A DNA stretch of 63,027 nt, counting the filler, from Choristocarpus tenellus KU-1152 (Eukaryota > Protista > Phaeophyceae), in assembly GCA_964200185.2 (NCBI GenBank). It is 13 parts of 13 records of this genome, joined end to end, with 100 filler letters (N's around TTAATTAATTAA, not from the genome) between each part and the next. Parts side by side here need not be neighbours in the genome. Positions count along the whole stretch, not along the records: positions 11,832 to 16,352 come from CAXNAD020014177.1; 12 more parts are not named here. One strand, given 5' to 3'. How positions within the stretch are numbered: the first letter of the stretch is position 1; every line of letters begins with the position of its first letter. A program made the translations under genes and the position numbers. The notes under the pieces were generated by a model. It saw only the letters and a list, made by a program, of their open reading frames with translations, did not search any database and was not told where the DNA came from. Of this stretch, positions 1-63,027 are shown one piece after another.

Positions 1-127
1 TTTTTTTTTGGTGTGATTTGGTCACACGTGTTGGATTTGAAATGTCAGAAAAAAAAAAAAGAGTTTGACCGAAATGGATGCCCCCTCACAAACCACCCCT
101 CCCCCCCCCCCTCAGATACTTTGACCC
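1..127. mobile_element. Right part of MITE family 2 (poly-C + CAGATACTTTGACCC terminus), cut by window/contig start
   Basis: Closely matches the internal sequence and right end of the full copy at 11561-11724 (GGATTTGAAATGTCAG...CCCCCTCACAAACC). Confidence 0.75.
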
Positions 128-542
128 ATTTGCAGTCGTAATACCTTTTACCCTTCCACAACGCACAGGCCATACATAGGCAGGGTACGTCTGGGGTCCG
201 GGAAAAAATGTTAAGATTTGTGGTTGGTGTAGCAGAGGGTGAACATTGTTAGTGAAATTCGATTGCTAAGGAGGGACAGTGTTCACTATGTGTTCATTAT
301 GTGTTCACTATGACGTATGTAGTCCTGTATGTCAATCGTCTGACCGATGGTTGCCGGAATTTCGAAGGCAAGCGCGGAAGCAATGTACCCTGTAAATATG
401 TGGTATGGGTATGATCAGCGTATGTTCCAGGAACTACGGTTCCGATTTTTTATTTATTATTGAATGGTTTTATAAACCAAATGCTTGAGGTATGTACGAA
501 GATTTAGTATCTCTTGGTCGATACCATTTGTAACCCAAGTTT

Positions 543-615
543 GCCCGGGTGGTCTAGTTGTTAAGTCTCCTCTTTAGGGTAGAGGAGATCGCGAGTTCAA
601 GTCTCGCCTCGGATC
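543..615 (+). tRNA. tRNA-Pro(AGG)-like sequence; possibly a pseudogene or tRNA-derived SINE head
   Basis: Anticodon arm CCTCT-TTAGGGT-AGAGG (569-585), variable loop AGATC, T arm GCGAG-TTCAAGT-CTCGC (591-607). Acceptor stem GCCCGGG/CTCGGAT has one mismatch. A box TGGTCTAG present, but the D-loop lacks the invariant GG. T5 run at 622-626. Confidence 0.6.
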
Positions 616-2069
616 TACACGTTTTTCATCTGTACCCTTGTGGTTTTTCTCCGTTTATTCATGCGTCTATCATTTTTGTCAGGACGTAGGTACCTACGTT
701 GGTTGTCATATGGCATTCGAATGCCGACGGTTCCTTCCGCATGCCTAACCCGTCCCACAATTATCTGATTGTCCATGTTGGCTATCCGAACCAGATCTAA
801 CATACTCTTAACACCTCCGAACTGCATCCACTTTGGGTCTTACCTCTCCATATCTTCCAACTGGACCGGCTCTTATCTTTTTTTTTTTAGCTGTCTGAAC
901 CATGTCCACAAGGGATAGTATCAGTCCATCTCCACCAGTCTGTGTATAAGTTTGTCTGAGATGTCCAGGCCATCCCTAGCTCGTATTGTACTAGGCTATC
1001 CCACAGACCATACAGATACACTCCTGGACCATTCCGACTCAAACAGACTTGTTTTCTGTTTTTTGGGTCATTTCTCACCAATGATGTGTCCAAAATTGTC
1101 GGAATTGAAGTTTTATTGTGCATATTCATACTTATATCATTAGTTTTTGTACCACTTGCTTGGATACGTGTGACTGAAAAAACAAGAATAAGAATATTTT
1201 TCCTCTCTAATTGCCCCCCCCCCCCATCTGAATTTTATTTTAACTTTTTGTTCCGTATCGTTGAAGAAGAAATATATATACAAAAGCTACGTGCGCTGAT
1301 AAGATTATGAAGGCGTGTCGTGTGCGTATCCGTCACGAGAACTTTAAAAAAAAGGTTTTCTTGCATTGTAATCATTAGTTTTCATTCATTTGAGTGAGTA
1401 CTGTTCGACTCTTGATGAGGGAGCTCTGTCTTCAGGTCTTCTTCTTCTTCTTCTTCTTCTTTACATGACATGACATGACATGACATGACATGACATGCAT
1501 GCATGTGAAGGTCACAGATGCCGCAATGGTAATATTTGAAACGAATTGCTTCGAGCTCACAAATAATTAAAGACGCTCATAGATAAACAAGAGCGTGGAG
1601 ATAGAAGCCCTCCGAACCATGGGGGGGGGGGGACCTATATCTGGTGTTTTCTATTTACATAGCACATTCAGAAGATCAAACTGGCTGATTAAAATTCAAG
1701 TCTACAAACGATCCAAGCAATTACCTCCCCCCCCCTCCGCTCATTCCTCGAGGAGCTCCAAACCTGGGTGCAGGTAATTTTTTTCTTTTTTTAGTTTGAG
1801 AGGGGCGTGAAGAAGGGTGAAGGGTTTCCGTTGGGTGGTCGGTGGCATACAGGCTGTTGTTCCCTTTTGTTGTTGCTGCCGTTGTTGCTGCCGTTGTTTC
1901 AAGGTTTTGAATCACCGGAGTGGGCCACGCTCCTCAGTCACTGTTCTCGAAATGGGATGTTGTATCTCTCTGTTGAACGCCTCTCAGGTGTAGTAACCCT
2001 AACATTATTCGTTCGCAGCTGCTTGGAGTGTGTAGAGAGAAGGGAGAGGAGGCACCTTGTAAAAAAGGA

Positions 2070-2100
<31 letters not shown>

Positions 2101-2523
2101 AGAAATAGAAATAAAAGCCTCCGGTGGTGGCGGTGGTGGGGTCTCTCGCCAGCCGAGAACGCGTTATTGTCTCGTGCGTTTCGTGCGCGTTCCGATCGTC
2201 ATGCGATACTATACAAATCGAAGTTTGTTTTATTTTATTTTGTTTTTTTCAGCTCGGCTGTATGAGTTTTTCATTGACTCCCCCCCCAAAAAAATAAATA
2301 AATAAATAATGCTTTGCTGGATTGTAATTCGGTATTTGTTCTGAGGGGGTATGGGGTTCTGTATGGGGGAGGAGCTGCTCTCTTTGTGAGTTGTCTTGTT
2401 TTGTCCTCCTTGATTTTTTTTTTCTTTATGTGCATATATACTCGGTGGGTACATAAATATATATATATTTCATATTACAGCTTTTTTTTTTTGGGGGGGG
2501 GGTGGGGGGGGGGGCTATCCTTT

Positions 2524-2623
2524 NNNNNNNNNNNNNNNNNNNNNNNNNNNNNNNNNNNNNNNNNNNNTTAATTAATTAANNNNNNNNNNNNNNNNNNNNN
2601 NNNNNNNNNNNNNNNNNNNNNNN
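2524..2623. other. Assembly linker (N44-TTAATTAATTAA-N44). Similar linkers at 5830-5929, 11732-11831, 16353-16452, 24195-24293, 32488-32587, 35091-35190, 38584-38683, 41892-41990, 49203-49302, 54867-54966, 60347-60446
   Basis: The same six-frame stop cassette is embedded in N runs 12 times; this is a standard contig-joining spacer. Confidence 0.98.
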
Positions 2624-2823
2624 GATGTTGCTCTTGATATCATGTATCCTTTCTATTCCTTGATGCACTGATGCACTGATGCACTGATGCCTCCATGTCT
2701 TTATATCTCGACATCTTGCTGTATGTATGATACCTAACTATACATGCGTGTGCGTATAAACATGTATCTATCTATCTATATATCAATCTATTTATATATC
2801 TATTTATATATATATGCAAGGAG

Positions 2824-3196
2824 GCAAAAGTACTGGAAGAGATATAGGCAAATATATAGGCGAAGATATGAGCAAAGATATGAGCAAAGATACAGGAAAG
2901 CACCTGGGCAAAGATGTAGGCAAAGATATGGGGAAAGATACAGGAAAATATATAAGCATCACCATCGTTATCACCATTGGTATCACCATCGGTATGGTGG
3001 TGATCGTGATCAGTATCCCTTGAGCTCCCCAGCACTGTCGGCGGTTTCATGGAGTATACTACTACATACACGTAAGATACTATAAATTCTTCTGTACAGT
3101 ATCCCTGCAGTATCAGTACCTGTATCGGTATCACCACTGGTTTCATCACCGGTATCACCGTCGTTATGGTGATGTTCATGATCAGTATCAGTATCG
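2824..3196. repeat. Low-complexity degenerate 12-bp (CAAAGATATGAG-like) and 6-bp (ATCACC/GTATCA-like) tandem repeats
   Basis: Visible periodicity; it explains the repetitive ORFs in the track. Confidence 0.75.
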
Positions 3197-4054
3197 TTAA
3201 GGTGTAGAACCTCCCCCCTCCCCAGATACTTTAAGTCGTTTGCTGGTGTTGTCATCTTTTCCGCACGGACTCTCTAAGCATGATATCAAGCCCTACTAGT
3301 AGAACGCTGATGATCGGCTACTTTGCGTGGTCGTAGAAGTAATTTTGGTGTTTCTGGTCCCCTTATTTGGATATGTACTTTAATTAATGTGTAATATATA
3401 TGTATGCATGTATATGGGCCAGCAAACATGCACACACTTGAGTATTGCGCAATACGGAATGTTGACCTATTTACGTTGGACAATATTACAATACTATGGT
3501 GGTGTTCGATGTGATACCAAGACCAAATGGAATCACTGTAGTTTGGGCATTTCCTAAATTATTGTTTATTCGAATGATGGAATGTCTAGCGTAAAGATAG
3601 GAGATTCTTTGTAAGTTGTGAAGAAATTTCTGAGAGTAATTTTCCAGGAGGTGCACCAAATCTTCCGATTTATTAGAGTTGTTGCTGTAGTTGACTTAAA
3701 GGTCAAAGCACATACTGTTAGACATTAAACAAAGTGACTGTGCGGTGCACTAGAGCAAGTCGAGGGACTTTAGATGATAAAATACATGAACACATCTGTT
3801 CATCTGGACTAGGTTTGTACAAAGCTTCTCAATAGACTTGCTTTTGGTCAAGAACCTCGTCACTTTCCAAGTCATCTATTGTATGATTGGTTACTAACTG
3901 AATGTTTCACTATCTTGAAGGTATATGTAGGGAAGGACACCTACCCCTCAGGTGGTTCAGGTGCATAGCACTACTGTCGTTGGACTCATGTACCTTTCAG
4001 ACTGACAAAATGAACAATTTGGAGTAACTGCTAATATTTATTATATTTGGCAAT

Positions 4055-4310
4055 GAATGAAAGTATCTTAGAGGGTAAGAGTTTTGCCCTGTTTGTCCAT
4101 TCGGGGCTTGGCTTCCCTCGGGTTTTTTTTGACATTTTCCCACTCCAAATAATTTCGGAGTAGGTAAAATGCATACGTTATGAAAAGGTGTCCGGAACAA
4201 GGATATTGACACTTCCTAACAAACACGATAGCCAAAATTACATCGAAATTGCAACATTGGATTTTGCCCCCCAAATGGACGCGGCTCTACCCTCTAAGAT
4301 ACGTTGGCTC
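4055..4310 (-). mobile_element. MITE family 1 copy (~256 bp)
   Basis: TIRs GAATGAAAGTATCTTAGAGGGTA ... TACCCTCTAAGATACGTTGGCTC; internal sequence is shared with 8 other copies in the window. Confidence 0.9.
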
Positions 4311-4620
4311 CAATTTCCTGATCTGAATCCCGCACAATGTTGTTTTCGCTGATGGTGTTGACATCCCAAGACAACAATACCAAGCTCTTACTCCTGAAGA
4401 TGGCTATTCCTGCATTCTTTGAATTACCACTACACTTGGTATTATTATAGAAACATAAGAATGACAACCCATTGTTGCAACAAGTTTGAGCAGCCCCAGA
4501 GGTCATCAGTATAACCCACGGTATAATGGAAGGGATGAAGTATTGCCAATATTTTTGGAATCACAGTGCATGCACTCAAAATGTTTGATCCTCCGAGGAT
4601 ACTCTATAGAACTGATTGTA
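4311..4620 (-). mobile_element. Degenerate Ty1/Copia-like pre-integrase/integrase remnant abutting the MITE
   Basis: Broken minus-strand frames give ECMHC, YTDDLWG and IVRDSDQ, resembling Copia CxxC, YTDLxG and LRSDxG motifs. Confidence 0.3.
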
Positions 4621-6797
4621 TATTCTGAGAGTTTCTGCTTTGGACACATTTCAGTCATAAACCAGGTACACCCTGCACACCCCTTGAGAAGCCAAATTGC
4701 CTCATGTCCACTCTTCTTTCACTTCCTTTAGGTATTACCAACTCCCATTCCCACAGCAAACACTTTGGAGATGACAGTGTGCGGCTGTGTCAAGTAACCT
4801 TTTCTTCAAAATGATCAAACCAGTTACATACGTGGCTATGGGTAGGTGTGAGGGTACCCCATCAATCGTTTTTGCACCATTACCGAATCCCCCCAAAAGC
4901 ACATAGTCATGCACACAGCCCAAGTCATTATTTATTCATTTACAACAGTGCGCAACATCAAAGCTGTCTACAAACACGTATGTGCTCCAAGTATATACGC
5001 ATGCTTTATGCCCTTGATGATCAAGAACTCAACACAGCAAGCAATAGTCAAACATACAAAGCATTCCTCCGCCACATTTCCAGAAGCCAACACACACACA
5101 CACCTCCTCCAGGAGTCACACACACACTACACCACTAAAAGATATATTTCACAGCACAACTATGTGCTGACCATTTGTTCCTCTCTAGATTGTACAAAAC
5201 GCCATCAAAAGCAGTTGATAGCCCCTGGAGTACTATTCTCCTTGTCCACTTCGCCACCTTGTGCTATTGCAGCTCCTGCTACCCCCTCTTCAACCAACCC
5301 TCCTAGGCTGCCAACATTACCACTACTACTGCTGTTGCTGGGTTGCCGCTGGGCCTCTGCCCACTGCTTGGACAGCTCCTGCTTACAGGCAGTTGGGAGT
5401 TAGGAAAAAAACAAAAACGGAATGCATACATTTAGCAACGAGGTGTCGGTTCAATGGAATATATATTTGTATTGTGGGTAAACCATTTGAAACATTTTGA
5501 AACACACCGGGGAAGAAAGTATGCAAGTGGTGAGAGTCGGTGGAATGGTATGCCTACAATAGAAACCATTGACATTGAGACGTACCACGCCCATAACAAC
5601 AATTTAGGCCCTGGGAAACTATACCACATTGGGCATATTTGGAAATCAACACTGTACCTTTTAATGTCATACCAATCCACCGATATCCCAGCACATTGTC
5701 GGCGGGAATCTTGATTGGTCCCACTAAAAAAAAAGTGTTGATTTTCCAGATACATTTACCTCCACGGGACGCACTGATGACGACCAAATTCAGGCAAGAA
5801 ATTGATTTACCCAAAATATCTGGGGGGGGNNNNNNNNNNNNNNNNNNNNNNNNNNNNNNNNNNNNNNNNNNNNTTAATTAATTAANNNNNNNNNNNNNNN
5901 NNNNNNNNNNNNNNNNNNNNNNNNNNNNNAAAAGCCCCCTGGGGGACGCCCCCCCCCCCCCCCAGATACTTCCCATTATCAGTGTAGAAAATCGTGGGGT
6001 TTGTGGTGAAGGCTACAACAAGTTCACAATACGAATGCTTCCCGCTATGGAAAGAGTACATACATGGCTGGTGGGATGTACTCATGGTGTACTTGATAGT
6101 ATGGCTAATCCTTGATGGTATAACAAAAAAGAAACCTTTCGATGTACCTAACCCTAACCCTAAACCCTTCTTTTTTCCCGTACTAACCCTAACCTGGACT
6201 AATCTGCAAGAGAGGATGTTGAGATACTGGGTAGCATTTACATGATAAGAGTGCTGACTTTAACAAGTGTGTCAAACCTATTGGGTCTTATGGTTCAAAC
6301 CTCACCCTCAACCACTTGCCCCTTCCTGTCCCTATGTTCTTCCTGCCCAATTAGTAGACGAGCAGTGATTCCTCCTTGTCAAGAGTCCCTAATAATCCCT
6401 CCATACCAAACCTTGGAATATATTAATGTCTTTTGACCCCGCTAACCCCGAGCTCCACTGCATCAGCCTGTCCTCCCCATCTTCCCCCTTCTCTCCCCAC
6501 CTTCATATCTTTTCTCAGCTAAGTGGTCATTGTTCAGCATCCCCCGTTCCAGATCATTCTGCCTTTCTATTTGTTTCTTGCATGCAGTTCTCTATGGTGT
6601 ACACTATCTCTGTAGTATCTTATTACTTTTCTTCAGGTAGTTTTTTGTTCGGGATTTTTTAATGATATTTGTACTATAGACCACCTTCCAGGAGTTTGGC
6701 CTCTTAAACCTCACTCCTTGCCATTTTCTTCTTTTCCCCCCACTCACCTGTATCTCCTGGCTCTCTAACACTTCCTGATCCTGTTGTGCAATTCCAG

Positions 6798-9700
6798 GAC
6801 TACATTCCAGTGAATTCGGTGGAAGAGTCTTCTCTCAAGATCAAGGAACTTACCCCAGGCCTCAGGGTCCTTGGGTTTATGCATGCATCAGATGTCCCAC
6901 GACATTACCATATGGGTGAAACCCATGTACTGTTGCCTGAACCAGGCAGTGGACAGGCGTGCCGTGCTCTTTCTAGCCTCACAAAAGCTATGAGGAAATT
7001 GAATAAGGTGTGTAAGTTTGTGTCTATGTATGTCTGTATGTGCCTGTGGTACAGAGAATGTCCCATTGTTAGGAGATGATAGGCTAGAGTTGTAGCATGG
7101 ACACGAGAATGCTAGAAATGCAGGTTTTATTTTTAAGACAAGGGTCTATGTGACAGGTGAATGTTGTATCCATATTCTGTTGCTTGTTATTATAGATTGG
7201 GGAGCACACTTGGAGTCTTGTATTATTATTAAGGTACAATGTTGCAAATCTCATTGTCATCATTATTTTTCATGCTGTAAATCTGTAAAGCTACACGAAA
7301 AAGGAGACAACATGATGGACTTCTCAGTATGTTTATGTGTGTGTATGTAAAGAGTGCCAGGTGAACCGTTGGATAGTAATAACACTTGCCATAATGATGA
7401 AATTTACAGTACTTTATTAAGTCATGAAGTTCTTGGAAGATTGCAATCGAAAGAATTAGGTTGTCCATCCAAAGTATCGTCTAGCTGGCATCCTTCGAGT
7501 ATTGTAGTCGATACTATGAAGTCTAAGGGGTAGGGTTAGGGTTAGACCTAGCAAAGTTCCTCATGCATCACCTACACACAATGTAACATGTAAGATGTCC
7601 TTTTTGGAGTGTGTCCAAGATCAGTTTTTGAATACCCCAAAGGTACCGTTTCTAGCTAATGCCAAGAGAGGGATTGTTCCGCATTTTGTTTTTGTGACCA
7701 TCAGAAACAGAGAATGGTGAACTTTACTGTCACAGGATGCAAGCTGATCAATTGGCACAGTTCTCACTATGTTCCCTTTAAGTTGCCAACCAGAAGGAGT
7801 AATGCAGGGAACACATCACCGTCAACTTTTTGGGAGTCTCTTTCCACCCTCGTCTTGGAGACAACTCTCAGAACACTTCAGCGAGGTACTTCAAGGCAGC
7901 AATGTACCATTCCTTAAGTGTACCTGCGCTGTCTGATACATAGTATGAATCACATGTAAATACCATTCCTTATGTGACATCCCTCTTTCTGATCATCCTC
8001 ACTGCTGTTTCGTTTGATTTGTCCACTTAAGATGGTATTAGTACGGCTGGTGAAGAGGGCAGGGGCTGATCCATCATTGTGCTTCCTTTACCCAGACAAC
8101 ACAGGGGTGGTGGACTATGATCGATTGCTCTTGCAGTTTCTACCTTTCAGTGAGGATCTGAGAGACTACAGCTTCCCTTCCTTCAAGAAGGTAGATAAAA
8201 CGAATGTGTGCAGAAGTTGTTAGTCAAGGTGCTGTTGCTGCAATATTTGCTTCAATATTTCGACTGTGTAGCTATTATGATCTTCGTGCTGTGGCACTCT
8301 AGAGCTCCAACTTTTGCCCACTGCTGTAGGCATACATACCCCTGCTATGATGTCAATGATGTATGAGGTCCTCTTGTGAGGCACTGAATTGTTCTGGCTC
8401 GGATAATGCTCAAATGGTAATGTTACATTGCTTGAAATAGTCAGGGCTATTGCTCACTGTTCTTCCATTTCAAGTGAAGCAGTGTACAATCAGTTTCATT
8501 TTGGGGTGTGTTACTTACGTTTCATCTCCATCCTTTGTTGATTGGCAATGTGTCAAAACACTGTTTGAGGTCTCAGGTGGTAAGGATTGGTGGATGGGTA
8601 CTGCTGAGGCTGTTGTCAGATAGCTCTCTCCTCTTTGCATCCTATCAAGGACATGTCAACCTTGCACAAGCACTAGATTACTGCTCCGTGTGATTCAACA
8701 GGACTGTGACAGACCAAAAAACGAGTACTCAATCCGAAAAGTATTACAAGATTCAAACTCGGCATTCTCCCCAATCACAGGAATATGGAGTTTATCAGGT
8801 CTTAAGTATATTTATTCACGAATTTTCCTTTGAAAATGCCTCAGGCACCTCCAAACCGTGTGCCATCAACAGAGCAACACAATGCCACTCTGCGTCTTGT
8901 GGAGGCCATGACTGAAACTCATGGAGGGGCAGAGAGGAAGAAAGACCTGCGATCAGGTCTGGTGCTTAACCCTGTTATTCAGATCGTGAACAGGTGAAGC
9001 ACCTTTGTTAGGTGGAGGATGGTGGACGAGGTTGATGGGATACACAGGACTTCTTTCACTGTCGGGGCAATGATTTTATTTTAAGTATTGAGATGCCAAG
9101 TAGTAGCTATTGATGGTCAAAGCACCTCTCTCCAATACTGCAATGTTTCATAACTATTTGGAGCTCTAGAAATATTTCTCAAGAGCTCTCCTGTACTCAG
9201 AATTCATCTTCCCTTATCTGTTGAGATAGCCCCAACTCATTTGTCCAGGATTCATGGACACAAGAACTGTTTAATTAGTGACTTCTGCCTCCACTTTCTG
9301 CAGGTGATTGATTACATGAGAATGGGATAGGTCTTGCCTCAGTTTTGACGACATCCCAATCTTTGCCCATCATGATCCTACTTGCCAGTATGTTGTTGTC
9401 CAGGATTTGCCTTGTCTTGTACCTGTAAGCATATTCTTCTCACATCTCTTCTTTTTTCCTCATCATTGCATAGACCATGCAAGGAAAACCCTAAATGCTT
9501 AGCTTGCATTTGAGTGGGGAATTGCTGAGTTTGTTGCTCAAGGTCAAAATGGGACTAGAGGTCTGAGTAACTGGTCCAAATATATTGTATCTCTTTGTTG
9601 TTGCCTGTATGCTTAATTGCCATCAACTCATCAAAAACAGAGTAGATTAAGTATAGAGTTGACCATGGCCAGCTTTGTGGATTGCTAGCCTAAAGGGAGA

Positions 9701-10986
9701 TAGTTTTGAGAAGCACGCATTGATCAATCACTTTGTTATATATATATCTTTTGAGTTGAAGGTGCATTGATCCCTCTGAGCAACCCCTCAAAGTCATTCT
9801 AACCCTTATTTCCCACTTTGTCCACCGGGGGGCGTTGGTAGGGCAAAGGTTGCACGTGCTATGGATCCAGGATGTTCCCTTCCTGAGACCCCGGCAAGCC
9901 TCCTGGTGGGTTTCAGCAGACTGTAGAGACTTGTAATTGTACAACAGAGTAGTAAACAAGAATCACAACACCATGGTCGACCTGCCTCTTACCTGAGACA
10001 TTAGTAATGGGTTAGCAGATTTTGGGCATAGTCGTCACTATTGAAGAGTGCCCTTGCTTTAAGGCATTAGAACTAGTAGACGCCCTTGATTCGTTTTTCT
10101 ATGTTCGATGCTGCAAAATAGAAAGTGTGTGAATTATGAAGCCTATAATGACTTCAAAATAGGTATTCCCGATTTCTCCCATGGGACTATCTGGTAAGAG
10201 GATAGTGTTGCTTCTTGTTCCTTATAAATACTCAAGTGGTTCATCGCAATATATTAGAGTATGTAACACCGGTTGGGTCTATAGTACATCATCTGTTTTG
10301 TTTTGTTTTTGGCTGATATATGACTTTTTGAAAGTACAGGATGTGTGGTTTGTGTAAGGGCATAATAGCACCCTTATCTCCAACAAGGAGAGACAGGTAG
10401 CCCTTACCACTATTTGAATGCCATACGAGTGTTAGATCTCAAGTGATTATGATGCCTATTCAATACATAACCACTGCTACTGACCAAACTTCTTCCCGCC
10501 TGATTTCTTCATTCAGGCTTCAATATCCCCCAGTACAGCACTGGTGAAGGGTGCATCGGATGCAATCAAAGTGAGAAATGCCTGAATATTTGCAGTTTCA
10601 TTTAGGTGTTAGGGGCAACTACTTTAGTGGCCTCTGATTTGATCTGAGTACCGAAGCAGAAGGTACTACAAAGTTTCACTCACCCATAGAAGAACGCATG
10701 GTCGCCCCCCCCTCTCCTCCCCCACTCATTCCCATAAACAAGTCCACCACACATTCTAGAGAAATAGTTTATGCGTAACTCTTCAAAACACATTTCAAAA
10801 CACATTTCAAAACACATTTCAAAACACATTGGAAACTGCGGCGACATCTCGCTTAAGAAAGGCCCACGTTTTTCACCCAGGACTACTTGGGAGTGTTTTC
10901 TTTCGAAAAGCAAGAAAAGGTCAAGGGGAAGAAGAGAATCACCTTCTTCAGTGACATCACCCTGCCCGGCGCAGAACAAGAGGAGG
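6798..10986 (+). CDS. KU80: Ku80 (XRCC5-like) NHEJ DNA-end-binding protein, internal part. Exons 6798-7007, 8032-8190, 8845-8993, 9842-9905, 10517-10570, 10881-~10986
   Basis: Phase-consistent GT-AG exons translate to DYIPVNSVEESSLK..LRVLGF..HMG..ALSSLTKAM / MVLVRLVKRAGADP..QFLPFSEDLRDYSFPS / PSTEQHNATLRLVEAM..NPVIQ / KVARAMDPGCSLP / ASISPSTALVKGASDAIK / DYLGVFSFEK. This is collinear with Ku80 core motifs (ALSSLI.A, QLPFMEDLRQY.F, PT..Q..A...LI..M, NP..Q). Confidence 0.88.
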
Positions 10987-11560
10987 GTGGGCAGGGGTGA
11001 GGGGAGGTTGTGATACACTATTTATATTTTTTCACTCTTCTTTAGCCAATATTGTATTTGTTCCTCATTATATGCAGTCTGTGGTGCCTTTTAATAAGTT
11101 AACTGCCTTAGTTGTGGAAAAACTCGTCTGACCCAACAAAGGGAGTGCATTTTGGTGTCTAAATTATTTTAGTAGAATCCCAAATCAATACCCAACATCC
11201 CCATGCTGCCCTTATGCCGAAAACCCTAACCCTACATATTTTCTCCAATTTTTTTTTTTGGTGAGGGGTGAGGAAACTCGGTTGACAGGTGGATTCGTCT
11301 TGCCTCATGTGTCAGTGAGAAAGAAACCTTGCATATGCTTTTGAATGGCACAGTAGTCACTTACTCTGAATACATATGTTTCTATGGGAAATATTTTTTT
11401 CATGAAGATGTGAGAACTCTGTCTCAAAGGTATGGACTCTCTCACATGACTTGTATCTTGTAGTGTGAGCTGCAGGGCTGGGGCAAGAATTATAGAGAAG
11501 TTTTATGATCATAATCGCAACAAGAAAATCAGATGATAGGACAAAAAAATGTTTACATAT

Positions 11561-11724
11561 GGGTCAAAGTATCTGGGGGGGGGTATCGGCGTCCGTTTTT
11601 CACCCTTTTTTCGATTTTCACTTTTTTGGCACGTGTCGGATTTGAAATGTCAGCAAAAAAAGAGTTGTTTGACCAAAACGGACGCCCCCTCACAAACCCC
11701 CCCCCCCCCAAGATAATTTGGCCC
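11561..11724. mobile_element. MITE family 2, full-length (~164 bp), TIR GGGTCAAAGTATCTGGGGGG.../...CCCCCCAAGATAATTTGGCCC
   Basis: Imperfect inverted termini. Related ends at 1-127, ~3211-3237, ~5808-5829, 5930-5972, 11832-11919, ~32628-32660, 49146-49202, 62935-63027. Confidence 0.75.
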
Positions 11725-12922
11725 TTGATACNNNNNNNNNNNNNNNNNNNNNNNNNNNNNNNNNNNNNNNNNNNNTTAATTAATTAANNNNNNNNNNNNN
11801 NNNNNNNNNNNNNNNNNNNNNNNNNNNNNNNGTATGCAACCAAATCACCCAAAAAATCGCGAAATGAAAAAATTGACCCCAAATGGACAGCCGCCACACC
11901 CCCCAGAAACTTTGAGCCCCTCTTCATTTCGTAATGATCCTTTGCTCAATACACACTAAGGTAGGTATCTATAGCACGTCCTTCAGAACCACTTGACTAA
12001 AGGCCCTCATTGGCTCCTTCAACAAATTGTATTATATTTCCTATTGCTTTGATGTCGGGGTTGCCTCCATCCTTCAGTACATACCCTTGGTGAGAAGTTG
12101 CTTGGAGGTATCATTCCATCTGGCCACTTTGTCACACGTTCCCCTCCTAGATAGAGTTACAATAGTTCCACAAATAATTCTACTTTAAGCATTACTAGCA
12201 CTGCTATATTCTAGGCCTGCTTTTCTAACGTCTCATACTGTTTGTTGTACTGTGAAGTGCATGGCTCCTCATTATCGTTCTTGATCAGTTGAATTTGGGG
12301 TAAAGTTGAAGAAGCGACATCTCACTTAAAATAACTTCGTTGTCCAAATCATGCTTTATGGTGGGATGTGAGAATACGTACATAATGACTAGTAGAACGG
12401 CCACCTTCCTTGTAGCTGGATATTGAAGGCTGAGGTTAACACACAGCACACCTCCAGAAAACGTGCCTCACAGAGATTTCATTCTGCCTGATTAGCTGTA
12501 GATCTCGTAAGGATGGGTGCCAAAAAATTCCTTTTTGGGAGTCGGAAGATGTAAGCATATTCTAGCCATTTAAGAATCTAAGGATATAATCAAATCTAGA
12601 TTTGAGTCTGATAAAGAATTTTTAAGCAATAATTTACTCAAGTCTAAAGTCCTTCAATATCAGTTTGAAATGATCTATATTTTAAATGTATTCGATAAAC
12701 CACTATTTCAGTATTTCCGGTTTCTAGCTTTAAAGTATTTTTTAAAATAAACGGTGATTTATTCATTACTAATATCCCAAGTTTCTAATGAAGTCTATAA
12801 TAATTTGTTAATCAAAAATGAAAAACTGCAGAAAAAAAAGGGGCAACCACGTGATAGCTTGTCTGCTCATGCAAATGCATAGCTACAACCACTTTAAACG
12901 GTGCCATAACACCTGATAGCAT

Positions 12923-13016
12923 AACGTCGATGTTATCATCTACTTCTCGGTATACTCAACATAATGCAAAGTTAGTCCTTGTTTTTCCAACTGCATTAAA
13001 TGGCGATATGCCTTAC
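12923..13016 (-). pseudogene. prfB: Decayed fragment of bacterial peptide chain release factor 2 (Rickettsiales-like)
   Basis: Minus strand reads ISPFNAVGKTRTNFALC*VYREVDDNIDV. It has the RF2 SPF motif followed by T.FA..WVY.E.DD. Most differences from rickettsial-type ISPFNAAGKRMTSFASSWVYPEIDD (recalled) are single-base changes, including TGG>TGA. Confidence 0.75.
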
Positions 13017-13084
13017 GGTTGGTTAAAACTGATATACTTGATGCTTGTAATAGATTATTTGTTATCAGCTATGTGCAATAAGAT

Positions 13085-13193
13085 TAAGTTGTTTAAAGGA
13101 TGTAAAGCTCGAACCAAAATCGTGTAAAGCAAACCAACATCTGTATCCATGAAGTACATCTATAAACTTTTTAGTAGAAATAAGCTCAACATT
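13085..13193 (-). pseudogene. Decayed fragment of a bacterial EAL-domain (c-di-GMP phosphodiesterase) gene
   Basis: Minus strand reads NVELISTKKFIDVLHGYRCWFALHDFGSSFTSFKQLNL, the EAL loop-6 region (GC.FALDDFGSGFTSF.QL) with single-base substitutions. Confidence 0.75.
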
Positions 13194-13999
13194 TCAAATC
13201 GCTGGACTCTGGGTCCAACTGAACTTGGGTTGCTTGTGCTGGTAGAAAAAATGGGAGAAGCCTGGCAGCTAGGGAAAAGATCACGACAATACAACGATCA
13301 ATATCCTTATCTTTAGTCTTATATTATCGCAGACGTGACGATTTTTTGTCTGGACTGTGTGAACTCTATGGATAGAAGGGCTGCCTGTAAGCGTTTATCC
13401 TCGCCTAATGACGAGAGACCATATACATGCCAAGCAACTGGGCAACTTTTTCCTTTGACTGTTGTTCATGGTGGAGGAATTTAGGCATCATACATATTTG
13501 GCAATAGTGCGTGAAATATAGTGTGGAAATTGTGGAAGTCTTGAGCAATTGTTGAAACTTGCCACAAGATGCAATGCTGAGATATCACAGCAAGGCAGTT
13601 TGATTTATACAAGTGGTGTTGTGTGGGTAGGCGAGTCAACATCATTCCAAGAACCAGGTGCTGATGAGAATTGTCGACAGGCTGTGGTGTGGACGCAATG
13701 TGGTAGGAGGTCTTATCATGCTGGTAGGCATATCTAAAGGAATAAAAGTCTGTTTAACAGATAGATAATAATAGTAAATTTACTAGAACACTAATCAACG
13801 CCATAAAAATCTTTGACTAGGGATGCTGCAAGTCCTACAATGAACAGTCCTCAAAGGATTAATGATCCTTAGCTAAAGATGATCATAATTGGATCGAATT
13901 CTTGGGACCTGGCCATCATAGGTTCGAGAGTCAAGCATGTGGTTTGACTGTATGAGGTGGCTACGAAACTGTGGAGCTTGTTGATGTCCAGTTAGTGCA

Positions 14000-16352
14000 C
14001 ATGGCCACCAAGATCAGCTAAGCAGTAGACGAAGAAGTCCCTACGATGTCTGAAGGGGGGGGTGAGGTTCCACCCAAAGAAGACAGCTTGGCTCTCTCAA
14101 CATGTGTGCTGGGTGTTGAGGGCCCAACAGAACCTAGTTGATGAGCATGTATGCAAGTTTCTGAAAGTGAGACGCTAAGTGTGTGGGTGATGATGCTAAG
14201 TGTGCCGGAGACCTCGGACGCAGGAATGCCACAACGTTTTAGTGAGTACCTCAGACACAAGTGGAGAGAAGATACGGACAAGGTTCTTCTTGCCTCCCTG
14301 CACGAAATCGCAGGTGGGAATGAGGGACACGAATGGGATGACATGAGAAACCGCGACGATATGTACAAGGTTGCCAGATGGGGTCAGAGTCTACGGCTTT
14401 GAACTGGCGAAACCCCAGCAGAGCAAGTTCCTATTAGTCTATGGCTTAGAACTGCAACTTGACGAACTAATTTCTTGAAGGAGGTGAGTTGAAGGAAGGC
14501 CCATAAAAGTTATGCCTGAAACTATTCTTACCACTCCAATTGTTCTTACTGTTACAGGTCTTATCCCTCTTACTTTCAAGAAGAGAGTGATGATGGTTGA
14601 GGTCATGATACAAGTGTGAAGGACTTCTACAAGTTCAAGCTGGTGAAACGATATGCCCAGAAATTCAAGAATATGAGGATATCGTTACTGTAGAAGGCCT
14701 CAAAGAGAGACTTCTTGACAGGAATCAGACAGAGAATCAGTCCAAGAAAGAGGATTCAGGAAAAAGATAAGTCAGCAGACAAGAGAAACCTGCAATTACT
14801 TGCTTCAGATGCGGCTAAAGAGCCTACAAGGAAAGGCAATGTAAATCTGTCATCCCAGTGCAAGTAGATCACAGGAAACATCCTGAGTTGTTCCTAAGCA
14901 GAGGTCACAAGCTTCTGCTGGCGGGTCCAGGGAAGTGACGACAGATATCCCGTAAACGTCCAGAATGCCCAAGTCGCACTCAAGAGTATTGGGGCCATCA
15001 AGGTCAAACGCTAAAACCTCCCACTTGATTTTGGAAAAGTGGGACAAGTCTGTCCAAGTTAGTGGCACAGAGTATGAAGATACTCACCGCTTCCTCCTGA
15101 TCCCGCCACAGGAATGCACTCTATGCCAGCTTCTGAGGCTCTTATGTCACTGCAACAAAATGAAGTGAGTGATGAAGTGAGTGATCTGACCCCAGTCGGC
15201 AACGACATGACAAATAAGAGTGCCAAAGCCCTGTTCGGCAGTCATTACAGAGGAGTTGCACACCAACGTCAAAGACACATCATGGAGCCATGGTAGTGTC
15301 TCATCCTCCCTCCCTGCCTATTGAAGTTGTCAACAAAGTATGAATCCAATACACATGACTATCCACTTAAGGCCCTTGGGGTTGAGGAACCAAGTTTTTG
15401 CAATGATACCTGGCGCCATGATATGATCATTTTTTGCAACCACACTATCTCAGAAGACCTTCAGATTGACGTACAGAATCTTTTTCAAGAGGAAACTAGA
15501 GGAATGCAGAATTTTGTATCACTGGCCTTATGTCTGGACATTAATCCATTAACAAGGTTCGTGTCAGTGTGGAAATCATGCAGGGGAGTAAGAGCATTTC
15601 TGATGACAAGACAAATGAGGAAGACTCTGGGCATTTGCACGGGGGAGTCCTTGAGCTGCTGATGGCTTCAGATGACAAACCCCTGAAATGTGGAATTGCT
15701 TGCTGTTGAGACAGTACCAGCAGATAACCTACGTGACAGACTATTCTACAGAATCTGAGAGAGATCCTAGACCGTCATGTTGAACGCATGAGAGTAGTCG
15801 TGAAAGTTGGAACTACTACTATCACGGAAAAGCTTGAACATGACTGGCTTGGTATATTTGTGGGTGACTCATGACCCTGGGGATGTTGCTGCTAAATCCA
15901 CAGTCCGTTTGAGCAGCCCTGCCATGCCAATGTGGAAGCCTGGCTATTGGGGATTTCGTTTAGTGACAGACTACAGTACTGTGAACAACAAGATAGGAGG
16001 ATATCCCTTTCCCATGCCCAACCTGGAATCCATAATGGCAAAACTTCAGGAAGCTACATTGAACCTGTTCGAAGGTTACTCTCAGTTTCCTCTGTTCTAT
16101 AACCGACGGCCTCCTCCATCGGGACTCCCCCTCCAATCGATGTAATACTAGCCTTGAGAACTTAGCACAGTTCAATAATATAGAAGACGTACTTCGAGAA
16201 GAGCGGAGTATGGTGACACGACACTTACAACACCAGTTGAAGAAGGTGGAGAGGTGGTCGAGTCTGATGATGAAGATGACAGAGGGGGGGTTAGCAGAAC
16301 CGCGCAACAGGGGGCACCATCTGGCCGAAGATAAAAAAGACTGATTCCATTG
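14000..16352 (+). mobile_element. Degenerate Ty3/Gypsy-like LTR retrotransposon internal region; RT fragment ~15900-16110
   Basis: WGFRLVTDYSTVNNKIGGYPFPMPNLESIMAKLQEA..LFEGYSQFPL matches RT motifs RL..DY..LN...P.P....L....GY.Q. Upstream frames are broken; left boundary approximate. Confidence 0.65.
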
Positions 16353-16452
16353 NNNNNNNNNNNNNNNNNNNNNNNNNNNNNNNNNNNNNNNNNNNNTTAA
16401 TTAATTAANNNNNNNNNNNNNNNNNNNNNNNNNNNNNNNNNNNNNNNNNNNN

Positions 16453-22314
<5,862 letters not shown>

Positions 22315-22902
22315 CTGCCAAAAAGGTGTATTCAAAAGCATTGTCTTATGTGCAGCGTTATCTATTAACAACCTCTCTCCGAAATGTAATCAAACAGGTT
22401 CTCTAAGAAGTAAGGGCATTGGATTGTAACCTACCTTCAACAGGAGTGGCTGCTTCGCGCACGCCAGGCCCTCGTCGTGAACAGGTCCAGTTGTCCTCAA
22501 CGAGTCTTTGATGAAGGCGGAAACAAACTGCTTGAGCGAATATTTGTTGCTGGATGGATCACCACATCTGCTGTGGGATTGATCGCACATACGGTATCCG
22601 AAGACCCCAACCCAACTACCCCGATCCAACCTCCGCCTAACTCTCCAAACTGACAATGATACTTGTCTTGAAATGAATTGGTGATACGTAGTGTGGAAGA
22701 AAGAAGTTGAAAGTAAAATACTCACGATCGATTCTTAAACTTCCCTTTCTCTTCTCCGTTCTCAACAACTACACATTACATTACATTATATATATCTAAT
22801 AATTCCATCCATCATTTTCCAAATGTGTGAGGGAAAACCGAATCGCTGACTCGTCAAGTTACAGAGTGTGGAATGTCTCTAAAATGAGATCGAATGTACT
22901 AA

Positions 22903-22946
<44 letters not shown>

Positions 22947-24364
22947 TTATATTATTATGCCCTCTGACATTATATATATATATATTGAATGACCACCTCA
23001 TCACTCATAACCAGAACCACATAGGCATCACGATATCGTCGTTAGTTATATCGTGTGTTGATGGTATCATGTAACAAGTAAGAAGGCGTTACATATTGAT
23101 GGAGGTCATGGGTTACTTGATATATAAATTAGTAGGGCTGAAAGGGGAAAGAACGTGCTCCAAAGTTGAAGACATGATATTTTATCCACCAACCCATTTA
23201 GTGGAAACTCAGTGCCGGCATACAGTATTTTTTCCTTTATAAGTGTACAGCAATACAACAATATTCCCAAAGGAACAGTGTCGACCCACACACACAGTAT
23301 TTTGCCTCCAGTGATCTTCTAGGAGGCAACAAACAAATCGACCAGAAAACACCCCATCTCACCGTCATTGGCCGTCTACCACTAGTTTATCCTGCAAGAG
23401 CTTGGCACATTCAACGTTACAGGTCCATAACCAGACGATAGGAGTGCAGGATGAGCGCATCAAGTTTTTGCAACCTCTACCTTTCCATGAAACAGGTGGT
23501 AGGTTGCTGTCAAGACTTACGAACCATAGGAGTTATATCAAGAAGAATGGACAGGCAGGAAGAAGGATGGATAAGCAGGAAGTGAAGTAGACTGCAATCT
23601 TGTTCATGGACTGGCTGCTGCATATGTATACAAAATTTCTAGAGGGACGAGGACAGGTTGATATGGATCTGTTTCCAATGGGGAGCTCTGCGGGGAAGAA
23701 TGCAGAGGAGCACAAAGTTGATGCAAAGTACAAGTGGATGCAGAACAGAACACACATAGGGATGTTGATATGGTTCAAATTTCGTGCCTCCTATAAAGTG
23801 GAAGGGTGCACCTTGCACCTCTGTCCATCCAGAAATCCTATTGAAGTGGCTTATGTCCTTGAACAAACAACAGCTGACTATCACATCTCTGTTTGTAATT
23901 TTATTCCTTATGAGGCTCTATGGACAGAGTTAGCTGTTTCTTCTCATTTCATGTCTTCAAGAAAGATGGAATAGTGGGGTGTGACTGTGCACGGCTGACT
24001 CCAGTACCAGAGAAGGGTTTACATCTGGCTCGGAAGCGAGGCCTGCCACATCGTAAGAGGAGATAAAGCGCTCAGTAGGTTGCACAACTTTTATTTAGGG
24101 TAGAAATGAGAAATAGTATATACAATTATCGTTGGCCCAACAGAAGTCCTAGGGGCGGGCATACAGCCAATGCATCCCACCAATGACTGAACCNNNNNNN
24201 NNNNNNNNNNNNNNNNNNNNNNNNNNNNNNNNNNNNNTTAATTAATTAANNNNNNNNNNNNNNNNNNNNNNNNNNNNNNNNNNNNNNNNNNNNCGACTAT
24301 ACAATTTCATTGTGCTACTTGAGATTCACCTGAGAGTACTACTGTTCTGCTGAGCTGACGTGCG

Positions 24365-24700
24365 TTAATCTGTGAATTGGATTTGACTTGTACATCCTGG
24401 AAGGTGAGCATCGAGGGGCGCCTGTAACACTAGCACAACATCATCAACATAAATCAGTATACCCCTACTCGGTCCTAGAGTCGAACACGTTCCCGACTTA
24501 AAGCATTCATATATCCATGGCACGCTAGCAATACCAAAGGGTAGGCGCTTGAATTCGTATTTCCCATTTGGCGCAGCAAAAACATTTTTTTGGCGTTTAC
24601 AGGCGTTGGTGATTGGTAGTCGCCAATAGGCTGAGTGAACATTGAGACATTTGAGGTATTTTGCCCCCCCTGGTGAAAAAAATACTTGCTTTGATGATAA
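24365..24700 (-). mobile_element. Ty3/Gypsy reverse transcriptase remnant
   Basis: SAYWRLPI..FAAPNGKYEFKRLPFGI...ILIYVDDVV contains the LPFG and YVDD RT motifs. Confidence 0.85.
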
Positions 24701-27536
24701 CGGCAAGGAACTTCGTACCAAAATCTTGTTTAGTAAAAGACTTCAGTCTACACAGAATGAGGGAGATCTATGAGGTTTTTGTTCAACACTTCTCGGTTGT
24801 CCATTGCACACCAGCCTCCATGTATCTATTGGTAACCTAATCTTCCTATTCTTCCAAATAGAATCATTACTATAACGACAATCACCACCACATGTTCTAC
24901 TACTGGTATGTAGAACTCAATCATATTGCATCTCTCCACTTAACAGTCTCTTACTTAACCTTCTTTCATAAATAGTTCGCGCACATTCTTGACAGAGGTC
25001 GAGGGACAAAGGCTGTTAAAACCGTTCCTTATAGAATAACCAAAAACAAACAAAACTCGAATATAAGATGGTTAGCCCACCGAATCGAAGTGTTGGGTTC
25101 TTCATCATCTTTAAATGGATGAGAAGAACAGATGGATACATACCAACACAAGGCCAGAGATTGTAAGGTACAAGTAGAAGGTCAGGAATGGATGGGGTGA
25201 GTGAGAGGATACACTACCACATAGAAATACTTCACATATACCCTGCAACCACAATCTTACATCACTACAAATCTTCTTGTCACCTTTTCTACACATACTA
25301 CTACCTGTGTACAATGAATGACAACTATCACACCTACCGACAATCTTGACAATTATGAAACATCTTCGAAGTCACCCAATCAAATCATGTATACATTCAA
25401 GTTGAAACTTGGTCAATCTTCTTCACCTCCCACCTCATACCTACATGTTATTCTCTGCTCTGGATTTATGTATTTATCTTTACATATATATGTCGGATGT
25501 TTTATTCTCTTTGGGAGATGTTAAAAGTGAGTCCTATTACTCATCTCCACATACGATTACCAGTATTGGCTCTTGTCCTCGTGTGAAGGCTCGCCTACGT
25601 GCACACGGAGAGTTGTTCCAAAAATAAAAAGGATGAAAAATAATAAACATAATAGCGCCACCTTTTTGGTCCCTCTCATCTACGAACGATGCAAGTATTT
25701 TAGTTCCTGTCTGTCCATCCATCCGTCTGTCTGCCTGTCTGTACGTTCAAACTACTCATCCTTGTGTGTAGTATAAGAAACAGATAGGCACGGTTCGTAA
25801 ATATGTTAGTTTTCGACGTAACCTCTACATATCAACACAATAAGCCCCCTCAAGAATCACATACACTCAGAGACAAACCTGTTGCGAAAATGTGTGGAGC
25901 AAGAATACTGTCAAGAATTACTGTGTCTCGCTTGCAACAACCATAACGGGCTACTACTGACTTTCTATGACCAGGATGGAGTACTGCAGAGTGCGATGAT
26001 GTGAGTGGGGAACAGGGGGGGGCTGCGAAGAGGAAGAAAGAAGAGGGAAAGCTTAACCAGTTAGTACATACTCTGTTTCAACAGACCCATTAGGAAAGAA
26101 ACAGTCAGGGTTGTGGGTCTGGGTAAACATGTGGAGTCTGTTAAGCTGTACTTGACGATCTGTTGTCCCACACAACCGGTTATACTATTGGTTATTAGCT
26201 TGTATCACAGCTGAGAAGAGAGTGAGACACCATCACTAGATGAGGCTCACCAAGCCTTACAGTAAATTCCTCAGAATATCAAATGATTCAACAGCTCTCT
26301 AGCACTCGTCAGAAACACTCCGACTCTAACATTCCACCAATTGCTTCTGGTCAAATACCCCGCCAAAATATCCATAATGTCCCGCATCATCTTCTGTGCG
26401 TACATAAAATATTACTTCGAATCTTGTTCTCACAAATGGTCAAGCATAATCTTGACAAAGTCTGTGGGCAATATAGATGGAGAATGCCTACCACTAAGCA
26501 GCCACGGGGTGCTTGAGCAACAGCAGCGTGGAGGGCAGAGGGGGGGGCTGCGTGGGGTGTCCCTGACGAAAAGGGGAAGAAAATTCCAGGGGGGGGTTGC
26601 GACTTTCTGTGCAAAATTTCATTGATCGACCTCTAAAAGGGTACATGATGTATAGTTGCAGGGTGTGTGTGTTTTACTTCGACCTTGAAAAGGGTCAAAC
26701 AGGAAATCCTAAATTGTACAAGATACATCACACTCCAGGGTCCTTCCAGACAGCACCAATATAAATGACTTTCTGAGTCAACCCACCTCAAATATGTTAA
26801 GCAAAACTTGGTTGGAGTACGCGTGCAAGGTTAAGGTGGAGGAAGTGTCTGACGATAGTTACAGATATCCACTGCCCTCAAAGAAATGGCACTTGCTAAT
26901 ATCTTAGTTTTCCACTTCTACAACATAAAGCTTTAGATCTCTAGAGCATCTAAGATTGGGAAGAATCTGAGTTTGTGGGCGAGAGAAACTCATTGTGATG
27001 GGTTGATGGACGAGTAACTTACCTGATGTGGAAAATGAAAAAGTCTAGAGGGTGGATTGAAATGGTTAAATTGATGGAGTGGAAGTGAGAACTGGGAATT
27101 CAGCAAGTTAACATGAATGGGTGACTGTGAAATTGAGGGCTAAGGATGATTGATGGGTTAGGGCTTCAGTATTGAAATATTTGAGGAAGGGCTATAGGTG
27201 CAACTGGAAGGTAAATTTGAGTCATTTTCCCCACCCACTCACCCTCTGGATTACTCATAATCGAAAGGGGTGATAGGGAGGGCGGGGAGATCAAACTCAG
27301 TTGGGGTAGATACCTTATTCTAGTTCAAAGGCATGGTATGGATACGTATTAATGTGGAGTGTCTTCGATGAAGGTTGACGGCTTTCTTCCAAAATTGGGA
27401 GGATTGGTCTGGGAATTGTAGATGCAAATTGACCCCGTTCATTGGTTTGTGAGTGAACAGGTGGAAATGGGGCGAATTATTTTGAGAGTGGGATACACAG
27501 AAAACTAGTCGCAATTGTTGCGAGTGGACTTAGTGA

Positions 27537-27909
27537 TGTTGAAACACTAGTAAACCCCTGAGCTACCGAGCAGATAGTCAACGCTACTGTCATGGGATCG
27601 AATCTCGGCATGGTTACATGGTTACACATCTGTGAAAAGGCTAAAATACGCCGCCAGGATACACATCCGTCAAAAGGCTAAACACGCCGCCAGGATACAT
27701 ATCCGTCAAAAGGCAAAAACACGCCGCCAGGATACACAACCTAACATTAGTAACACCCCGCCCAAGCTGGTCACTGATTGGAGGGATAGCAACCCACGGG
27801 CGAAACCTCAAAAAGTCTAACAGGTTGCGATCCCCGGGAGTAGCTTTTATTGAAACACTAGCAAACTCCTGAGCTACCGAGCAGATAGTCAGCAGATAGT
27901 GTTTCAACA
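27537..27909. mobile_element. Solo LTR (373 bp) with 5-bp TSD
   Basis: Starts TGTTGAAACACTA and ends TAGTGTTTCAACA (13-bp perfect inverted termini, TG...CA); flanked on both sides by AGTGA (27532-27536, 27910-27914). Confidence 0.85.
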
Positions 27910-30900
27910 AGTGATACGTGTCAAATCCAAATAATATAACCTTTTTTGTATGATAAATTGATTTTTTTCAAAAAATATTATATTTTTGATTTATCATATC
28001 AAAAAGTGAAAAAATTCTGGATGTTTTGATACTCCAATATCGAATATGAAAATTCCTACTTTTGTTTGAAGTTTGATATTGGGTTGATATTGGGTTGATA
28101 TGGGAGGTTAAAAACGACAGAAATTCACCCCCTCTCCTTTCCATTCACCACAACAGATGATGTATGACCTTTCATGCAATGAATAATCTACCACTTACTT
28201 GATATGCGCGTACAAGAAGAGGTGGGTCAAGCGCGATGAAAAACGTGTTTTACGTGTTATTTCAGAGTATTTGTACAAATATATGGTCGAGTTGTGTCAC
28301 TCACCCGAGGCCTACAGTTTATGGTGCTGTGTCTCTTTCGGGTGACACAAGCAAGGTGGACATAATCTAAGAGAGAAAAAACAAATTGCCACATACCACT
28401 CTTCCCTGGCCCATGTAGATAGAGTACGTGTTGCCAGGAGAGAAGAACGAGCACTGAGATGCAGGTGAAGTGACCTGTGCAGGTAAATTTTCCCGCCATA
28501 CAACTTACTCAACTCTCCGAAAACCTCCTTTTCATTCACTGACTTCGATATCCTGCTCACAGTGAATTCTAACCAATTGTACTCAAACCTACTCGTTCAT
28601 TCCATCCACACGGTCTTGCAAACTACAATAACAATAGTTTCTATACCAGAGTCTACTCTTAATAATATGTTTTGTAGTTAAGAAATATATAGACCCCTCT
28701 TACCCAACTTTTGGTATTAAGGTAGATTTTTTAGGATCATTAAATGTGTGCTGTTCAAAAAACATTTTGAAGTATTGCTTGTAAATAATAAAGATATTTG
28801 GAGCAAATTTAAATTTTACTATTTTTTTTTAGTTTCTCATCATCAACAGAAAACATGTCAAAAGTTTGAAGAGACCGAAAAATCTGTACAACATGCATTT
28901 TTAGAATATCAAATATCATATTTATATCAGCCTTTTGCTCTCCAATATAATATCAAAACTCAAATCACTCTAATTATTTTTGAGATCTATGGTTAGAATG
29001 GATAAGAATGGATGTAAGGAATTGGTTGCATGTATATGTAAGTGGAGTATGATAATTTTGACAGAAAAAGGGTTAGGGTTTGTTTATGATTGGGTAATCA
29101 TTGAAGAATTTATCCAGATTTTTTATTGTAGTAGTGACAGAAGAAAGAGAGGAAAAATATTTCATGATCTATTTGAACTTCTTCCTACTCCCTAACCCTT
29201 GTGGTGGAGTATCCACACCTAGACTAGAGCCAGCACCAAGGTTGACCAACTGAAAGGCAACACAGAGTTCACCAGAGAAGCGAAGTGTCTGTGGTGATGT
29301 GATGGAATTTTTGGATGCCTAGCAAAGGGATTAACTGCATCAGGGTGCAATTGATCAAGGGCCTATGATACAGAAGACATCCAACTAAATAAACATCTGC
29401 CCGGAAACTTCAACAAAGCGGCTCCATACGGAACTTTCAGTGACAAAGCTACTTCCATTGTACTCAAGACGTTGGAGAATAGAGCGTCTCAGGCGTTCCT
29501 GAACTCTATTTCCTAGGCACAAGGATTAGCTTCCCTTTTCAGGGTCTGAGTTCCAGCTCACTCTTCAAGATTGGGTCGCCTATTGATAGCTGGGCAGGAT
29601 CATAAGCCAGGTTCGTGAACCAGCAAGAATAGAATGAGGAAGGTGTAAGCTACGGGACCCAGCCATAAGAATTTGATTGACTGGGTACGTCATTTAGAGC
29701 AGATATTTGTAAGAATTGGATAGCTTCGCTACTTGCAAATCCTAAGTGTTACATTTTTTTCCAGGATACATTTACATGTTCCAGCACTGGTAGCCATCAA
29801 TCCTCGCTTCACAACCCCTTTGCAAAATGCTCGCGCAGGGGTTGGTCATGGGAAATGGGCACAGTCAAGGAAATCAACAATATAGACCTACCTGGAGGGT
29901 GAGTAGCAAGTCTTTTGATTGGCCCGACCACGTGTTTCTCCTCTGTGTGCGCCGTCGGAAAGGCTTATCTGTACAGTGTTGCGTTTGACTAGAGTACTAC
30001 GTCTCCTCATGATACTATTTTGGTGTGGGGTGGTGATATATCACATTGAAGGAACGGTAAAGCCTGGCGGTTAACCTGATGCGCCTACATCAGACCTGAA
30101 CTCTCACGCAGTTGGCCAACCACATCTATCACGCCATACATTTGTGTCACACCATTGCCGAGCAACGATCTAAAGTATCTTCTGCCTCACCCTTGCAACG
30201 AACTACCCTCAGATGCAACATATGGCTGCAAGCGAGAGGAATGGTGCTCAAAGAACGTACAGGCACGATAATGAGGAAGAGGTATGGGCACTGGGGTGGG
30301 TGGAGGATATCTCTGGGAACTCTACCACCCCTTCCACGGGCGATTCGCAAAGTCAACTTTCTCTTCACACTCCATCAAAGAGGTGAGCTAGAGACCATTT
30401 TTTAATTTTTTCAGGTGCTTGCATAAGTCGCAGGCGGAATCTATCTGTTGGACTTTGTGCAAACAGCCGTTCCCCACTTCTCGAAATTTCGCTTGAGTGA
30501 TTGAAGTCATTGTAGCTGGGGAGGGAAGACGAGGGAGCATCCCTCACTTTTGCTTTCATCTAGGTTGAATAGGGTGTATGACTCCAAGACCCAAAACCTC
30601 CAAATGATACAAAACTTGACCTTGTTAATGTTTAGTCCCAAGTTATGTACAAGTCTGTTTTGTGTAAGTCGGTAAGTCCACAGAATATGGCATGATAAAA
30701 CGTAACAGTAGACAGCAGGCAAACTGTAGAGTCGATGGAGTGATTGGTGTAAGCAGCAGCAGCAGGATAAACTGAGTATTTGGAGGGCCATTCCTTACTG
30801 CAGGTGGAATGAGATCAACCTACCCTGCTCCGACAATTGTGTCTTGCAAGGCAGTATGTTCCAGAATTTCTATGGTTGCACTCATAGAGAGATCTTTTAT

Positions 30901-31108
30901 TTTGAGTAAGGGTTAGGGTTAGTAAAGGATTCGCATACTCACATACATTTGTACAGAGGTGGAGACACATGCACACACCAATGATTCATAATCCTTATCC
31001 TGAAAAAGCCTTATCCATCTCAAACCTGCCTAGTCACAAGTATTACCGCTACCATTGCTGGTGTGATTGTTGATCCTCTTGTCTTGCTCTTGTCTTGCTC
31101 TTGTACAG

Positions 31109-32224
31109 GCGCCGAAGCAAGAATAAGGCACTGTCTCCAGAAGTTGAGGAGTTCTTCGACAGCATGGAGGATAACATCCGACGGAAGCAGGTGTTCTACG
31201 GGACTCTCCCTACTGCTTTATGTCAAATGGCATCTGGACTCTTTTACATGTGCCTTCTGTATCTTATGCACTGCATGTACTAAATATTCTGTGATGTGAT
31301 GTGGTGGATATGGTTGTTACAGGGCAAGTGTCTAACTGCTAACAAGCTGCGGTGAACCAAAGCGAAGCATACAAAAATACACTTTCCCCCCTCCCCACTC
31401 TGCTGCCCTTTATCTCTAACACCTGCGGTTAGACCCTTTCCCAGCCAATATGATAAGTGTATGTGATTGCGTCACATTTCCCACAAAGATATACCCAGGC
31501 TGCTCTCCCTCTCATTCCTCTCCTCTCTCTTTTGTCTCGCCCACTTCCTAGTCTCTCCTCCTTACGCCAAGTCTCCATTTCCCCTTCCCAATGACCCTAT
31601 CTGTCCGCCTGGGTTGTCCCATGCACACTGCACACACTGCCTTATCGTAGAACGGTTCTTCCAAGAGTCTGCCAGGCCCAGAACCAGAGCCCCTCCAGTG
31701 GTCCAATTTCATTGGTGGAACATTGAACCATGTCAGCAGGGAGCACAAGCCCCACTACCTCTTCCGTACCACCCCTTACATGGATATAAAGATCCTATAC
31801 TCCTACATGAAGAAGTGAGTGCCCTTTGGAGTCTTGGTCTCACCAACCTTTTTGTGCGTGTTTCCTTCTTGCCTGAGAGTATACACTACTCCTTGCAAGC
31901 AGCGAGGGAGTAGGTGAAGTCCTATCATGCTTCCTTTGTGTTTTCATACCTTGTCAGGACATTCAGCCTGATGCAGAGTACAGTATCAGGACTATGAATG
32001 ATATCGCTGGGACTGCTGTTGTGTGCTCCACTATCTAGGGGGCAATGTGCTCTATCTTTGTACCCCTTTGTGACTTTTGAATTTTGACTTTAGACTGTAT
32101 ATTTTTGTTTCACGACAGGAGTGCACAACGAGCTGCCAAGCTCCCCATCAAGAGGCGTAACAGCACCTCCAGTGTGGAACTGTGCCTGCTGATAGATGAC
32201 CTGGATGTACAAGGGATGATTAAG
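31109..32224 (+). CDS. Partial gene, possibly cyclin-Y-like N-terminal region. Exons 31109-31190, 31958-~32022, 32119-32224
   Basis: Splice-bounded frames RRSKNKALSPEVEEFFDSMEDNIRRKQ and SAQRAAKLPIKRRNSTSSVELCLLIDDLDVQGMIK. The latter resembles the cyclin Y motif S.ST......PD....IK. The middle exon donor is uncertain. Confidence 0.35.
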
Positions 32225-32436
32225 GTGAGGAGGCATGTCTCGAGTGTATGTGTTGGTGTATGTATATTGTGTTTATGTCAAGGTGGCCCAATGATGTGCT
32301 GGCCTATCCCAGTCTTTGTAGTTAGGCAGGGAAGTTGGTTCAATCCTCTTGTATTGTGTGCAATATTGAACAGCCTCGATTAGAAATGTATAGGTTCAGT
32401 GCTACTGTTTTTTCACTGTTGTGCATGCCAACCCCA

Positions 32437-32480
<44 letters not shown>

Positions 32481-33259
32481 CCGCCGCNNNNNNNNNNNNN
32501 NNNNNNNNNNNNNNNNNNNNNNNNNNNNNNNTTAATTAATTAANNNNNNNNNNNNNNNNNNNNNNNNNNNNNNNNNNNNNNNNNNNNTGCACGTTTCCTG
32601 GTTTGTTAACAAATGGACACCCTGGTTTCCCCCCCCCCCCCCCTCCCTGATACTTTGGGTCTTGTATCACACTACCTTACCGAATTCATTGCACTTGTGG
32701 TAGTGAATCTATTTTGGTGTAAATTACCCTGCGTCCAGGGAGTAACACGGCCTCCACCCAACTGTCATCCAAACAACAGACCAGACATATCTTCTGCTCT
32801 ATTTCGATCCTATAAATCACATTCAGGATAACTATGTGCTACTATTTTAGTCTTGGGTTCTAGAGAGAATTCATCCGCTAACACTCTAATATAGACGTTT
32901 CACTCTCACAAGGGTAGTCTCAATGGAAAACAGACGAAACATATCAAACAATAGAACTCTTACAAAATAAAACAGAAAAATCAAAGAGGTTTTCACATCT
33001 ACAGGTGAAGTGCTTGCAGAATGGTGACCTCAGCGTCCAGTCTCCACTTCCTGAACTCTCACCAATCTAGACTTTCATCCATAACAGTAAACATCTCTCT
33101 CATATTCCCCTTGTTCTCTCAAATCAGTCCAGGACATACTATTCTTAACGCCCCCCAGCTCTTGGACTGAGAGTAGATACGGTGTGTCCTCTAGTCTTCA
33201 GTAGATGTGAAGGGAAGTATGCAGATAACAACAAATAAAACACCGGAACTATCTCGTTC

Positions 33260-33520
33260 TTATCCTTCAAGCAGAGCGTTAGGATTGCATGCAATATTCG
33301 GGACAAATGCGACAGACGTACAAGTAACATGCACCCACTCATTGCAGCCAACACTGAAATTTCTATCAATCTTGCCATACCCCACAATGGGTAGTATGTT
33401 CCGTCAGCCACAGTCATTTTGCAGCCTAATGGACATGTGGTGATGTCAAAAATATACTTTGGGTCTTTCGTCACATTATTGAAAGTCCCCGAATCAAAAC
33501 ACTATGTTTCGAAAGCATTC
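33260..33520 (-). mobile_element. Ty1/Copia aspartic protease remnant
   Basis: ET*CFDSGTFNNVT...MTVADG..(frameshift) VGYGKI..VTCTSVAFVPNIACN matches W..DSG...HMT...V.VA.G...G.G...V..VP.L..N. Confidence 0.7.
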
Positions 33521-33736
33521 GTTCTCACCTTGCCATTTTCAGCCACAGCTGTTCCTAAATAGTGCTGCTGATACACATAGACACCACCGGTGGATTAGAT
33601 AATAGGATGGAGAGCCAGTGACAGATATATTATATGTACTGACTCATAGTGTTGATTGATTATGTTATCACGTTCAAGATGCACTTTCTATGCTTAAGAT
33701 AAATGAATAAGGAGTAAGTGATTCATAGTAAATTAG

Positions 33737-34500
33737 TGTGGACGATTACAAACCCCACACTATAGAAATAATAATGGTAGTCTATAGGCTATAGTCTTAC
33801 CCACTTAGTCAGCGGAATCGAGACCACAAGCCCCTTGTAATATTAACTTTGCATATCTACACCAAGCTATTCACCGTCTTTCATCAAAGCACCAAAGCCG
33901 CGGGTCCAGTGTAGAATATTTCAACACGTTACGTAGCGGACTGATTGTTACAGGGATGTTGTGCTGATCGACGAGGCTAGTGGCGAGCAAGTTATTGTGT
34001 ACAACAAGACATCTGCCGGCAACCCCATCAGGGTCACTAACCTCCCCACGTTCACTGGGAAATAGGGAGAGAATTCCCTAGCTTTTGCAGTGAGAGCCCT
34101 AGCTACCCTTGGAGTCTATGACTGTGACCTCGGTCTTCATGGCTCCGACGTCGTCTGTAGGGGATCAGTCTGGGCAGTGGACGTGGAGTCGAGGTAGAGA
34201 CTTCCAGCATAAAGTTAGTCAAGTTCTTCAAGTGGCGAAGGGAACTGCCATGCTCTGGTTGTGAGTGCGGGAAGGTGGACTGCTGGTAGCAAGGGTCGAG
34301 GAAAGGGCTGTGTAGTCTGTTTTACGTGTGGCAAAGATAGCCACACTAAGTACGACTGCCCCAACCTCGGTCAGGCTATAAGACTGGGGGGAGATGACGG
34401 CCAAGGTAGAAGATGCATGAGACGCATGGGGTTTAGTCACGAGGTGAGCGAATATCCCCTGACTTTTCGAGCCAGGGAGAGGACAGGAAGACCTTCTGGA
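33737..34500 (+). mobile_element. Degenerate LTR element 5' part: putative LTR 33737-33926 and gag with CCHC zinc knuckle
   Basis: TGTGGA...TCAACA segment, then NLPTFTGK*GENSLAFAVR and CFTCGKDSHTKYDCP (C-x2-C-x4-H-x4-C). Confidence 0.55.
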
Positions 34501-34990
34501 AGGAGTGCTGAGTAGGGACCGCATATGGTATCGACCACAACTCCTCCCCCAACCGAATCTCGAGAGGTGGAAGACATCAGTCCGAGACTGGAAAGGTTGG
34601 AAGGCTTCATCAGGAGCTCTTATTTCGGTGGCAGAGAACATTACCCGTTGTGACTGCTTCCCTTGTGTTAAGCTTTTTTCCGAATATTTCAACGACAGTG
34701 ACTAACATAGTCATTAAACTTCCTTCCTGGTCTAGCCGGTTCCTCTGTCTGATCCAGCTAGTTCTTCTGCCAACTTTAGCGAAGTTGCCCTCTGGCAACT
34801 TAAGTCGGGACACCCATCTCCGACTTTACCGGAGTCACCCTCTGGAGACTTAAATTTCCCACCGACTTAGGTGGTCCCACCCTCCTCTCAGGACAAACAG
34901 CTTGCTGGTGGCCTCAGATCCCGCAGCTGTATAATTTCCGTCCACCTTCCGATTCTTTTCTTTTTACCCTTACCGGCAGCATTCAGCTTA
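34500..34990 (-). mobile_element. Second, oppositely oriented gag remnant with decayed zinc knuckle
   Basis: Minus strand near 34890-34945 reads RKLYSCGI*GHQQAVCPE. Confidence 0.4.
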
Positions 34991-34997
34991 CCATACG

Positions 34998-35090
34998 GAG
35001 TCAAAGTATCTTAGAGGGTAGAGCCGCGTCCATTTGGGGGCCGAAATCCAATGTTGCGATTTCCACGTAATTTTATCCTTCGTATTTGTT
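34998..35090 (+). mobile_element. MITE family 1 left part, cut at contig end
   Basis: GAGTCAAAGTATCTTAGAGGGTAGAGCCGCGTCCATTTGGGGG. Confidence 0.85.
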
Positions 35091-35326
35091 NNNNNNNNNN
35101 NNNNNNNNNNNNNNNNNNNNNNNNNNNNNNNNNNTTAATTAATTAANNNNNNNNNNNNNNNNNNNNNNNNNNNNNNNNNNNNNNNNNNNNGCAAACGCAC
35201 GATCTGTGTTGCGTGGAAGAGTGGAGGGAGGGATACGGTGGATTAGTACCCCTTGTGTGTGGACACGGATGATGCAGTATGTTACTGGGTACCCTGTGGC
35301 AGTTAGGAAACATAGATTTGCCCAAT

Positions 35327-35586
35327 GAGTGAAAGTATCTTAGAGGGTGCGAATTTTGCCCTGTTCGTCCATTTGGGGCTTGGCTTCCCGTGGGTTTTTT
35401 ATTACATTTTCCTACTCCAAAATGTTTAGGAGTAGGTAAAATGTATATACGTTATGAAAAGGTGTGCCCAGAACATGGATATTGACACTTCCTAACAAAA
35501 ACGATGGCCAAAATTCCATGAAAATCGCAACGTTGGATTTTGACCCCCACATGGACCCGGCTCTATCCTCTAAGATACTTTGGCTC
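35327..35586 (-). mobile_element. MITE family 1 copy, TSD AAT
   Basis: TIRs at both ends; AAT at 35324-35326 and 35587-35589. Confidence 0.92.
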
Positions 35587-35624
35587 AATCATCACTGTAG
35601 CTTGTGTCCTACAAATCAAAAGAC

Positions 35625-36890
35625 TATTTCCACACACACCTTTGCGTGGCGTTTGTGATGTAGAACGGTCTCCACTTCACGAATGTCGACAGACAGGGTA
35701 ATGGTCCCGACGTCCCCTCCTGTTCGAATCTCTCCCTGAAGTTGGTGTAGACATCCTCATCTGTTCCAATCTGTGACCTGCTGTCACGTCAGTTGCGCCG
35801 CGTATATGTATTGAAATTATATTGAGTTGTGTTGGTCGAGGATGAACATGTTACAATGATTAATCCATAAAATGTCGAGGGTGGATACGTGCAATATTTG
35901 TGAGGATAACACTCGCTAGTGTAGAGTACCTCTGAGCGTGCAGTTGGCACAGTGCACCCGGGCGACAAACTCTCTTGTTCGTATGCGTGTCTAAATAGTG
36001 CATTCACTGGGTGGAATCGTGAGATGTGACCGGATCGTGGGGTATGGCGGTGCTGTTGCTCTCCCATGCAGTGATACCAAGAACATGTGCATCGGGATGC
36101 TGCACATCGAGCCGTTGCGAGAAGCTGTCCCTTCTCACGTCGAACACCCTTGGTCTGTCATCTTGTCTGAGGTAACGATGGGAGATGTGGGGCGTGTGTC
36201 GGTTGTGCACCAGGATATGAGGGATCATCCGAGCATCTGTTAGTGATGAAATGTTTTTCGACATATAGTGGATGTGTTCGCCCGTGGGCCAAGTTATGTG
36301 TGTCACACCATTGATGGTTGACGAGATCGAACTTCCATACCTGTGGGCGATGTCTTGAGGAGAGTAGCGAGGGGCGTGGGCGTTGGATCGGGGGACGATC
36401 TTCCATCGTCATTGGCAGCCGATGCGGAGGGGCTCGCTTGTCGTCGCATATCTCGTATGAATTTCGTGCGTTTATTGGCGGATGGAAGGGGTTGAAACGT
36501 CGATGTCACCCTGTCATCGCCTATTTCAACATCAGGAGCGATGCCAACGAGGATGGATTTGTATACCTGGCAGGTGAGCTCAATGCTAAGATCTTTCTTT
36601 ACACATTCTAGGAATGTCTTGACTTGGAGATCAGGCGTGGACTTGCGTTGTTCCCGAGCCAGCACAACCCGCAGTGCACTCGCCAACGGTGCAAATCTGC
36701 TTCTCTCATCCAACAGTCAAGAGGCAAGGTCGTTCAAAATGCGGCCGCTTCCTTCCATCTCTTCTGGACCATCATGGTTGGCAAACACGGAGAGGAAGAG
36801 GTCCATGATCTGGTCCGATTTGGATTTCTACTATGAACGAGCGGCACTGGTGTTGGGCAGTCTCTTTACTCCCCGTTTCCTGAGTAGGAT
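35625..36890 (-). pseudogene. Decayed DNA-transposase-like gene (Sola2-like N-terminal region)
   Basis: Long frames with premature stops consistent with C>T changes. They include DVRRDSFS...WESNSTAIP and RSQIGTDEDVYTNFRE...CLSTFVKWRPFYITNATQRC, resembling the Y..F...S.F...RP.....C segment I associate with Sola2 transposases. Confidence 0.4.
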
Positions 36891-37835
36891 CCAAACGAGG
36901 TTACGGTATGAGTTGGATGGGTTTGTTTCCCTTTTACATTAGCGATGTATCTTCATGATGCGAAGATACATAATACTGCATCTTTCTTCGGTGGAAGGGG
37001 CTTGCACAATGTTTGGTCACGAAGTGTTCCACAGAATACAGCCGTGTTGGATAACACCCCACTTTGAAAGCATGGAGAAGGGTGTGTTTGATACATCGAG
37101 AACCGAAATCGCTCTGATTAGAATATCCTGACAATGTGTGCATCGTAGATGCGGTCAATCGTGAGCCACATATCTAAAAGGTTACGAAAACGTACCATGA
37201 AGCGCGTAGGATGAAGTGAATGGGGATAGTTTGATGAACGGTAGAGCGTGCAAATTCATCTGAATTTTTTATTGGGAAACAGATCAAAAGTGCATGGTGG
37301 GTGTCGCCCCTGACACTATTGGCGCATTTATGTACTACAATTGATGTGTTCTGTCGAACGGTAAAGTAACGTGTAGGATGGGTTTTGTGGTGTAAGGGAT
37401 ACTGAACGTTTCATGTGTGATTTCGGTTAGCACGTATCCCCACACGCGCATACCATAGTATGCGCCCCTTTCTCTGTGGGGGATATGGGTTCGCGATTGA
37501 GCTTAGTAATATCATCGCAAGAGTCTGCGTATACCACTGGGCTAAATCCCTGATTCTCCATTGAGTTGTAAAAAACAGAAACAGATATAAATTGAGTACT
37601 ATGAAAGTGGTAATGAAGAAAAGGAGGCTCTTGTTCCCAGGGTCAGTCGCATGAATTGAGCAAGCTACTAAGTTTGTTAGTGCTTTGGGATTTTTTTTTG
37701 CAGATTGAGAGAAGAAGCAGAATGGGCAGGAGAAGCACTAACTGGTGAATGTGCTTACAAGACGGACGGCCATGAGAAGCGTACGATCATGGTTGACATG
37801 CGTCGTACAAGGGTAGCAATTGAACACAGGTGTAT

Positions 37836-38095
37836 GAGTCAAAATATCTTAGAGGGTCGAGCCGCGTCCATTTGGGGGCCAAAATCCAATGTTGCAATTT
37901 TGATGTAATTTTGGCTATCGTATTTTGTTAGGAAGTATCAATATCCTTGTTCCGGATACACCTTTTCATATTGTGCACATTTTACCTACTTTGAAACATT
38001 TTGGAGTAGGAAAATACCATAAAAAAAGACATGGTAAGCCAAACACCAAATGGACAAACAGGGCAAAACTTGTACCCTCTAAGATACTCTCGCTC
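37836..38095 (+). mobile_element. MITE family 1 copy, TSD TAT
   Basis: TIRs present; TAT on both flanks. Confidence 0.92.
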
Positions 38096-38117
38096 TATGC
38101 ATGTGAGGTTGTGATGA

Positions 38118-38376
38118 GAGTCAAAATATCTTTGAGGGTAGAGCCGCGTCCAGTTGGGGGCTAAAATCCAATGTTGCGATTTTGATTTAATTTTGGCCAT
38201 CGCGTTTGTTAGGAAGTGTCAATATCCATCTTCTGAACATACCTTTTGATAACATATTGATTTTACCTACTCCGAAACATTTTGGAGTAGGAAAATGTCA
38301 CTAAAAAACCTATGGGAAGCCAAGCTCCAAATGGACAAACAGGGCAAAACTTGTACCCTCTAAGATACTTTCACTC
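38118..38376 (+). mobile_element. MITE family 1 copy, 22 bp downstream of the previous one
   Basis: TIRs present; flanks TGA/TAG give no perfect TSD. Confidence 0.9.
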
Positions 38377-38683
38377 TAGTGGTAAGTCGAGAATGATGGT
38401 TTGGAGGCGTGCGGCTTAAAATAGGTTAGTATGTGGACAGCCGCAATTTTTGCCATACTTTGTCAAACGATAAAGTATGGCGAAAATGACATGAGGTGAG
38501 CAGATGAAGGAAGGGCGAAACATGACTTGGCATAATTTCATTATTGTGTAAGGGTCAGAGACGGTGTCAGGGTTAGGGCACAGNNNNNNNNNNNNNNNNN
38601 NNNNNNNNNNNNNNNNNNNNNNNNNNNTTAATTAATTAANNNNNNNNNNNNNNNNNNNNNNNNNNNNNNNNNNNNNNNNNNNN

Positions 38684-39047
38684 CCCGAATGGACGCGGCC
38701 CTACCCTCTAAGATAATTTGACTCCCTGGCTCCCCGTTGCCCTTGCAAGAAAGCTTGATGGACTTTAGGGACACCTGCTTATCGGTGCAGAGTCGAAGCA
38801 CTTAATAGAGTAAAGGTTTTGCCCTGTTTGCCCGTTCGGGGCTTGGCTTCTCACTGCTTTTTTATGCCCTTTTTCGGTTTTCTGTGTGAACATAGTTACC
38901 TCAAATGTATATGATTATGAAATGTGTGTCCAGAGCAAGGACATTGGCCCTTTCTAACAAACACAATAGCCACAATTCATCAATATCGCAACATTGGATT
39001 TATGACCCCAAACCGACGCAGTCCTACCCTCTTTAACACTTTGGCTC
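38684..39047 (-). mobile_element. MITE family 1 end (38684-38724) plus an older diverged copy (38790-39047)
   Basis: AATGGACGCGGCCCTACCCTCTAAGATAATTTGACTC; the second copy retains TTTTGCCCTGTTTG..GGGCTTGGCTTC..CAACATTGGATT..TTTGGCTC. Confidence 0.8.
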
Positions 39048-40108
39048 TGCATATCTCATTGGGAGTGCACTGCATACTTGGCCCAATACAGCCCTGCTCC
39101 TCCAGTATATTCTAGGAGCTACAGAAAAATAATCCTGACACTCTGCTGTTCATTTTCACATTACTGGACCTCATGGGTGGCAAACTAATTATAGATCAAA
39201 GGCGGGAACTCCATGAAAAGGATATATGGGGAGACTGCTAAACATACTGGGGGTGATTTAAATCAATCAGTGACATGGAAAGACGCCCAGAATAAGGGGC
39301 AGGAGAGGGAGGAAATAGGGTTGCGTCTGATCTCTAATAAAGAAACAGAGATTCCTGAAGGAGGGGTACAGACTGCACTGGTACCAGCTGACACAAGGAA
39401 AAAGCCAAAAGTTGGTGATGCCTTGGAAGAGGAGGATGTGATAGGTGAGTGCATAGCTTAGAGTCCAGAACAAGATTGAATTTAAAGCTATATTGGAGAG
39501 AAAGATGTGGAAGGTATGGGCATGATTCTGTACCAGGAATGAGATTGAAGGTAAAGATCTATTGTTGTGTGAGTCAGGGCAAACTGTCTCACATTCTTGC
39601 CAAATGTCAATTATTGCCAGAGGAGAATGTGGAGCACTTCCAGTGGGATGTGCCCATTGAATTTTCTCGTGAGGAATCTCTGAGGCTAGGGTGGGCCAAT
39701 ATCTTCACTCATTCCCAATATCTAAGATCTCACGGGAGGTGAGTTTTACTTGGATGACCAGCAGCATCATTACTGCAATTTCTATAGTGATCAACAAGCA
39801 AATACGATTCCTCCATGTGGAGAGATGGGCGTTGTTCATCTCTCAGTCTACCATAGGTTTCACAGTACAAATTGTCCATTAGCCGATTCAGATCAAGGAA
39901 AAGGGGATTTGTAATCTTGTCGCTAGGCTTGAGAAAGGGACAGGTGGCAAGCACTGCGTGTGAAGGGAGTTGTTGCAACCATGATAGGTTTGAGAAACAA
40001 CGTTGGTATTGGAGCTACGTCTCTAATACACATACACACAATTGGTACTTAGTTTGGGTGTGTTAATGTTTATGCACATTTTGTTTCGTTCATTTCCTAT
40101 TTCTGAGT

Positions 40109-40366
40109 GAGCCAAAGTATCTTAGAGGGTAGAGCCGCGTCCATTTGGGGGCCAAAATCCAATGCTGCAATTTCGATGTATTTTCGGTTATTGTGTTAGC
40201 TAGGAAGTGTCAATACCCTTGTTCCGAACACACCTTTTCATAACGTATACATCTTACCTACTCTGAAACATTTGGAGTAGGAAAATGTCATTAAAAAAAA
40301 CATGGGAAGCGAAGCCCCAAATGGACAAAAAGGGCAAAACTCGTACCCTCTAAGATACTTTCACTC
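40109..40366 (+). mobile_element. MITE family 1 copy, TSD AGT
   Basis: TIRs present; AGT at 40106-40108 and 40367-40369. Confidence 0.92.
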
Positions 40367-43300
40367 AGTCTTTGTGAAAGTAGGTAATGCTTGTAGTGAA
40401 CATTGCAACAAAGCACACCCCTTTCCCTCTCCCTACTTCCTGAGTCATCTTCTTCCCGACAAAACATATTGATAATGCCTGTCAAGGTATAACACTGTGC
40501 GGGATGGAACAACAGGTGTGATTTTCTATGTCAACACATCCACGGAAGAGTGTTTGGTCCAACCCCCTATCGAGGCATCTTGGCAACGTATCTTTGAGAC
40601 GAGCGAGGGGACTGGGCGGTGGCTGGGGCAACAGAAACAATGGGAGGTAAAACCAACCTGTTGCAGGACGGTCCTTTATCGTCCTCCTCAAGTAGCATAC
40701 TGTCCATCTCCTGAGTTTTAATCTTGCAATGGAGACATGAGTACAGCCATGCTAAGCACCATGAAGTTCACAATGACTTGTTCATCAATCGTTTTCACCA
40801 GGATAAAACTGCATGGCAGAATCATTCCCATAGTATTGGCTTGATTATTCTATGATGCAAACAATGAGAGACACACCCCAAAATGAAAAACATAGGTTCG
40901 TCAGGATGCAGATGAAAACGAGTTCTATTGCAGTGAAGCAGTTGCTCGGGTTCGCAGAGGGCGTCTTGTAGAAAATGTATTGACAAGAGACTTTCGATGG
41001 TAAGCTGCCAACATTGTGCGAGATATCTGTTGTGTAGAATCCAGTCCTGAAACAAACGTTTACTCCTTATCATTCGGTCGGTTGAGGGCTTGATAATAGA
41101 CACCTGTTGTAGCAACTACAAGAAATTGTGTGAGACTGACAGTGTCCAAGGCGGTCTAAACCTGCTGCAGCTATTTTGAAACTTCGACTTTTTTGTGTCT
41201 GTAGTATTGTCCATGCAATCTGATTACTTCACAACTCTGAAATATCTCTTCCTACAACAATACCGAGTAGCCACACACTTTCGAGACCAAAAACAATGCA
41301 TAACGTTGACTTCCCTAGCAATCCTGGACCCACATGTTGCAAATTGGTAGTGCATACTCATGACAAGGAGAATCCTCACTGCATTGTGCTCGGGCTAATG
41401 CATTTTGACTTGTACCGTGCCTTCCTGGCCTGACAGGGACCGTCCATATGAGGCAGTAATGCCTGTTGACCTTATAGCTGGAGACTACCCCTCATGCACA
41501 ATGCAGGTGAGATATAGGCCATGACAGGAGATAGTACCCTGGAGAACTTCTTTTGTGTCAGCAGTCGCTGCCCGTCTTACATAACCCTACCACAGGAATA
41601 TTGACCTGTCAGTGCCTTTAATTTTTGTTACACATATACACCTTCAAGCACTTCCTCGATGGGATCAGTATGCATGGCAGCTATGATAATGAGTCTTCCA
41701 AGATCAAGTGCTATCATCCAACCCCAAAGATCTACCATAGAACTCTGAAGAAACTCGGAAACTTAAATGAAACTCTTCCCCACTGCAGGTGGCTGGATAC
41801 AACCGTACAGAGCAACCTTGGTACATGTGTCAAGAGTGTGACGATGAATGGAAGGTACGGATACCCGCTTGCCTACCCCTGTTGTATGGGTNNNNNNNNN
41901 NNNNNNNNNNNNNNNNNNNNNNNNNNNNNNNNNNNTTAATTAATTAANNNNNNNNNNNNNNNNNNNNNNNNNNNNNNNNNNNNNNNNNNNNATCCTCATA
42001 GTCCCGCTCCATCCTCAATTTTGAGAATCCCCTGTTCTCTGTGGTAATATTGAATTTTTTCACCATATCCACACTAAAGACATACAACAATATATATATC
42101 AAATGAAAGGGTATGACAAGATGGTTTGAAGGTTTGTATCCACGAATGTCCAGGCTTCGGGGAACGGGAGCGATGTCCCGATTAAATAATGGAAAAAAAC
42201 GCGGGGGATCTCCGGCCCAATTTTGAGGGTCACGACTTCATCAATACGGACAAAAATGAAGTGATTGGCCGAACTCCTTGCCCAATTATCCAATAATATA
42301 AGAAGTGTGACTTGAGTGGCAACATTTTGTAGTATTTCATAGAATTGTCAGCTATGCTTCGCTGTTGGATCCAAAACCGTTGTTTGACTCTTTCACGTGC
42401 CCAATGTCCACAAGATACCACCGGTGCCTTGAAAGCAATTTCTTGCAGTATTACACAGAAGTGCCAGTTACATATATTATTGCTTGAATATTTTCAAAAC
42501 TGTTGTTTGACTGTTTCAACAGCCCGATATCCTTAAGATACTAATGGAGACTTGAGCAGCAACAGATCTTGAGCATTCCACCCATCTGGACAATTTCACG
42601 CCCTTACGTGTGTGTGTTGCGACAAGACAGCTCAGCGACGGTCTCACTTGCAACAGCCATAATGGACTTCTACTGACCTTCCATAAGCAGGATGGGTTAC
42701 TTCAGAGTGCAATGCTGTGCGTGAGTATCAGGAGTGAGCTGCGCTGGGGGGGAGAGGGTATGGAAATATCCTCCAGGCATTAAGTGGCTCCTGTGCTCCA
42801 TAGCCCCAATAGGAAAGGAGCAGCAGGAGGTGTGTGCACAGGTTAGCCTGTGGACGTTGGTCTGGTTGGACAACAGGAGAGAGAATATCCATCACTAAGC
42901 AGTCACACAGTGTTCGAGCAGCACAAGGAACAAAGGTACACACAGGTGTATGTGTGTGATCGGTGCCTGGGGGAAATAGAGAAGGAGAACCTACACCAGC
43001 TAGCAGCCACGGTTGTCCAGAGGAAAGAGACAGAAGAGTGCTGTGTTTGTCTGAGTAAAACTTCATCAAGCTAAACAAACATGTACGGCTATGGGGTCTG
43101 TACATGACTTTCAAAGTGGCAATAGAAGTCCTAAACTTGATCTAGGAAGCATCACAGGCTAGGGCCTTCCAGACAGCATATACTCAAATGGCATTCGAGG
43201 TCATCTATTCCTCAATCATTTTCAATTCTCGGACTACAGGTAAAAGGAAAAGGGGATGTCAGACGACAGCTACAAAAATCCACAGCACTGCATGCACCAG

Positions 43301-44352
43301 TATGTACATCGATCTTTTCGGAGTATATTTTCATTGATACATATTCTAAAGCGTAAAATACATGATAACCTCCATCAAGATTGAGATAAGCACCAATTCG
43401 TCCACTGGAAAGTACAGAAAACCTTTACACCTTTTCCCCGTGGTGTTGGGTCTTCTACGCATTCACTATCTCAGACCCCACCCACAGCCCTTTCACACCT
43501 GATCGTAAGGATCTTTGTTACACCTTCCCAATGTTTTAATTGTCATTGTTGTGGCCTCCATCAACATTTCCAAGTCAAAATGATACTCTTTCGAACCCCC
43601 TGTGCCACTCTTCATGTATCTGTTCTGCTGATCCCGCTCAGGGGTTCAGCCTGACCAGTCTCAGGTTGTTTGTGCTCTTTTGCTTGGACTTCAGCATGTC
43701 TCTTTGCCATCCTTCTGTTGAGATAAGCCGCCTGCCTTTCTCACCAAGTGGTGTTTGCCCCTACATAGAGCTGCTACAACAGCACAGTGCAAATAAATGC
43801 AAACAGATTAGGGCCAGCCAAAGACTAACAATCCTGGACCTACGTATTATGTCTCCCCTCCATTTTTGGCTGAACACGTCAGGTTTCAATCAATACTATA
43901 GTGTATCTCTTGATAAATTATAGACGCCCTTTGTGATGTGGGGGAAAGGTAAGCTAAACATGAGAACAAGGGAAAGACAAAGTGAGCCATTGCAACAGAA
44001 ACCTATGATGTGGAAAGCTCATCAAGAGTATTGAAAATAAGCAATGCTTGCAATTCATTGCGCCAAATTGGTTGGTGTGATGGTATGACTGAGAACCGTA
44101 ACCTCTGTTGCATGATAGTGAAATATATGTATGCATATATATCATGAAGTAGACCTTACGCCGTCCAATGGTTTCAGGTCTCACAACTTTGTTCTGTCTT
44201 GCTGTTCATTATTATTTCGCGGCAGAAAAAAGCACAATGCCAATTTTCCAGTGGGTCACCAACCCCTTTCCAAATTCTAATGCTGAAAGCCACTGCAACT
44301 GCTCTGACAAGGTCCTTGCCGCCCTCTCTACCCCTTTGCTGTGAAACCTCTG

Positions 44353-47192
44353 TCAGATTGGTGTTGAAGAGTCAATACCTACGCACTTTGCACTGAGATC
44401 CCAGAGAAGTTTACCCTTCGTTGCATCCCTGGCCTCCACTGAGGCCTGCTGAGGTGCGAAGGCAGAGCTTGGTTTGCCAGGAGTTGTGGCAAAGAACTGC
44501 CCCCCAGGCACATGTTCAATGGAACTGTCCTGCGCCATTTGCACCAGGGTATTGCCTCCTTGACTAACAGAGGCAGCCACCTGGGAGCATGCCAATTCAA
44601 GGTACGACAGATTAATAATTGTTACTTTAGCTTGTCTTCCTGTTGTTGCACTTGGACACAATTCCGTTTTAGTTCGATCTAGAGTGGTTTTATCTCCGAG
44701 AGTGATCTCATCTCATTCTTAGCAATGCAAAAGCAAAAAACAAGGTGGGAGCCCTGAGGATGTGTTGCTATCATTTTGGTGAAGACTAAGGGTTTGAGCT
44801 AACATATTCTTGGTTGCGGAATTTCGGGTGAAAGGCATACAATAACTGTACCCCTCACTGACAGGGGGAAAAAAAAGGAAAAGCGCCACAAGAGTTGATG
44901 GTTTGCATCCTACATAGGCAGAACATCAAATTCCGAGTGATGGGAACCGACACTTTCAAGAAAATTAATTCTTTCACATACACACCAAAAAAGAAACACA
45001 AAGGGGGACAACGGACAAAACACACATACGTGGGTTGCAAGCAAGGAAGGAATACAACTGTGGCACAAAGCACGAGAAGGGCAAGGGAGGAATCAGAGAA
45101 AGGGTTGACAATACTATAAGAGAGGACCTTTGCACTTTCACAAATACCCTTAAGGATTGCAGTTGGATTGCCCTCATCACCACTGAGGAGTGTGCATTTC
45201 ATAGCATCACTCCTCTACCCCCAACCGCCACAAAACCACCACTGTTGTCACACTAGGACCTGACACCTTGAGAATATTGGTGGCCGCAAAGTCAAAGGCC
45301 TTAACGAACGCAGCATTTTGATTCCTGAACAGGCCAGTGCTTGTTATCAGCCCTGGCGAGAAGCAGTCGACCAAAACCCTGGAGCCTCTCAACGATAGCC
45401 GCCGCTGCGCCTCAAGTGTAAACAGGACATTGCACAACTTGGAGTCCTTGTCTTCTCCATACCACCACAACATAAATTAGGTCAGTGTGATACCAATTAC
45501 GTAAGAAAGGATGGGGGAAGAATCAGGGTTGCTGATGGAATTTGGTGGATGAGGAAAAATGAGGTGGGGTGGGTTGGAGGGGGATAGGGCAAGAGAGTGG
45601 GGATGATGCGTAAACACTCTTCCCATCTCTCCCTTTTTGTTTGTTTTCCTTATATTTCGTTTTGTTTCTTGGTTGTTTGTATATGTGTACGTTTCTTTGT
45701 GTATGTCTTCTCTCTTCCGTCGCTTGCTATTCCGATCACACAGCGAGTCCGCTCCTATCAAACAATAAAAAGAAGTGCCAAGTAAGAAAAAAAAAGATGG
45801 TTGAAGAAGGGTCTACGTAGGAAGTTTAAAGAGGGAGGGGCATGGCAGACGTGCCTGTTGATGAATCCGACAATAGCAAGACTGAAGGTGTACATAGAGG
45901 AGATGTTGCACGGTGAATGCATACTATAGGTTCAATGTGATCCGATCCAAGATTTTTCAAGCAGTGGGAAAAAGAGTAGAGTACTTCTCTATTTAAAAAA
46001 AAATGTCCTGTAACTGCAGGACTTGAATCTGGATAAAATCGTGTCACTATCATTTTCTTTAGTCCTGTCCTACCTCTTCAGGGTGTTCAATTTCGCTTTC
46101 CTGTGCTGAATGTAACCCCCTCAGAAGAACCCCACAACCTACACTTACCGATCACCTCTCACACACTCCCAGTGCGGACTGGGGTTGGATAGGTGAGCGG
46201 GTGGATGAGGGTGGGGGACTACAGCTGATGGGATAAAAAAGGAAGAGAGAATGTTACCTATGGAAGAAACCATGCAAACATTCAAATTGAGGGGCGACAT
46301 ACCCCACCAGCTACACAATAGGTGGGGAATACAAGGATCTGAAACGGAGAGAGGCATAAACAGGGTGCTATTTTGTCACTGATCAGGAGTGTGCCTGTAT
46401 CACTGGAGTACCAGCACAAGGGTACAAACTGTGGTACTGCAATAGGACACCAAGGGGCAAGGGGAGTACGGTGTAACAGCGGTGGAGCATCTTAATCCAA
46501 TCATTGGCACAACTTAAAGCAAAGGAGAGAGATACATACAATCAAGGAGGTGGTGAACTCTTCTCATTACTAGGAAATCAAATTTGATACTATATACTTC
46601 ACAACTACGTACTAGTACTTTACTGTATCAATGCGTGATGAGCTATGTTTTCCTGTAGTCAACTGTAGGGTGAAGCTGCGGGTTCCACCATCACATTGGT
46701 TTTCTTGATGTATTGACCTCTACTGAACCTTACACGGGGATGTATTTTATAGGCACACCCCAAAATCTCAGTAGTGATACACGAGTGCTACACAAAAGCA
46801 CAGAGCATAATCCGTAAGGGCAGCCAAGGAAAGGCACACACACAAATAGGAAGGGCTACAAAAAATAGTTATTAAATTTGTTCAGTAAAAGCATTGGACT
46901 TCACACGCACCCCAGTTTATTGAGCTAGGGGAAGCAGACACTGCACTTTTCAAATGTAATAATAGGGCCTATGCACATCTCTGCCATCAATTCAGGAGTG
47001 AACATAGGGTGTACTTCCAGCCTTGCAATGACTAAGCTAGTGTGTGAGATCGAGTGTCACCCTTACTCAGGGAGGTCTTAATTCTATTAACTACGTACAT
47101 GACTTGTCCCCATCGTACTCTCCCCCATCCACCATATCAAATCGCCCGGTCGTAAGATATGCCTCCAGACCACTGAGGTCTCCCAGAGTGGC
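44353..47192 (-). CDS. Short-chain dehydrogenase/reductase of the protochlorophyllide-oxidoreductase-like group, C-terminal half. Exons 47192-47099, 45451-45267, 44580-44353 (stop)
   Basis: ATLGDLSGL..FDMVDGGEYDGDKS / YKDSKLCNVLF..FSPGLITSTGLFRNQ / ..SVEARDATKGKLLWDLSAKCVGI. The catalytic YxxxK is built across a phase-1 intron; parallels POR motifs LGDLRGL, DG.FDG.KAYKDSK.CN, TGLFR, LW..S.KLVG. Confidence 0.85.
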
Positions 47193-49907
47193 CTATACAG
47201 CGAACAGCAAATTGTGTTTGATTGTGTGCCACATTAGAAGGGGTGGGGAAAGGTTGGGGCAGGGGCTTGAGCAGGTGCAACCTTTGCCAGACGGTTCAAC
47301 AACCGCATGCATATATAAAGAATGGCAAAAGAGCATATCTATACTTTTATCAATAGCACGCATGAATGTGTACCAGTTTCCGAGGTAGACGTCACCACAG
47401 TAGTACCTGTCTGTTGGACTCATATTCCACAGTGGCAATCTGTTAGGCTTAGATGGAAAAGACCAAACATGCACTTGATTGGTGCATAAACCTACTTCTT
47501 TGCCGGGTTGAGGTGGATAACTCTCCAATTTGACTTATATTGTCATGACCAGGCATGTCTGGCCCCCATCAGCACCTTCAACCATTTCGACTCTTGCAGG
47601 TCTAGGCCTACCACCAAAGTTACTGCCAAGATCCATGCCCAGAGGATCACTACAACAAAGTATACCCCGACAGGTACTTTCACACTACAGCGCCAGGCCT
47701 GACCCTGAGGTCACAGAGCTAGTTCTGGGGCCGCACGACCCACAACATTAGTAGTACTGATTGTGGGTTCAAGTCCGAGTTTACAGCATTCATTATAGAC
47801 CTGAACGTGGATCACAGTGCTAGTTATGGGGCGGCCGGTTTCTCCATTGGGGTCATCCTACTAATAGTGTTGCAACTGATCTAGGGCCCTGACAGTAGAT
47901 GGAAAGCACATCAAGGTTCACATCATAAGATCACAGCACGAGTCCCAAGTGAATCCTTGATTGCTTAAGGTTTCAGCTTGTCTACGGCACTCTTGGATTT
48001 CCTGAGGTCGTTTCCATGCCTGTAACTCCAAAAAGGGACTGGATTCGCACTGGGTCTGAGGTTCTTTAGAGATACAGGTAAGCATTTCAGCCTGTTGGTG
48101 AGAGGGACCTGCTCTGCACCAGAAAATACACGTATCCCAAGGTTTTGAACCCCTTCCCTCCTAAACTTCCATGTATGTAGTCCCAGGTAATATTTTCACC
48201 CACGCCAAATATCATGATACCACAAAAAACATGAAGGACCATGTAACCCGTCCATAAAAACCAAATAAAACATAGTATATATACTATACACAAGAACTCT
48301 TCTGCTTTCAACACCATTTGGAACAAACTGTAAAATATAAATTCTTCTACATTACATGCTCATGAGTGGGGGGGTATCTATCTGGGGCAATTCTTCGCAT
48401 CAGACCAAGAAATAATGTTTTCTCGAGTAGCAATCAGTAGTGTATGGGACTGGTGAGAAATGGGTGGGTATCTTGTGAGAAGTGGGGCAGAACGAAACAC
48501 TTTCAATTCCCCGCAAATCTATCCACAGCATCAATAGACTAGAGGAGGACAGAATAAACGACCAATGAGTAACATCTATATAATGCACGCCTCCTCAAGG
48601 AAGGTGACGTGAGCGTTTTTTTTCCCCACATAGTCATCTTGTTCAATTAGTATTATTGTTCTGAAGTATTGTAGCACTGTTCTGCTGACCTACGGCTAAC
48701 GAAGATAATCCTTTTTTCATTCCAATTTGAAAAACTTATAAGCCCCACACTACCAATTCACAGCGATACTTCAGTCTACTTTTCCAAAATTCAGAAGAGT
48801 TGCATTGTCCTTCGAAAAAAAATCTCAAACCGTGTTGTGGGTGAAGATAATGCCGTATCAGACAACTGCACAATTGCATATTGTAGTGTCTGAAGTATAA
48901 ATGTTACTAACATTAATGGTATTAGTATTAATATTAGTAACATTAGAATATCAAATAAAATGTATCATATCAATGGTATCAGTATTAATGCTATTAACAC
49001 TAGAGTATCAAATAAAATTTGTAGTATCAATGTTATTAGAATTAATGCTATGAACATAGAATATAAAATAAAAAGTAGTACCATGAACAAGAAAAACACG
49101 TTGCGCGAATTGTGCCTACCTTGGTTCAAAACACAAAATACCAAAGGCTCAAAGTATCTGGGGGGGGGGGGTGGCAGCTGTCCATTTGGGAACAATTTTT
49201 TCNNNNNNNNNNNNNNNNNNNNNNNNNNNNNNNNNNNNNNNNNNNNTTAATTAATTAANNNNNNNNNNNNNNNNNNNNNNNNNNNNNNNNNNNNNNNNNN
49301 NNCGTTTTTACGTTCCTCTTTTTTTTTTTTTTTTTTTTTTTTTATTTTTTTTTTTTTTTTATTTTTATTTTCGTAGGTAATTTCTTTTTTTTTTTTTTTT
49401 CAAGAAAGTGAGTGAAACCCCGTAGCTTCTCTTACCCTTGCTTCTCTTCGGGTAAGAGAATATACTCCTTTATAACTGTGTACTCTATTGAATGGAAAGT
49501 GGTATCGACGGCAGGAAAGTGTCCTCGATTGTAAATCATGAATCACGAACCATCTCTCTCTGCGTAAGGCTATAAACAAGAAGATCTGTCAGTGAAGTTG
49601 TCGCATTCGTTTTTTGTCCTGCCCAGTGCTGGTTGGAAGATCTGAGTGTGCGTGTCGGGTGTATGAACTGCTTTGTCTCTCTCTCTCTCTCTCTCTCTCT
49701 TTTTCCTATGTCCAGATTATTTTGTTTTTGCCTGTGAACACCAGCAATCTGTTTTCATGAAACGTGAGACTTTCATTTTTTTTGTTTACATACACACTAC
49801 TACTGTTGCCATCGCTCTTTCTGCTGTTTTTTTTATTTATTATTGTTTTTTATTGTTTGTATTATTAACGCTCGTATTATCGTTCTCGTTATTTTTATCA
49901 CTGTTGG

Positions 49908-49940
<33 letters not shown>

Positions 49941-49998
49941 CATCACTAGCGTCGTTGATTTTTATTTTTACTATTGTTTGCGTTACGTTACGCCTTGA

Positions 49999-50150
49999 TA
50001 CCATTATAGATTTGATTGTTAGTGAGCATGTCGAGCAATCAAATCTATAATGGTAGCGATTATAATCAAATCTATAATGGTAGCGATTATAATCAAATCT
50101 ATAATGATAGCGATTATAATCAAATCTATAATGGTAGCGATTATAATCAA
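49999..50150. repeat. 27-bp minisatellite (4.2 copies, 50037-50150) preceded by an inverted partial copy
   Basis: Unit AATCAAATCTATAATGGTAGCGATTAT; 49999-50018 is the exact reverse complement of 50036-50055. Confidence 0.9.
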
Positions 50151-51316
50151 GCAGCTGTACTAAGAAATAACATGTCGGAGCCCCGATAAAGAAGCACTAG
50201 TACATCTCTATTATTTTGGTTCTCAACGGCGATCAAGTCAAGTATGAATAAAAAATATATACTTTTTTTTTTCTTTCTGATATGTCAAAGAGCCACCTGT
50301 AGTGCAGGTGGGGCAGCAGCATCGTGTGCTCTCTTTTTCAGTTCGCGCCCTTGGTTTGAATCTTTCTTGTCAGGCCGATCAGGCCTTCCTTCTTATTATG
50401 AAACCCTGTGCAGTGAGAGTGTCTGAGGAAGACAGGGAGTTTTATTTACCTTTGAGAGATAGGGAGTGGCTCGAGAGATGATGGTGTCCCTTTTTTTTTT
50501 TATTGAAAACACCTTTTGCCGTTGAAAATGTTTGTATTTGTGTATCCACACGTGGTTTACCGGGTGGATCTTGAATAGGAAGCTAATTTGTGGATTGCTT
50601 CATACATCCAAAGGTGTTAGTAGTAGGCAGTGACTTTCTCATTCAACCCTAAGCCTCAATATTGCTGACTTTCTATGTCTTTGCTGTGTCTTGCACATGG
50701 ATGATAGAGACGGATAGATCCTATTGGCTGAGGGTGGTGTAGAGATTTGTCCCATTGGTTAAAGTTTTCCTGTTCAGAAAATTTCCCCCACCGTTTTCAT
50801 GTTTAGATTTACTCAAAGCGTTTTCCACATCAAATTAATGTCGTAACCAGTGCCAGCACAGCTTCAGCTTTAGCTATGTGAATGCTATAATCACTATTAT
50901 TCTTTTTGTCATAATTACTATTGTTCTTAATTATCGATGTTTCTACTTTGTCATAATTACTGTTATTCTTTTGTTGTCATTTTTACTAGTATTCTTATTA
51001 TTATTACAATTACTACTATTTGTTGTTCTTGTTACCATTTTTGTTACCATTAACATTTTTGTTACTTTTATTATCATTATCATCAACATCTTATCTTTGC
51101 TTTGGTAAGGGGACTACATTGACCTGTGGTCCGAGGCCCTATACACCACAGGACTTCTTCTCATTCTAGGGTTCTAGGGTATATATACTGTACTACTAAT
51201 GAAAATATCACCTACTGTTGCACTACAATGTTAGTGCCAATATACAAATAATTTCACCCATCTATGTCTCTTGGTGCCTTCCTTGCAGATACTACATGTA
51301 CCTCACTGACCCCTTT

Positions 51317-51562
51317 GCTCACCCATCATCATTTGATGACCCTAACCCTAACCCTAGCTCCAACTCCCCTGTCTCCACTCACCCATCATCACTCACTGAT
51401 CCTAACCCTAGCCCTAACCCTAGCACCAACTCCCCTGCCTCCACTCACCTATCATCACTCACTGATCCTAACCCTAGCCCTAACCCTAGCACCAACTCCC
51501 CTGTGTCCACTCACCCATCATCACTCACTGATCCTATCTCTAACCCTAACCCTAACCCTAAA
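51317..51562. repeat. 60-66-bp minisatellite with embedded CCCTAA telomere-like repeats
   Basis: Units at 51341-51400, 51401-51466, 51467-51532. Confidence 0.9.
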
Positions 51563-51610
51563 TCCCCCGGTCCTGTCCCTTTGTGGGAACAACACAATCA
51601 ATACCAACAG

Positions 51611-52585
51611 GCGGCCAAGGCACTTGGACAGATATCCCACCTGTGGGTTTCGTCTAATGTGGTCTATGTCAAAGAATTGGTGGAACGCGGTTTGGAGGTG
51701 AGTTAATAAGAATATTATTTTTTATATGCACTGGCTCTAAAAAATATCATCAACCCTTTTGCACGTGGGGATGGTTAGTCAGAATTTCTCTCACACACAG
51801 AGTGGCACCGCCATTTGGAAAAAAAAGTCCCTTCTGGAAATGTACAGGAAGGTGTGTTTTTAGCATTTCTCAAGTGTCTTCTTGATATGCACAACCTTGC
51901 CTACCTCTTTTTGATCTAGTTTTGGGTCTTCTTTTGCATGCGATTCTCCGATGTCAGAACATTGAAATAGTAGTAGCAATAAGAATAGTAATAATGCAGT
52001 GGGACTTTTAAAAATATATCTGTGTGTGTGTGTGTGTGTGTTGCTGTGGTAAAACCAAGAAGTTTGAGAGTAATTTGAAGCGATTAAAATTCTGTACCAA
52101 TAATGATGATATTAATAATATTTTAATCAGTGTAGTAATATAGTACTGTTAGAATACAGTGAAGTATACCGATGACCTACTTCAAGGCTTACACTATTTT
52201 TGAGAGTTGGAAGGTACAGAGTGTAGCATCTCGGGTGCAAATATATTTTTATACATGTATACATAGAGAGAGAGAGAGAGAGAGAGTGCTCTTTCTTTTT
52301 CTTTTTTTTAATAATTTTGAAAAAAAACAAAACATTACAGGATCTTTGTAACGACCAGTGGCATCGGCGCCTGGCGGCATGCTTGGTCCTGCGAGAGCTG
52401 GCTGTAAACGCCTTCAATGCAGTGAACGCCCGTATGAGATCCTTCTTGGACGAGAAGACTGGGGTGCTCCCCGTGGTTCAGGACGCTCGATTGGTGCTGA
52501 GGGAAAATGCAGCAGAGGCAGTGGATGTTTGTCTGTTGATGCTGGCGAAGAGATCTCACCGCAATATCCTCACATGGTGGGTACA

Positions 52586-52633
<48 letters not shown>

Positions 52634-52676
52634 GGGGGTTGGTGGGGGGGGGGGGGGGGGGGGGGCCCCCAGGGGG

Positions 52677-52720
<44 letters not shown>

Positions 52721-53853
52721 GTTGGAGGGTTGGGTGGGTAGAAGGAAGTTTTGTAGATGGAGAGAGGCGTGATTGGTGTGTTAGAGGTACTACTGCTGGT
52801 GGTGCGGTGTACTGATTTTTTGTTTTTGTTTTTGTGTTGTTGTTGTTGTTGTTGTGCTGCGTCCTATTCATTACTATTTGTGTATTTGTAGGTGGGTTTG
52901 CTTGTGCTCAACAAGGCACAGTTCAGTGTGAATTCAATTGCGTTGTATGAGATAAAGGGCTCTCTGTGGCTATTGTATATGTCTTGTTTAATGAAGTATG
53001 ACTGTGCTATGGTGGTGTCAATTGTGAAGACATGTTTTGGGTTGGAATCAGGGTTGGGGTTGGGGTTAGGGTTGGGGTTTCACATTTTTATTACCAGTTT
53101 TGCAAGGTTGAAGCTTTTTCTTTTTTTTTGATAGTGTGTACGGTCTGGTTTTGATCTACCATCACCTACTCTAGTTTTGTGAGGACAGTATTATCATAAC
53201 CTCACCATTATCAGTTGGTGGTGAATGCACTAGCCTCTTTGTCCTCCCAGTTTGCTGTCCTACCTACCCACCCCCCTTCATAAACAGGTCAATATCTTCC
53301 TCTCACCTTTTTAGCACTTCCCCTACCAATATCGGAACCTACTCTCTACCTCGAGCGCCTTCCTCATCTAACGAACTCCCTGTAGATGCCACCTGAGCTC
53401 TCTATATGTTCCACCCCAAACAACTCCCGCTGTCCTCTGACCCAATCGGTTCCCTTTCAAAAAACGCCATCCCAAGTTCCTTCAAAACATATTATTATTA
53501 TTATTATTATTATTTTTCCACTCCCACAACTTTGTCTTGATCAGACACACCATACATTCCATTTTTTATAATACGTGTACATACATATTTTTCCTCTGAT
53601 CTATTTTTTTAAAGATACATACATATATATATATATTTCATTAAAACCATTTTTTTTCAATTAAAAAAAAAAATCCCAGGCACGTCTTGATATATGACCA
53701 CCTCCTGCTGGGCATGAAGAGTGGGAACGAGGCCGATGCTCACGGCGCAATCCTATTGGTCGGATCGCTCCTCCGACACAGTGGTAACTTTCTGATGCCC
53801 AGGTTCATTGAAGTGTGCGATGCAGTCATGTCTCTCAAGGAAAGCAGCAGCAG
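51611..53853 (+). CDS. TOR: Target of rapamycin kinase, N-terminal HEAT region. Exons 51611-51697, 52341-52576, 53680-53853
   Basis: AAKALGQI..YVKELVERGLE / RRLAACLVLRELA..VQDARLVLRENAAEAV..CL / AHGAILLVGSLLRHSGNFLMPRFIEVCDAV; collinear with the TOR N-terminus (RRHAAVLVLRELA; HGSLL.VGELLR..GEFM..R..EV). Confidence 0.9.
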
Positions 53854-54443
53854 GTAGATACACTTTTACATTCATGTGTGTGGATGTAGGTGTCCCTAAT
53901 ACTATACCCTGACGTTTTGACCCCTCTGTTCTTGTGTTGTCCTGACCCTAGAAATAAGCTTCTATATATCCTCTTACTTACTAGTTCCTATTCATATGTA
54001 TACATATATATATACATATGTGTGTGTGTGCGTGTATATAGCCCTAACCCTAGAAATTTCACTTCTGTATCGCCTCGAGCTTATTTCACCTCCTTTTTTT
54101 CATCTGTATATAGCCTTAACCCTTAGATTTTCATCCCTGCTTATCGTCGATCTTATATTTTTCTTTATTTTCAAGTCTCTACACGTCCATTCTCCAACAG
54201 CCCCTAGATTTTGAAGTCTTCTGTAACGGTCATAGCCATAGCTCTTATGTTACATTCAAAATAGCGATATAGAACCTCTACAGATTTGTGTTGAAAGTGA
54301 CAGCTCGAGATTGGCTACCTATCGTCCATGCTTTCAAAATATCATGTTCAGATTTACCATTGCCGTCAATATGTTGTAGTCCTCTTTTCTAAACCTGAAC
54401 CCTAACCCTAATCCTAACCCTACCCTCTCGGGACATAACCATA

Positions 54444-54715
54444 GAGCCAGAGTATCTTTTAGAGGGTAGAGCCGTGTCCATTTTTGGGGTCAAAATCCAA
54501 TGTTGCGATTTTGATGTAATTTTGATGTAATTTGGCTATTGCATTTGTTGGGAAGTGTCAATATACTTGTTCTGGACACACCTTTTCATAACGGATACAT
54601 TTTACTTACTCCGAAATATTTTTGAGTAGGAAGATGTCATAAAAAAACCCAACGGAAGCCAAGCTCCAGATGGACAAACAGGGAAAAATTTGTTCCCTCT
54701 AAGATACTTTCACTC
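54444..54715 (+). mobile_element. MITE family 1 copy, TSD ATA, presumably within a TOR intron
   Basis: TIRs present; ATA at 54441-54443 and 54716-54718. Confidence 0.9.
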
Positions 54716-55085
54716 ATATCCCTGTATCCCCACAGCATCATGATTGATAGGAGCTCCCTCCTATACCCCCCCCCCTAACTCTCCCTGCGGTTTATCGTAT
54801 CTGTTTTTTTTTCCTTTTTTTTTATAAATATTTAATTAAACACACACATACATATATATTTATATANNNNNNNNNNNNNNNNNNNNNNNNNNNNNNNNNN
54901 NNNNNNNNNNTTAATTAATTAANNNNNNNNNNNNNNNNNNNNNNNNNNNNNNNNNNNNNNNNNNNNTTTTTTGGTTTTTTTTTTTTTTTGTTTGTGGTTG
55001 GGTGTTTGTTGGGGGGGGGGGGTGTGGTGGGGGGGGGGGGGGGGTGGGGTGTTACGGTATGATTAACTCGCGTTGTTTGTGGCAG

Positions 55086-60121
<5,036 letters not shown>

Positions 60122-60958
60122 GTGGGTACGCATGCAAGTTAGCACAACAATAGGGGGTTTGGTTGTTACGGCATTGTGATGCCACTGCAATGCTTAGGTG
60201 ATAGTCCGGAGCGAGATGAGTGACCTGGTGGTATATTTGTATCTCAACATCTTAAGAGCTGGGGGGGGGGGGGGGGGGGGGGGGGGGGGAAAAGGGGCCT
60301 GGGGTGGAGGGGAAGGGCACCGTTGTAAACCCAACCCCCCCAAGAANNNNNNNNNNNNNNNNNNNNNNNNNNNNNNNNNNNNNNNNNNNNTTAATTAATT
60401 AANNNNNNNNNNNNNNNNNNNNNNNNNNNNNNNNNNNNNNNNNNNNCCGCATGTAGAGATGGAATGGAAAGGGGAGGGAGGGTGGGTACAGATGTTTCAA
60501 CTGTTTCTTTGAAACCTAGTGGTGGTACTAGAGTAACCTGCTAATATTTTAGATGTATCTGGACATGGTGCGTGGAGGTACGGAATCGAATCTTTTTCAG
60601 CGTGAGGAGTAAGCGGTGTTTTTGTTTGTTTGTTTGTGTTTTTGTTTGTTTGTTTGTTTGTTTGTTTGTTGTTGTGAGCAATGAATGGCGTATTAAGATG
60701 TGGGTTCTTCTTGTGTGTGCTGCATCTTTTACTGTGAAGGCCAGCGTTATTCTTGTTTGCTCCAGAGCTTGCTCCAGAGCTTGCTCCAGAGCTTGCTCCT
60801 GAGTCATGGTACTTACTTGAATCAAGCTAGGGTTTAATAATGTTGCTAGTTCAGCAATTTTTAAATTGATGCATGTTTTGAGATTGTGATTGCTTTCCCC
60901 CTATCCCCTCAATATATGTTTTGAAATTATGATTGCTTTCCCACTATCTCCATCCCCT

Positions 60959-60997
<39 letters not shown>

Positions 60998-61023
60998 ACT
61001 AACCCCTATCCTTAATCTCTAAG

Positions 61024-61130
61024 AAATCGGAGGAGTTGAAGGAGCTGTTGGAAACAGCATTGAAGAATCAAAAGGAGAATTTGATTGAGCGCTGGGGGGA
61101 GGATACAGACGAGGAGAAGCGTATTGATGG
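61024..61130 (+). CDS. Probable isolated exon of an unidentified protein
   Basis: AG..GT-bounded open frame KSEELKELLETALKNQKENLIERWGEDTDEEKRID within low-complexity intron-like DNA. Confidence 0.4.
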
Positions 61131-61237
61131 GTGAGAAGCAGAAAATAAAGAAAGAGATGTGCACTTTTGCTTTTCTTTTAGTGTTGTATTTACACTATGG
61201 GAGTGGGGTTGAGGGGGAGAGGGGGGGGGGGGGGGGT

Positions 61238-61275
<38 letters not shown>

Positions 61276-62099
61276 TCAACATAAGCATGAGTGGTTCTAG
61301 GGCAGTCAGAGAGGGGAGTGTTGTGTTTCTGCTGACTGAATTGTGCCTGTAGTTTTCTTGCAGTGGAGGCACCTTTTTTTTTTGTTCTGTGTATTTATTT
61401 TATTTTCCAGTATGTTATTTTTATTTATGTCCATTTTTTTTTTATTCATTTTTTGTCGCTAGAACACGATCGTCCTCTTGGGGTCCGACCGACCGACTCC
61501 TCATGTGCCCGAGGTCTAGAGTCGAGAGGTCTCTGCATCCGTCTCGTGTGTCTGTTCGTGCGTCTGTTCGTGCGTCTGTCTGTCTGCGTGTCACCAGCGC
61601 TCGTCCTCGTGCGTATGTGCTCCCATCCGTTCTGATACCGAAAAAAAAATATTTTTCTCCAAAAGTAGAATAAAAAAATAAAAAAATAGGAGCGTGTTTA
61701 AAAAAAAAAAATGGGAAAAAAAACGCCCCCACGGATTTGGGCCGTCTTGAACCGGCTCCATCTCACCGCTGTCGGTGACTCTCTTCCGCAAGTGTGTCTC
61801 TCCTCGCTATCTCACACCTCGTGCGTTCATGTCCCCGGTACTGACTATCATGTGCGAGTGTGTGCTCACGCTGACGGCGCGTGCCTCCCACGAGACTTGT
61901 TGACTCTGTCTTGCCCTGGCTCTAACCAGGTCTGTATCACAGGTTTTGTTTTTGGACCTGTTGCTTGTACAGTGGTTCGTCATCTACGATATCGTGCGTC
62001 TGTTCGCTGTCTCGCTGTCTTTGCTGTCTTTGCTGTCTTTGCTGTCTGTGCTGTCTCGTGCGTTCTAAGAAGAAGGTTCCGTGAACGCTCAACGGTATC

Positions 62100-62148
<49 letters not shown>

Positions 62149-62273
62149 CTTTCTTTCCCGGAAACTTTCCCCTTTTTCCTTTTTTTGGAATTTTCTCAAA
62201 AACNNNNNNNNNNTTTTGTTGTTTTTTGTTTCTGTGTTTTTGTGTGTTTTCTGGGTGTGTGGTTCTGTGTTCG

Positions 62274-62318
<45 letters not shown>

Positions 62319-62389
62319 CCCAGCGTGGTTTTGCCGTCCAATCCGGAAAATCTCCCACTTTTCCCTGTCTTGGAAGTTGACGACAACAC

Positions 62390-62542
62390 GTGTATGTGAA
62401 TAGGTACATAAGTGTATGTGAACAGGGGTATGTGAATAGGTACATAAGTGTATGTGAACAGGTACATAAGTGTATGTGAATAGGTACATAAGTGTATGTG
62501 AACAGGTACATAAGTGTATGTGAATAGGTACATAAGTGTATG
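62390..62542. repeat. 22-bp minisatellite GTGTATGTGAA(T/C)AGGTACATAA, ~7 copies
   Basis: Direct tandem repetition with one truncated unit. Confidence 0.92.
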
Positions 62543-62679
62543 AATATTTTTGCGCACACTGTGAACGGTTTTCAGGGTTTTACTTCTGTCTGTAGTTTTT
62601 TTTTTTTAACATGAATTTGGTTAGGTATTTCTGACCAATGGTGTCTTTGCATGCTAATTCGATTCGTTCCTCTTTTAAC

Positions 62680-62726
<47 letters not shown>

Positions 62727-63027
62727 GTTTTAGAAATATCCTTGCGCAGTGTTCCATGCTGTATCATTATTATTTTTCTGTAAGACTTTGGTTGGTATTT
62801 AAATAGTGCCACATTGTAGCCACGAATCACACTCCAAAACATTCTGGTGTTTGAGTTTCCACCAATGCCGAATAGCTACTTATCATAAAAAATTATTTCA
62901 TATTTTATTTTTATTTGGAAGGAATATGTGTTCAGGCTCAAAGTATCTGGGAGGGGGGGGGGAGGGGGGGGGGAAAAAAAAAAAGGGCAAAAAGTGGGGG
63001 GGGGGGGGGGGGGAGGGCAAATAAAAT

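Follow-up and report, generated by a model that had tools for sequence, protein, structure and literature searches.

The transfer of Rickettsiales DNA to host nuclei is well documented. Wolbachia nuwts and NUMTs or NUPTs enter nuclear chromosomes by end-joining capture, often as scrambled mosaics of non-contiguous pieces, and decay neutrally afterwards. The closest precedent for the locus described here is a set of insertions in the nuclear genome of Volvox carteri, which carries rickettsial (Megaira-group) 16S, murB, ddlB, and ftsQ-like pieces (Kawafune et al. 2015, PMC4324946). In that genome, truncated pieces of genes that lie apart in the donor have been joined (16S rRNA beside murB), with host repeats interrupting them, and the interpretation given was endosymbiotic gene transfer, the symbiont having possibly been lost since (PMC4324946). 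Megaira-type bacteria occur commonly in aquatic eukaryotes, algae and ciliates among them (PMC10132079, PMC6362216). Gene transfer involving a functional operon is also described for eustigmatophyte algae and Ca. Phycorickettsia (Yurchenko et al. 2018, PMC6092422).

The window analyzed here is a stretch of 63,027 nucleotides from the Choristocarpus tenellus assembly, and the locus lies in its part at 11832-16352 (CAXNAD020014177.1), where the minus strand carries a fragment of prfB, encoding release factor 2 (RF2), at 13011..12921 and a fragment of an EAL-domain gene at 13193..13086. As in Volvox carteri, the apparent donor belongs to the Rickettsiaceae, endosymbionts of aquatic eukaryotes, and pieces of non-neighbouring genes are joined in nuclear DNA. 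The Volvox carteri pieces, however, are 400-900 bp long and 88-92% identical to their donors, with frames often intact (PMC4324946), whereas those found here are ~100 bp long and ~75-79% identical and carry a nonsense codon as well as invariant-site changes; the genes also differ, being prfB and EAL here and the dcw cluster and 16S there. The locus resembles nuwts and NUMTs as decayed DNA of an intracellular bacterium in nuclear-type DNA, with a Rickettsiaceae donor in place of Wolbachia or an organelle, and with one tiny locus seen here in comparison with their mosaics. With the eustigmatophyte case it may share DNA exchange tied to a lasting partnership of an alga with a Rickettsiales endosymbiont, although that case concerns a functional operon and another endosymbiont lineage (PMC6092422). 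Overall, we assign a probability of roughly 0.85 to the reading of 12921-13193 as a relic without function that derives from a Rickettsiaceae endosymbiont (most likely one of the Ca. Megaira type) and is integrated in the nuclear genome of a repeat-rich eukaryote. It is a small fossil of endosymbiont-to-nucleus DNA transfer, a kind of event that is already known.

The prfB and EAL-domain fragments

The prfB fragment (12921..13011, minus strand, ~91 bp or ~30 codons) extends from the SPF motif to ...VDDNIDV. Its RF2-like peptide is GISPFNAVGKTRTNFALC (12959-13012, minus), followed by a TGA codon (12956-12958) and then, in frame, by VYREVDDNIDV. The SPF motif, responsible for stop-codon recognition (the "anticodon" motif of RF2), lies at 12998-13006 and was present in its usual context (RISPF..GK/R..TSFA..VYPEVDD.ID), reading ISPFNAVGKTRTNFALC, the stop, and VYREVDDNIDV at 13009..12923. 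The GGQ peptidyl-hydrolysis motif was absent downstream of the fragment in any frame, and the RF2 frameshift site was absent from the fragment. A DNA profile of Rickettsiaceae-type prfB built from two loci (L141 and L105) matched 13011..12921 (nhmmer, E=5.3e-14, model positions 554-644 of ~1056), and a custom RF2 protein HMM searched against the six-frame translation gave 26.3 bits (E=1e-9, amino acids 171-201).

The EAL-domain (c-di-GMP phosphodiesterase) gene fragment (13086..13193, minus strand, 36 codons), detected by nhmmer, tblastx, and blastn, reads NVELISTKKFIDVLHGYRCWFALHDFGSSFTSFKQL and corresponds approximately to residues 277-312 of a Rickettsiaceae EAL protein of ~402 aa, taking in loop 6. 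The loop-6 motif DDFG(T/S)G was present in context, with FALHDFGSSFTSFKQL aligning with FALDDFGSGFTSFKQL and two invariant residues mutated. A DNA profile of 49 Rickettsiaceae EAL genes matched 13183..13086 (nhmmer, E=3.2e-19, model positions 881-978 of 1212), with no second match anywhere in 11832-16352, and a custom EAL protein HMM against the six-frame translation reached 40.5 bits (E=5.5e-14). The EITE and KIDG segments of the gene were absent in every frame around the fragment, and the catalytic EAL/EIT glutamate and the other metal ligands do not fall within the stretch of the Pfam profile that is present (positions 136-165 of 236). That Pfam match (EAL, PF00563) scored 11.6 bits, below the gathering threshold of 31.3 (E=0.18), and was the only one returned by Pfam and NCBIfam for the stop-free pieces, and the PDB match to YahA/PdeL had E=0.3. 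As these generic models are weak, the significance comes from the lineage-specific relatives. The patterns used to retrieve the loci in the lineage-specific profiles came from the window itself, so each score is partly circular, although the positions left unconstrained by the patterns still match. With E-values between 1e-9 and 3e-19, the lineage-specific DNA and protein profiles agree with the earlier note, made from the sequence by eye, in identifying the two pieces as prfB and EAL.

The layout of the two pieces was likewise as that note had described it: two minus-strand segments of ~100 bp, lying ~70 bp apart, with both peptides exactly as quoted and a measured gap of 74 bp (13012..13085, 30% GC), and only an antisense shadow in the ORF track, where the sole ORF listed is on the plus strand at 12930..13127. 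The fragments lie on the same strand in different reading frames. The GC content is 36% in the RF2 fragment, 30% in the spacer, and 31.5% in the EAL fragment, compared with 42-46% in the flanks. Beyond the RF2 fragment, a 90-bp stretch of host-like GC content (12831..12920, 44%) is followed by a very AT-rich block (12561..12830, 24.8% GC). Neither of these gave a match to Pfam or to the fetched Rickettsiaceae loci, and the AT-rich block also showed no NCBIfam match and no tandem repeats. A plus-strand frame of 58 codons is open in the block (12574-12747), and it has no relatives among 1.84 billion representative proteins; accordingly, the frame was rejected as a recognizable third gene piece. 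It was also observed that at 12574-12879 (plus, 25% GC) the frame is open for 58 and 43 codons with one TAA between, which is unusual for the composition, and that none of the searches returned a homologue of it.

Within the spacer, the 21 bp adjoining the RF2 fragment (13012-13032, plus) read PYGWLK and resemble prfB ~20 codons upstream. Taken together with the overlapping antisense of the ISPF codons, 12992-13032 (plus) reads CIK..GDMPYGWLK, in which GDMPYGWLK matches GNMPYGWLK of L105 at 8/9 amino acids (~76% nucleotide identity; nhmmer E=0.0016, tblastx E=0.44). There may thus be an inverted prfB snippet at 13012-13032 with a fold-back junction at a CATATG palindrome, although its significance is borderline by a rough count of the search space and the sequences were compared by eye. 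Another candidate, AGGNEGHEWDDMRNR (14310-14354, plus), was considered as a third RF2-like stretch and rejected as a chance resemblance: it agrees with the RF2 motif AGGTESHDWASMMMR at 8/15 residues, lies in GC-rich DNA, and has no nucleotide similarity (tblastx E=2.1, HMM -0.4 bits).

Both fragments are dead and without function now. In the RF2 fragment, 7/21 of the sites that are at least 95% invariant in 110 donor-type proteins were changed (A7V, R10T, M11R, S13N, S16L, W18stop, and P21R); the in-frame TGA (12956-12958) occupies a Trp position of the donor, and the proline-to-arginine change lies at 12947-12949. The EAL fragment carries three changes at donor-invariant sites, namely G18R (13140-13142), D24H (13122-13124), and G29S (13107-13109), two of which fall in loop 6, reading HDFGSS for the donor's DDFGSG. 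Moreover, only 98/1212 positions of the EAL profile and 91/~1056 positions of the prfB profile are covered, and neither gene extends past ~100 bp. The conserved-site and nonsense mutations previously reported here are therefore real (Trp to TGA, 7/21 RF2 sites, and three EAL sites); to judge from this decay, the transfer may be old.

Donor lineage

The degenerate DNA pattern D-F-G-x-x-F-T-S-F-K-Q-L was searched for in one genome per species across 185,579 bacterial and archaeal species and occurred at 53 loci, with ORFs encoding proteins of ~400 aa in which Pfam recognizes an EAL domain (E=1e-57 to 1e-62). Most of these loci (41/53) were labelled Rickettsia, Tisiphia, Megaira ("Megaera"), Sarmatiella, or Rickettsiaceae, and 4/53 were labelled Rickettsiales; the remaining 8/53 carried only broader labels (Alphaproteobacteria, Pseudomonadota) and nest among the rest in the tree, and no other family's name occurred among the 53. 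Amino acid identity of the EAL piece was 22-27/36 with Megaira-type members versus 17-21/36 with Rickettsia and Tisiphia, and tblastx alignments to the Megaira-type members showed 69-75% over 36 residues. The highest nucleotide identity, 78.6% over 98 bp (blastn), was with Ca. Megaira venefica (L043). At the residues not fixed by the search pattern, 16/23 matched those of L004 (TKKFIDVLH.Y.C.FAL), a locus of the Megaira-type genome MAG-45 (JAHDGL01). In a tree of 49 EAL domains and the fragment, the latter fell inside a 25-row clade (SH-aLRT 99) together with Ca. Megaira venefica and many freshwater MAGs, with L004 as its nearest row, and Rickettsia and Tisiphia formed a separate clade (support 99). 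This placement, a check proposed in the earlier note, and the sequence comparison support a Megaira-type ancestry for the EAL piece. Two lake MAGs (L005 and L010) that bear the label "Rickettsia typhi" cluster closely with Ca. Megaira venefica in the same tree; the species name assigned by the submitter looks mistaken.

For RF2, the pattern I-S-P-F-N-A-x-G-K-x-x-T-x-F-A occurred at at least 120 metagenome loci from many habitats, and for this reason the RF2 wording alone is not diagnostic. Only two of these at least 120 loci, L141 and L105, are Rickettsiaceae-type (ISPFNAAGKRMTSFASCWVYPE[IV]D..ID), and the RF2 piece shares 61-65% amino acid and 71-75% nucleotide identity with them, as against 44-58% with the other pattern loci. 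The ORF of L141 comprises the Pfam PCRF and RF-1 domains, and its best 120 homologues are 74-96% identical to it, the named organisms among them being all Rickettsiaceae, Rickettsiales, or unclassified Pseudomonadota. With many Rickettsiaceae-type RF2s, the piece is identical at 21 of 29-31 residues. The 31-residue fragment is too short for a supported tree, and a free search left it unplaced; a tree constrained to group it with Rickettsiaceae-type RF2s was 18 lnL better than the free quick tree (p-AU 0.73). These comparisons support a donor of the RF2 piece at the family level only, that is, Rickettsiaceae, with which a Megaira-type ancestry is compatible.

Taken together, a Rickettsiaceae donor of the fragments is well supported, because the EAL pattern and tree, the RF2 identity ranking, and the constrained tree all point to it. 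The family-restricted EAL pattern and the nearness of the RF2 piece to Rickettsiaceae-type RF2s thus uphold the donor named in the earlier note, whose Rickettsiaceae wordings were exactly right. A blastn search of 12540-13210 against a plasmid collection gave no match.

Nuclear setting and competing explanations

The DNA around the two fragments carries a decayed Ty3/Gypsy reverse-transcriptase relic at 15807-16145 (plus), with its core at 15912-16097, which matched the Ty3 reverse transcriptase 4ol8_A (phmmer against PDB, E=1.5e-4; query amino acids 36-97 against chain residues 100-164, with a 4-residue gap). The relic was below Pfam detection and yielded no homologues in a word-indexed protein search. 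Both contig ends are repeats: in sequencing run X1, the summed word depth was ~3.4e5 at the left end (11832-11982, very high-copy) and ~2.6e4 at the right end (16060-16352, high-copy), versus 17.8 in the unique interior. Many variant contigs and loose ends were observed at both repeat ends, as is usual where a short-read contig from a large eukaryotic genome breaks off in dispersed repeats. No long ORFs were present in the flanks; Pfam returned nothing meaningful for seven flank ORFs, no homologues were found for two flank ORFs, and Rfam and tRNA scans found nothing. From the retrotransposon relic, the repeats, and the lack of genes, the flanks look like eukaryotic nuclear DNA. No direct or inverted repeats bounding the block were found.

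The contiguity of this setting with the two fragments was assessed using assembled contigs. One 4247-bp Logan contig of run X1 spans 11878-16124 with three single-base differences, and a 1066-bp Logan contig of run X2 spans 12464-13529 with none; X1 and X2 come from a single study, and the assembly itself may have been built from one of the two. The junctions near 12540, 13020-13085, and 13200 are all bridged, since these contigs span them, and depth across the block is even with the flanks, with no joint at the block. The donor DNA is thus physically continuous with host-type DNA in contigs of two runs of one study. A third run of the same study, from another organism, contained no trace of the sequence, repeats included. 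The three differences in X1 (12764 C>T in the AT-rich block, 13398 T>C, and 15089 G>A) indicate that at least two haplotypes or individuals carry slightly different versions of the locus. Hence the nuclear-type setting proposed in the earlier note is sustained by the Ty3/Gypsy relic, the high-copy repeat ends, and the bridged junctions, the coverage check at the three junctions (two runs, one study) having revealed no depth jump.

Against this background, several other origins of the two pieces can be weighed. That non-coding, AT-rich DNA resembles two conserved motifs of bacteria by chance might be argued from the weak generic models (Pfam EAL E=0.18, PDB E=0.3) and from the shortness of the pieces, ~30-36 residues each, but this possibility is practically negligible in view of the lineage-specific profile scores (E 1e-9 to 3e-19), the 70% identity across 23 residues unused in choosing relatives, and the indication of the same bacterial family by both pieces. 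Some eukaryotes encode organellar RF2-type factors, and the RF2 piece could accordingly be the relic of a host gene for an organelle-targeted release factor, leaving the EAL piece alone as endosymbiont-derived. Such an origin would agree with the unplaced position of the RF2 fragment in the free tree and with a comparison set composed without eukaryotic RF2; it is nevertheless very unlikely, given the 74-75% nucleotide identity to Rickettsiaceae-type prfB, the lineage-typical residues AAGKRMTSFASCW...DDNIDI, the better constrained tree, and the position of this piece, AT-rich like the donor, 74 bp from a Rickettsiaceae EAL piece. Finally, reads of a living Rickettsiaceae symbiont might have been mis-joined to host reads, producing an assembly chimera or contamination. 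Symbiont reads are plausible as such, Megaira-type bacteria living inside many aquatic eukaryotes (PMC10132079, PMC6362216), and both bridging runs come from one study. However, a TGA at a conserved Trp and six further changes at invariant sites would not be seen in a gene that is essential to a living bacterium, just ~100 bp of each gene is there, and Logan contigs from two samples, one with SNPs, bridge the junctions at flank depth, leaving a mis-join highly improbable.

How the two pieces came to lie side by side is a separate matter. None of the 8-kb windows surrounding the 53 EAL genes contained prfB, nor was there an EAL gene close to prfB in L141, L105, or L174. Because the two genes lie apart in the sampled donor genomes, separate fragments joined at insertion, i.e., mosaic capture, are the simpler reading and in our judgement a rather probable one. 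The joining of non-contiguous fragments claimed in the earlier note thus holds as far as the donor genes lie apart in the sampled genomes, and the joining at insertion itself would be the inferred part. Alternatively, a single larger endosymbiont insert (at least 12 kb) may have been eroded later by deletions, an inversion, and host insertions, with the mosaic being secondary. The Megaira-type MAG-45 has two EAL paralogues, L004 and L019, and its prfB (15043-15894, minus) lies 12 kb from the EAL gene of L019 (~27983-29189, plus), so that an insert of this size could have included both, which speaks for such erosion; the AT-rich DNA around the islands (12561-12830 and 13012-13085) could also be unrecognizable donor sequence. 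Yet more than 99% of the insert would need to have been lost, and a strand flip would be needed as well, because in MAG-45 the two genes lie on opposite strands, whereas the fragments here share one. In addition, the fragment edges are sharp, with adjacent conserved parts (GGQ region, EITE, and KIDG) wholly absent, and L004, the EAL paralogue that matches best, is not on the contig that carries prfB. Erosion of one large insert is therefore an unlikely route to the present arrangement.

Possible formation of the relic and its meaning

Under mosaic capture, DNA fragments from lysed intracellular bacteria would have been captured at a chromosomal break, the captured prfB and EAL fragments would have been ligated together during end-joining repair, and the inserted fragments would then have drifted neutrally. 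This route, known from NUMTs, NUPTs, and Wolbachia nuwts, is the most likely one. If real, the fold-back junction in the spacer may be a trace of the repair mechanism by which the fragments were joined.

The relic by itself is without functional consequence. It provides one more case of bacterial-to-nuclear transfer beyond the well-studied Wolbachia-arthropod system, and it calls for caution among annotators and in contamination screens, as Rickettsiaceae-like matches in this genome can be genuine nuclear DNA. Furthermore, the locus could serve as a marker whose presence or absence in related hosts would help to date the association. As a molecular fossil, it suggests that the germline or lineage of this eukaryote once housed a Megaira-type Rickettsiaceae bacterium. 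More tentatively, and against our expectation at present, the locus could be one visible sign of many old Megaira-type insertions scattered across the genome of a host lineage for which bacterial-to-nuclear transfer is not yet known; if so, those insertions would be a record of an ancient, possibly lost, Rickettsiaceae endosymbiosis.
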